Shown: positions 1 through 64,000 of the stretch, piece by piece
Layout of the letters: every line of letters begins with the position of its first letter
How positions within the stretch are numbered: position 1 is the stretch's first letter
Assembly: GCF_004010195.1 (NCBI RefSeq)
Contig: NC_057718.1
Location: 90,935,353 to 90,999,352 of the forward strand
DNA from: Chiloscyllium plagiosum
Lineage: Eukaryota
Direction of reading: 5' to 3'
DNA: 64,000 nucleotides
The notes under the pieces: model-generated
Database searches by the model: none
What the model was told of the DNA's origin: nothing
The model's input: only the letters and a program-made list of their open reading frames with translations
Made by a program: the position numbers and the translations under genes

Positions 1-290
1 CCATGCTGCTAATCCAGTATGTGGAGGTAGTCACTTTCTTGATTACTCCCTTATTTTCCAGTTCTTCCATCTTAGCTTCTAGTCTGGAGTTGAGGGCAGC
101 TGGAACTCTCCTCAGTAGATGCTGCATTGGTCTTACAGTCCCATCCACTAGGAAGACATTCAAGACCTAGAAAAACATCTTTATAATCTTCTTGAATTTG
201 TTCAGCAGTCAATGTTGTAATGACCTACAAAGCACAGCATATGTCTCGGCTGAATAGTCCAAGCTTTACACTTACTTCAGCTGAAGAAGC
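1..290 (-). mobile_element. Gypsy/Ty3 LTR retrotransposon relic, pol (protease-RT junction), frameshifted
   Basis: Manual minus-strand translation across a frameshift gives ...EQIQEDYKDVFLGLECLP / VDGTVRPMQHLLRRVPAALNSRLEAKMEELENKGVIKKVTTSTYWISSM. This matches the 'DVF.GLG.LP...RRVP.AL...GVI.KV..PT.W.S' stretch that precedes Gypsy RT. Confidence 0.75.
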
Positions 291-299
291 AGTTGCTGA

Positions 300-1150
300 G
301 ATAAGTGGATTCTCCTTAACACCCACTATCCAGCAGGCAATTAGGAAGGCTAATGGAAAATTGCCTCTTATTTCACAGGGGCTGGAGTAAAGGAGAAGGG
401 AGGTCTTACTGCAACAGTACAAAGTGCTGGTGAGACCACATCTGTAGTGCTGGGAGTAGTTTTGGTTCCCTTATTTAGGAAAGGATATTATATTCCTGGA
501 GGTATTTTTTTTAGATTAGATTAGATTCCCTACAGTGTGGAAACAGGCCCTTCGGCCCAACAAGTCCACACTGACCATCCGAAGAGCAACCCACCCAGAC
601 TCATTCCCCTACACCTAACACTACAGGCAATTTAGCGTGGCCAATTCACCTAACCTGCACATCTTTTGGACTGTGGGAGGAAACCGGAGCACGCGGAGGA
701 AACCCACCACGGGGAGAATGTGCAAACTCCACACAGACAGTTGCCCGAGGCGGGAATTGAACCTGGGTCCCTGCCGCTGTGAGGCAGCAGTGCTAACCAC
801 GGTGCCACTGTTTCGCATTTCTGAGAATGTTAACGAGGATGCTCCATGGTATGGAGTGATTGTCTTATGAGCAAAGGCTAAACAGGTTGGGATGCCACTC
901 ACTGAAGTTTAGAAGAATAAGAAGTGATGTTAATGAAACTTATAGGATTCTTAAAGGAGTAAATGCCGAGAAGATGTTTCCCCTGATGGGAGAGTCTAGA
1001 GCACACAGTCTCAGAATAAAGGGGCACCAATTTATGACTCTAATAAGAAGGAATTTCTTCCCTCAGAGGGTTGTCAGTCTTTAGAGTGTTTTGCAACAGA
1101 GGCAGAGTCCTTGTGCATATTTAAGATTGAGATAGATAGATTCTTGATCC
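300..1150 (+). mobile_element. CR1-type LINE ORF2 3' part, interrupted by an HE1 SINE
   Basis: ORF 860-1084 'SYEQRLNRLG..SLKFRRIRSDVNETYRILKG' is the typical CR1 ORF2 C-terminus. The sequence resumes after the SINE at about 810. Confidence 0.8.
511..808 (-). mobile_element. HE1-type tRNA-derived SINE
   Basis: Reverse complement begins GGCACCGTGGTTAGCACTGCTGCCTCACAGCGGCAGGGACCCAGGTTCAATTCC (pol III A/B boxes). (AGATT)n tail at 512-527. Confidence 0.9.
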
Positions 1151-1164
1151 ATAAAATTTAACTT

Positions 1165-1515
1165 CCATAGAATCCCTACAGTGTGGAAACAGGTCCTCTG
1201 GCCCAACAAGTACACACCAACCCTCCGAAGAGTAACACACTCAGACCCGTTCCCTACCTTACTATCCTACATTTACCCTTGACTAATGCACCTAAACTAC
1301 ACATCCCTGAACACTATGTGCAATTTAGCATGGTCAATTCACCTAACCTGCACATCTTTAGATTGTGGAAGGAAACCAGAGCACTCGGGGGAAACCCACA
1401 CAGACACTGGAAGAATGTGCAAACTCCACACAGACAGTCGCCAGAAGCTGGAATCAAACCCGGGTCCCTGGCACTGTGAGGCAGCAGTGCTAACCACTGA
1501 GCCACTGTGCTGCCC
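1165..1515 (-). mobile_element. HE1-type SINE
   Basis: Same consensus as the other copies: tRNA head at 1460-1512, core, and LINE-derived tail ending ...GGGATTCTATG. Confidence 0.9.
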
Positions 1516-1631
1516 CAAAACATAGTCAGGGAGGGATCCAAGCACTTTAGGCCAGTTAGTTAACTGCTCATGGTGGGAAAATTGTGTATAACCTAGGTCA
1601 AATTGAATTGCTCTTTTGGTTAATGAAAGAA

Positions 1632-1762
1632 ACATAGTCATAGAGTCATAGAGATGTATAGCATGGAAACAGACCCTTCGGTCTAACCGGTCCATGCCAA
1701 CCAGATATCCCAACCCGATCTAGTTCCATCTGCCAGCACCCGGCTCATATCCCTCCAAACCC
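1632..1762 (-). mobile_element. CR1/HER1 LINE 3' end
   Basis: (CATAGAGT)n tail repeats followed by the conserved 3' UTR ATGGAAACAGACCCTTCGGTC. Confidence 0.8.
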
Positions 1763-2334
1763 GGATTTATCAAGCACAAATCATGTTTGACAATGTGGAT
1801 ACTGAAAGTATGTTTTCTGTTCAGGAAATCCAGACGTGGGGGTTACTTCCTCTAAGATGGAGGGGAGGAGAAATGTCTTCTCTTGGGAGGGTCATTAGTC
1901 TTTGAATTCTCTTCTACAGAGAGCAGTCAAAGTGGGCATTATTGAATCTAGTGAAGGCTGAGGTAGACAGAGTTTTGTTTGACAAAGGAGTCATGGGTTA
2001 TTGGCAACAGTCAAGAAAGTGGCTCTGAGACCATGTTCAGCAATGAATAGTGGTACAGGTCCTGGACCATATCTATTCCTAATTTCTCATGATCTTATTA
2101 TGATTGATATCATGTATCTGGGATTCCAAATGACATTTCATAAAGTGCAACATATTAGATTTGTTCACAAGATTGTAAAGGGGCAGTAGCTGGGTGAATA
2201 TGAAACTGGCTAAGGGGTGGAAAGTGAAGAGTAATGGTGAACAATGATGATCGCCTTCTGCACTATGGCTCACCCCCCAGCAAACATACCTCCAGGGGTG
2301 AGTGTTGGGATCAGTTTAGTTTTTCCTGTGTGAT

Positions 2335-3175
2335 GGATGTTGCTCTGTCATTTAGTCTCAACCTTACTTTAGAGGACTTCAGCTTTTGGCCACCATCTTG
2401 AGCCACTTCATACAGATCCATGAAACTCATGGGGTTGCTCAGAGCATCAACGTTGGTCTAGCAATTCGCTTGCTGTTCTCCTTCTGTTGTCAACATTCTA
2501 ACAATCACAAGCCACCTTTGGACCTGATGATGCCAACCTGTTGCTTTAATATGGCATCATCTCTCCGGCAGCCATCTTTATCCCTTGACTTGCTTCTTTC
2601 TAGCTAAACATTTAAATGCACTGTGATTCAGCTTCTTACAATTAGAGAATTATTTGTCCTCAGCTGGACATGCTTTCTTTTTCTTGGGAAGTCTTCTTCA
2701 ATATTTACATTCTGTCCCCCCAGTCTTGATCTTTCTGCTGGCTCTTCTCCAAATATCTTTTTCCCCTTTTTCTAATATATTATTCTCATTAAGCTTGGAA
2801 AGTCTCTTGACTATGACTTGTCTGGTCTACCATTAATATGCTAGAATGATGATTATCAATCTTACAGCTTTCGCACACATCAATAGCTTTCTTGAGAGAT
2901 GGTTTCTTGATGCTCAGCAAATGTGGTCTCACTGCAAGATCTCTTGCAAGATTAAGACAATCCAACCCTAATGAGATTATCTTTCAGTTGTCCAAACTCC
3001 AGATGTACCAGTGCAGTCACATACTGATCACTAATCTTCCTTTTTCCTTTAGCTTTGAAATTCTACACATTCTATTCCAAACTAACGTTAATACTGGATT
3101 CAAGGTGTGTCCTCAAAGTTTTCAAAATCTCTCCAACTATTCTGCTATTCTGATTCTAAGTGAAAATAGGCTGCA
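2335..3175 (-). mobile_element. Gypsy/Ty3 relic, gag-protease region (same element as 1-290, split by later insertions)
   Basis: Degenerate minus-strand peptides include EFGQLKDNLIR (gag 'CEFG.L.D.LIRD' motif) and MSFMDLYEVAQDGGQKLKSSKVRL (post-protease). Same strand as 1-290 and in the expected gag-pro-RT order. Confidence 0.6.
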
Positions 3176-3749
3176 ATATGGAGTCAGAAAGTCATACAGC
3201 ATGGTAACAGACTCATTCAGTCCAACTCATCCATGCTGATCATGTTTCCCAAACTAAGCTAGTCCTACTTGCCTGCATTTGGCCCATTTCAAATTTCATC
3301 CTCTGAAGTAAACTGTCCCTCTCACTTAGCAGAGTCTTGTGTCCAGCTTTGGCATTCCTGATACCATTCCACCCTCCCTCGCAGGTCCGGGAAGATCAGA
3401 TTTAACCTGTTGCTGAGTCTTCTCCCTATTAGCAACTCAGCTGGAACTATAGATTGTCACATTCTATTCCCAGTACTGATAATAGGGTTATGATTCTTAC
3501 TCGCGCTCTGAGAGTGGGAAATAGATTAAATTCTGCCTCACATCTACTGTAATTTCCATAGCGCAATGGTGTTAAGTTACTTTAATTCAGCCAATGATTC
3601 AAAGTTGTAGACTAGTGGATTTTTATTACTTCTTTGCTATTTCTTTCAGCTGGCTCTCGTGTAGCTTAGAGAATTCACACACGTTAAGCTGCATCACTGT
3701 AACTCCATGCTACAAATGTTGTGTGCTTAATGTTTGGCACAGACCACAG

Positions 3750-4325
3750 TTGGCAGGTATGGAAAGTTTGAATTATAAAGAAAGGTTGGATAGGTTGGAA
3801 CTTTTTTCACTGGAGTGCAAATGGTTGAGAGGTGACCTTATGGAGGTTTATAAAATCATGAGGGGTAGAGATAGGGTTAATGATAGGTGTCTTTTCCATA
3901 GGATGTGGGACTTGAAGACTTGGTTGGGGGGGGGGGGAGCGGACACATTTTTAAGATGACAGAGAGAGATTTAAAAAAGACATGAGGGGCAATTCTTTTA
4001 CACAGAGGATGGTCTTCATGCGGAATGAACTTCCTGAGGAAGTGGTGGATGTGGTACAATTACAACATTTAAAAGACATTTGGATAAGTACGTGCATAGT
4101 TGAAAAATGTGGTGTTGGAAAAACACAGCAGGCCAGGCAGCATTCGAGAAGCAGGAGAATTGACATTTTGGGCATAAGCCCTTCTTCAGTACGTGCATAG
4201 CAAAGGTTTGCAGGGATATGGGCCAGGGGCAGGCAGGTGGCACTAGTTTAGTTTGGGATTATGTTCGGCATGGACTAGTTGGGCCGAAGGGTCTGTTTCT
4301 GTGCTGCATGACTGTATGGCTCTAT
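3750..4325 (+). mobile_element. CR1/HER1 LINE 3' fragment
   Basis: Peptides 'LNYKERLDRLELFSLE..LRGDLMEVYKIMRG' and 'RGNSFTQRMV..NELPEEVV', plus 3' UTR and tail. Confidence 0.85.
4100..4187 (-). mobile_element. Short PLE-derived HHR element, family A
   Basis: 13-bp TSD AGTACGTGCATAG at 4087-4099 and 4188-4200. Reverse complement reads CTGAAGA-A-GGGC-TTAT-GCCC-AAAA-TGTC (CpG-decayed hammerhead core). Confidence 0.85.
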
Positions 4326-4862
4326 GCTTATGACACACACAAACACATATGGCAATGGGGGAGATTGGATAACTCCAGCAAGCCAGCCAGTACATGCAGG
4401 GTACAATTGCATTTCTCCAAACACAGAGTACCAAAGCTGAAATGTTACAGTTTTTCTTTTGCTGTAACATCACATTTAATTAAAACCCATTTCTAAAAGT
4501 ATCATTGGATACTGACAGAAGAAAGAAACGTTGTCAGGGGTTATGAGTTAGGGGCAGATTGATAATGGCTGAATGTAGAAGGCTCTTCTTTTCCATGAGA
4601 TTGTTCTGCTCGTGGAACAAATTGCTAACTGTTGTGTTGAGTGCTAAATTACAGAATTCCTTCATTGGAGAATTGGCTGTGGAATGATTAATTAATTTAA
4701 GAAGCTGGCATCTTGTGGCATAAGTTAATGTGGTTTTCTGGACTAGTTTAAATTGTTTCAAGGAATTAACGTTTCCCCCTTAATTACCCTGGATTTTAAT
4801 TTATTTTCTCTCCTCTCCTAAGAGACTACATGGTTCTGAGTGGACAGAGAGTGTCTATATAG

Positions 4863-5400
4863 TAGCAAAAACAGAAATTTCTAGAAAAGCTCAGCAGGTT
4901 TAGCAGCATCTGTGAAGAGAAATCAGAGTTGATGAGTCTGAGGAAGAGTGACCCGATCCAAAATGCTAACTCTGATTTCTCTTTATAGATGTTGACAGAC
5001 CTGCTGAGCTTTTCCAGCAATTCATTAAAATCACTACAGTGTGGAAACAGGCCATTAGGCCCAGCAAGTCCACACCGCCCCTCCGAAGAGTAACCCTCTA
5101 AGACCCAATCCCCTCCCCTATTACTTTACATTTCTCCTGACTAATGCACCTAACCTACACATCCCTAAACACTATGGTCAATTTAGCATGGCCAATTCAC
5201 CTGACCTACACATCTTTGGACTGTGGGAGGAAACCGGAGCACCTGGAGGAAACCCACACGACACAGGGAGAATGTGCAAACTCCACATAGACACTGGCCT
5301 AAGGCTGGAATAAAACACTGGTACTGTGAGGCAGCAGTGCTAGCCACTGAGCCACTGTGCTGTTTTTGTTTCTCATTTACAGCATCGGCAGTTCTTTCGT
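4863..5400. mobile_element. Fold-back PLE-derived element, family D, split by an HE1 SINE
   Basis: Inverted arms at about 4875-4932 and 4967-5022. Degenerate core CTGAGGA-A-GAGT..GATCC-AAAA-TGCTA at about 4938-4968. The tail resumes after the SINE at about 5360. Confidence 0.7.
5030..5360 (-). mobile_element. HE1-type SINE
   Basis: Consensus match to the other copies. Confidence 0.9.
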
Positions 5401-7509
5401 GTTTATATAGTAGTGGCTGTTCATTGTGACTGGAGTATTACAGATGAACTTGTTTGTTTTCTTTTCCCTAGCTGACATTTTTGTATGCTCAGATGAAAGA
5501 TCCCAGAAATGAAAGTGTGCAAACTTACTGAAACAGTCAATAACCAAGTGTAAATATTTAATTCAGTATTTATTTGCTAGCTGCACAGCTTGGGACTAGC
5601 AACAGTGATTTACAGCTGTGGGCTTTCATTTAACTTTTACATGCAAAACATAAGATCTTCTGCAGTAGCATGCTTATTGTGTTTGGGAAATACAGCTCAG
5701 GTCAAGTGTGACAACTTCCAGATCTTTCAAATTATATTGTTTGACCCCTTAACTTATGGTTTACACATACAGAGGCATTGAATTAGTAACTTACGAGCTA
5801 TGAGTAATCCTGCGAAAGAATAAAGTAAAAAATTATGGCAAGAATGTGGTTTTGAGCAACTGTGGACATAAACATGTGACCTTCCACTCCATTTCACAGT
5901 GTTTTTTAATTGGTTATTCAATCTCCACAATTCTTCTCAGTTAAGTGAAATTATAGTTGTCTAATGACTTTTGTGGTACATTTACCTTCTCTTGCATAGC
6001 TCTGTTCTCTACAACCTAAAAGGTGTTCAAGCTTTGAATGTTTTTTTGAATTACCCAGAAGCCTGGGGAGCCTTTAATTCCCTGCTACTTTCTCCATGGG
6101 AAAGCCTTGGCCAATAAGAGTTGACTTGCTAACCAATCAGCACCCTTTTCTCCAGTGATATCAGTTGCATCATTTGAAATCTGGCATTCTTGCATTGGTC
6201 CTGATGAGTACACGTGAAAAACTATGACAACATGCCCTTCTTTCCAGGAATATTCACGTTTCCATTCTTTGTTAGATAAGAAATTGTTTAACGTTAAAGC
6301 ACAGGGAAAATCGTGGAAGTAATTACTCCACATTATGATCAAGCACATCCTCCAAAAGACCATTTAGATCAATTATTTTGTGGTGTTTATGAAACGCAAA
6401 GGCATGCAGGTAAATTCCCAGTTCATTTCTGTGGATTGAGTGGGTGTACATGCTTTCAATGTCTGTGTTCCTGTGACTGCCCAGATGTGTGGGCATATCC
6501 GGGAAAGCATTCAGTCACACATGCAATAAAACCACATGAATCATCTTAAAGACCAAGAAAAATGCTAAAGGTGTACAGCCTCCATATTAAGGAGTATTTG
6601 GTCATCCTTTTGCCAGACGTTAATAAACAACAATATGATGATACAAATTGCATTGACACTACATTTTCACTTCTAAGATATTCTGTTTCATATTTATTTA
6701 ATTAATGACAAAAATTATGGCCTTTCTCCTCAAATGTTCCCTCCAGATGTCTCTTTTATATATAAAAAATCTCCTCTACTAACGCAGTAATTCAAACTGT
6801 ACTATCAACTCAGAGGCTGTCTGGTAATTTGTCAGTGTCCTTTCTCCTGCCTGAGCTTGCTTATCATTCTGTAAGGCTGCAGATGTGTCCTACGGAAAGG
6901 GACAATCAGTATTTACACCACTTTCCTTGTAATTTAATAAAATAAATATTCAACACTTGTGATCAGTATATTAACTTGTGTGCAATTTTGATAGTGACAT
7001 ATTGGATTGGAAATGACCTGCTTATTATGCCTTCATTCCCTCTCTAAATGAGTTATGCCGATGATGAGTGATGCTTAGCAGGGCTGTAAGGGGTTAAAAT
7101 GGAATCTGCACAACTCTATTACTACACCACATGGTATACTTATCCACGGGGTATCTCCTCATTATACTGAGATGTCAACCTTAACAAAAATAAACTTCTT
7201 TTCAAGCATAAAGTGTTTGCCAAACACTTCTCTCATGCACATAGTACTCACTTAAAGATGCTTTAGTGCATTAGAACACAAAAGACTTGCCATTATATTG
7301 AACCTCTGACATAAAATAATGCACCAAAATAGAACTGTATCACATCTCACGTAATGTCAACTTAGAATTCTGTGATGCATTTTTAGCAACTTTTAGGGAA
7401 AGTACCTATGAGAAATAAGCAGAAAGACTTTTCTAAAAAAAACAATTCCCCACTCTGATCTGCACACCAAAGTGTGAACAAGCAAAATTAACGTACCTGG
7501 TTCTGCATT

Positions 7510-8068
7510 TGTGGAGCTTCAGAGGCTGAGTGGTGACTTTATAGAGGTTTATAAAATCATGGTTAAAAATCACACAACATCAAGTGGTTGTGAAGGAGCA
7601 GCACTCTGAAAGCTCCTGCTTCCAATTAAATCTGTTGGACTATAACCTGGTGTTGTGTGATTTTTAACTTTGTACACCCCAGTCCAACACCTGCCACTCC
7701 AAATTATAAAATCATGAGGGGCATGGACAGGGTAAACAGAAAAGTTCTTTCTCTGGGGTGGGGGAGTCCAGAACTAGAGGGAATAGGTTTAAAATGAGAG
7801 GGGAAAGATTTAAAAGGGACGTAAGGGGCAGCTTTTTCATGCAGAGGGTGGTGCGTGCATGGAATGAACTGCCAGAGGATGTATTGAAGGCTGGTAGAAT
7901 TAAAACATTTAAAAGGCATCTGGATGGGTATATGAATAGGAAGGGTATGGAGGGATATGAGCCAAATGCTGGCAAATGGGACTAGATTAATTCAGACAAT
8001 CTGGTCAGTGCACACGAGTTGGACTGAAGGGTCTGTTTCCATGCTGTACATTTCTATGACTCTATGAC
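7510..8068 (+). mobile_element. CR1/HER1 LINE 3' fragment
   Basis: Peptide 'GESRTRGNRFKMRGERFKRDVRGSFFMQRVVRAWNELPE' and tail CTATGACTCTATGAC. Confidence 0.9.
7562..7703 (+). mobile_element. Short PLE-derived HHR element, family B, with short inverted 5' arm
   Basis: 13-bp TSD TTATAAAATCATG at 7549-7561 and 7704-7716. GTTAAAAATCACACAACA is inverted to TGTTGTGTGATTTTTAAC. Degenerate core TGTGA-A-GGAGC-AGC-ACTCT-GAAA-GCTC. Confidence 0.85.
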
Positions 8069-8429
8069 CTTATTCTCAGGTAGATTTCAATTTTACTATT
8101 ACTAAGGCACATTCTCCTCCAAGCTAAAACCCAAGAAGCTCAAGAATGTCATACATTCCTCCAACTAATGTCAACTATCACAAAGGGGCTAAATAACAAA
8201 AATTCTATCAGCTTTTCGCCATCGACTCAAATATTCAAATTTTGTTCAAACACTTCCTTTCTTCAAGTGAAACATTTCCCGGATTTTCTCTGAATGGACA
8301 TACTGCTGTTTTATTTATGATGGGGGGGACAATTTATTCACCAGGCTGAGGCAAAGAAAAGCTGTGCAGAGAGTTGATTATTTCACCAGGGAGTCAGAAA
8401 CAAATGTTGCCCATAGTTTCTTTGGAATC

Positions 8430-8760
8430 CCAATGTTTACAAACAGTCGGCGCCAGGATAATCTCTCCGTCCCACCACCCCATCTCACACACACTCAAAA
8501 CAGGGGCCCACGTGGTCTCCCAAAGTTTGGGCAAAAGTTTAACTTTTTTTTTGCTTAAAGAAGGTAAAGTACTGCTGGAAATCTGAAACAAAAGCAAAGA
8601 GAAATCAGCAGATCTGTGCAAAGAGAGAGAGAGAGAGAGTTAAAGTTTCGTGTCCACTCTGAGTCTGAAGAGTTTCTCCAGCAGTCCTCTGTTTTTCTTT
8701 CAACTTTTGTTTGGCTTTCTCTGTCTCTTTGAGTTGTTGTGGGTGCCGGAGCGCTTGCGC
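8430..8760 (+). promoter_or_regulatory. Candidate promoter-proximal region
   Basis: Local CpG enrichment, forkhead-like TGTTTAC (8434-8440) and palindromic E-box CCACGTGG (8508-8515), immediately upstream of the candidate exon. Confidence 0.35.
8556..8705. mobile_element. Old fold-back element related to families A/C/D
   Basis: TGCTGGAAATCTGAAACAAAA...GAGAGTTAAAGTTTCG resembles the family D arm. An inverted remnant TTTCTCCAGCAG..TGTTTTTCTTTCA follows. Confidence 0.45.
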
Positions 8761-8916
8761 AGTGGGATGAGCTGGTCAGAGAGCGGAGTGAGCGAAGCTG
8801 GAACCACATTGCTCTCTGTCTCTTCCCCCTCTCCCTCTCTCTCTCTCACTCAGGGCAGCTGTCACTTTGTGCTGGGAGCTGGGAAGTAGTGAAGCCCCCT
8901 CCCTCTGGGGACGCAG
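8740..8916 (+). other. Candidate non-coding first exon of an unidentified gene (5' start uncertain)
   Basis: GC/CpG-rich unique sequence with a (CT)n tract, ending in a consensus donor GCAG|GTGAGT (GT at 8917-8918). No convincing acceptor upstream and no convincing ORF. Confidence 0.5.
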
Positions 8917-10077
8917 GTGAGTGCTGACTGACCGAGGTGCTGGGGGGAGCTGAAAGCAGAGCTGCCTGTGTATTTGGTCGAAAAGGGAGAAGGTTCTTTT
9001 TTTGTTGTTGTTTTGGCTTGCTGCGGCTGCCTTTTGTTTTTGATGCCCTGATGTGAGTGAGCAGCTGTTTGACCGAGTTCTGGTCTGCTTTCGGCCCCCA
9101 CTCTCTCACAGAAGTGTTTCATTTTCTTGTGTTATTCTCTCTGCCTCAACGTGTTTGCCCTGGTGACCAGCCTTCATGGATGGTCAGAACCCCGTAACCT
9201 TGTCAGGCAAGGAACTCTGAATGTACTGGGGGAGGGTGGTCCTGTGGGGAAGGCTCACTGCTTCAGTCTGTGTTGGTGGGGGGGGGGGATATGCGTTTGT
9301 TTGAAAGGCTTTGATCGAAGGATGGTGGTGTTGACAGTACTGATTTCTCATGGGATGCCTTTTTAAAGCCTTCTGGTGTGTGCAGTACAGCTGAAATTAA
9401 TTCTTGTGAAAAAGTAACCTGGATTAACCTGTGTAGAATGCTGATATTATCTAATCAACAGCAATCTGCTTGTTGCTGTTCATTCATTTCTCACTTCTAA
9501 GCTCATTTCATGCGTACCTCTTCCTACATATATTTGGCCACTTGTTTATAACTGCCAGGGTGCAATGTATTACGACTGCTCTCAATGCCACTGTGGTGCC
9601 TTTGTTATCTTGTGTTACTGAGGCTGATATATCTTTAGTTCCTTCTGCATTTGTTGCTTTGTTTCTGTTGTGCTCTTCAGTGCTGTTTTACAAAGATTAA
9701 ACTTCCCGGAAAGAGTTAAAGCTTTGTCTCTGATAAAGACACAAAGACTTAGATTTAACTGGCAATACAGACAAAGGCAGAGAGCTATCAGCTCTCAGAC
9801 AGCAGGAACTAGACAGAGCCTATGTAAAATCTGTTATGTAAATTCCTGGAATCGAAGGCACTTTATTAACTCTTAAATGTGCCACTGCTGACTTCTTAAA
9901 ATGCCTTTTGCACTTCTGTTGTGGAATAATAAGCATAACTGTCAGGGATAATTTAATGAGAAATGGATGAAACCAAATGAACTAACATATAATAGCTCAG
10001 ATTCCTGAGAAGTCTATTGTGTTCAGCTTGTTCACATCATGATGCCCATTTAAATGGTGGATAAACATGGCTGATAA

Positions 10078-10383
10078 TTAGATTATTTACTATGTGGAAA
10101 CAGGCCCTTCGGCCCAACAAGTCCACACCGACCCTCCGAAGAGCAACTCACCCAGACCCATACCCCTACATTTACCCCTTCACCTAACACTCGGCAATTT
10201 AGCATGGCCAATTCACCTGACCTGCACATCTTTGGACTGTGGGAGGAAACCAGAGCACCTGGAGGAAACCCACGCAGACACGGGGAGAATGTGCAAACTC
10301 CACACAGACAGTCACCCGAAGCGGGAATTGAATCCGGGTCCTGGTGCTGTGAGGCAGCAGTGCTAACCACTGTGCCACCGTGC
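10078..10383 (-). mobile_element. HE1-type SINE
   Basis: Consensus match; head GCACGGTGGCACAGTGGTTAGCACTGCTGCC on the minus strand. Confidence 0.9.
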
Positions 10384-12429
10384 AGCCTAAAATAATAAAG
10401 AGTCATAATGGAATAGTGTAGGTAAAATGGGTTTTAGATTGGTTTCACAAGTTGGTGCAACATGGAGGGCTGAATGGCCTGTACTGTGGTGTAATGTTCT
10501 ACGACTTTCTGGATTGCAAAGGTTAGGAGTTACTATGTAATAAATGTCTGCAGCTGTATGTTTTGCATTTCTTCATAGTCTAAATTTTCAGCCTTAGATT
10601 ATAGTGATTGCTATGGCTGAAATCTGAGAATTTGCCTGCTAATTAACAGTATGCGACATCTTTGGACAATGGAATGGAAATGCAGGTAGTAGTTTCTAGC
10701 AAAAATATTTCCCTTAAATATTTTGGCATTACATCTGAGGTCCAGCATTGTGCAAAATTTGGTGGTTTCACCTTGGAGAGTTTCCCTATTTCTAAGTATC
10801 TATTTCAGTACCGGATGTTCAAATTCATCTTTTAAAAATCTTCATTCCTTTCGATGTGCTGTAGTAGTTCATTTCAATTTTTTTTGTACTGTTGACTCTG
10901 GACCCCCTCCCAATGTTTTTATTTATTCATTCATGGGATGACAATGTCACTGGCTAGGCCAGCATTTATTGCCCATTCCTAAATGACCAGAGTTAACCAC
11001 GTTGCCGGAGGCCTGGAGATTTCCTTCCCTCAAGAGAATTGGTGAGCAAGATTGATGTTTTGTTACCATTAGGCTAACCTTTTACTTCATATTATTGTTG
11101 AATGTAAATTTCATAATCTGCAGTGGTGGCATTTGAACTCAAATCCCCAGAAGAATGTGCTTCTGGTTCAGTGACGTTAACACTACGCCACCATCTCTAG
11201 CGGTTTTTCTAGTGTTTTTTTTTCATCCCTTGCCACATCGCATATAAACTGCCAACCTTGTTTTTAAATACTTAGTTCATCTCATTTCTAAGATTTATGT
11301 AACATTTCAAATTTGTCATCGTCACTTAGTTTCTTTCAATATAGTGCTTACAGTCACTACAGTTACAATTACAATAAATATTCACAATTCATATCAAACA
11401 GTGTCTGTTGCATACAGTCTGAATGGTTTCAACGCAGGAACACAAGGCTGGAGCAGCAGTAGAGCATGGCATCCTGTTGAGCCTACTCTGCTACTCAGTA
11501 CAATAAAATAGGCTCTTGTTACAGCAAGCAGGAGCCTTGAAGTCAGGTAACAGGTAGTAAGTGTGCAAGAGTGAGCCAGGTAGGTTCATCTATACCTATA
11601 CCTTTTGCTATACCTTACAGTTGTGTGTTGATTGTCGCTGGACTATTGTAGAAACACAGCTGTGAAAAACCATATACTTCTCAAACATTAAAAGATGGAT
11701 TATTTAGGTGTGTGTGGTTCTTGTTTGATCCTGGCTGAGTACACATTTTGTAATAAATCCAGAGAAGGAACGGCAATCCATCCTCCTGCATTTTAAGCAT
11801 ACCCATGGGCAAGACTCTCTTTCCTGCTGACTTAAGCCATTCTTTAAAACTTTGGTCACCTTAAAAGGATAGTTGGAAGCCAATCAAATGTATGACTCAT
11901 CCATTCTTACTACAGGTAGTACATATCCTGCTAGTCCTCAATCTAGGGGACGTTTTGTGGCTCCAGGCCGACTATTTTATTAATATTAGGAATGACTGTG
12001 AAGTATACCATGGCTCAATGCAAATGAACAATTGAAAGAATATTACATGCAAGTCCGGCATCCAAAACTATAATACCACAAATACCCTCTGCTGTCTTGT
12101 AGGAGCACTGAAAAATTGCATTATTTGTCGAGGTCGAGGTAACCTTCAACTGTAGGTTCTCAGTGCTGAATTCATCTTACCATCTAAGTGTATCAGAATT
12201 GCCTTTATTCATTGTTCCACTTTTGATTTAGAGGCTTGAGCTGTTTGCCTGAGGTGAGTTGGGACGGTTGCACATGAAGTGACTTTCTACAATAACAACC
12301 CAGTTCTTCTGGGGACTGAGCATCTCACTCGGTGGAGCTGCAGTTTGGTTGGTTTCAGACTTGCAAATGTGTCATGATGCTGACTTGAGGGGAGAACTTT
12401 CTGGATTTCTGATTAACCAGACCCGCTCA

Positions 12430-12950
12430 ATTGTGGTCTCCTTGTTATGGGAAAGATTTTGCTAAACTTGAAAGCGTGCAGTATAGATTTACCAGGATGT
12501 TGCCGGGGTTGGAGGGTTTTAGCAATAGGGAGACGCAGAATAGGCTGGGGCTATTTTCCCTGGATTGTCAGAGGTTGAGGGGTGACCTAATAGAGGTTTA
12601 TAAGATTATGAGGGGCATGGATGAGGTGAACAGGCATGGTCTTTTATCCCCAGGGTAGGGGATTCCAAATATAGAGGATTTAGGGTGAGAGGGGAAAGAT
12701 TTAAAATTGACCAAAGGTGCAAAACTTTCACGCAGAAGGTGGTGCATGGATGGAATGAGCTGCCAATGGAAATGGTGGAGGCTAGTCGAATTGCAACATT
12801 TAAAAGGCATCTGGATGGGCACATGAATAGGAAGGTTTTAGAGGGATATGGGCGAAATGCTGGCAAATGGGAGGATATTCATTTAGGATACTTAGTCGAC
12901 CTCGACAAGTTGGATCAAAGGGTCTGTTTCTGTCCTGTACACCTTGATGT
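12430..12950 (+). mobile_element. CR1/HER1 LINE 3' fragment
   Basis: Peptide 'WSPCYGKDFAKLESVQYRFTRMLPGL...LRGDLIEVYKIMRG'. Confidence 0.9.
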
Positions 12951-13674
12951 CTCCAAAACAGTGCAGAAGTGTTGTACCTTTACTGAGTTCCCAGCATTAA
13001 AATTGCTCACGTTGATGAGCACAAAATATCATGAGAAAAGTCTAATTTTGAGGATTATTTAATGTCCTGGAGTAAAGATCTGGTGGAAGCTGCAGGTATT
13101 GGAGTAGGCCTTGCTTCACCCACAAGTTACTCAGTGATTTTTGAAACTGAAACAAATGGTTATGTGTGATAGTGCCATTGAAAGAAAGTTAAGTGATCAG
13201 TTGTTTCTGAGGCTTGGAGCACTAAATGACATTTATGAAGTGTTTAAAATCTTATTCAATGGGATAGATTAACATCGAGATCAAGCAATTAGGTGCGGCT
13301 TTAGCTTCATACTGAAAATAGAGATGGGCGACATTTGACAGACAAGGTAAAGGAAATAATAGTAAGGAAGTGTTCAAGAACCATCAAGACGGTTGAGACC
13401 GTGTAGGGGAAGATTAAGAAATGGTACCTTTTATCAAGGTAGGGGAAGCCACCAGAGCTTGATAGGAGCCAAGGGTGATTGTAATACACACCCTGTTATA
13501 AGGGAACCAACACTTGCAAACTAAAAACTACCTTGCACGGTGGTTGGAGATCTTTATTACCTGATGAAGAAGACCAATGTGCAAGAAAGAGTTATCAGTT
13601 GTGAGAAAATAACCTAATATCTGTGACCCACTCAGACTAATGAGGAAAATGACTTTTGAGTGAGATCTCTAACT

Positions 13675-13802
13675 GGGAGCAGGTGAGGACTGCAGATGCT
13701 GGAGATCAGAGTCAAGAGTGGGGTGCTGGAAAAGCACAGCAGGTCAGGCAGTATTCGCGGAGCAGGAGAATTGACATTTCGGGCACAAGCCCTTCATCGG
13801 GA
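13675..13802 (-). mobile_element. Short PLE-derived HHR element, family A
   Basis: Reverse complement CCGATGA-A-GGGC-TTGT-GCCC-GAAA-TGTC...CATCTGCAGTCCTCAC. Flanked by CTCTAACT at 13667-13674 and 13803-13810. Confidence 0.85.
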
Positions 13803-14069
13803 CTCTAACTACCTGATCCAAGAGAGCAAAAATAAACTGTCGGAAATTAACATTCACGGCTGTGGCAAGAGACCACAAAATATTTTTGTACTTATTCAAT
13901 GAGTACAATCTAATCATAAGCAGTGCTGGACCTTTTGATTAATGTAGAAAGTGAAGATCTCCTTGCCAATCCTTTCCTGTATTAAAACCTGTGAGCAGAA
14001 TGTTAGTAAGACCAAAACACAATGCATTTTACCCTTGCTTCAGAGTGCACTACAATGGTTTTGTTTTAA

Positions 14070-14470
14070 TTCATTGAAGGGCTGTGGGCTGAGCCAGCAT
14101 TTACTGCCAATCCCTGACTTCCCTAGAGAATGTGGTGGTGAGCTGCCTTCTTGAATCGCTGCAGTCTGTTTGTCATGGGTACGCCCACAATAGTGTAAGG
14201 GAAGGGAGTTTCAGGATTTTGACCCAGTGAGACTGAAGGAACGGTGATATGTTTCTAAAGTCCGGATGATGAGTAGCTTGGAGAGGAATTTATAGGGGGT
14301 TGGTGTTCCCATGTATCTGTTAGGTAAAAACAATGACTGCAGATGCTGGAAACCAGATTCTGGATCAGTGGTGCTGGAAGAGCACAGCAGTTCAGGCAGC
14401 ATCCGACGAGCAGACTTTATCCTTCTAGTTGACAGTGATCATGAGTTTAGAACGTGTTGTTGGGGGATCC
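14070..14470 (-). mobile_element. Old non-LTR retroelement 3' end (related copies at about 10925-11000, 39110-39430 and, on the + strand, 50990-51180), carrying a truncated family A insert at 14321-14413
   Basis: Shared CCAGCATTTA(T/C)TGCC...GGTGGTGAGCTG(C/T)CTTCTTGAA.CGCTGCAGTC with 39145-39210. The host sequence resumes after the insert. Confidence 0.6.
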
Positions 14471-14564
14471 TTTATGAATTTTATGTCCTGTTGAATACAA
14501 GCAACAAGAGAGCCTCCCACACGCCTCTTTCCAACACTGTTGGAAATTGGAAGCTCCTGGAATA

Positions 14565-15118
14565 CAGGTGGTTCTCCAATAATGCCGTAGTTGCGTTCCA
14601 GCAAAAAAATCGCTTAATAGAAATAATGGGGTCTATGGGAAAAGTGAGGTTGGGGCAGACCAGCAACAAACATCACTCATTATCGCTCAAAAATCACCCA
14701 AAAGTCTAATGCAAAGTATCGCACATCCTGAATGAAAGTTGAAAACAAAACAAAAGTAAATTTAACACAGTACATTTAAAAAGATGTAAAAAGATGTTTG
14801 CTGCAGTACCTCTCACAGAAAGTTGCTGTGTTGGCAGCTGACATTGGCGCGTACGCAGAATGGTACAAAAACTGGAACAAACGTTATGCATGTGCTGACA
14901 CTGGAGTGTGCGCAGAACGGCAAGAACGTAGACACATGCCCAGAACAGCGTGGAAATTTCGACGTGCGCGTGCGCAGACGAAGTGCATGAACCGATCCCC
15001 ACTAGAATTACACTATTGCTGACTGAGGTAAATATTCTCCAAAATCCCGTGCCCTAATTCTTCAGCGACGTCGTATCCAAATCGCACTGCCAAAACATGC
15101 GTTATCCCAAAACTACTT
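14565..15118. mobile_element. Tigger/pogo-like non-autonomous DNA transposon
   Basis: TA|CAGGTGGTTCTCCAATAATGC at the left; degenerate inverse GCGTTATCCCAAAACTACTT|TA at the right (about 13/20 matches). CpG-rich interior. Confidence 0.45.
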
Positions 15119-17719
15119 TATCAGTCTAGGAATAACAGGATATATTATGCCATTTTGTGGACTGCAACCACTTTTTAATGATGAAAAGCTACAGTAGGAC
15201 CTTACTCCAAAATCTTTAAGGTCTTGTTTGATTACGCAGTGCTTCAAGCACTTGTGTGACCCCTCTCTAGTTATTCTGGCAGCAGACTTTCATCTCTTGC
15301 TCCATCTCTCTTTATGTCAATCTGATCTTAATCTCCTCCTGCTGCAAATATTCTGGCTGTTTTGTTCATGTGAACTTTGGGACTTTGCCTTGAAGCTTTG
15401 AGATCTCTATTATGTTCCATCCATAATATTGTAAATATGTTGGTTGATATTAAAGAAAACCTCTCAGTCTTATCCCTGCCTTCGAAAGTTCTCACCACCC
15501 ACACTATCAGAGGCTTGATATTGTGCAATCTGATTCTTATGGCACAAAATAAACATCTTCTGGGGACAGAAGATATGGCTGCGCAAAATGATACTTTTCG
15601 TTGTTGGGAGTTATTTTAGAATACCAGAAGGAGATTTTCAATTTCGAAATGCCTAGTTTCGATGATGTGTGTTTTTCTCGTTTTGAGGCTCTTATCTCTT
15701 CTGCTTCTTTTTTTTTTACCATAAAATTCCATGTACTGTGTTTCTGTTCATTTTTTTTTTCATTTGTTTGCTCCAACTTATTTTTATTCTTTGTTTATGT
15801 GGTTCCATTTTTATAGTGTGATGTGTTAGTTATCATGGTGTGCTTATGCATGGTGCTAAACAAGACATCTTGCGCCAAGCACTAAAATGATCCAGAGTGT
15901 TCCCAAATTTTTTTTCTCATTGGCTTCTGTCCTTTTGTTCACTCAAAGAACAAAACCTGAAACAATTTGGTTTTTAAACTGGTAATGAATTAAGCAATAT
16001 GCAAATTTGATTGATTTTAATATTTTGTGTGGTAACACAGTGAGCTGTGTGTATTCTAATATGGTAAATTGAGAGCAAAGGCTTAGTTTGATTTCTGTCC
16101 ACTAATTTACTCAGCTTTTCAATGGATTAAATGCTAGTTTAAAAATGCTCCTCTGTAAGGCTCTGAAATTTGAACTACGTACAGACACCATCTCACAGCC
16201 CTTGAGAATTGACTTTTGATGTTTAAGCTCCACAGGAGGAGATTACAGTGTGAACCTGCTGTGAAGTGTTGCTGTTGGCATTGTGGATGGTAGAGATGGA
16301 TAACTAGGGTGCGTACATGGACTTTGAGCCTGTCATAGTCTCTTCTTGTCAGCGTTATTGAATATTGCTAATGTCTGCCTACGCACTGTTTTGTATTGCA
16401 TAAAAGATAATACTTGCACATGCTATAATTTTCCTGTAATTCCCTTGGGGATAAAGAATATAATCACACGATTGTAATGGCTGAGTAAAAGAGAGGATGA
16501 GGGATGGATTTCTTAAGGAAGTGGCTGCAGGCAAAAAACACACAACAAAATAATACAGGATTGCCTGCGGAAATTACTTTGCAAAGTTTCACACGACACA
16601 AGGTAAGAAAATGTTGTCATTTTCACTCATTTATAAGGATTCATTACAAGCAAAAGCATTTGAAAATGATTATTTGTACATTAGAAATGCTTTAAGCTTT
16701 AAATGCAACTGACTTGTAATGTCATACTGTTTCTGTCTTCTCCCTGTTTTTAGGTAGCCTTGTGTTCCATGGATATTATTGCACCAAACAACTCTAACCT
16801 CTAAACTCCGAGCTTCCATTATCAGTCTTCCACCTAACTCTCCTCAAAAGTTCAATTATCTGCAGTTCCTTCCAATGACTTGTTCATCCTATCTATAAAT
16901 CCCACCACCAGCTATGTTCATTTAACTTTGATCCGTTAGGCAGCTTTGGTGTGTATTTTTAAGGATAGGCATTGGGCGCAGTCAGAGCACACTTACTAGA
17001 TTGACACCTGGAATGGATGGGTTGCGTTACATGGGTAGGTTGGACTGATTGGTTTGTTTCTTTTTCCCCCTATTTCTTCTTTCCTTCTCTCTGTTTGTTA
17101 AAGTCACTGTCTTTCACAGAAGTGACCTTTAGTTTTACTTTGATAATCAGTACTTTCAGTTATAGAACCTGTGTTCATCAAGATTAGAATGTCTCATTCG
17201 CTAATGAATAATGGCTATGACGTTCTGATTACATATTAGTGATGTTAAGATGCGTTATCACCTCCCTAAAAGGACTGTAGCAAACATTTAGACATGATTG
17301 ATTTACTACTGATCTGAAATAAAATTATTGTAGGTACAGACACAAGTTGTGGGAGGTTTGCTTTATCAAGACTTCCAACTATTGATTTTGGGCAAAATCT
17401 ATGCATGATTATATAATTTTAGTCATATTCATGTTGTTCGTGATTCACTGCTCTGAGTTTAAAACATCTTCTTACTGTCATTAAATCTATTGAATAGTCT
17501 GTTATGTTGTGAAAGCTGATTGAAAAACTCAGTTTGTAATCCTGACAGAATTAGTATCAATTTCTCCAACTGCTACTTTACAACCAGCCACACCAATTAC
17601 ACTTGACATTGCTGCCATAAACTGTAGTGGTACTTGCCAGTGTTTGATCCAAAGTGTCACCCTGCTCTGTAATCTGAGCTGCTTTAATTTACTCCCACAG
17701 CAAGACCATCAATTAATAA

Positions 17720-18050
17720 AGAAAAAAGACATGCAGATGTACGTCACTTTTGAGACCACTGGACATTTTGACAGCTGATATAAGTACTTTTAAAAGTGGT
17801 CTGGTGATGCTGCATGAAGGATGAACATTAGCCAGGACGGTGGGAATATCTCTTTGCTATGTTTTTTAGAAATAGTAATATGGGATCTTAGGCATTCACC
17901 TGCTGAGGGAGCTGGGATTCAACGTCTCACCTTTAAAGACTGCACCTCCAAAAGTGCAGCATTTCCATTGGTACTTCACTGGCATATCAGCTTTGGATTC
18001 CAAAGTGGGATTTGAACTCCAAGCTTTGTGAGTGAGTTGACAATGCTACC
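17720..18050 (-). mobile_element. DeuSINE (SacSINE1/AmnSINE1-like) relic
   Basis: Reverse complement shares the Deu-domain-like segment with 45130-45495. Confidence 0.55.
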
Positions 18051-18630
18051 TGTTGGGTTATGTACCTCAGTCAGTATTCGTTATGCCTTTTAAGAAACAA
18101 GTTCATGACATCACCACCATCACAGCATGTAATCTGAGGGTATAAAGGTCTCAGACTCCAGATCACTTGAAGCAAGATAAACAACCCCAAGCATGCTTTT
18201 TTGCTGGAACTGAATAACCTTATACTAGCCCAGGTATGTGCGTCTGTGAATGCAAAAATTGTATACAATAGCCGGCTGTAATAACTATCCGTTGGGCTCT
18301 TCAATACCACATTATCTACACCCTGTTGCTGCTTCACACCTAGGATGGCATAAGTATTCCTGCTTCGGGTAAAATAACCTGCCAAAGGAAAAACCCCCCG
18401 AACCATGGCTGACGCACTGAAAATGGCCAAAGGCCTGAGCCTGGAGCTTAGGATATTACACTTGTCATATTTGTTCACATGAAACTGTGCCATCAAAATT
18501 CATTGTATATAATTTTCTAATTTTGTGGCTTCTGAATCAGTTACCCATTTTCAAAGCATTTTTATTTCATCCATCTGATGGATTAGATTGTGTTTTCCTT
18601 AAGGAAGTTAACACTTTTGCAAAATCTTGT

Positions 18631-18938
18631 GGGTGGCACAGTGGTTAGCACTGCTGCCTCACAGCGCCAGAGACCCGGGTTCACTTCCAGCCTCAGGCAA
18701 CTGTCTGTGTGGAGTTTGCACATTCTCTCCCTGTCTGCTTGGGGTTCCTCCGGGTGCGCGGGTTTCCTCCCACAGTCCAAAAAATGTGCAGGTTAGGTGA
18801 ATTGGCCATGCTAAATTGCCCGTAGTGTTAGGTGAAAGGGTAAATGTAGGGGAATGGGTCTGAGTGAGTTGCTCTTCGGAGGATTGGTGTGGACTTGTTG
18901 GGCCGAAGGGCCTGTTTCGACACTGTAAGTAATCTAAC
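18631..18938 (+). mobile_element. HE1-type SINE
   Basis: GGTGGCACAGTGGTTAGCACTGCTGCCTCACAGCGCCAGAGACCCGGGTTC head; AATCTAA tail. Confidence 0.9.
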
Positions 18939-20249
18939 CATGTCATCATCCTGTTCTGTTTCACTATTCTGCAGAAATAATTGTCTATCTGTGTTAACTG
19001 AGACCAATGAGAAAATAAGTCTTGCATTCAATATTTAAGAACCCTTTAGGATTTGGCAGGCTATGTCTGAAAAGGGAGAACGTTGATGATGGAAGTAAAT
19101 TGGTAAGAAATATAAAACAAGCACAGGAGCTTCTACAAGTCTCTATAAAAAGAAAGAATCGCTAAAGCGAGTGGAGACCATTGGAGGATGCGTCTGGGCA
19201 TTTGATAATGGGGAGCAAGGTAATGGCAGATAATTTAAACCAGTATTTTGCATTGGATTTCACATAGGAGGAAACTGTAAACATCACAAAGATATCAGAT
19301 AAGCAAGGTGCTAATGGGAGGACAGGTCTCATAACAGTCTCTATCGCAAGGGACAAACGAATGGAACTGAAGGCAGGTAGGCCGCCAGCATCTAAAGGCC
19401 TGCATCGCAGGGTTTTAAAGGAAGAGGCTGCGGAGATAGCGGAAGCTTCGGCCAACAAATTCCAGAACATTCTGAAAGCGTTCCAGTGGATCAGAAAAAT
19501 GTTCACGTGATGCCCCTGGTCAAGAAGGGAAGGAGACTCAAAGCAAGATACAGTAGGTCAGTTAGCTTGATATCTGCTGATGATAAAAATGCGCAAGTCC
19601 ATTATTTAAAAAAGGAAAGCATAAATCTAATCAAAAAGCATCAACATGGTTTGGTGAAAGGGAAATCATTGTTTAACGAATTTGCTTGCAATCCTTTTGA
19701 GGATATAATAAGTAGAATTGATAATGGAAACTGGTAGATGTGTCTATTTGAATTTCTAGAACACATTCAATAAGGTGCTCCATTTATTAAAAAAACAAAG
19801 ATTTAATGCACAAGATAGGAGCTTGCAATATTGGGCCAGCACAGATTGAGGCTTGGTTAACAGTTGGGATTAATGAATCTTTTCCAAGTTGGAAAGGTAT
19901 AACTAACAGAGTATCACAAGGATCAATCCTATTGTTTACCCACGATATTCATGACTTAGAGGTGGGGGTGGGTTGTTGGTGAAGAATATAATGTATCAAA
20001 ATTTACTGATACAAAAAGAGATGGAAGCACATCTTGTAAGAGGACATAAGGAGTCTGCAAAGGGACACCGCTTGAGTGAGTGGCAAAAAGACCTACACAG
20101 ATGGAGTTTAATACAGGAAAGTGTGAGGTCATGCACTTTGGAAGGAAGAATCAAAAGGCAGACTGTTACTTAAGTGGAGAGAGACTCATAAAAAGTGCAG
20201 CACTCAGCAATCCGGGTGTTCTTGTGCACAAAATACAAAGTTAGCATTT

Positions 20250-21510
20250 AGACATAAATGGACTTATTAGTGATAGACAGCATGGTTTTGTACAGGTGAG
20301 GTAGTGTCTTACTAACTTGATCAAGATTTTTGAGAAGGTAATAAAGATGAATGAGGGAGAAACGTTTGATGATGTCTACATGGACTCCAGTGAACTCTTA
20401 TGGCAGACTGGTACAAAAAGTGACATCACATAGTACCAGGGGTGAGCTGACAAGGTGGATACAGAACTGGCTTAGTTATTGGAGACAGAGAATAGCAGTG
20501 GAGGGATGTTTTTCAGAATGGAGGGTTCTGACTAGTAGTGTTCCACTGGGATTGATGCTGGGAGCTCTGCTGTTCGTGATCTGCATAAATGATTTGGAGG
20601 AAAATGTAGCTGGCCTAATTAGAAAGTTTATGGGTGATACAAAGATTGGTGGGGTTGCAGATAGTGAGGAGGATTGTCAAGGGAATATAGAAGGATATAG
20701 ATCGGTTGGAGACATGGGGAGGAAAATGGCAGATGGAGTTTACTCTGGACAAATGTGAGGTGATGCTCAATGGAAGTTCAGGTACAGCTGGAAATTATAC
20801 AGTGAATGGCAGAACCGTGAGGAATGTTGATGTGCAGAGGGATCTGGGTGTGCAGGTGTACTAAGGTAGTTTGTAAAAAAAAAAAGGCCTATGGAATGCT
20901 TACCTTCATTGGAAGGGGCATTGAGTATAAGAATAGACAAGTTATGCTGCAGCTTTATAGAACTTTAGTTTGACCACATTTGGAATACAGTTCTGGTCAC
21001 CACACTACCAGAAGGATGATGTGGATACTTTGGAGCGCTTACAGAAAAGGTTTACCAGGATGTTGCCTGGTATGGGGGGATATTAGCTGTGAAGAAAGGT
21101 TGGATAGACTGGGTTTGTTTAAACTGAAGCGCAGAAGGTTGAGGGGTGACCTGATAGAGGTTTATAAGGATTGTGAATGACCTGGATAGAGTAGAAATAT
21201 GAGCCTTTTTACCAGACTGGAGGGGTCAATTACTAGGGGACACAGGTTCAAGGTGCATGGGGCAAGTTTTAAAGGAGATGTGCAAGGCAGGTCTTTCACA
21301 CAAAAGGTGGTGAGTGTCTGAAATGCGCTGCCAGAGGAGGTGGCGGAAGTAGACACAATAGCAGCATTCCAGAAGCACGGAGATGAATACATGAATGGGA
21401 AGGGAATAGAGGGGTACAGACCCTGTAAGTGAAGGTTTAGCGTGGAAGAGCAAAATGTGGCAATGCAGGCTTGGAGGGCCGAAGGGCCTGATCCTGTGCT
21501 GTATTGTTCT
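20250..21510 (+). mobile_element. Nested CR1-type LINE (RT to 3' end)
   Basis: Peptides 'WIQNWLSYWRQRIAVEGCFSEWRVLTSSVPLG..LGALLFVICINDL...KFMGDTKIGG' and 'LRGDLIEVYK'. 3' UTR GGGCCGAAGGGCCTG. Confidence 0.85.
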
Positions 21511-21573
21511 TTGGTCTTTGTTCTAGTACTCAGGTCCAACAAGTAGAATCTTGGCTTTTATTGCCAGGGGATT

Positions 21574-21888
21574 GATTAGATTCCCTACAGTGTGGAAACA
21601 GGCCCTTCGGCCTAACAAGTCCACACCGGCCCTCTGAAGATCAACCCACTCAGACCCATTCCCCTACATTTACCCCTGACTAATGCACCTAACACTATGG
21701 GCAATTTACTATGGCTAATTCACCTAACCTGCACATCTTTGGACTGTGGGAGGAAACCAGAGCACCTGGAGGAAACCCACGCAGATATGGGGAGAATGTG
21801 CAAACTCCATACAGACAGTCACCCAAGGCTGGAATCGAATCTGGGACCCTGGTACTGTGAGGCAGCAGTGCTTAACCACTGAGCCACC
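21574..21888 (-). mobile_element. HE1-type SINE
   Basis: Consensus match. Confidence 0.9.
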
Positions 21889-22159
21889 TCAAATTGGAAT
21901 TGAAAGACAGAGAAGTCTTGTTACAACAGTACAGAGTGTTAGTGAGGCCATACCTGGAGAACTGTGTATAGTTTTAGTCACTGTATTTTAGAAAAAGTAT
22001 ATTGCATTAGAGGGTGATCCCAGGGATGAAAGGATTGTCTTATCACAAACTACTAAATAGGTTCGTTCGAGTTTAGAAGAACGAGTGGTGATCTGATGAA
22101 ACGTACAAAGTTCTGAGGGGCTTGACAGGCTAGATGTTGAGGAGATGTTTGCTGTAGTT

Positions 22160-22306
22160 ATGATGTGGAGGTGCTGGTATTGGACTGGGATGGACAAAGT
22201 TAAAAATCACGTGATACCAGCTACCTGACGAAGGAGCCGTGATCTGAAAGCTAGTACTTCCAAATAAACCTGTTGGACTATAACCAAGGGTTGTGTGATT
22301 TTTAAC
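22160..22306. mobile_element. Fold-back PLE-derived HHR element, family B
   Basis: TSD TTTGC(T/A)GTAGTT at 22148-22159 and 22307-22318. Plus-strand core CTGACGA-A-GGAGC-CGT-GATCT-GAAA-GCTA at 22225-22253. Inverted arms. Confidence 0.85.
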
Positions 22307-22559
22307 TTTGCAGTAGTTGGCCGTCTCAAAATAGGGGACATATTCACAGAATGAGAGAATGCTCATTTAAAACTGAGATGTGAAGGAACTTCTTTTCCCA
22401 GAGATCAGTGCATATCTGGAATTTGCAAGTTCCTCATACTCCTCAATATTCCAAAAAAAACTATCTACCTTCTTATAGAATCCCTATAATATGGAAACAG
22501 GTCCTTCAGTCCAACAAATCTCCACTGACCAGAGAGTTGTGGCTGGATCACAGAAAGTA

Positions 22560-22712
22560 GATTAGATTAGATTAGATTAGATTACAGTGTGGAAACAGGC
22601 CCTTCGGCCCAACAAGTCCACACCGACCCGCCGAAGCGCAACCCACCCATACCCCTACATTTACCCCTTACCTAACACTACGGACAATTCAGCATGGCCA
22701 ATTCACCTGACC
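22560..22712 (-). mobile_element. Young 5'-truncated HE1 SINE
   Basis: (GATTA)n tail of about five units, CpGs intact, no tRNA head. Nearly identical to 55400-55524. Confidence 0.85.
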
Positions 22713-22728
22713 TTAAGTACTTAAAGAG

Positions 22729-23070
22729 CGGCACGGTGGCTCAGTGGTTAGCACTGCTGCTGCACAGTGCCAGGGTCCCAGGTTCGATCCCACCCTTGGA
22801 CGACTGTCTGTGTGTAGTTTGCACATCCTCCCCGTGTCTGTGTGGGTTTCCTCTGGGTGCTCCGGTTTCCCCCCTACAATCCAAAGATGTGCAGGTTAGG
22901 TGAGTTGGCCAGGCTAAATTGCCCATAGTGTTCAGGGATATGTAGGTTAGGTGTGTTAGTCAGGGGTAAATGTAGAGTAATAGGGTCAGCGTTTGGGTGG
23001 GATACTCTTCGGACGGTCAGTGGAGATTTGTTGGACTGAAGGACCTGTTTCCATATTATAGGGATTCTAT
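22729..23070 (+). mobile_element. HE1-type SINE
   Basis: CGGCACGGTGGCTCAGTGGTTAGCAC...GGTTCGATCCC head. Confidence 0.9.
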
Positions 23071-23524
23071 AAGAAGGTAGATAGTGTTTTTTGGAATATT
23101 GAGGAGTATGAGGAACTGGCAACAAAGTGGATTTGAGGCCATGGATCGATCAGTTATAATCTTATAGATGAAATCTGAGTCAAAGTACAGAGCTAAGACT
23201 TTCTGTTATTAACAACCACACTTTGTTTGCTAATCCTATAATTTGCAAGTCATCATTTTAAATCCTGAAATGAAGTGTTCTGTTCCCTGCCACTCCTCTT
23301 CACTTTGAGCATAAAATGCATGCCAAGTTTAACAACAATTTGCTGCCTTTCAATTAATTCATAGAATTAACATTTTTATAGAGTTAGAATGTATTATTTT
23401 CTAATCACAATAATTTTAAATCGAGAGAAGTGTATTCATAACACTGGTCGACTCCCAACCATTCTGGCACTTTGTTCGCCTAGAAGCAATTAATAACTGT
23501 TATACCTGGGGATGTTTAGATTTT

Positions 23525-23616
23525 AGAAACAAAAATAGAAACTGCTGGAAAGGTTCAGCCTACCTGGTGGCATCTGTGGAGAAAGATCAGAGTTAACATT
23601 TTGGGTCGAGTGACCC
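23525..23616 (-). mobile_element. Family D PLE-derived fragment (another copy at about 39942-40024)
   Basis: Reverse complement GGGTC-ACTC-GACCC-AAAA-TGTTAACTCTGAT, i.e. stem II plus the 3' half of a hammerhead. Confidence 0.65.
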
Positions 23617-23701
23617 AAGGTTTTATATGCAGCCAGAATCTCTCAAGTAGCTGACTACAAGGTAATCCAGAAATGTCAGATAGGTGAAATTATGAGAGAA
23701 G

Positions 23702-24019
23702 GGTGGCACGGTTGCTCAGTGGTTAGTACTACTGCCTCACAGCACCAGGGTCCCAGGTTCGATTCCAGCCTTGGGGAAACTGTCTGTGTGGAGTTTGCAC
23801 ATTCTCCCGGTGTCGGCATGGGTTTCCTCCGGGTGCTCCGGTTTCCTCCCACATTCCAAAGATGTGAAGGTCAGGTGAATTTGCCGTGCTAAATTGCCTA
23901 TAGTGTTAGGTGCATCAGTCTGATGGAAATTGGTCTGGGTGGGTTATTCTTCGGAGGGGCGGTGTGGACTGGTTGGGCCAAAAGACCTGTTTCCACACTG
24001 TAGGGAATCTAATCTAATC
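23702..24019 (+). mobile_element. HE1-type SINE
   Basis: Consensus head and (AATCT)n tail. Confidence 0.9.
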
Positions 24020-24735
24020 CAAAAAAACCTAAGTGAGCTTGAATCTCACGGATTCTGGAGCTTCTCATATTTCGATAGTGGGAGTGCTACATACTGATGC
24101 AGGGTGCATCGGTATTTCAATTATATGTGTATTTGGTGACAGAAAAGAGTGAAGTACAACAGACTACCTCGGACTTTGCCCTGATACTAAAGAACTTTGT
24201 AATTTCTGTCAGTTAATTAATAATACTTGCAGGCAGTTTGGACTTCTCAAATTACAGCTAGTTACTTTTACAGGTATAGAGTGTTTTATTTCTTCCATCC
24301 GTTACAATTTCATACGTTGTTAATTACGTAAAACAATGACAGCTGCACTTTGTAGCCTTTTAGAAATGTCATTATGCCCTTGTTGCAAGTGTTAAGCTGA
24401 AATTGGATTTCCTGATCGATAATTCCCAAAGGGTTTGTCATAAGCTTAAGAGATGTTTCAAGCAAAAAGATGACAATTTAATTCATTGGAGAAAATCTGG
24501 CGGAGATATAGGAAGCAACAAAGCTAATTTCACTGTCTTGAGACCACTTATCAGTGGGCTTGAGACTTTCTCTGCTTGAAATATTTATTTAGTCTTCCCA
24601 AGATGTGATTGTCTCTGTCTCTGCCCTCAACCATTCCCCTAGACAAAATATATTCCCCAACAACGAATTGCACAAAAAAAGTTTCACCTAATCCCTCTTC
24701 TCATCTTTGGCAATTTTAATATTGATTGCACCACA

Positions 24736-25111
24736 GTAGAAAGTGAGGACTGCAGATGCTGGAGATCAGAGTCGCGAGTGTGGTGCTGGAAAAGCACAGC
24801 AGGTCAGGCAGCATCCGAGGAGCGGGAGAATCAACGCTTTGGGCATAAGCCCTTCATCAGGAATTTTGGGAGTGTCTGGGGCGTGTTGCCAAAGAGACCT
24901 GGGGTCCAGCAGCACAGTTCCTTGCAAGTGGAGTCACAGGTATACAAGGTGGTGAAGGCGGCGTTTGGCATGCTTGCCTTCATTGGTGACAACCTTTGGT
25001 ATAGGAATTGGGATTTCATACCTGATGAAGGGCTTATGCGCGAAACGTCGATTCTCCTGCTCCTCAGATGCTGCCTGACCTGCTTTGCTTTTCCAGCGCC
25101 ACACTTTCGAC
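24736..25111. mobile_element. Composite fold-back family A HHR element enclosing about 150 bp of captured CR1 sequence
   Basis: 15-bp TSD ATTGATTGCACCACA at 24721-24735 and 25112-25126. Inverted arms at 24736-24862 and 25021-25110. Plus-strand core CTGATGA-A-GGGC-TTAT-GCGC-GAAA-CGTC at 25022-25049. Confidence 0.9.
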
Positions 25112-25619
25112 ATTGATTGCACCACACACAGACACACACACATCACTGAGTACCTAACCATTGGAAATAATGTGCCCTTTCTCTCTTTTTTCCAAAGTCT
25201 TGATAATTTGTTAACATTGATATAATTCCATCCAACTTTCTCCTCTTCAGTGGAAATAGTTCCAGTTCTCTCCAACTCATTCACATTCTATACTCATTCA
25301 TTGACCTACTGGCACACTGTACTCAATTGCATTTATGAAAGATAGTCCATTGTTTATTTTGCAACGTTTATAGTTTAATCTTTTTGCTTTCATTTTCAGC
25401 GAACTATATATATGAATATAAATATGTTTGTCCATACCTTTTGCCTTTCCATTTGAATGTTCACTCTAGTTCCTTGTTTGTCTTCTAAAACGCATTGTCT
25501 AGCATCTTGCATTGCTTCTCCTATCTATCTGTTATCTTGAGGTCTTTTGTAATGCTTCCAGCTGCTTATTAAATGTCCTGTTTTGGGGTGATTAGTAAAT
25601 TTTGAGATTGTACCCCCTA

Positions 25620-26680
25620 ATAGAAGATCGTAGAATCATATAGCATAGAAACCGACCCCTCTGTCCAACTCATGCACGCTGACCAAACATTCCAATCCGA
25701 CCTAGTCCCATTTGCCAGCATTTAGCCCATATCACTCTTAAGCCCTTTCTATTCATGTACCCACCCAGATACCTTTTAAAATGTTATAATTGTACCATTT
25801 CCTTTGGTAGCTCATTCCATACATGCACTACTCTCTGCCTGAAAAATGTACTTCTCAGGTCCTTTTTACATCTTTCCTCTCTCACCTTAAACCTGGACTC
25901 CTCCAGATTAGGAAACAGACCTTGGTAATTCACTCTATCCATGCCTATGATTTTATAAAACTCTATTAGGTCACCCCTCAGTCTCTGACACTCCAGGGAC
26001 AAAAAGCCCCAGCCTACTCAGCCTCTCCCTACAGCTCAAACCTCCAGTCCGGGCAACATCCTTGTAACACTTTCCTGCATCCTCTCGAGTTTAACAACAT
26101 CTCTCTACAGAAAGGCAACCAGAATTGTATGCAGTATTCTAAAGGTTGCCTTATCAATGTCTTGTATAGTTGCATCATGACATCCCAATTCCTATACCAA
26201 ATGTTGTGATCAATGAAGGCAAGCATGCCAAACGCTGCCTTCACCACTCTGTCTAGCTGTGACACCACCTGCAAGGAACTGTGCACTTGCACCCAATGTC
26301 TCTGTTTGGCAACACTCCCCAGACACTCCCAAAATTCCTGACGAAGGGGTTTTGCCCAACATGTCGATTCTCCTACTTCTCGGAAGCTGCCTGACCTGCT
26401 GTGCTTTTCCAGCACCACACTCTCGAATGAACACTCCCCAGGACCTAGTTAAGTGTTTAAGTCTTGCCCTGGTTTTCCTTCCCAAAATGCAACACGTGAC
26501 ATTTATCTAAGTTAGATTTCATCTGTCATTCCTTGGCCCATTGACTCATCTGATCAAAGTCCTGTTGTACTCTGAGAGAACTTTCTTCACTGTCAACTAC
26601 ACCACCTGTTTTGGTGTCATCTGCAAACTTGGTAACCATACCTCCTATATTCACATTCAAATCATTTATAAAACATACCA
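25620..26680 (-). mobile_element. CR1/HER1 LINE 3' 1 kb
   Basis: Peptides 'FINDLNVNIGGMVTKFADDTKTGG', 'LEYCIQFWLP' and 'LRGDLIEFYKI'. Confidence 0.9.
26323..26429 (+). mobile_element. Short family A HHR element inserted in a CR1 LINE
   Basis: 12-bp TSD AACACTCCCCAG at 26311-26322 and 26430-26441. Degenerate core CTGACGA-A-GGGG-TTTT-GCCC-AACA-TGTC. Confidence 0.85.
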
Positions 26681-27179
26681 AAACCAAAAATAAATTCACT
26701 GTTAATGCCTGGTTACATGTAACTCCAATTCCCTTCCACACCCCCTATTACCAAACTTTCCACACATGCTAATTACCTCAATAGCCTCAATAGCTCTAGC
26801 AAGTCTTCAGGAGCGACCTTTTTGTATGTAACATTTCCTGAAAATCTTTTATCTATAATATTCAGTTTACACAGTTATCCCTCTTAAAAAGAAAGTTTGG
26901 ATGTTTCAAACAAAATCTGCCTTTAACAAACCTGTTCTGGCTATCTTAAATCAACCCATTGCATTTGATTGATGTTTAACATATTTGTCTTTCTTTCCTT
27001 CAGTGTCATTTCCCATTTTGGATGGGATCTCTGATTTATTTTAACACCCTCGGATGTATAACATCCAGTTTCAGTGATTTATTCTCTTTAAATTTTACAA
27101 CTACATTTCCACATTGTTTCTTCTGTTTCTCAAATTACACTCTCCTTCTCACTTACAGCATCATTCGTGAAAGCAGATG

Positions 27180-28180
27180 GTGTAGGGGTAATATATTAGC
27201 ATGGATAGGGAATAGATTGGCCAGCAGAGAGAAGAGACAAATAGGTCATTTTTGTGTTGGCAATCTATAACCAGTGGAGGACTGTGTAGGGATTGGTGCT
27301 GGAGCTATAACTAATTACAATCTGTATAAATGACTTGAAAGAAGGGACTGAGTGTATGGTTGTGAAATATGCCAAAGATGCCCAGAGAGGCTGGAAAGTA
27401 AGTTGTGACACTGACAGTTTATGAATGGTTTTGAGTGATTGGGCAAAAATAGAGCATAATGTGGGAAAATGTGAACTTTTCCACCTTGGCAGGAAGAATT
27501 GAAAAGTGATATATTATTCAAATGTAGAAAAAATGCAAAGCTCTGGGGTACAGGTAGATCTGGGTCTCTTGGTACAGGAATCACAAAACTTAGCATATAA
27601 GGCAAATGTGATGTTGCAAGGAAGGTGGATTATGAAAGTAGAGAGTATAGAAGGTGAGGCCACATTTGGAATACTGTGATCTCCTTATTTAAGAAGCATG
27701 GAATAGCATTAAAAGCAATTCAAATAAGGTTCACTCAACTTGGTTTGAAGGTATTATCCTATGAGGAAAGACTGGACCTCTCTCTATTGAAGTTTAGAAG
27801 GAAGATGGTGATTTTATTGAAATATATTAGATTCTGAGGGGACTTGACACAGTGGATTCTGAGAGGAATTTGCCCCTTGTGGGAGTGACTGAAATTGGGG
27901 CTCAGTCCATTAATAGGCATTTTCCATTTATCACAGAGATGAGGTATTTTTTATCAGAGTTTTTAGCCTATGGAATTGACTTCCCCAGAGAGCAGTGAAG
28001 GCAGTGTGTTGGATATTTATTGGACTGGGTTAGATGGATTCTTGATTGAAAAGGGAGCCCAAGGAAATTGGGATCGACAAGAAAGAAGAATTGAGGCCAC
28101 AATTGGATTGGTCACAATCTCATCAAATGTTGGAACAGGCTCGATGGGCTGAATGGTCTACTCCTGCTCCACATTGGTAC
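27180..28180 (+). mobile_element. Old CR1-type LINE fragment
   Basis: Peptide 'RGNILAWIGNRLASREKR', later CR1 ORF2 remnants, and 3' UTR GGGCTGAATGGTCTACTCCTGCTCC. Confidence 0.7.
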
Positions 28181-28204
28181 GTTCATATAAATAACAATCA
28201 TTTA

Positions 28205-28560
28205 GGGTGATATGGTGGCTTAGTGGTTAGCACTACTGCCTCAAAGTGCCAGGGACCTGGGTTTGATTCCACCCTCTGGCAACTGTCTGTGTGGAGTTTG
28301 CATGTTCTCCTCTTGTCTGCCTGGGTTTCCTCTGGGTGCTCCAGTTTCCTCCCAGAGTCTAAAGATGTGCAGGTGAGGTGGATTGGCCATGTCAAATTGC
28401 CCAAAGTGTTCACAGATGTGCAGGCTAGGTGGATTAGCCATGGGAAAGGTAGAGTTACAGGGATAGGGTGCGGGCATGGCTCTGAGTGGGCTGCTCTTCA
28501 GAGGGTCGGTGTGGACTCGATGGGCCAAATGGACTGCTTCCACACTGCAGGGATTCTATG
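28205..28560 (+). mobile_element. HE1-type SINE with duplicated internal unit
   Basis: Consensus head. GATGTGCAGG..AGGTGGATT.GCCAT occurs twice, about 51 bp apart. Confidence 0.9.
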
Positions 28561-28748
28561 ATTAATTCAGTTCCGTTGTTGGGCTTCTTTCTTCACCCAT
28601 AATAATGTAATTCTTTTAATTATTCTTCTAGTTTCTAAGTATCTGTAATTTTTTTGGCCATGTAATCTCTGTCTCCACATTCCTACTCTCTGAATTCCTC
28701 CTCATTTATGGACTCTTAGAGTCTCTTTAATGTTACTTTATTACACAA

Positions 28749-28800
28749 TTTGGAGGTGCCGCTGTTGGACTGGGGTGGACAAACTTAAAAATCGCACAAC
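28749..28800 (-). mobile_element. Family B 3'-terminal stub
   Basis: GGAGGTGCCGCTGTTGGACTGGGGTGGACAAACTTAAAAATCGCACAAC matches 48235-48284. Imperfect flanking repeat TTATT(A/T)CACAAT. Confidence 0.7.
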
Positions 28801-29364
28801 TTATTTCACAATCCTGCACATTCCTTTCAATTTTCGGTTTACTTTTAATCACTTAACTATTCTTTGTTCACTTTGCACCTTGCAAGAGTATATTTATTTT
28901 GAATTAACATTATCACAATTAAAGATCTCTGTCAAACTATTGCTAGCTTCACTGTTTAGCCATCTTGAGTGATCAGCATTCTTACCTGATCTTACCTGTT
29001 CTCCAGTTAAGCACCCTTGCCTTTGACCTCACATTGTTCTTTAGGTGAAGTTATGTTGCACTTGTATTATTTTCCTTTTGTTCTGCCCTCAGTTATTTAC
29101 CCAAATTTGTTCAGTTAAACTCTGGGAAACAATGACTAAAAGTAGTCTTCGAGGCAATTTGAAAATTGTTACTCGCTTTATCCCTGGAATTAAGATTTAC
29201 AAAAAAATCTTTTGCAGTTGTCATGTGTGTTATCACTGTGTTTTTAGTTTAATGCATTTTCTTGTTTAAAAAGTTTGGACTTTCTTGGGGCAACCCAATA
29301 TAAGAGCCATTCCCAATATAACAACCACTCCACAGGAATTTTGTAACTTTTAAAAAATAGAGCA

Positions 29365-29650
29365 GACATAGAAATGTAGAAGATAGGAGCAGGAGGAGGC
29401 CGTTCAGCCCTTTTAGCCAGCTCTGCCATTCATCACTGTCATGGCTGATTGTCCAACTCAGTAGCCTAATCCTGCTTTCTCCCCATAACCTTTGATTCCA
29501 TTTGCCCCAAATGCTATATGTAGCCGCCTCTTGAATACATCCAATATTTGGGCATCAACTACTTGCTGTTGTAATGATTTCCATAGGCTCACCACGTGAA
29601 ATGTCTCCTCATCTCTGTCTAAATGGTGTACCCCAAATCCTCACACTGCA
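29365..29650 (-). mobile_element. CR1-type LINE 3' end
   Basis: ATAGGAGCAGGAGGAGGCCGTTCAGCCC 3' UTR inverse with adjacent ORF2-end remnants. Confidence 0.7.
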
Positions 29651-30179
29651 GTTGCTATCGAAATTTCTTGCTAAGATACAAAAGAGCTATCATGCGTGCA
29701 GTTTGTAATGGCACAGTTTACTGGCTCGCAGATATATGATGTCCATCTCCTTTCCCTTGCCAATCATGCTCCAAAAGTCTCCCTTCCCTCTTGCCCCTCT
29801 CCAAATCATTTTAATACTTATGGTCTAGAAAAATCAAAACTGTATGAAAACAGTTAATGTTTTAGTACATGGAGGAAGTAATGAAATAATTCATTTGTGC
29901 TACGGGGAAGTTCCCTGCACATGATATTGTTAACTTTCCTTTTAGCAATAATCATTGTTACTGACCTGAATGTGCTGCCTTAACTGGGAGCTCCAGGGCA
30001 GTTTGACCCAGCCTACCTAGCCCCAATACTTGAAACTGTCTCGTATACATTGAGACCTCACTCAGCTCTAGTAATATCAATAGGTCGGATTTGAAACTCT
30101 AACTTGTGATAAGTATTGATTTCAGGCAGCCATGAGTGGTGTGATTCTTTTTCTTGAATTGTGCTCACCATTAAATAGG

Positions 30180-30830
30180 GTCGTAGACAGACATGAAAAC
30201 AGACCCTTTGGTCCAACTCGTCCATGTGAACCAGATATACTAACCTAATCTAGTCCCATTTGCCAGCACTTGGCCCACATCCTTCTCAACCCTTCCTATT
30301 CATACACTCCTCCAGATGCCTTTTGAATGCTAGCCTCAACCACTTCCTCTGGCAGCTCATTCCATACATGCACCACCCTCTGCGTGAAAGAGTTGACCAT
30401 TAGGTCCCTTTTATATCTTTCCTCTCTCACCCTAAACCTGTGCTCTCTAGTTCTGGACTCCCCGACCCCAGGGAAAAGACCTTGTCTATTTACCCTATAC
30501 ATACCCCTCATGATTTTATAAACCTCTATAATGTCACCCCTCAGCTTCCGACGCTCTAGGGAAAACAGCCTCAGCCTATTCAGCCTCTCCCTATAGCTCA
30601 AATCTTCCAACCCTGGCAACATCCTTATAAATCTTTTCTGAACCCTTTCAAGTTTCATAACATCCTTCCGATAGTAAGGAGACCAGAATTGCATGCAGTA
30701 TTCCAAAAGTGGCCTAATCGATGTCCTGTACAGCCGCAACATGACCTCCCAACTCCTGAACTCTGACCAATAAAGGAAAGCATATCAAACGTATTCTTCA
30801 CCATCCTGTCTACCTGTGACACTACTTTCA
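30180..30830 (-). mobile_element. CR1/HER1 LINE 3' fragment
   Basis: ORF 30296-30742 'LEYCMQFWSPYYRKDVMKLERVQKRFIRMLPGL...'. Confidence 0.9.
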
Positions 30831-31319
30831 TATTGAAGCTGTTTCACTGATAAAGTTTGATTCAACTTTAAATGTCATTTTTTTTTAACAGTCCTAGCCT
30901 CTCACTTCCAGAAGTCATGCCCCCAACCCAAACATTGCCCTCTATTTGGGTTTGGGAAGGATTTCCCATTTATCATTCTACTTTTACCTAACAACACCTA
31001 GAAAAATAGGGTGAATTTCTTTCTTGCCCTTCCCTAAGTAACTGCAGTCAAATATCTTTCATACGCAACTGTCTTTAGCACTAAAGATAAAACAGCCTTT
31101 GCGTGCGCCTGCGCATGCTTGACAATTCCTCTGTTTCTACTACATCCCCCTTCCTCCATTCACCTCATATCTTTAGAAATCTTTCTCGGACCTTGAAATT
31201 GGATGACTGGTGCTTCTGGTGAGAAGCCGGTGACGATGAGAATGTGGCAGGCACCCATATAGATGGTGCCAAGCTCGAGCCAGCTGGTCACAGAACTACA
31301 GAGAATGCCAGTCTGAACC

Positions 31320-31569
31320 AAAAGAAAACTGCTGGAGATCACCGCTGGTCAGGCAGCATCCGTGGGGAGAGAGCAAGCTAACATTTCCAGTCTAGATGAC
31401 TCTTCATCATAGCTGACATGGAGTGATGTCAACTCTGAAGAGTCATCTGGACTTGAACCATTAGCTTGCTCTCTCTCCACGGATGCTGCCTGACCCGCTG
31501 TGATCTCTGACGTTTTTTTGATTTCAGTACAGACTCCAGCATTTGCAGTAATTTGTTCCTCTATAACCT
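31320..31569. mobile_element. Fold-back PLE-derived element, family C
   Basis: 9-bp TSD GTCTGAACC at 31311-31319 and 31570-31578. Long inverted arms. Minus-strand degenerate core ATGATGA-A-GAGTC-ATCTA-GACTG-GAAA-TGTTA. Confidence 0.8.
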
Positions 31570-31589
31570 GTCTGAACCTAGTTTCGACC

Positions 31590-32240
31590 AAAAGCTCTGA
31601 GATGCAGAGAGATCTGCGTTGTTCTCGTGCGTGCATCTCAGAAGGTAAATGTGCAAGTACAGCAAGTAATCAGTAAAGCCATTAGAATGTTATGTTTTTA
31701 TTGTGAGGGGAATTAAGTGTGCAAGTAGGAATGTTATGCTTCGGTTATACAGGACATTGAGATCATATCAGGAGTACTGTGAACAGCACTGGTCACCATA
31801 ATTACAGGAAAATGTTAATGCGTTCGAGGCAGTTCAGAGGTTTATTGAGCTAAAACCTAAATGAGCAGATTGTCTTATGAGGAAAGGCTAGGCATATATC
31901 CTCAAAAACTTAGAAGAGTCGAATGTGAATTAATTTCCTGAGGGGAGTTGACCGAGTGGATGTTGAAAGGAAGTTTCTTTTGGGGGAATCTAGAATTAGT
32001 GGTGATGGTTTTAAATGTGCAGACCCTTGTTTTTAAACTGAGATGAAGCTTTTTTCTGTGAAGGTTGAGAGTCTTTGGCATTTCCTTCTTCAAAAGGAAG
32101 TGGATGCAGAACCTTTAAACATTTTTAAGGTGGAAATACTTTCTGGATTACCAAAGGGATGGAAGATTATCGGGGATTTGAAGGAGTATAGAGTTAAGGT
32201 TGAAATGAGATCAGCCTCGATCTTACTGAGTGGCAGGAAT
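31590..32240 (+). mobile_element. Old CR1-type LINE 3' fragment
   Basis: Degenerate 'QRDL.VLV', 'EYC.QHWSPY' and 'SYEERL' remnants, plus 3' UTR. Confidence 0.65.
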
Positions 32241-33719
32241 TGGATCATGACTGACAGCACTATACACCAATATAGATTTATTCCAGCCCAATAGGAGGCC
32301 ATTTGGCACGTTGACTCCATGCCAGCTCTCTGTAGAGCAATCCATTTCCCTGCTTTATCCCTGTAGCCCTGCAAGTTTATTTTCCCCAAGTGGCCATCAC
32401 GTTTTTTCTTTTGAAATTGTTATTTTGTGTCCCAATTCCCTCCAAAGCAACTAGTTCCAGGTCACTCCCACTTGCTAGGTAAGGAAACTCTTCATTGCAA
32501 CCGCCTCTAACTTTTTCCCAGAGCCTCAAGTCTGTGTCCTGCAGTCATTGTTCCATCAGCTAATGAAATCAATGTTTCTTTGTCTATCTTACTAAACCTG
32601 TCATTAATCTAATACTTCTGTCAGAGCTCATTTGCTACAAGAATCACTGCAACATCTGTAACCAAACCTTGCAGTGAAACTAATTCATTTATGGAATCAT
32701 TCTGGTCAGGATGCTGTAGTTGCAGCCTCACTAGAGCGTTACACCGATAGTGAGTATGTCTGTTTACTGGTCTGACACGAGAGAATGTAAATCAGTTAAT
32801 GTCCTTTGGATAGAGAGCTGCAGTGAACATGCCAGCCCCAGTCTGAGAGGAGCCAGGTTATCTTTGTCCCATGCTGAGGTTACTATCACAGCTGCAGCAT
32901 GCACATTTCAATGAGAACAGCATTTCTACTCTCTGAAATCTTGAAATCAGCAAAGAAAAACCCTTCAGCAGCTACTGCACCACCCTTTCCCTTGAAGCAA
33001 CTACACTACAAAAAGCAGCAAACACTTGTAGAATCAACCAGCAAGGTAATCAATCACCAATTAACCTGTAAGTTCTTGATAATCAATTTAAATACATGCT
33101 GGCTCAGGATCTTTCCTACACTTAAGAGGTACATGCACATGTATAAATTAGGAGCAAGCCATTTCACTCTGCCTCCCCATTTCATAATGTTGAGGCTGAT
33201 CTGGTTGCAATCTTCACTTATCCTGTTTGTGCTCATTCTTTCACTCCCTTGTCAGCTGAGCTCCAAATCTCAACTGCCAAAGCAAGATATCCTGATTAAA
33301 GTCACTGTCTGACTGTTCTGCATACTTCCAGCAGTCAGTGATTGGCAGTACCTATATAATTTTCAATGTGATTCATCCTTCACCTTGGTGCATACACCCT
33401 GAATGTCACTCTGGAGCATCAAGGTCTCTCCTAAACTGGGGTATTCTTTCTGTATTCTTTCTTTTAAATTTGAGCTTTTATTGCCCATATTGATTACCCT
33501 ATTGAGCCAAAGAGAGGAACCATATGACTGTGCTTTTGTATTATTGAGCTCAAATCACAATAGAATTCGGCGAAGTGTCATTGACAAAAATTCAGCATTG
33601 ATATCGCAGGTGCTATCAGACCACTAGAATATAACGTGCGTTGGTGTCTGAGAAACAGCTGTTATGAATGCAAAATATCCTAGCCACTCCCTATTATCTG
33701 TAGCTCTGGCAGCAGTCAG

Positions 33720-34290
33720 GTTAAGCCAGTTTGATTGAAAGTTTGATGTCACACTTGACCCCAAGAAGACATTCCAGTCTCCTATTCAGAGCATCACTAA
33801 GGTCGCTGATCTCCGCGACATCGCCCTGAATTTTGATGCTGCTTCGACTTGTCGGGTGCTAAATCCCTCAATCATTTCTTTGCTGCCTCTGGACTCTGCT
33901 ATTCCAACACACTCACAGCTGATACCCCACAATCTATCCCCTTGAAATCTGGGATCGTCCAAAACTCTGCTGCCTGCGTCTTGTAGCAAGACCCATTCAC
34001 ACATTCGCCCTCTGCTTGCTAATCAGCTTTACCTCTGGTTGACCAATTATTTTAAAGAGTTGTTTTCAAATTCCTCTACTGCCTTGCCTATCCCTGTGTC
34101 TCTCATCTCGGTCAGCCCCACAGCTTATGTGCACTCCTGCAATCCTGGCGTCTTGCGTGTTCCCAGGGATAATTGCTCCACCACTTGACCCATAAGCTCT
34201 GGAATTCCCTCCCTATGTCACTCTGCCTCTCTACCTTTAAAACCTTAAACCCTGCATCTTTGACCAAACCTTTGGTCATTTGACGTAATA
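33720..34290 (+). mobile_element. L2-type LINE 3' fragment
   Basis: Degenerate 'V..DP...F...I.SITK.A', 'QNSAA.VL' and 'LWNSLP..L.L' C-terminal motifs typical of L2. Confidence 0.6.
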
Positions 34291-34298
34291 TCTTATTG

Positions 34299-34422
34299 GG
34301 AGAATGTGAGGACTGCAGATGCTGGAGATCAGAGTCGAGAGTGTGGTGCTGGAAAAGTACAGCAGGTCAGGCAGCATCCGAAGAGCAGGAGAATCGATGT
34401 TTCGAGCATAAGCCCTTCATCT
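34299..34422 (-). mobile_element. Short family A HHR element
   Basis: 14-bp TSD GTAATATCT(T/C)ATTG at 34285-34298 and 34423-34436. Reverse complement GATGA-A-GGGC-TTAT-GCTC-GAAA-CATC. Confidence 0.85.
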
Positions 34423-35029
34423 GTAATATCTCATTGCATAGCTCAAGGTCCTACCTAATTTCGGGCCTTCAGGTGTTTCATTCCACTCAAAGTAAAAGTA
34501 AAAGTTGTTGTTTCTACGGAGTGGTGTTCTGGTATTTTGAGAAAATGGTTAAAAAAAATCTCTACCCAAAGAGTCCTAGACTAAAACCTCACAGATGGTC
34601 CATCATGCATCAGTGTCAGCTCTTTGGTAGAACACTCCAATTATTCCCACTCCTCTGCGCTTTTCCTGTAATTTTGTAATTATTTTCCTTTCAAGTTTTT
34701 GTTTGAAATTTACTTCCTCTACTTTCTCAGGGAATATATCCCAGACCATCAGAGCTTGTAGCAAAAGAAAATTCCTGGTGTTGCCTTTGGTTCTTGTAAC
34801 AACCAACTTAAATGTGTCTCTTCTGACTAATGACAACTCTGACACTGAGCTGTTTCTTCTTATTCCCTCTGTCAAAGCCATTCATGATGAATTCCGATGA
34901 ACTTTCTCTGCTTTGAGTGGGCCCACACCAGCCCCCCTACTTCCCTCGAATAGCTAATGTAATAACAGCTATGTCTTATGTATTTGTTAAGATTCACCAG
35001 ACTAATTTCTGTGATGGTAGGATTATCTG

Positions 35030-35480
35030 TATGATGAGAGAGTTGGTCAAGTGGACCTGTATTCATCAGAGTTACAAAGAATGAGGGGATCCCTTTGAAA
35101 TGTATAAAAATTCTGACAGAGCCAGACAGATCGGATTCAGGGGTGAGGTTTTCTCTGGACACGTACCCCATTCCCGCCCAACTCTGCCACCCACATTTTT
35201 GAACCAAGGAGTGACGGTCTCTGGATACAGAGTAGGTCACTTCAGACTGAGATGAAGAGAATTTGTTTTTGCCATTCAGAGGGTGGCGAACATTTGGAAT
35301 TATCTATCCCAGACGGATATGGGGGGGCTGAGTCCCTGAGTATATTTAAGAAAGAAATAGATTCCGAGAGGCAAAGAGAATAAGGAGAGAGGAGTATGGC
35401 ATTGAGATAGAGAGTCATCTATGATTATGTTGAATGGCAGAAACGATGGGCTGAATGGCCTACACGTCCACTTATTTTCT
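35030..35480 (+). mobile_element. Old CR1-type LINE 3' fragment
   Basis: 'RMRG...EMYKIL' remnant and 3' UTR GATGGGCTGAATGGCCTAC. Confidence 0.65.
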
Positions 35481-35824
35481 GTGTATTGTGTCATAATCTA
35501 ACCACGACTCCACACACACAAAAAATACAGGTAATCACGAGTCACATTTCAAACAGGCAGCTATTCCAGAAAAAGGACTGAAGATGAATACTGGAAACAG
35601 CGTGGTGTCTGGGAAACCAATATCCTCTGATCATTCCCTGCACTTTGGCTCAAAAGGTATACTCTGGCTTGTAAATCATGCAATATGTTTGATGACCAGC
35701 TCAAATTGTACCAAACAAAAATAATAAAGATGCCCCGGAGGTTTCATGGTTGTCCAAGGAGTTAGTGCTGTAACCTTTCTAAAGCCTTCGTGCACATGTA
35801 GTGTGTTTTTCTTTGGTTTTATTA

Positions 35825-36060
35825 ATGCTTTTTTTACATAGAGGGTGCTGCGTGTGTGGGATGAGCTGCCAGAGGAAGTGGTGGAGGCTGCTACGATTAC
35901 AATTAAAAGGTATCTGGATGGGTATAAAGAATAGGAAGGGTTTAGAGGGATACGGGCCAAATGCTGGCAAGTGGGAGTAGATTATTTAAGGCTATCTGGT
36001 AGGCATGGATGAATTGGACCGAAGGGTTTGTTTCCATGCTATACACCTCTAACACTCTAT
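35825..36060 (+). mobile_element. CR1/HER1 LINE 3' end
   Basis: 'VWDELPEEVVEA' remnant and conserved 3' UTR. Confidence 0.8.
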
Positions 36061-36939
36061 GGCTTTATACCTCAAATGTCCATTTGCCCCTTGAATTTGC
36101 AGGTTAGATTTTCACTCAGTCTATTTGCTCACCATGTCTTCCCTGGCTCGCAATTTGAGCTGTTCCACTATCATAATGTAGACTACGGCCTCACCTGGAG
36201 ATCAGTTCTGGATATGACAGTGCCTTGCCTGTCTTGCCTCCACATGTCCATCCACTATAACAGGAGGACACAAGTTACTTTCTTTTCTGACAAATAGGAT
36301 CAAAGTCTTTGCTGGGAGTAAAAGTCCTAAATGAAATGTGTGTTTGGACAGTTTGCATTCTGTTCAGTCGAGCACAGCTTGGATTTCTGCTCTACTTTTT
36401 TCCTCGGCACTCATTGCTTTTTCTTTTGATGTTTCTCATTGAACTGCAGGCTGCTAAAATTTAGCAGTCTGTTTGATCACTCAGAATGTAGCATTGGGAT
36501 TTTCAAAGTGGAGCTTCAGCTGTGCCTTTTGTAAACTATAAAGATCAAAGAAGACAAAGAAGTTGGTGTTGGTGACTATAGAACAGTGTTTGTGGTGACT
36601 TGTCCTCTCAACAATCCGGATGAAATGGGCAAGGGAGGAAAGAAAACTGACAAAACCCTTACATCAGTGAACATTGTAATTGCAACATATTTCCTGTAGT
36701 TTCTTTTTTAACTTTTTCAGCCTCAACTATAATCTCTTCCTTGCCCCTCTTACAGCCCATTCCCTTTTCCTGCCAGCCTTTCTTTCGGTCTTCGAACGTC
36801 GTAAGCCTGCTACCGGGATGAGTACTCAGAAAATTCTGTTACCTCAGGTGACAAGCTTGTATCTTGTTGCTGAACGTAATGCCCTTGCAGGGAAGGCAGT
36901 GATCATCTTTTTGGCCAACTCACGATCAACATGAGGGGC

Positions 36940-37370
36940 AGCATCGGACTGATCCTTGGGACCACGCTGATGGTATATAGGCTCTCGCATTCTTTCTATG
37001 GCTGTGAAATATGGACAACTTACTGCTATCAAGAAACTCAAAAATTTCATTCTCACTGTCTGCGGCTCATTGTGGATGTAACTTGGGAGGTCAATCAGGG
37101 ACTCAGCTGCCCTCTGAAAGGCTGAAGTTTGTCATAGAGAATTAAACTTTCTGATCTGCAAGAGGGAAGGCCATCACAAGCCCATGGAATAGCTGTGTGA
37201 TAACGGAGGTGTAACCAGACAATTTGAAGGGTGCCTAAAGCTTTGCTTACAGGAGTGCTTTAAAGGCCATAGACTTTGTTGCAGCAGGGAGTCACTAGCA
37301 AACAACAGAGAGAAATGGCAGCACCTCCTATGAGCTGTCACCCATCACCTCCAATGATTAGTGTCTACAC
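36940..37370 (+). mobile_element. RTE-type LINE relic
   Basis: Peptide 'FYGCEIWTTYCYQETQKFHSHCLRLIVDVTWE' matches the RTE motif 'LYG.E.WT......L..FH..CLR.I..I.W'. Confidence 0.65.
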
Positions 37371-40300
37371 TGGCTGGGAGCAAATGTCAGTGCTGACAAA
37401 CCAGCACCCACAATGACACTTGTAGCTTCTCAAAGACTGTCCTCTTCAGCTATTGGCGCAGGTGTCCCACATGAACGTGGCCCCATCTGGAATGAATTGT
37501 TTGCATTTCTATCCTCTTTCTCAGCTGGAAGGATGGCAGATGCTGTTTACTTTCTGGACTCCTCTTGCGGCTGTTCTCTCCGCAAGTGTCTTGAGAGCTG
37601 GATCCAGCAATATTGAATCACCTCACCAGATCACCACATAGTTTCATCTTGAACAGGGGCTGCTGAGTAAGGTTCGGAGCAGTGGATTGGGACCAAGAGT
37701 TTCCTGATTGGATCGGGGCCTTTGACTCATTGTATCCTCCATCTTAACCCAGCCCCAACCACACTACTGTGGCAACTGAAACCAGCTAAAGGCAGGGATC
37801 AAATTTGGACACTTGTGGAATGCAAAACTTTTAGCAACTGACATACAAAACCTATTCTTTCCAAAATCCTAAAGCTTAAAACAACAACCTTCATGAAAAA
37901 TGAATACTTTTCATTTGTCTGTGTGTTTTTTAAAAAAAGATTTCTAATCTGACTGTTGATGTCTTTTGGGAAATCTGTAAAAGCAAAATGACAGGAGTGG
38001 AATCAAACACAGATTAAGTCAATATGTGGCTGTTTGAACAAGTTAATTACCTAATGTATCCCTTGAGTATCCAGTGTCAGTTGAAATACCACACTAGTCA
38101 AGGTTCTTTTCTAGTATTGGGTGTAGTTTTGACCATGCAAAATGGAGTCTTTGGAGAACTTCATGCTGACCCTTCTAACTGGACTCAATGGGTTGAATGA
38201 CCTGCTTCCACACTGCAGGGACTCTAATAATGAAGAATGATGAAGAAAGGAGCAGACTGGTGGGCCCGTGCTACTTTGTTTCTTTATTGTGTTAAAATAC
38301 GCAAGCGTTTTACTAACCTAATTTTAAAAGGATGCAAGGAACACAAGCATTTGGACTCAGCAAAATGTTGTTTCAATCATAATTTCCACTCCTGTTATTT
38401 CGGGAGTTCCGTTACGTTCACATTTGGTCTTTCCTTCTCAACTTCTCCTTTTTCTGCAGAGTCATGTTTTCAAGTCATTTTAGTTCCCTTGCAGTTATAG
38501 TTATTTTTAATAGCTTTTCCTTTGTACTTTATTTTGTGTATTTCCCTTTTAGAATGCAACAACTAGGAGCAGGAGTAGGCCATCTGGCCCTTTGAGCCTG
38601 TTCCGCCATTCAATTGCCGATGATGGTCTTACAGATAATTAACAACTGTTCAGTGGTTAGAGAAAGAAGGTGTCTTACAAACCTCTTTGAACAGATTTTT
38701 CTTCTAGTGATTACACTCCTTCAACTCACTTTGTAAAATTTCAGATACTATTTCAGGCACCCTGCAGATGCTGTGTCAGCAAAATGTATATGGTATTGTG
38801 TTAAAGTATTATCACTAATCTACTTGTGGAAATCTCCACATGTTCAAAGCGCAAGTGTTTCATATCCACGTGCTGAATGCATTGGATTATGCTCTTGATT
38901 TTTCAGCAAGGTGGTTTCAATAATTCATTATTGACATAATAGATGGAACTCCCTTGGCATTAGTCACAACGAGCCTGTGGATATATGGTTTTGTGCTCAG
39001 AATCTTCAAACCTCTCCCACTCCTGGCAGAACCACAGCTAAGTGAGGATGATCTCCAAACTCAAAAGCTTGCTGTGTGACTGAAAAACCTCTTAGTTTTA
39101 ATAAGAAATTATTCGTTTGTCAGATGTGCGTGTCACTGGCCGCCCAGCATTTATTGCCCATCCTTAGAGACGGTGGTGGTGAGCTGTCTTCTTGAACCGC
39201 TGCAGTCCACCTGCTGTGGGTTGACGCACAGTGCCATTATGGAGGGAATTCCTCCATTTTGACCCAGCAACAGTGAAGGAATCGTGATATGTTTCCAACT
39301 CAAGATAGTGAGTGGCTTGGAGGGGAACTTGAAGGTGGTGGTGTTCCCATGTATCTGTTGCCCTTATCCTTCTAGCTGGAAGTGGTCGTGAGTTTGGAAG
39401 GCGCTGTCTGCAGATCTTTGGTGAATAGTTCGGAATGTGATAATGCAGTGTTTCCCAAACCACTTCTGTTGTGACCCATTTTTCATGCCTCAGGTTTAGA
39501 ATGAGTCCCATTGAAATTTGTGTTTGTGTGTGTCAATCTGTATATGTGTGAGAGAGAAGGCCATAGCAGCAGAGAAGAGCATAAACTCCCCTCCCCTTCT
39601 GTTCACCAACCAGTCCTATCTCAACTCCAATAGCCTATTTATATGCCACCCTTCCGCTCATCCTCATCTCTCCCTCCCTCTGTTCACCATCAGCCTCATC
39701 TCCTTCCTTCCTTCCTCCACTATCCTCTTGGTGCAGCTGATTAAAGAAAGGGCAGGATAAACACAAGGCAGGAATCAGGTCTCAGTCGGCAGTTGATTGG
39801 TCCCACATCCTCCCAATTCAAACCAAGTGAGCGTTTTGAAGAGGCCAAACAGCTGTCTTGGATCTGACCTTCCGAGGTTGCGACCCTCAAATTTTTGGCT
39901 GGCTTGCAACCGGCAGTTGAGGAAGTCCTACCATAAAGGAAGCGACAAAAACGGAAATGGCTTGAAAAGCTCAGCTCTAAGAAATCAGAGTTAACGTTTC
40001 AGGTCCAGTGACTGCTGCTCAGAAATTTCCTCAGATTTTGCTGCCGGCTCTCTGTTTGCAGCTCAGAAGATCATTGCCTCTTCATTTGGACCATGAGCAC
40101 AACAAATGTTTGTTATTTGAGTTCTGTGCTGTTGGCCTCTGCCAGAGGCACAGCTGAGCTTAGTCAGCAAGTGGGGTGTGTGGCTGACAGCTTCCCTTAG
40201 GCAAAGTAAATTCTGATAATGGTGGCTTTTTACTTTGTGCAACATTTAATGAATCAAAGTGATGCACAATCAGAATAAGGAACGATTGTGCTGACGGTGT

Positions 40301-41536
40301 ATGTTTATTTTCCTCACTCCTGATTTAAGGAAATCTTCAATCAAATCAACAAAACCTCCCCAAGAGGTCACTTTGTAAGTGAGCAAACATAACTGTCAGA
40401 TGAGTAGCATCTCCTGAAGATGTGAAGGCATTGGTTGGATTTTCAATTCGTCAGAGTATCGTTTTTATGAGAGAGGACCTCCGTTATTGAAAGATTAATT
40501 TTAACCCTCAAGATTGTGTAATTCAGCATTATATGTTTTTTCGTAATTTATGAAAGGTCAAGGGTAGATCAGAATGTCTTCTTGGAATGAGTTATGTGCA
40601 TTAAGGTGTGTGTTTAAGACTCTGCTTTTGTTGAATGTGGACTGAGCTGCAATGAGCCCATTGTCAACATATTGTCAATTTTCTTTCTCAAAAGGAAACT
40701 GCAAATGGTAAAAGTTCAGAACGAACATATAGTGGAGCCCATAAATTGTGGGGTTTGACACTGACCATAGACAGGAAATTACACACTTGAAATTAAGCTG
40801 GTTAGGTTTCGATTCAAGTTTCCTTTAAAACTTCATTCATGTTATCACAAATGTGGGACATCAATAAACCAGTCCTGACTCCCCACATCTACAAGGCACA
40901 AGTCAGAGCTATGATGGAGCACTGACTCTTTTCCTTGACAAGTCCAGACACCATCTAGGACAAAAGAGTCCAATTGTAAGTAATCACTGCCTCCACCACT
41001 GATGCACTATAGTGTGTACCATATGAAAGAAATATCGGAGCAACTGTCTCTTCAACAGCACATGATGTTTACCCACTCAGGACAAAAGCAGCAGATACAT
41101 GGGAGCACAGACACCTATTTCTCAGTTGACTTTAGCCAACTCTGTCTTTGTACCTTTTGTAATTCCTATTATGAATGTTTACGTGACAGTTTTCTTGCTC
41201 ACAAATTGCGTATAAAATTCAATCTGTTCTGATCAATCTTCCTCAGAGTACCCTTCACCCTGAGATCATTTATTAATCACATCTCATTAGGAGATCCAGA
41301 ATTGCCTGTTCTCTCATTGGTTCCACAGTGCATTTTTCTGTGAAATAGCCCCAAGTGCACTGTATGCACTTAAAACCCAAGATTGCTTTTTCCAATTTGT
41401 CCATGAAGATTTAAAATTGCAGTAATTTTACATACAAGTTACTGTTATTTCTTGATTTATACCCTGCCTGGCAGCTTGACAGCTGATAAACTACGCCCAC
41501 CAGCAAATTATTTCTCTCACTGTTTCTTATAGAGTT

Positions 41537-41920
41537 ATGTACCACCCTCTGCGTGAAAAAGTTGCCCTTTAGGTCTCTCTTATATCTTTCCCCCCTCACC
41601 GTAAACCTATGCCCTCTAGTTTTGGACTCCCCCACCCCAGGGAAAAGACTTTGTCTATTTATTCTATCCATGCCCCGCATGATTTTATAAACCTCTATGA
41701 GGTCACCCCTCAGCCTCCGATGCTCCAGGGAAAACAGCTCAGGCTTATTCAACCTCTCCCTCTAGCTCAAATCCTCCAACTCGGGCAACGTCCTTGCAAA
41801 TCTTTTCTGAGCCCTTTCAAGTTGCACAACATCTTTCTGATAGGAAGGAGACCAGAATTGCACGCAATATTCCAACAGTGGCCTAACCAATGTCCTGTAC
41901 AGCTGCAACACGACCTCCTC
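41537..41920 (-). mobile_element. CR1/HER1 LINE fragment
   Basis: Peptide 'LFSLEHRRLRGDLIEVYKIMRGMDRINRQSLFP'. Confidence 0.9.
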
Positions 41921-42317
41921 AATCAAACTAATTCTACGTTTTGATCTTCTGAGTGCAGATCCTTTCTCACTACTTTAATGATCTCAGTCTTTATTAGTTA
42001 CTTCCCCTCTTTTGCTTTTCCTCTTACCTTTTCAAAATGTTAAATACACTTGAATGTTCCGTTCCTGGACTGACTTTTGGCCTGGGAGCATGGCCACATT
42101 TTGCACAAGGCTTGACCTGGGCACATTGAATCTTGAAGCAACATAAAGGGTGATGGAATACACCAGTATAAATGAATTTTAGGTGTATCTCACTGATTAT
42201 TTGAAATTCCCTGTTTTCCACTGGTTCACCTGACTTCTGCCCAGAATTTGCTGATATTACTATTGCAAGTCAATACTCCAACCTCCTCTCCATCCCCACT
42301 CCCAAGAAGAATAGAAT

Positions 42318-42668
42318 AGTAGATTCTCTACATTAGGAAAGTAGGCCATTAGACCCATTGAGACCACACCACCCCTCTGTAGAGTATCCCACCCAGATCC
42401 ACTCCCCTACCCTATCCCTGTAACCCTGCATTTCCCATGGCTAATCCACCCTAACCTGCACATCCCTAATCACTATGAGCAATTTAGCTTAGTCAATCCA
42501 CCCTAACCTGCACATCCCTCATCACGATGAGCAATTTAGCACAGTCAATCCACCCTAACCTGCACATCCCTAGTCACTATGAGCAATTTAGCATAGTTAA
42601 TCCACCCTAACCTGCACATCCCTAGTCACTATGAGCAATTTAGCATAGTTAATCCACCCTAACCTGCA
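42318..42668 (-). mobile_element. HE1-type SINE 3' part with tandemly expanded internal unit
   Basis: SINE tail at 42318-42440 followed by the array; no tRNA head. Confidence 0.8.
42443..42668. repeat. 52-bp tandem repeat, about 4.3 copies
   Basis: Units start at 42443, 42495, 42547, 42599 and 42651 (AATCCACCCTAACCTGCACATCCCT...). Confidence 0.95.
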
Positions 42669-44229
42669 GTCTTATTCCCTCCTCCTCCTCCTCCCTGCCT
42701 CCACTCCAGTGAATCCAAAGAATTTCAGATCCTGACCGTGGCCAATTCCACTAACAACCTGCAAGACATTACCGAGGTACATCTCCAAAAACAGTGAAGC
42801 ATCTGAAATAATCAAGTTTGGGGTCTAATTATCTTCTTTGTCAAAATAACAGTAAACACTTTGGTGTTCGGCAATGCGCTTTATTTGTAACAATGCCTGT
42901 ACTTTGTTCTGAGCAATTTCAAAGTTGCATCTTTATCTAAACTTGGGCCGCATGCTAAGTTTTTTATTCTCCCCCTGAAGATTCTCATGGGTCTGTGACA
43001 GGAAATTCAGAGTGCTGATGCAAAGGGTTGCAAAAGCCAGCACTAGGGAGAGGAGTTCTTATTTTGGGACTGGGAGTTCTATCTTTGATACAGGCAATGC
43101 CACTGATAGCTGTTTGAACATGCCTCCACAGAACTGAGAGGCCACAATCAGATACTGGTGCTGCATTCCAATGACCCACCCATCTGTCCCTTTTCAGTCA
43201 GAGATAGCGTGCAGTGTTAAGTAACCTGCAGAACAAGGGCAAAATACAAGGAAGTCTCGCTCATAAATTAAACTCTTGTCGTTACTTTGGTTTTCTCTCC
43301 TTTTGTTTAGTAAGTCTTTTTAACAGTGGCCAGCATTCCTCTGTGAGGTCATTGTTTCGCGTCTTACAGCAGTGTTCCCGGTTGCCTGTGTTGGTTTTGG
43401 ATTACAGTTTGTATGGTGTCCAAAAGCCTCTCCAGAAAATGAAACTTTCTCAGGCTAAAATAGAGCTAGTGTCTCACAGGGGAGTTCTTGGCTGGCTTCT
43501 ATTCTTTGAACAGCCTGGTTTCAAATCTCCCGTGCCAGGACACTACACGAATCAGCGATCGGTTTGGAGGCAACTGATATTTCTGCAGGGGAAACTCCTC
43601 TTGCTGAAAAAGAAAAAGAAAACATCTTTAATGAATGACATTTGTATTATAAGGAAGAAAACCAAGAACCCAAATGCTTCTTGCAGATGTTGTAAATCTG
43701 AAATTACAGATCTGGAAAATAGCAGAAATGCTTCTACCACTCTGAAATTGTGGATTTGAAATGTACAACTTCTTACGACAATGCATTTTGCAGCAGACCG
43801 AGGTCATTTATTTAACTTTGTTACAAATATTGTGTGCGTTGAACTGAAAGCCGTTAATTGTGTGTTGTTGAAACCAATTTAACCCCCTTTGGCCTTAAAT
43901 GTTACTGTTTTTCTTTTACATGTGGACAATTTGGAGAGACCTCTCTCACTTGCTGTCTCACTCTGCGTATCTAACCAAATAGCTGCCCCGTAATGCTGTC
44001 GTATCCTGTTTTTGCTTTTTCAGAGTATGTGTCTCCTCTCCCAAACCTTGCCATCTTTCAGTCCAATCTGAAGCCTTCCCCTGGCCCTTGTTATTTGATT
44101 TGCCAGGACACTGGTCCCTGCACAGTACAAACAAAGTCCCTCCCACTGAAACAGGTCCCTGCTACTCCAAGTTCTGCTGCCATTGCCTCACAAACTGAAA
44201 TCCATTCCACCCTCAGCAATCTCTGAGCC

Positions 44230-44650
44230 ATGTGTTTAACATATTTCCTTACCTTGAGTCAGTTTGCCGATGGCTCAGGTAGTAATTCTGCGGTTATTGT
44301 CTTGGAGGACTTGATTTGTAATTGAGCTTCCAACTGTTCACCATCTTTCAGCAGGGCCCCCTTTCCAGGCTCATCAGTGTCATTGGCACCAAGATGAATG
44401 ATGACAACTGGATCCCTCCGCTTCCTCTCCAGCCCTGAGGAGATTTCCTGAAGCCCTGCTCCAGGCACACAACACAGCCTTTAGAACTTGCACTCACGGC
44501 TGCAGAGGACAGCATCCAATCCCTAATTATATTGTCCCCTGTCACAACTATGTTTTTAGTTCCTCCCCTGTACCACAGTACTGTAGTGAGTCCACTCAAC
44601 TGCTCCGTAGTCCCCACTCTCCTCCACACAGCTTGCAAGAACCTCATAAC
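44230..44650 (-). mobile_element. CR1 LINE ORF1 relic, SGNH esterase-like domain
   Basis: Peptides 'IVVTGDNIIR' and 'PGAGLQEISSGL...DPVVIIHLGANDT...TITAELLPEPSAN' match the GDS / PGA / H.GTND blocks of CR1 ORF1 esterases. Confidence 0.75.
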
Positions 44651-44652
44651 TG

Positions 44653-44937
44653 GGTAGCACGGTGGCTCAGTGGTTAGCACCAGGGAACCAGGTTCAATTC
44701 CCACCTTGGGTGACTGTGTGGAGTTTGCACATTCTCCCCGTGTCTGCATGGGTTTCCTCCCACAGTCCAAAGATGTGCTGGTCAGGTGAATTGGCCATAA
44801 CATTAGGTGGGTTAGTCAGGAATAAATATAGGGGGTAGGGGAATGGGTCTGGGGTGGGTTACTATTCAGACAGTCGGTGTGGACTTGTTGGGCCAAAGGG
44901 CCTGTTTCCATACTGTAGGGCATCTAATCTAATCTAA
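44653..44937 (+). mobile_element. HE1-type SINE
   Basis: Consensus match with small deletions; (ATCTA)n tail. Confidence 0.9.
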
Positions 44938-45119
44938 CCTAAATTGCAGGAATCAAGACTCCTTGAAAGTTATCCCCGGGTCCCCCTGCCTGCCTCACCT
45001 GCTACATTTTTGTTTAAGAGGAATATGCCCAGCTTTCATTGCTGTGCACCACCTATTTGAGTTTCCTTCCAGCTTGAGAAGGAAGAATCACTCGATGCTA
45101 TTTCGAGATGTCTTGTTTT

Positions 45120-45495
45120 ACATTCACCACTGAATCAAAAGGTTGAGTTCAAGTCTTGCAGAATAGACCTGATCTCAATCTACAGGCTGACTGTTGTGCA
45201 AGTCTTTGAAGGAGCGCTGTATTGTTGAAGGAGTTATTTTTCAGATAATCAGTTAAGCCATCTGTCCTTTCCAGTGCATGTAAAAGATCCTATGGCACCA
45301 CACATAAGAAGAACTGAGGAATCCTTGTTTTGGCCAGTATCTATACCTCATTATCTCTTTGTGGGATCAAATCTATGCTAATTGGCTGCTGCAATTGCTA
45401 CATAGAATACACAGTGACTACACTTCAAAATTAGCTTTGATGGTTATAAATCTCTTTACAATGTCCTGCCATCATGAGATGCATGTTATAAATGC
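45120..45495 (+). mobile_element. DeuSINE (SacSINE1/AmnSINE1-like) relic; further relics at about 46210-46460 (-), 47850-48180 (-) and 61270-61410 (+)
   Basis: tRNA-like GAGTTCAAGTC, then GGAGCGCTG..TTGT, GTAAAAGATCC.ATGGCAC and GAAGAA...TGGCCA.TAT.TAT.CCTCA, recalled as the Deu domain. Confidence 0.6.
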
Positions 45496-45626
45496 AAAGT
45501 TCATATGCAGTAATGCAGGACATGTTTGTGTAAGTCTCTGTCTCTATAATTTAAATGAGCTAAAAACCTTTTTTTAAACTTACTGGTTTTTTAATAATAT
45601 ATGAGTGTATAAGCTTAGAGTATAAA

Positions 45627-45818
45627 ATTGCCATAGTCTTGCCAGACCAGACTGCCCCTTCATTAGGGAGGCAACCGGTGATGATTTAATCTGAAGTCAT
45701 CACACCTCAGGTGAGGGGAGAGGTTGAGAAGGAGTCCTTAATGGTAATCTTAACGAGTGTGGGACTTGAATGTTGGCATCATTCTGTATTGCAAACCAGC
45801 CATCCAAACTAACTGACT
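45627..45818 (-). mobile_element. Second tRNA-derived SINE family
   Basis: Reverse complement aligns with 63535-63700 (AAGGACTC.CCTTCTCAACCTCTC.CCT.ACCTGAGG). Confidence 0.7.
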
Positions 45819-46559
45819 CTTGCAAGTGTATATACCGTTACAACAGGCACATTTGAAAACAGCATTTTACAGAACTTCAGCCCTTTTTTATTTTCATGGA
45901 AAGAGAGGTTTTTTTTAAATCAAGAAAGTCATATTAACATACTGGACCTACTCCGTTGACATTGTTCATGTAATAATGTTGTACTTCAACATGTTACAAA
46001 CATGAATTGTATTGTAACGTCTCTTGGTGATACTGTGTTTGGGTGTCAGTCTGTAGTTTGTCAGGGATAGGGAAACAACCTGTGTTGATAAATGACCTTT
46101 TTTATGCTGTCCCAGACTGACTGAAGGATCATTAAGTACTACCTTGAGTCTCGTTTGGGAAAGCAGCATCAGATTTGTCCACAGTAAAGTCCCATAAAAA
46201 CAGCAACCATCACCAGGTTGAAGGATAAATATTAACCAGAATACCGTTTTTAAAAACTCCAGTGTTCTTCTTCAAGTAATGATATCGGATCTTTTATACT
46301 ACCTTAGGAAGGCAAATGAGGCCTGAACTAATTGACAAATCATTCAAAAGACTGTGTTCCTACTTCAGTCTCTACTAAAATGAAAGTGTGGATTATATGT
46401 GCAAGTCTTAGAATAGAGATCTGAACACATGATCTTCTGACTTGATGTTAAGACACTGAATCAAGACTGGCCTCTGCTAAGAATAAAAGATATTTTCATA
46501 AATCAAGTGCATGTACTGTATCTCTGTCTACCTGGATGACCAATTTGTATGAAATCAGG

Positions 46560-47490
46560 TTGGGGAGGTGATCAAGAGGTTTGTGACAAAACTCAATTGG
46601 GTGATTAATGATGACGGTAACTGTAAACTGTAGGAGGATCAAGTGGACTGAGCAGCGCAAATGGAATTCAATCCGGAAAGGTGCAAGGTAAGGAACTTGG
46701 GGAGGGGTAACAAGCCAAGAGATTACACTCTGTGTGACCTAATCCTGGAAAGTACTGAAGATCAGAGGGAGCCTGATGTACGTATTCATAGATTCCTGAG
46801 GGTAGCTGAGAGGTGGATAAGGTGGTTGAGAAGACAAATGGGATAGTTATTATTACGCAGGGGTTAGAATACAAGAGTGGGGAGGTTATGCTGTAACTGT
46901 GTAGCATGATGGTTAGGCCTGTTATGCTGGGGTACTGCATGTAATTGTGGTCACCACATTCTAAGACTTAAGATTTAGAATTTATTGTCATGTACATTCA
47001 AGTACAGGAGTACAGTGAAAAGTACAGTGCGGCATCATCTTGGGTGCAAAAGATACCAGATATCAGTGACTGCACGAGAGAGGGGTGAGGAAGACATTTT
47101 CCAGCTGAAGGGTCTCCACTATGAGGAAAGATTGGATAGGATGGGGTTGCTTTCCTTGGAGCAGCAGGAGTTGAAAAGGGACCTAATAGAGATGCATAAG
47201 ATGGTGAGTGGCATACAGAGGTATCTTTTCCACTAATAGAAGGGTCAATGACCAGACAGTACAGGTAAGAGGTGCAGGAGAGTTGAGAATTTATTAACTC
47301 GGAGAGTGGCGAGAGTCTGGAACTGACTGCTTAAAGGGGTGGATGAGTGAGAAACTCTTGTAACATTTAAACGGTAATTAAATGTTCACTTGTATTGCTG
47401 TAGTCTCCAAGATTCCAGGCCAGAAGCTGGAGAATGGGATTTGTGTGGTCAGGTCTTTGTTGACCAGTGTGGACCAAATGGCCTTCTGTC
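46560..47490 (+). mobile_element. Old CR1-type LINE fragment
   Basis: Peptides 'MEFNPERCKVRNLGRGN' and 'LHYEERLDRMGLLSLE'. Confidence 0.75.
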
Positions 47491-47508
47491 TAGATCTTTG
47501 AGGTTCTT

Positions 47509-47685
47509 TAAAGGAACCTCGATTTATGTGAAGCTCACAGGCAGGGAGTATTTTGTTCGGTTAATCAAATGCCGGATAATCGAATGCTGGTTAACATAGT
47601 TCAGCCCAACATCGGGATCTTGCAATCATGCCTGATAATCTGAAATTCAGATAATTGAATACCAGATAATAGAGGTTCCACTGTA
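47509..47685. mobile_element. Tigger-like MITE
   Basis: GGAACCTCGATT at the left versus AATAGAGGTTCCACTG|TA at the right. Internal, roughly 15-bp GATAATCGAATGC-like repeats. Confidence 0.6.
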
Positions 47686-48230
47686 TTGTCGTTCTATCTG
47701 AGGTATTGGAGCCAGAGGTTGATTTTAGAAACCAGGTTTTTCACTCGATACAAACTGCACATTTTTTGATATCAACATTAATAACTTAAATATTTACTTT
47801 TCCACAATTTCATGTTAAGACTGAATTGCTTAATTAAAAGAAAATAGCTTCAAGCACTTTTCAGCCACTGTTGTAATATCCAGAAAGTTACAGCCAATTT
47901 ACTCAAAGCATGTGCCCTTTAGCTACTATTCTGTAATGATAGATATTGATCTGGACACTGAGATAACTCTCTTGCTGTTCCACAAAAAAGGGGAACTTTC
48001 ACATCCATTTGACATGATCTCAGTACATGTCCTCTCATTTGGGAAAAACAGCAACCCCTGGCAATGTGGCACTCCCTTAGTACTGTGCTGAACTATCAGC
48101 CTTGCTTTCTGGGCATGCATTGCAGAATGGAGCTTGAACCCAGAATTGTGTGACTCCGAAGTGAAAGAGCTACCAATTGGAATGATATTTTTGCACTTGG
48201 GTTTGCAGACACTGTACAGTATAATCCATG

Positions 48231-50101
48231 ATGAGGAGGTGCCGGCGTTGGACTGGAGTGGACAAAGTTTAAAAATCACACAACACCAGGTTATAGTCCA
48301 ACAGTTTTATTTGGAAGCACTATCTTTTGGAGCACTGCTCCTTCATCAGGTAGCTAGTGGGGCAGGATCATAGGACACAGAATTTATAGCACAAGATCAT
48401 AGTGTCATACAACTGACATGATATATTGAACAAACCTAAATTGCTATCAAGTCTCCCATCTTTTAGAATGGGTTGCAAGTTTCGATTCATTTATATTAAA
48501 ATACCAGAACTTCTTTCAAGTCACATTCCTGAGATAATTAAAGGTTTTATATTTTAAAAAATGACATCTCAGCTCAGACAATGCATTAAAGGTGTGAGGG
48601 AGTCTATATGTATTCCAACCTTGCGTCAGACTGATTTTATTTCCAAAGTTGGAATTTATAAAATGTCACATGGATTGACTGCCTGCAGATTGTGTGCGTT
48701 TTGAGCAAAATAGAATGCATATGCAAATGCAAGTTCACCCCATGGACTGATGTGTGTGTGCATGCATGTGAGGGAGGGAGAGAGGAGGGGGGAGTGTATG
48801 TGCATGTGAGTGTGACTGAATATAAGCCTGTGGGAGGGTGTTTGCGTGGGTGTGAGTGTGAGGAGTGTATGTGTGTGTCTGAGAGAGAGTATGTGTATGA
48901 GAGAGGGTCTGCTTGAGTGTGTGAGAGTGTATAGTGTAGTGGGGTCACCTGTAGTGTGACATGAACCTCAGGTCCCAGTTGACGCCATCCTTTTGGGTAT
49001 CAAACTTGGCTATCAGCCTCTGCTCGGCCACTCTGCATTGTTGCGTATCCCGAAGTCCGCCTAAGAGGACGGCCACCCGAAGATCCGAGGCCGAATGTCC
49101 CTGACTGCTGATGTGTTGCCTGACTGAGAGGGAACATCCCTGTCTGGCGATTGTTGCACGGTTTTCATTCATCCATTTGTTGTAGCGTCTGCTTGGCTTC
49201 CCCAGTGTACCATGCCCCGGGGCATCCTTGCCTGCAGTGTATGAGATAGACACTGTTGGCCAAGTCACATGAATACCTGCTGTATACATGGTGGGAGGTG
49301 TCCCCATGTGTAATGGCGGTATCCATGTCGATGCTCTGACACATTTGTTGTGTTTGTTATGGCAGGGTTGTATGATGTTGTGGTAGATGTTGCCCTGAAG
49401 GCTGGGCTGTTTGCTGCGAACAATGGTCTGTTTAAGATTTGGCAGTTGTTTAAAGGTGAGAAGTGGAGGCATTGGGAAGGTCTTGGCGAGATGCTCATCC
49501 TCATCGACAATGTGTTATAGGCCACGAAAAACATGGCACAGCTTCTCCGCTCCCGGGAAGTACTGGTCAACGAAGGGTACCCTATTAGTAGTATCCCTGT
49601 TGGTAGTCTGTCTCCTGAGGAGGTCATTACGGTTTCTCGCTGTGGCATGTTAGAACTGGCGATCGATGAGTTGAGCATCGTATCCTGTTCTTAAGAGGGT
49701 GTTCTTCTGAACCTTCAGGTGTCTGTCGTGTTCCTCCTCATCTGAACAGATCCAGTGTATGCGTTGTCCGTAGGGGATGGCTGTTTTAATATGTTTAGGG
49801 TGGAAGCTAGAGAAGTGTAGCATTGTAAGGTTCTCCTTGGGTTTACGGTACAGTGAAGTACTGAGGTGCCTGAACCTGATGGAGATGCATGTGCCCAAGA
49901 ATGAGACCAATACTAAAGAGTAGTCCGTGGTGAACTTGATGGTGGGATGAAACTCATTGATATCACTGTGTGGATGTTTCAGTGACTCCTCGTCATGGGT
50001 CCAGAGGAAGAAAATGTCGTCAGTATATCTGGTGTATAGTGCAGTTTGGAGGTTCTGTGCAGCAAAGAGGTCTTGTTCGAACTTGTGCATGAAAATATAG
50101 C
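48231..50101 (-). mobile_element. Penelope-like retroelement (probably Neptune clade), 5'-truncated, frameshifted RT plus GIY-YIG plus 3' pLTR
   Basis: 10-bp TSD ATAATCCATG at 48221-48230 and 50102-50111. RT motifs 'YTRYTDDIFFLW' and 'FLGTCISI...TSLYRKP', Cys linker 'QPCHNKHNKC', GIY-YIG 'NSVYLIHCRQGCPGAWYTGEAKQTL' (manual translation at about 49180-49260), and C-terminus 'VAEQRLIAKFDT...GVN.D'. Confidence 0.9.
48318..48353 (-). ncRNA. Minimal type I hammerhead ribozyme motif (decayed) in the PLE 3' end
   Basis: Reverse complement TAC-CTGATGA-A-GGAGC-AGT-GCTCC-AAAA-GA-TA-GTG. Perfect stem II; GAAA mutated at a CpG. Confidence 0.7.
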
Positions 50102-51319
50102 ATAATCCATGGCATTGATGATGATTAAGCCCACCCATGCCCCAGTATTTACAGGAAGGGCAGAAAGGGTACAGGGGAGAGAGGAAACCACTGGAGAATG
50201 TGTCAAGCCCAACAATGCAGAGGTCCTATTCCAATTTAAGGCAGGAGGTCGGTTTTTGTTTCTTCCTATTCCCATTCTTAGGATAATTGTCAGCTGGGGG
50301 TGGAGGTCAAAGATCAGGGTCTGCAGCCAGCTCTCTTCGCTGTCTCATCAGTGACCTTCTGTTAATCAGAACATCAGAAGTGATGATGTTTGCTGCAGAC
50401 CCCTTGGATATTGAACCAAGCTATGCACTATGTCCTGCAAAACCTGGGCAACATTCAGGCATGGGATAATAAGTAGCAAGTAACATGATCCCTCCACACA
50501 ACTGGTAAGCAATGGGCATCTCCAACAAAAGGAAATCAAACCATTAAATGGTATACTTTTGAATGCCATGTGTCAGACAATGATCGTCGCCAACAAGAAA
50601 GAATCTGTTTAACTGGTCAATGGCAGTCAGCTGTATCCATTGTTGAATGGATTTTTGACCAGTAACTGCATTGAACTTGCTGATGAAATAATGTGGCTAC
50701 AGAAGCTGGGAATTGTGCAGAAGGTAACTTGCCTGCTCACTGCCTAGAGACCAGGCACATGTCAGTCAGGTGACGGAATCCTTCTTCTTGCCTGGAGGAG
50801 TGTAACTCCAAGAAAACGCTGGGAGCTTGACATTGTCCAACACAAAGCATCTTGCTTCAACTATACCTCTGTTTATTCACTCCTCCACTAGCGTAACATG
50901 TACAGGCAACAGCTTTCCAAGGCCCCTTTGACTGTACTTCCCATCTCACAACACCTTTCACTAAGGACAAAGGCTTTAGCACCACATGCAAGTTTCCCTT
51001 CAACTCAAACACCATCCTGACTTGGAAATACCCTGCCACTCCTCCTCCTCCATCACTGAATCAAAATCCTGGAATTCCTTATTTCTGGGAGCTCTTTCAC
51101 CACAGATACTGCAGCAGTTCAAGAAGGCAACCTTCTGTCAGGGTTCTTGAGATGGTCAGTAAACACTGAGTGCCCATATCTTATGTACAAAAGAATATGC
51201 ACTTTGGAATGGCTGCAGGTGCACATGCTGACATTTTGATGTGTTCAAAGTTTGTGCGAAGATTTGTAGCTCGGGTGCTCGTTGTTGTGGTTCTGTTCGC
51301 CGAGCTGGAAGTTTTTGTT

Positions 51320-51359
51320 GCAAACGTTTCGTCCCCTGGCTAGGCGACATCATCAGTGC
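51320..51359 (-). ncRNA. Minimal type I hammerhead ribozyme, identical inverted copy
   Basis: Exact reverse complement of 51576-51615. Confidence 0.8.
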
Positions 51360-51575
51360 TTGGGAGCCTCCTGCGAAGCGCTTCTTTGATGTTTCCTCCG
51401 GTGTTTATAGTGGTCTGTCCCTGCCGCTTCCGGTTGTCGGTTTCAGCTGTCCGCTGTAGTGGTTGGTATATTGGGTCCAGGTCGATGTGTTTGTTGATGG
51501 AGTTTGTGGATGAATGCCGTGCCTCCTAGAGGCATCAAAGAAACATCAAAGAAGCGTTTCGCAGGAGGCTCCCAA

Positions 51576-51615
51576 GCACTGATGATGTCGCCTAGCCAGG
51601 GGACGAAACGTTTGC
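51576..51615 (+). ncRNA. Minimal type I hammerhead ribozyme, intact core
   Basis: GCA-CTGATGA-T-GTCGCC-TAGCCA-GGGGAC-GAAA-CG-TT-TGC. Stem I GCA/TGC, stem II 5 of 6 pairs, palindromic AAACGTTT in place of helix III. Confidence 0.8.
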
Positions 51616-53289
51616 AACAAAAACTTCCAGCTCGGCGAACAGAACCACAACATTTTGATGTGTTCCCACTTTTCAGTGGATCAGTGGAGTGCTGTTGGTC
51701 TGGGAGGCTCATCTGACTGTCTGTCTGATTTCCCTTATCTATTTATGCTGCCTTGGGATTTACACCTTTTTGTTTTTTTTCTCTTTTGTCTGCCACAGCT
51801 GTTCAAACATAATTGCTTATATGTGGTTTGTGGGCATGAAATTCAGCTACTTTGTATAATCAAAGGCAAAACGAGATGAATCACACCTGCCTGGACAGGC
51901 CCCATCAGAAACACAGTGGACAAAAGAAAGCATATTTGTATAAAGATGAACGAGGATGGATCAAGGGAATTCCCCAAGTTGGCTGTTCTTGAAGAGCTTT
52001 TGTATTTTGGCTGAACCCTTGGCAGGTATTTGATACACCACCTCTGATGTGCCTTTTCTGTTGATGAGATGACCATTTTGCTGATGAGAACACTGCTTCT
52101 CAGTCTTCCTTCTCCAAGTACTTTTATTTGTTTGCAAGAGGCACAGAGTGACTGGTTCACGCTTATAAAAGTGTTTGGCTTATGAGTTAAACATTACAGC
52201 TTACCGAAACTGATATGGGGAAATAAATTGTTTAAAGTTTGAGATACTTTCTATTGCAGGGGAGCAACAGCTCATTTCTTACCAGAGGTCTGATGACTTC
52301 TACCTCAAACGTTCACATGCACAAGCTGTTCATGTGGGAGCAGGTTACAGTTGTTAACAAGTGGGGGGAGGCCTTTGGTAGGCATAACTGGTCACCATTT
52401 TACAGATCAATCAGCCACTTGCTGCTGGCCAAATCTCCCATTGTATATAACCCCCAGGCTCTAGCTGGTCAGTAGCTAGACTTTCCCCACTGCTTGAACC
52501 AACAGCTGTGTAAACCACACTCGCAGTGAGTGTCAGGTAACTTAATTTTCAGAAGTGCAGCAATCACTTCCATCCTTGGTTTTAAAACATTCCTTCCACC
52601 ATTTCAGTCCACAATCAAAAATACAGCAAATTATAAAGGTGCAGTCTTTGCATCATCTCTATCTTAAAAGGGAGACCCATAATTTTGAGGTGTATTCTTC
52701 CTCCTGTTTCGAGGTTCCCCCACATGGGGAAAAAACCTTCTCAAGCTTATATCCTTTTGAGATCCCTCACAATTTTAAATGTAAGTCAATGAGATAACCT
52801 TTTTATTTTCTAAATGGCAATGAGCATGACCCCAAACTGCTTCTCCTTTCTTAACACACCTCCTTCATCCTAGGAATTTGCCCAGAGAACCGTCTTTGTA
52901 TTGTCCTCACAATTAGTATTTTTACGTATCTCTGTGTCATCATCAAGTTTGACAAAAGCAAATCTTTCTTCAAATCATGAAGATAGATCATAAACAATTG
53001 ATGTTTAGCGCCAGTCCCTTTGGGACTCTGCTTGTTGTGGTTTATTAATTTGAAAACTTATAAACCATGGATACTGCTGAATGCCATTGACAGGTAAAAG
53101 GATCCTTTCTTGTTGGAGATGATCATTGTCTGACACATGGCATTCAAAAGTATACTCATTTATATTTTTGCTCGTTCTTGCCCTCTCTCTCTCCAGGAAA
53201 GGTAGGACTTGAACCCGGACCATTCAGCCCAGAGTTGATGACATTTTCACTGATCTACAAGATCCTACTTAGTCTTAAAGATCAGGTAC

Positions 53290-53985
53290 TTTCAAATTGC
53301 ATTTTGGGAAAGCAAATCTTAGCAGGACTTATACACCTAATGGTAAGATCCTTGGGAGTGTTGCTGAACAAAGACACCTAGGAGTGCAGGTTCATTGCTC
53401 CTTAAAAGTGGAGTTGCAGTGAAGAAGGTGTTTGGTATGCTTTCCTTTATTGGTCAGAGTATTGAGTACAGGAGTTGGGAGATCATGTTGTGGCTGTACA
53501 GGACATTAGTTAGGCCACAGTTGGAATATTGCATGCAGTTCTGGTCTCCTTCCTATCGAAAAGACATTGTGAAACTTGCAAGGTTTCAGAAAAAATTTAC
53601 AAGGATATTGCCAGGGTTGGAGGATTTGAGCTATAGGGAGAGGTTGAACAGGCTGGGGCTGTTTTCCCTGGAGCGTCGGAGGTTGAGGGGTGACCTTATA
53701 GAGGTTTATAAAATCATGAGGGGAATGGATCGAATAAATAGATAAGGGGCAACTTTTTCACGCAGATGGTAGTATGTGTGTGGAATGAGCTGTCAGAGGA
53801 AGTGGTGGAGGCTTGTTCAAATGCAACATTTAAAAGGCATCTGGATGGGTATATGAATAGGAAGGGTTTGGAGGGATATGGGCTAGGTGCTGGCAGGTAG
53901 GACTAGATTGGGTTGGGATATTTGGTCGGCATGGATGAGTTGGACTGAGGGGTCTGTTTTGTGCTGTACATCTCTATGACTCTCG
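53290..53985 (+). mobile_element. CR1/HER1 LINE 3' fragment (internal deletion at about 53742)
   Basis: ORF 53395-53745 encodes the CR1 C-terminus; tail TCTCTATGACTCT. Confidence 0.9.
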
Positions 53986-53999
53986 TACAATCTGTACCT

Positions 54000-54880
54000 G
54001 AAGGTATGATTACTAAGTGTGCAGGTGACACCAAAATTGATGGTATAATGGACAATGAAGATGATTATCTGAGTATACCAAGACCTTGACCACATGGGCA
54101 AATAGGCTGAGGAGTACAGATAGAGTTTACCATAGATAAATGTGATTGTTACATTTTGATAAGGTAAGTCAGGGCAGGACTTGTACAGTTAGTGGTAGGC
54201 CCTGAGGAGTGTTGCCAAACAAAGGGACCTAGGGGTGCAGGTGCATAGTTTGTTGAAAGTGGAGTTGCAGGTAGACAGGGTGGTGAAGAAGGTGTTTGGC
54301 ACACTTGCCTTTATTGGTCAGTGCATTGAGTGTAGGAGTTGGGAGGTCATGATGGGGCTGTACAGGACATTGGTTCGGTCACTTTTAGAATACTAGGTTA
54401 AATTCTGGTCACCCTACTATAGAAAAGATGTTGTTAAATTTGAAAGGGTGTAAGAAAGATTTACAAGGATGTTGCCAGGATTGGAGGGTTTGAGCTACAG
54501 GGAGGCTGAATAGGCTGGGCTCTTTTCCCCCCCTTGTGCATCAGAAGCTGAGAGGTGACCTTCTAGAGATTTCTACAATCGTGAAGGGCATGGATAGGGT
54601 AAATAGTCAAGGTCTTTGTCCCAGGGTAGGGGAGTCCAAAACTAGAGGGCATTGGTTTAAGGTGAGAGGGGAAAGATTGAAAAGGGATCTGAGGGGTAGC
54701 GTTTTTCATGTAGAGGGTGACCCATGTATGGATGAGTTGCCATTGGAAATGATGGAGGTGGGTATATGAATAGGAAGGATGTAGAGGGATAGGGGCCAAA
54801 AGCTGGCAAATGGCTCTGGATTAGTTCAGGAGATCTGGTCAGCATGAGTTCGACAGAAGGGTCTGTTTCCATGCTGTATA
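54000..54880 (+). mobile_element. CR1/HER1 LINE 3' fragment, head-to-tail with the previous copy
   Basis: 'KCAGDTKIDG' remnant through to the 3' UTR. Confidence 0.85.
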
Positions 54881-55399
54881 AATCTGACACAATAATTCTA
54901 TCAGTTACATTCTTGACACTTACCATACTCTTGTGATTCAGGTGGAGCACATCCCATCAGAACAGCTCCCTCCGTCTGCAGCACTGATGCCAGTGTTGTA
55001 TGATTTCGAACCTGTTTCTCCCAAACCAATCTTTGAGCCAAAGTTTACCTCATCTTTGGCAAGAGAGTGGTGAACCTTTTGAATTCATTACCACAGAAGG
55101 CTGTGGAGGTCAGGTCACTGAGTACACTTAAGACAGACTTAGGTTCTTGATATCAAGGGCTATGAGGAGACAGCAGGAGAATTGGGTTGAGAAACTTAGC
55201 CATGACTGAAGGGTGGACAGACTCGTTGAGGTGAATGGCCTTAATTTCTGTTCCTATGTCTTATGGTCTCATGGTCTTAATCTTGTTGACCCTTTGCCAA
55301 TTTGCTCTTGGTTCACATGATAATCCATTTGATTCTGCTTTTTAATTTAAACCCTAGTAGCTCATATTCCTTCAGCAAAACCTGTTTCTATCTATATGA

Positions 55400-55524
55400 T
55401 TAAATTAAATTACTTACAGTGTGGAAACAAGCCCTTCGGCCCAACAAGTCCACACCGCCCCGCCGAAGCGCAACACACCCATACCCCTACATTTACCCCT
55501 TACCTAACACTACGGGCAATTTAG
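55400..55524 (-). mobile_element. Young 5'-truncated HE1 SINE
   Basis: Nearly identical to 22582-22690. Confidence 0.85.
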
Positions 55525-56110
55525 TATCAATATCATTGATACCTGCATGGACCTCAGCAACTGAATCTTCCTCTCCCATTCCAAGTTCCTCTGCAGCCCA
55601 GATGAGATTTCCTGAACCTGGTAGGCAACACAGTATTTGAGATTCTTTGTTCTCTGTGGCCAGGATCATGTGTATTCCCTGACTATGCTATCCCTGATGA
55701 CAATTACATTTCTCATTTTTTCCCCCTCCACCCCTTGAATGGGTCTTTTTACCATGGTCCTATGGTCAGTTTGCTCATCGTCCCTACAGCCCTGCGCTCA
55801 TCCACACAGGGAGTGAGAATCTCAAACCTGTTTGACAAGCTCCAGGGCTGAGGCTCCTTCAGCTCTACCTGCCTCGCTCATAGTCCCACCTTCCTGTCCC
55901 TGACAACTGACCGAATTAGAGGTAATGTAAGGAGTATAACTGCCTCCTGAAACACAGCACCCACTCCCTGATGTGTCGCAGTGTTCAAAACTCAGAGTCC
56001 AGCTCATCAACTCTGAGTCAGAGTTCCTCAACAACCAGCACTTGCTATGGATGTGGTCACTTTGAACTATGATTGGGTCCACCAGCTCCCACATCCCATT
56101 GTTACAACAT
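55525..56110 (-). mobile_element. CR1 LINE ORF1 relic (Zn-finger/coiled-coil N-terminus plus esterase)
   Basis: 'MWELVDPIIVQSDHIHSKCWLL' (C..C.MWE...C.KC type), then manual translation 'CCLPGSG...AEVHAGINDI' (esterase block). Confidence 0.7.
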
Positions 56111-57789
56111 GCCTACTGGCCTGGCATCTCTCTTTTAATAGCTTAATTCTTAATTTGATTTTTAAAAAATTCCTGTCAGCCTTTTAGTTTGTAATTTCTA
56201 AATATTTCTCCTATTTACCTTCAATCTGAAAGAAACCTGTAACATAGGTATCACCAACCAATGAACTTACTGTATACTTGTGATGGAACACTTTTGCACT
56301 GAGCCCCTGATCCTGGGCTTTAATCTTGTTTTTTAAAAAACACTTCATAAACTATGAGCCAAAAGAAAGCAGCTCTTCCCCTCTGCACTGAATTCCCACG
56401 CTGGCTCCAAATTCCTTGAGCTACACACCCACTCGGGCTGGGTCTCACTTTGGATGTGATCTCTCCTTCCTGACTGTGCAAAGCTTACTGAACCTGTACC
56501 TTTGTTGTAAATCTTTTTAAGACCCTAAGATGCAGGCCACTGGGTCTCACAGAATTGTCAAATTTTTTCTCCTTGTAGATTTCCCAGTACTTTTTCTTTC
56601 ATAATTACAACTGTTTTGAGTTCTTCCCTTCCTTCTGTGCCTTCTTTTAACTCCTCTGCATCTGCATGTTTCTCCTTGAAGACAGATCTTTCTCTTTAGT
56701 CAAGCTGTCAGTTAGCCCTCTTGATGTCGTTTTTGGCTTAGCAACAAGCTTAGTACCTCTGTGTAGGACCTTGAGAAAAATGTTTCTTTGCTAAAGATGC
56801 CATGTAAATGCAAATTATTATATAGTACTATATTGTAATGTATCTGCACAGTTTTGCAGTTTGAACACTTCTCAGCTGAACTACAGTCCTCTGTACACTA
56901 TGCAATGTGGATTGGCATGACTGCCATGCCTCGTAATAAATACATGGATTGGATGGTATGGACGTGTATTGCAGTGGTGTTCCAGTCATCATTTTTGCTT
57001 TTGCAGAAATGTTCTTTCACCTTTTTTAGGATCAACAGTACTAAGATGGACCAATTCTTCTGATCTTACTTAGTTACTATCTGCTGGTCCAGTTTAACTT
57101 ATATCATAGCTTTGTTGTAGCTTTTAAAAATCTTTAATAATAACCTTTTTTAAGGTGAGTTTGTGCGGAGTTTAATCCTGACTTGTCACTGCACTGACCC
57201 ACTGGTGTCAATGCTGACTTTACTCTGAAGCAGAGTGGGGTGCTACTCCACAGAGAGCTAAGGTTTTGATTTTGCACTGTTCAGTATGAGGCAGTCAAAC
57301 CTATGCTGCAAAATGTCCATCAGGTTTGTTAATTCCAAGTGTGAGGGGAGTAAAGATTCTCTTGTTTCTGGTCTGTAGTCATTGAAATTAGAATTAGCTT
57401 TATTGTCACATGTACTCAGAGTTTACAAGTCACCACTTATGGCGCCATCTTAGGGACAAAGGTACCTCGGTCCAGATTCTGGAGTACAAATTTTTAAGAA
57501 AAAAAAAGAATTAAGAAGTTCAGCATTACAGACCTTCAAAAGTACAAAATCATAGAAAATAAATTAGAAAAATAAAGAGATTAAAAAGTTTAGAATAACA
57601 GTCCTTCCACCATAATATACTGAAAGGGGGGGAAAAAATTAGAGAATTTAAGACAAGTCCACTTAGTCCATTTCATGGCTCTGGCTCAAAAGCATGACCC
57701 CCCCTCCTGGTTAGAATACTGGACCCACCACGATTGCCGAAGAAAGTGCTGCATGGAGTCACAGACCGACTGAAGCTGCTGTAAGGAGA

Positions 57790-58001
57790 AAATCAACTAG
57801 GTAAAAGTGAGGACTGCAGATGCTGGAAATCAGAGTCTAGATTAGAGTGGTGCTGGAAAAGCACAGCAGGTCAGGCAGCATCCGAGGAGTAGGAAAATCG
57901 ACATTTCGTCCTGATGAAGGGTTTTTGCCCGAAACATCGATTTTCCTGCTCCTGGGATGCTGCCTGACCTGCTGTGCTTTTCCAGCACCAGTCTGATCTT
58001 G
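57790..58001. mobile_element. Fold-back family A HHR element
   Basis: 15-bp TSD GCTGCTGTAA(G/T)GAGA at 57775-57789 and 58002-58016. Plus-strand core TC-CTGATGA-A-GGGT-TTTT-GCCC-GAAA-CA-TC-GA at 57909-57940. The arms nearly abut. Confidence 0.9.
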
Positions 58002-58659
58002 GCTGCTGTAATGAGAGCCAGACCGATGCCGATGAATACAGCCACCGAGGCTGCCTGAAGGAATCCCAGACCAGACCAGACCAGCCATTTATTGCTTTTG
58101 CCAAAAGCTCTGTGAGCCAACCCAATTTGCGTGCAGGCCAGTCCATCATCCAGTTAGATTTCTTTTCAGCTAGTATGGTGAATAAGAGAGCTCCTGTTTA
58201 GTAAGAGTGGTTTCCTGTAGAGATTAGCAGAAATAATAGCACGTGGGATTGGAATTAACCTTCTTGTATGGTTTGGGAAGTAGGAGAATTGTGATAACAG
58301 GAAGGTCGGCGGAGAAAGAATGTTCTGGTATTAACGGGTTGTGACAGGTTCTATTTGCTAGTGAACTGTTTCAACCTTTTTCCAAATATATTACTGACTG
58401 ATGAAGGAGATGAGAGCATTGTAGACTTAATTTGGCGGTGACACTGAGTACGGAATCCCAGTGCATTGTGTGGGAGGGAGCAGTCCATTGCAGGATGTAC
58501 TGTGGCCATTCCCTGTGGCCTCTTGAGGAGTCACTATGAAACACCCATCCATCTAGAAGATGACAAACGTGGATGGGATCAGCATCAGCACAAAGTTCTC
58601 CTCCTTTTACATAAAATACTACCAAGAATGGCAGAGGCTGGAAATCAGAAGGTGGAGGG

Positions 58660-59265
58660 TGTTTGGATTCCAAAGTTATCAAACTCGATATAGTGTCCCG
58701 AAGACTGTAAAGGGCCCCCAAGCAAAATAATGATATGCTGTTCTCCCAGCTTGAACAGGGCCTCATCAGGAACTGCAGCGGGCCTGAGACAGAGATGTTG
58801 CCAAGGGAACATGGTGATGTGTTGAAATGGCAGGCAACTGGAAGCTCAGAGTCTGTGGACGGAATGTAGGTGTTCTGCAGAGCGGTCACTCAGTCTGCAT
58901 TTTGCGTAGAGGAAAACCCAAACACCTTCTATGTCCTTTTACCTACCCCTATACCTCAGGCTCTGTCATGAACTGGGCTGCTTTCGGCAAAGCCAACCTA
59001 TTTTCACCTCCTCGTTGTCCCCGTTATCAGCTTTTCTCCTTCCCTGGCATTCTATCAACTATCCCTTTGTCTGCCTAACTGTTGTCTCTCTTTCTCATCT
59101 CCACTTTACCATTAGCTCCTCTCTTCCTCCCGATGTCTTCAGCATATATACTACCTTCTCCTTACTACTACTATCCGTTCAGAAGAAGGGTCGCTGGACT
59201 CGAAACATTATTTTGTTTTCACTCCACAGATGCTGCCCGATCTGCTGAGTTCCTCCATCAAGGGT
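58660..59265. mobile_element. Old Penelope-like relic: GIY-YIG C-terminus (-) plus inverted pLTR with decayed HHR (+)
   Basis: 'ELPVACHFNTSPCSLGNISVSG...LFCLGAL' on the minus strand. CAGAAGA-A-GGGTC-GCTG-GACTC-GAAA-CATT at about 59180-59210, followed by a family D-like tail. Confidence 0.65.
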
Positions 59266-59374
59266 GTTTTTGACTCCTCCATGTACATTCTGACTGGGTG
59301 TTTGTCGGCATTCATTCATTGTCGATACATTAAAACTTGCATTTAAATCCTGGAATTCCCCTACCTGAATGTAC

Positions 59375-59620
59375 AGGTGCCAATGTTGGACAAGGTCAAA
59401 AAAATCACCAGGTTATAGTCCAATGGGTTTATTTGAAAATACTAGCTTTTGGAGCGCTGCTCCTTCATCAGGTGTTAGTGAGAGAGGAAGATCTTTGACA
59501 CAGAATTTATAAGGAAAAGATGATAGGGTCATACAACTCATGTAAACGGATTGAACACACTTGGACAAGGTTAAAAAAAAACCACATGACAACAGGTTAT
59601 AGTTCAAGGGATTTATTAAG
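59375..59620 (-). mobile_element. Family B fragments (two)
   Basis: Reverse complement CAC-CTGATGA-A-GGAGC-AGC-GCTCC-AAAA-GC-TA-GT at about 59441-59474. A second stub lies at 59560-59617. Confidence 0.75.
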
Positions 59621-60235
59621 TAGGTATCCTGCCAGTAACTTAGGACAGCTACAAATGCTACTTTTTTGTATAAAGGGAGCAGCAAATAATGAGGTGTGTA
59701 GTTTAGTTATCCATTACAAAGCCTCTTGCAATGTTGAGTGTAGACATGAGGTACTTCCAGCAGTAAATATCAGCAGGCAGTTTCATGTGATAGGGACTGG
59801 GATACACGGCCACAAGTGCTGCTTTGGGTCGTGTCTCATCTTCCACTTAATGGAGAAGATGTAATCTCTGGCCTGTGTAATTTCGGTTGAACATTTGTCT
59901 GCTGTGTCTGGGAGAGTTGGTTGGCAGGTGCCTATGCAGTTCAGTTAGTGATGGGATGTTGGTTCTTTCAGCTGCATGCACACCACTTGGCTGCAGGGAC
60001 ACTGACTGCCATTTCCCAGGATGTCCCTCTGGTTTGGTGGTGGGTTTCTCAAATCTTCATGAATTGGGATGTGGCTCATGATTTATATCCTTCTCGGGCT
60101 CTGTACCAGTCTTATTTACCACCCACTGTTGAATCCAGATGCTGATGTGAAGGGCCTGGAAATGTGAATAGTGTCTTCCCCAAACCAAAGACAGATTGAG
60201 AAGCCTCTACTCAAATAGACTTGTTCACAAAAACA

Positions 60236-60350
60236 AGAGAGAAAGTGAGGACTGCAAGAACGATCAAGGGCTTATACCCAAAATATCAATTGTCCTGCTG
60301 CTCATATGCGGCCTGACCTGCTTTGCTGTTCCAGCTCCATGCTTTTTGAC
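60236..60350. mobile_element. Family A element with 3' stub plus inverted arm
   Basis: 16-bp TSD CTTGTTCACAA(A/G)AACA at 60220-60235 and 60351-60366. Confidence 0.8.
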
Positions 60351-60670
60351 CTTGTTCACAAGAACAGCACTGCTGACCATCATGTGCTTTGTCAATTGCA
60401 ACCAATTCTGAGTTGGCCCGTGAGATGCAAGAGCAGAATGGGACCATTCGGCCCTTTGAGCCTGCTCTGCCATTCGATCATGGCTGTCATATTTCTCAAG
60501 CCAATTCTCTTGCCATCTCTCCATAAGCCATATGGTGGACAGTCTAGAAACGGTGGAAATGCCGAGGTAACTCTTCCCCCTGGAACTCTGCCCAACATGG
60601 GAAATTGTAATTATGCAGAAATGAATATTAACTTATCTAATCTTGCCATTAAACATTTCAGGAAAAAGAA

Positions 60671-60797
60671 GTTAAAAATCACACAACACCAGGTTATAGT
60701 CCAAAAGCTAGTGCTTCCAAATAAACTGTTGGACTATAACCTGGTGTTGTGTGATTTTTAACTATATCCACCCCAGTCCAACACCGGAACCCCCACC
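60671..60797. mobile_element. Fold-back family B element
   Basis: 34-bp perfect inverted repeat GTTAAAAATCACACAACACCAGGTTATAGTCCAA / TTGGACTATAACCTGGTGTTGTGTGATTTTTAAC. Confidence 0.85.
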
Positions 60798-61412
60798 TCA
60801 GAAAAACAAAATGCAGTGAGCAAGTGCAGTATTCATCTGTGATTTTGTGTGCTTTTAAATATTACGCTTACAAACACAATGAGAGCTACCTTTCTTAACT
60901 TAATATGTAGTGGGAGAAATCATATTATCAAGAATACAACAAGGTAAATAAGTGGTAGATTTCTGAAATTAATGTCCAAGGTATATAAGTTTTTAGATAT
61001 TAGGAAAAAAATTTTAAAGTTTCAACTTTTGCTCCTGCATTTATAATTATTTGTCCATGTTTCCTTTTTTATTGATTTTTATCATTAGTGGAAATAATGT
61101 TCCAGTATTTTTCTAGTCAAAACAGTTTCATAGCTTTGAAAAGCTCTTTTCAATCATTGCCTTAATCTCTTTTGTTCTAGTGCAAAAATAGCCCAGATTT
61201 CCACACCTTTCTGTATAACTGTCTTCTCATCCTTGCATCATTATGGTAAATCTTTCCATAATGTGACTTGTCCCAATAGTAGCACATTCGTGATATATTG
61301 AGGCTCCAGTTCAGTCTTAGATGAAGCATGAGTGCGGTACTGAGGGAATGCAGCACTGTCGGAAATCCTATCTTTCAGGTAAAGTATTAGAGTGATGGGC
61401 CATCTTTCTGTC

Positions 61413-62185
61413 AGAGTCATACAGCACAGAAACAGACCCCTTCAGTCCAACTCGTCCATGCTGACCAGATATTCTAAACTAATCTAACCTTATTTGCCAG
61501 CATTTGCCCTTCTAAACCCTTCCTATTCATGTATCCATCCAGATGCCTTTTAAATGTTGTAATTGTACCAGCCTCCACCACTTCCTCTGGCAGCTCATTC
61601 CACACACGCTGTTTGAAAAAGTTGCCCCTTAGGTCCCTTTTAAATCTTTCCCCTCTCACCTTAAATCTGTGCTCTCGACTCCCGTACCTGGGACAAATAC
61701 CTTGGCTATTCACCCTATGTATGCCCCTCATGATTTTATAAATCTCTATAAGGTCACCCCTCATACTCTGATGCTCCAGAGAAAACAGCTCCAGTATATT
61801 CAGCCTCTCCCTATAGTTCAAACCCTCCAACCCTGAGCAATCTCCTTTGCAAATCTTTACTCAACCCTTTTATAGCATCTGTCCAATAGCTAGGTGTACA
61901 GAATTCAATGCAGTGTTCCAAAAGTGGTCTAACCAATGACCTGTACAGCTGCAGCATGACCTCCCAACTGATGAAGTACTTACGTTCAAAACGTCGATTC
62001 TCCTGCTCCTCCGAAGCCGTCTGATCGGCTGTGTTTTTCTAGTGCCACACTCTTCCACGCTGATCTCCAACATCTGCAGTCCTCACTTTCTCCCAACTCC
62101 TATACTCAATGTACTGACCAATGACAGCACGTGTACTAGATGCCTTCCTCACTATCCTGCCTACCTGCAACTCCACTTTCAAAGA
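61413..62185 (-). mobile_element. CR1/HER1 LINE 3' fragment
   Basis: ORF 61474-61830 encodes the CR1 C-terminus. Confidence 0.9.
61970..62089 (+). mobile_element. Short family A HHR element in a CR1 LINE
   Basis: 9-bp TSD CTCCCAACT at 61961-61969 and 62090-62098. Begins at CTGATGAAG and ends CATCTGCAGTCCTCACTTT. Confidence 0.85.
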
Positions 62186-63534
62186 ACTGTGAGCTTTCAG
62201 GAGGAAATGATTGAAGAGCCAGTATTAAACTCTTAGTCAATGCCACCAGGTGAGAGAATCTGTTTCTCTTCCTGTAGGATCTGGTGTAATTCAGAAATAT
62301 ATTGAACTTTGACAATTGCGTCAGATTTAATTGTAGGGAGTATAAGTCATAGTATACAAAACTCACACATTACTTGTGTTGTACACTGGATGGCGCTAAT
62401 TTTAGATCACTTCCACAGCACTGAAATTAATACTTTAGGAGTCTACATCTACAGTACTTATGAACTTGCACTGGCTTGCAGTCTTCAAATGGAAAGAATA
62501 GTTTTCCTTTCCGTGTGAATAAAGGGACTGGAACGAAGAATATTTAGTCAATGTGAAAAGTGATCTTTTACTGGCAAGAGTTGTATTGAATTATAATGCC
62601 ATAAAGAGCCTTGACCTAGCAAATGTACTTCCTGTTTGCTGCCCTATCTCTGTCTTGTTCATTTTTATTTACAAATTCTCAAATCAAAAGAGAATGTGTT
62701 GAGATTTTATCTCATTTTTATCTCTGCCAAAAGTTGATTTTTTTCTTACTTAATGCCTTGGTGCCATTTACAAATATATTCTAATGTGTAAATGCACTGA
62801 GCTGGTTTAAATCTAAAATAAGTCCAACAAGTTTTAAATATTTCTAAGATACTTCTTCTTTGTGAGAATTTCATTGAAATCTGGTATTCTGCCTTGAAAT
62901 AAACAAGCTCGGTGCAAATGCTGGGGAATGTTGGTTACCGTGGTAACTGAGTCATTCGGGATGCATTGTTTAGTTTTAGATTGCTGGTTTTCAAGAGTGT
63001 CATTTTTGTTAAAAATGAACAGTTCCAACAAAAACAAGTATTTCTGTCAAAGTTGATAACTTTTCATGCTTTTTTAGGGCTCTCAATCTGAAAGAAATCG
63101 GTCCAATTTGCTGTGTTTTGTTTGGCCCAGTCCATTCTATAATTTAAGAAGTCTTGAATTGAAGTTTTATAAATTCCTAACCCTACTCATTTCTTTCCTA
63201 GCTGCCAATCAGGAGGGATCTTGGCTGGGAAAGTTCAGTCACTACCCAAGCAGATAGCAGGCCTTAGCTGCTATAATTATATTCCATTGCCTTGCTTGAT
63301 GAAATGTTATTTATCCATAAGCCCTACAGTTTAAAGTGGAGGAGTTAACTGATAGTGTTACATCTGGATATCTGCCTCATCTCTCCTTCATTAGGTCAGA
63401 GAGGACAGTGAAGATTTTTTCTGCTTATGTTTAACTTTAACCTCCTTTGATCTAGCAGATAATTCATCATACTCCACAAAGAACCATAGATATCTCTCTC
63501 TCGGGTAAATAATCATTATTTACATGCAGCGCAG

Positions 63535-63700
63535 GGGTTAGTTAGCTCAGTTGGTTGGATAGCTGGTTTGTGATGCAGTGTGGTGCCAACAGAATAGGTT
63601 CAATTCCTGTACAGCTGAGGTTATCATGAAGGACTCTCCTTCTCAACCTCTCACCTTACCTGAGGCACAGTGTCCCTCAGGTTAAACCACCACTAGTAGC
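63535..63700 (+). mobile_element. Second tRNA-derived SINE family
   Basis: TAGCTCAGTTGG (A box) and GGTTCAATTCC (B box). The body is shared with 45627-45818. Confidence 0.75.
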
Positions 63701-63799
63701 CTCTCTCTCTCTCTCTCTCTCTTACACTCTCTCACTCTTTTGCTCCCTCTCTCTCGCTCACACTCACGCTCTCTGTCTCTCGCTCTCTCTCTCTCTCTC
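63700..63799. repeat. Imperfect (CT)n microsatellite
   Basis: Direct inspection. Confidence 0.9.
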
Positions 63800-64000
63800 A
63801 TGGGACAGAAAGCCTATTGCCATGTCTTACTAGACCACGTTACCTCTGCCATGTTGTGTGTGTTTGTGCCTGTGAGTTGTTTGATTTGGATGGGGGTGGG
63901 AGTTGATGGTGGTTTGAGGGGAGAGTATGAGAGAGAGAAAGGAATGCTCAATCAAAACTGCTGCCCCTGAAAACGACAGAGTTAAGACTACATTAAGGGA

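Follow-up and report, generated by a model that had tools for sequence, protein, structure and literature searches.

The locus described here raises the question of how a Penelope-type fold-back came to enclose, between its two arms, a copy of the insertion junction of a neighbouring element of its own family. The window is the whole stretch of DNA that was analysed (64,000 nucleotides, 64 kb). Within it the fold-back, hereafter element X, occupies 24736-25111, and its neighbour, Y, is a solo arm inserted to its right in an old LINE, part of which is found again in inverted orientation inside element X. Comparisons with published work refer throughout to the portions of the cited reports that were available.

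Anatomy of the fold-back and its neighbour

The two arms of element X are enclosed by an exact TSD of 15 bp and are separated by a composite spacer. Its parts are as follows.

24721-24735, plus strand: left TSD of element X, 15 bp, starting with ATT and identical to 25112-25126
24736-24864, minus strand: left arm, a Penelope-type terminal fragment including a tail of ~33 nt (about 24738-24771), with a decayed hammerhead core
24865-24875, minus strand: copy of the filler of Y, identical at 11/11 positions to 26323-26333 and found in the window only at these two places
24876-25019, minus strand: copy of a CR1 segment from the flank of Y (26177-26322), identical at 126/144 positions
25018-25111, plus strand: right arm, without tail, overlapping the CR1 copy by 2 nt (25018-25019) and carrying a minimal hammerhead core at 25022-25049
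25112-25126, plus strand: right TSD of element X, identical to 24721-24735

Exact direct pairs of 15-mers spaced by 100-500 nt are rare in the window, being limited to the TSD of element X, the TSD of a fold-back at 51.2 kb and one tandem array. The arms match each other in inverted orientation at 87% (24765-24864 against 25018-25117), leaving a spacer that extends from 24865 to 25017/19. Both of them reach the same 5' point and the centre shows no loss of bases; position 25020 is a T in most contigs of the family, and therefore the right arm shares its 5' starting point with the left arm and Y. Element X is a relic, dead and with no sign of function, and no effect of element X or Y on a host gene was seen. 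A Pfam scan of 121 of the 415 non-repeat stop-to-stop frames returned no host gene and one weak RVT_1 match, the frame concerned (20351-20755) being a LINE remnant.

The neighbouring insertion and its surroundings comprise the following features.

25632-26643, minus strand: host LINE, an old CR1-type 3' part that supplied the spacer, 76-79% identical to the copy at 54.0-54.9 kb in 5/5 blocks tested, with an ORF2-like peptide
26177-26322, plus strand: donor segment, CR1 sequence left of Y, ending in the left TSD of Y (26311-26322)
26323-26333, plus strand: filler at the 5' junction of Y, read from the sequence as an 8-nt repeat of the target site plus three A
26334-26429, plus strand: Y, a solo arm of the same family as the arms of element X, without tail, whose end coincides with the internal RT start site and lies 86 nt from the ATG position
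26430-26441, plus strand: right TSD of Y, 12 bp, an exact match to 26311-26322

The host LINE, which we take to be of CR1 type from the C-terminal ORF2 peptide translated here and not from a library match, is collinear on both sides of Y with the uninterrupted copy at 54.0-54.9 kb. No filler comparable to that of Y was seen by eye at four other solo arm copies of the window. A further arm copy (61961-62098) likewise interrupts CR1 sequence, ~10 nt or less from the CR1 position at which the spacer of element X ends. Its junction geometry is different, with a 9-bp TSD and no filler, and we rejected it as a relative of the capture on the grounds of that geometry and of the missing filler.

Local origin of the spacer

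Local alignment of 24772-25019 with the reverse complement of 26177-26426 gave 218 identical columns out of 250, distributed as 81/93 in the arm, 11/11 in the filler and 126/144, plus one 2-nt gap, in the CR1 part. The sequence-only reading from which this study departed had described the spacer together with the left arm as the reverse complement of the neighbour, junction filler included, and both statements were borne out with the bounds corrected to those given here. It had also remarked that the composite has a 15-bp TSD of its own and a left arm longer than Y; the two TSD copies are indeed exact and 24736-24771 has no counterpart in Y, so that tail and separate TSDs uphold its view that element X did not arise by simple duplication of Y, an origin that we likewise rejected. 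Junction words of 36, 20 and 17 nt, searched on both strands of the window with up to 20% mismatch, matched only at 24855-24890 and at the Y junction. An independent origin of the filler was rejected, with a crude chance of 2e-7.

The CR1 part of element X is 87.5% identical to the flank of Y, as compared with 71-78% to four other copies of the window. At 10 of 140 columns element X and Y have in common a base that is absent from all four outgroup copies with data; the private states shared by either of them with any other copy number 0-1, those shared by pairs of outgroup copies 0-6. A 3-nt gap in the CR1 part is also common to both. The 18 differences between them in this part are divided into nine derived in element X, eight derived in Y and one ambiguous. 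The donor block is 79% identical to the 54-kb copy and the rest of the LINE 76-79%; being as near to that copy as the LINE around it, the donor is native at Y and element X carries the copy. CR1 is unbroken at 26177-26322, so that the donor, 1051-1207 nt from the target site of element X, was copied and not moved. That the spacer was made by local copying appears to us very probable.

The opposite direction of transfer, in which Y arose when broken CR1 was mended with the spacer and arm of element X as template, would account for Y being shorter than the left arm. It has to face the fact that Y ends at an internal RT start site (86 nt from the ATG position, against 87 nt in the right arm, with 458 loose contig ends at 26426), that Y has its own 12-bp TSD and that no non-CpG variant of the left arm occurs in Y. 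We rejected this highly improbable route on the strength of the RT start site, the TSD and the variants.

Copy number, assembly and related organisms

Public contigs of three DNA runs (X2, X9 and X18) and one RNA run (X21) were placed on the window at 85% likeness, and 84-85% of runs X2 and X18 were covered. Contig depth, which is not copy number, which leaves some differences uncounted and in which composite copies nearer to Y would fall on Y, was taken at 24882, just past the filler. It amounted to 11.7 in run X2, whose single unique-flank contigs gave 10.9-12.2, to 11.1 in organism B (run X9), summed over two contigs that both have the Y base and set beside unique pieces of about 7.1-8.1, and to 0 in run X18. 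Elsewhere the arms and the LINE reached depths of thousands to millions. The recurrence of the junction at many unlinked loci, which the sequence-only reading had named as evidence that would speak against local capture, was not seen at these depths. Since the value in run X2 resembles that of single unique contigs, there is no pile of composite copies; a large dispersed composite subfamily is unlikely, with room left for one further composite copy in organism B. A contig of organism B over the Y junction (X9 record 22) fits 26213-26395 with 5 differences and continues for a further 203 unplaced letters, which may reflect either rearranged DNA to the left of 26213 or an additional copy.

These data also bear on the suggestion that the spacer derives from an unlinked third occurrence of the Y junction, in a composite subfamily or a segmental duplicate, and that the nearness of Y is due to chance. 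The 12.5% difference between element X and Y in spite of two exact TSDs would suit such a source, as would the depth of 11.1 in two contigs of organism B. Against it stand the single-contig depth in run X2 and its absence in run X18 (at 85% likeness, with 84-85% of the runs covered), the symmetric divergence of element X and Y, and the position of Y, which sits with its own TSD in CR1 continuous with local DNA. We regard a third copy as very unlikely.

Under a bridging rule of 31 letters on each side, the 5' junction of Y is bridged in all three organisms and the right border of element X in organisms A and B. Short of this rule, and suggestive only, are the left border of element X (24-30 letters), its right border in organism C (30), the joint of spacer and right arm in organism B (28-30) and the 3' border of Y in organisms B and C (28-29). 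Element X and Y both appear to be present in organisms B and C, and would therefore be older than these species splits; in the unique flanks the divergence from the window is 3.8% in B and 4.9% in C. These values are far below the 12.5% between element X and Y, and thus the copy predates both splits and is not an assembly artefact, which disposes of misassembly, the other objection foreseen in the sequence-only reading. No contig piece among those listed spans the whole stretch, as a misassembly would allow; on the other hand, the copies differ at 32 of 250 columns, a piece of organism B covers 24912-25047 with 2 differences, a contig of the same organism extends at least 41 letters to either side of 24882 and, as stated, the Y junction is bridged in all three organisms. 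An artefact is so improbable in view of the divergence and the contig pieces that it was rejected.

Penelope features of the arm family

The family to which the arms of element X belong has nine sites in the 64-kb window, every copy being an end of 60-190 nt. The minimal hammerhead core is intact in the right arm of element X and in the 57.9-kb copy, and decayed in the left arm and Y; in the available text of PMC4209133 such minimal motifs mark the terminal repeats of Penelope elements. Rfam returned 5 weak matches, none at gathering score and none a hammerhead, the MIR5638 match reflecting the hairpin. Searched in contigs of metagenomes, viruses and prokaryotes, an exact 34-nt pattern of the arm gave 0 loci.

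Measured from the ATG inside the core, the left arm of element X ends at 120 nt, the right arm at 87 nt and Y at 86 nt, so that the two arm ends of element X lie 33 nt apart, with the tail on the left arm only. Loose contig ends pile up at 24738 (2129-2431 contigs per run) and, with 458-788 contigs, at 24777-24780, 25107 and 26426, where run X9 contributes the 458. Penelope insertions are described with an inverted copy and a one-sided tail of 30-40 nt in the available parts of PMC8557442 and PMC3846280, and the anole element PAc cuts and extends both strands, has two internal RT start sites that bound the tail and starts RT 111-118 nt into its ORF, according to the available part of PMC11167929. 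Because it matches both this tail pattern and the start sites of PAc in vitro, the length of the left arm is ordinary: the extra part is a usual Penelope tail, due to the second RT start site, and the two arms were probably primed separately at the two ends of the target. By its arms, TSD, one-sided tail and hammerhead, element X would qualify as an EN+ Penelope-like insertion made up of terminal fragments without an ORF.

Joints leading from 24861-24864 to 25021-25042 account for 11 of the 15 joints listed (there are 2700 further ones), with up to 28 contigs each. Such spacerless joints from 24864 are common genome-wide, and 24864 is thus the run-off point of the family; spacerless fold-backs sharing the left end of element X persist in number in three genomes. 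In the window itself spacerless fold-backs of this family, with the tail on the left arm, lie at 57798-58000 and 60240-60350, the latter having a left arm of just ~17-20 nt. Older fold-backs of related hammerhead-like families occupy 4880-5020 and 31330-31510, and a tandem array with a period of 52 nt occupies 42430-42690. The fold-back at 51255-51670 is young and belongs to another hammerhead-bearing family, its arms of 113 nt being 99% complementary and its TSD of the 15-bp class; its 144-nt spacer, which is without a local donor, reads like what we take to be the end of a Penelope ORF, although Pfam gave no match. A search for a local donor at the centres of four more pieces that resemble fold-backs (31.4, 51.4, 57.9 and 60.2 kb) and in two further stretches gave nothing beyond family sequence.

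Relative age and mutation pattern

Changes were counted over 90 nt against the column majority of the nine window copies, with the CpG columns 22 and 88 set by hand to the undecayed base. The left arm has 5 changes (3 non-CpG), the right arm 5 (4) and Y 9 (7), and for Y being older than the arms this gives p 0.22 on all changes (9 vs 5+5) and p 0.25 on the non-CpG ones (7 vs 3+4). Divergence between element X and Y is equal in the arm (12/93) and the spacer (18/144), the non-CpG difference, arm minus spacer, being -1.1% (95% interval -9.8 to +7.7). Element X, Y and the copy look equally old, to within about 9%, and date to one period.

The left arm of element X holds no non-CpG variant of Y, and one CpG decay is common to both. 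A switch at a random point in the arm would pick up no change of Y with a probability of 0.30-0.13, if 1/4-1/2 of the changes predate the copy and with one extra mis-voted column; for this reason a template switch at the run-off end of the arm is favoured but not proven. Within the spacer (24876-25019), 8 of the 9 changes derived in element X are transversions, compared with 3/8 in the donor and a background of about 0.34-0.37. This excess, noted post hoc, has p 0.001-0.002, falls to 5/6 (p 0.02-0.03) when a cluster is collapsed and reaches 0.05-0.13 in a Fisher test against Y. The cluster consists of three changes of element X at 24906-24911, through which a 12-nt inverted repeat shared with the left arm was perfected (p 0.03-0.08 by simulation, also post hoc). 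Compared as inverted segments, 24905-24916 and 24779-24790 went from 8/12 to 11/12 matches through these clustered changes, which resembles template switching at a quasi-palindrome. Repair synthesis at yeast DSBs is mutagenic and gives quasipalindrome changes, as reported in the available part of PMC12891019. There are thus hints of error-prone synthesis of the spacer; the transversion at 24882, absent from organism B, is recent and counts against this reading.

How the copy was made

We favour, with a probability of about 0.55, a reading in which the left cDNA, having run off its RNA, annealed to Y and grew by ~155 nt before a 2-nt microhomology served to join it to the right arm. A Penelope-like RNP would have cut site X with a stagger of 15 nt and RT would have been primed from both 3' ends, at the tail start site on the top strand and at the internal start site on the bottom strand, as the biochemistry of PAc and the arm ends suggest, both cDNAs then running to the usual 5' stop point of the family. 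Being of the same polarity, these cDNAs cannot pair with each other, and their normal fate would be to be joined head to head with no spacer. At element X the top-strand cDNA, the last 93 nt of which are complementary to the plus strand of Y 1.2 kb away, would instead have paired with Y, as a D-loop in DNA more likely than on RNA. It would then have been extended leftwards through the filler of Y and 144 nt of CR1, from 1207 to 1051 nt from the target site, released and joined to the right cDNA through the 2-nt microhomology. The sequence-only reading had likewise proposed a local copy of the Y junction, running from the flank of Y into element X, and this part of it stands; its single strand that finishes with the inverted arm gives way to separate priming of the arms, which is likelier.

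The copying would have occurred during integration, with Y already in place and DNA as the template, and either a host repair polymerase or RT may have carried it out. Resection from the break at X would be expected to remove the template strand, so that a DNA template would need a D-loop, a sister chromatid or a fork; an RNA template would need transcription of the plus strand through Y. The RNA run X21, of which 2% was read, had 0 depth in the unique bins and carries no weight either way. Run-off and pairing with Y are made plausible by the density of potential partners, since with 9 sites in 64 kb an arm of this kind would today lie no more than 1.5 kb away from ~31% of sites, and the same route, with cDNA release followed by SDSA-like synthesis, is proposed for L1 templated insertions in the available part of 10.1101/2024.08.27.596794. 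Against this reading, Y is not detectably older than element X or the copy, and the left arm, free of non-CpG variants of Y, gives no direct sign that arm homology was used. In addition, switches to a 72% identical template in yeast needed ~200 bp of pairing, in the available text of PMC12891019; 93 nt is short by that measure, though the match of element X and Y would then have been near perfect.

Given that element X, Y and the copy look equally old, two further routes, a concerted insertion and a later repair, remain to be weighed, and all three yield the same sequence. In the concerted event one RNP (as a dimer) or two neighbouring ones would have cut X and Y together, in what would be an aborted 1.2-kb inversion. 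The top-strand cDNA of element X would jump to the free 3' end at the Y cut, where the filler would be a stutter, and copy 144 nt; the Y end would copy the cDNA of element X back, giving an inversion-type junction, and both strands would unwind, after which the Y end would pair with its own cDNA and the element X end join the right arm. The arms of element X, the arm of Y and the copy are of the same age within error and both TSDs are exact, as such an event would have it, and strand invasion would be unnecessary; moreover, second-strand synthesis in trans is described between synchronous L1 insertions (10.1101/2024.08.27.596794, available part) and PAc is predicted to be a dimer (PMC11167929, available part). 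However, two independent insertions so near in one cell would be very unlikely unless cutting were clustered, and changes in Y are somewhat more numerous (9 vs 5 and 5, not significant). At column 16 Y has the base of the 57.9-kb copy and both arms of element X another, a weak hint of a different source element. The synchronous L1 cases, as far as the available text goes, ended rearranged, their order not restored, and here there is no exchange of flanks (heteroduplication or inversion), each insertion having its own matching TSD. We therefore hold the concerted event to be rather unlikely, and with it the more general proposal that Penelope RNPs cut in clusters ~1-1.3 kb apart, run-off cDNA jumping to a second free 3' end, with element X and Y as one aborted inversion. 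Were clustered cutting true, Penelope elements would repeatedly generate short local duplications in these genomes, together with kilobase inversions where the event is not aborted.

Palindromes can be revised by a repair process that starts from a break at their centre. Applied to element X, a near-perfect spacerless palindrome would have been formed first and broken at its centre by hairpin or cruciform cleavage; its left end would have invaded Y by the synthesis-dependent strand annealing of the host, copied 155 nt and been end-joined to the right arm, the RT of the element taking no part in the capture. The final sequence would be identical, and the hints of error-prone synthesis (8/9 transversions and the cluster of three changes, both post hoc) would suit this later repair, as they would equally suit the run-off reading with a host polymerase. 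Nonetheless, neither arm lost bases at the centre, spacerless fold-backs with the same left end are numerous in three genomes and the arms show no detectable excess of age over the copy; furthermore, the literature search gave no citable paper on centre-break revision. We consider a later repair unlikely.

Comparison with known systems

Thanks to the private 11-nt filler the origin of the borrowed DNA is known to the base, and element X thereby shows that chromosomal sequence more than 1 kb distant can serve to extend a Penelope end before sealing or repair of the insertion. The arm family is very abundant in these genomes, so young fold-backs could separate the three routes. No report of a Penelope fold-back copying the junction of a neighbour was found in the literature searched, most subscription papers lying outside that search. 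With the EN+ Penelope insertions, as described in the available parts of PMC8557442, PMC3846280 and PMC11167929, element X shares head-to-head arms, a one-sided tail, a TSD, a minimal hammerhead at the arm start and two RT start sites ~33 nt apart; it differs from them in having no ORF and in arms that enclose a copy of a neighbour's junction. The steps that join two Penelope cDNA ends are left unvalidated in the available part of PMC11167929. In Adineta vaga, host DNA between Penelope pLTRs has been read as mobilisation in trans (PMC3846280). That case, like ours, has Penelope ends and a single TSD around DNA that is foreign to the element, but the available text names no local donor there, whereas the donor of element X is a local one, identified with single-base precision.

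Synchronous L1 insertions (10.1101/2024.08.27.596794) resemble our locus in strands that cross between two sites, thus providing a model for the concerted event, but in the available text they give translocations or inversions with heteroduplications, whereas here order and both TSDs are normal. Chimeras of L1 and RNA (PMC13174262, available part) use RNA partners and are less close. The nearest parallel is that of L1 templated insertions, with 22 cases whose templates are shorter than 250 bp and typically lie within 15 bp of the site (10.1101/2024.08.27.596794) and 3 more cases in PMC11702581, both reports being available in part. In those cases, as in element X, genomic DNA of less than 250 bp was copied in at a twin-primed-like junction, and a non-element segment with a local donor lies inside the TSD; the donor of element X, however, is 1.05-1.2 kb off and not within ~15 bp, starts at a sister junction, and its copy occupies the inversion point of an insertion of the Penelope and not the L1 type. 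Local template borrowing is already known from human LINE-1, and element X provides one clear and unusually well-marked fossil of such an event for a Penelope-type insertion.
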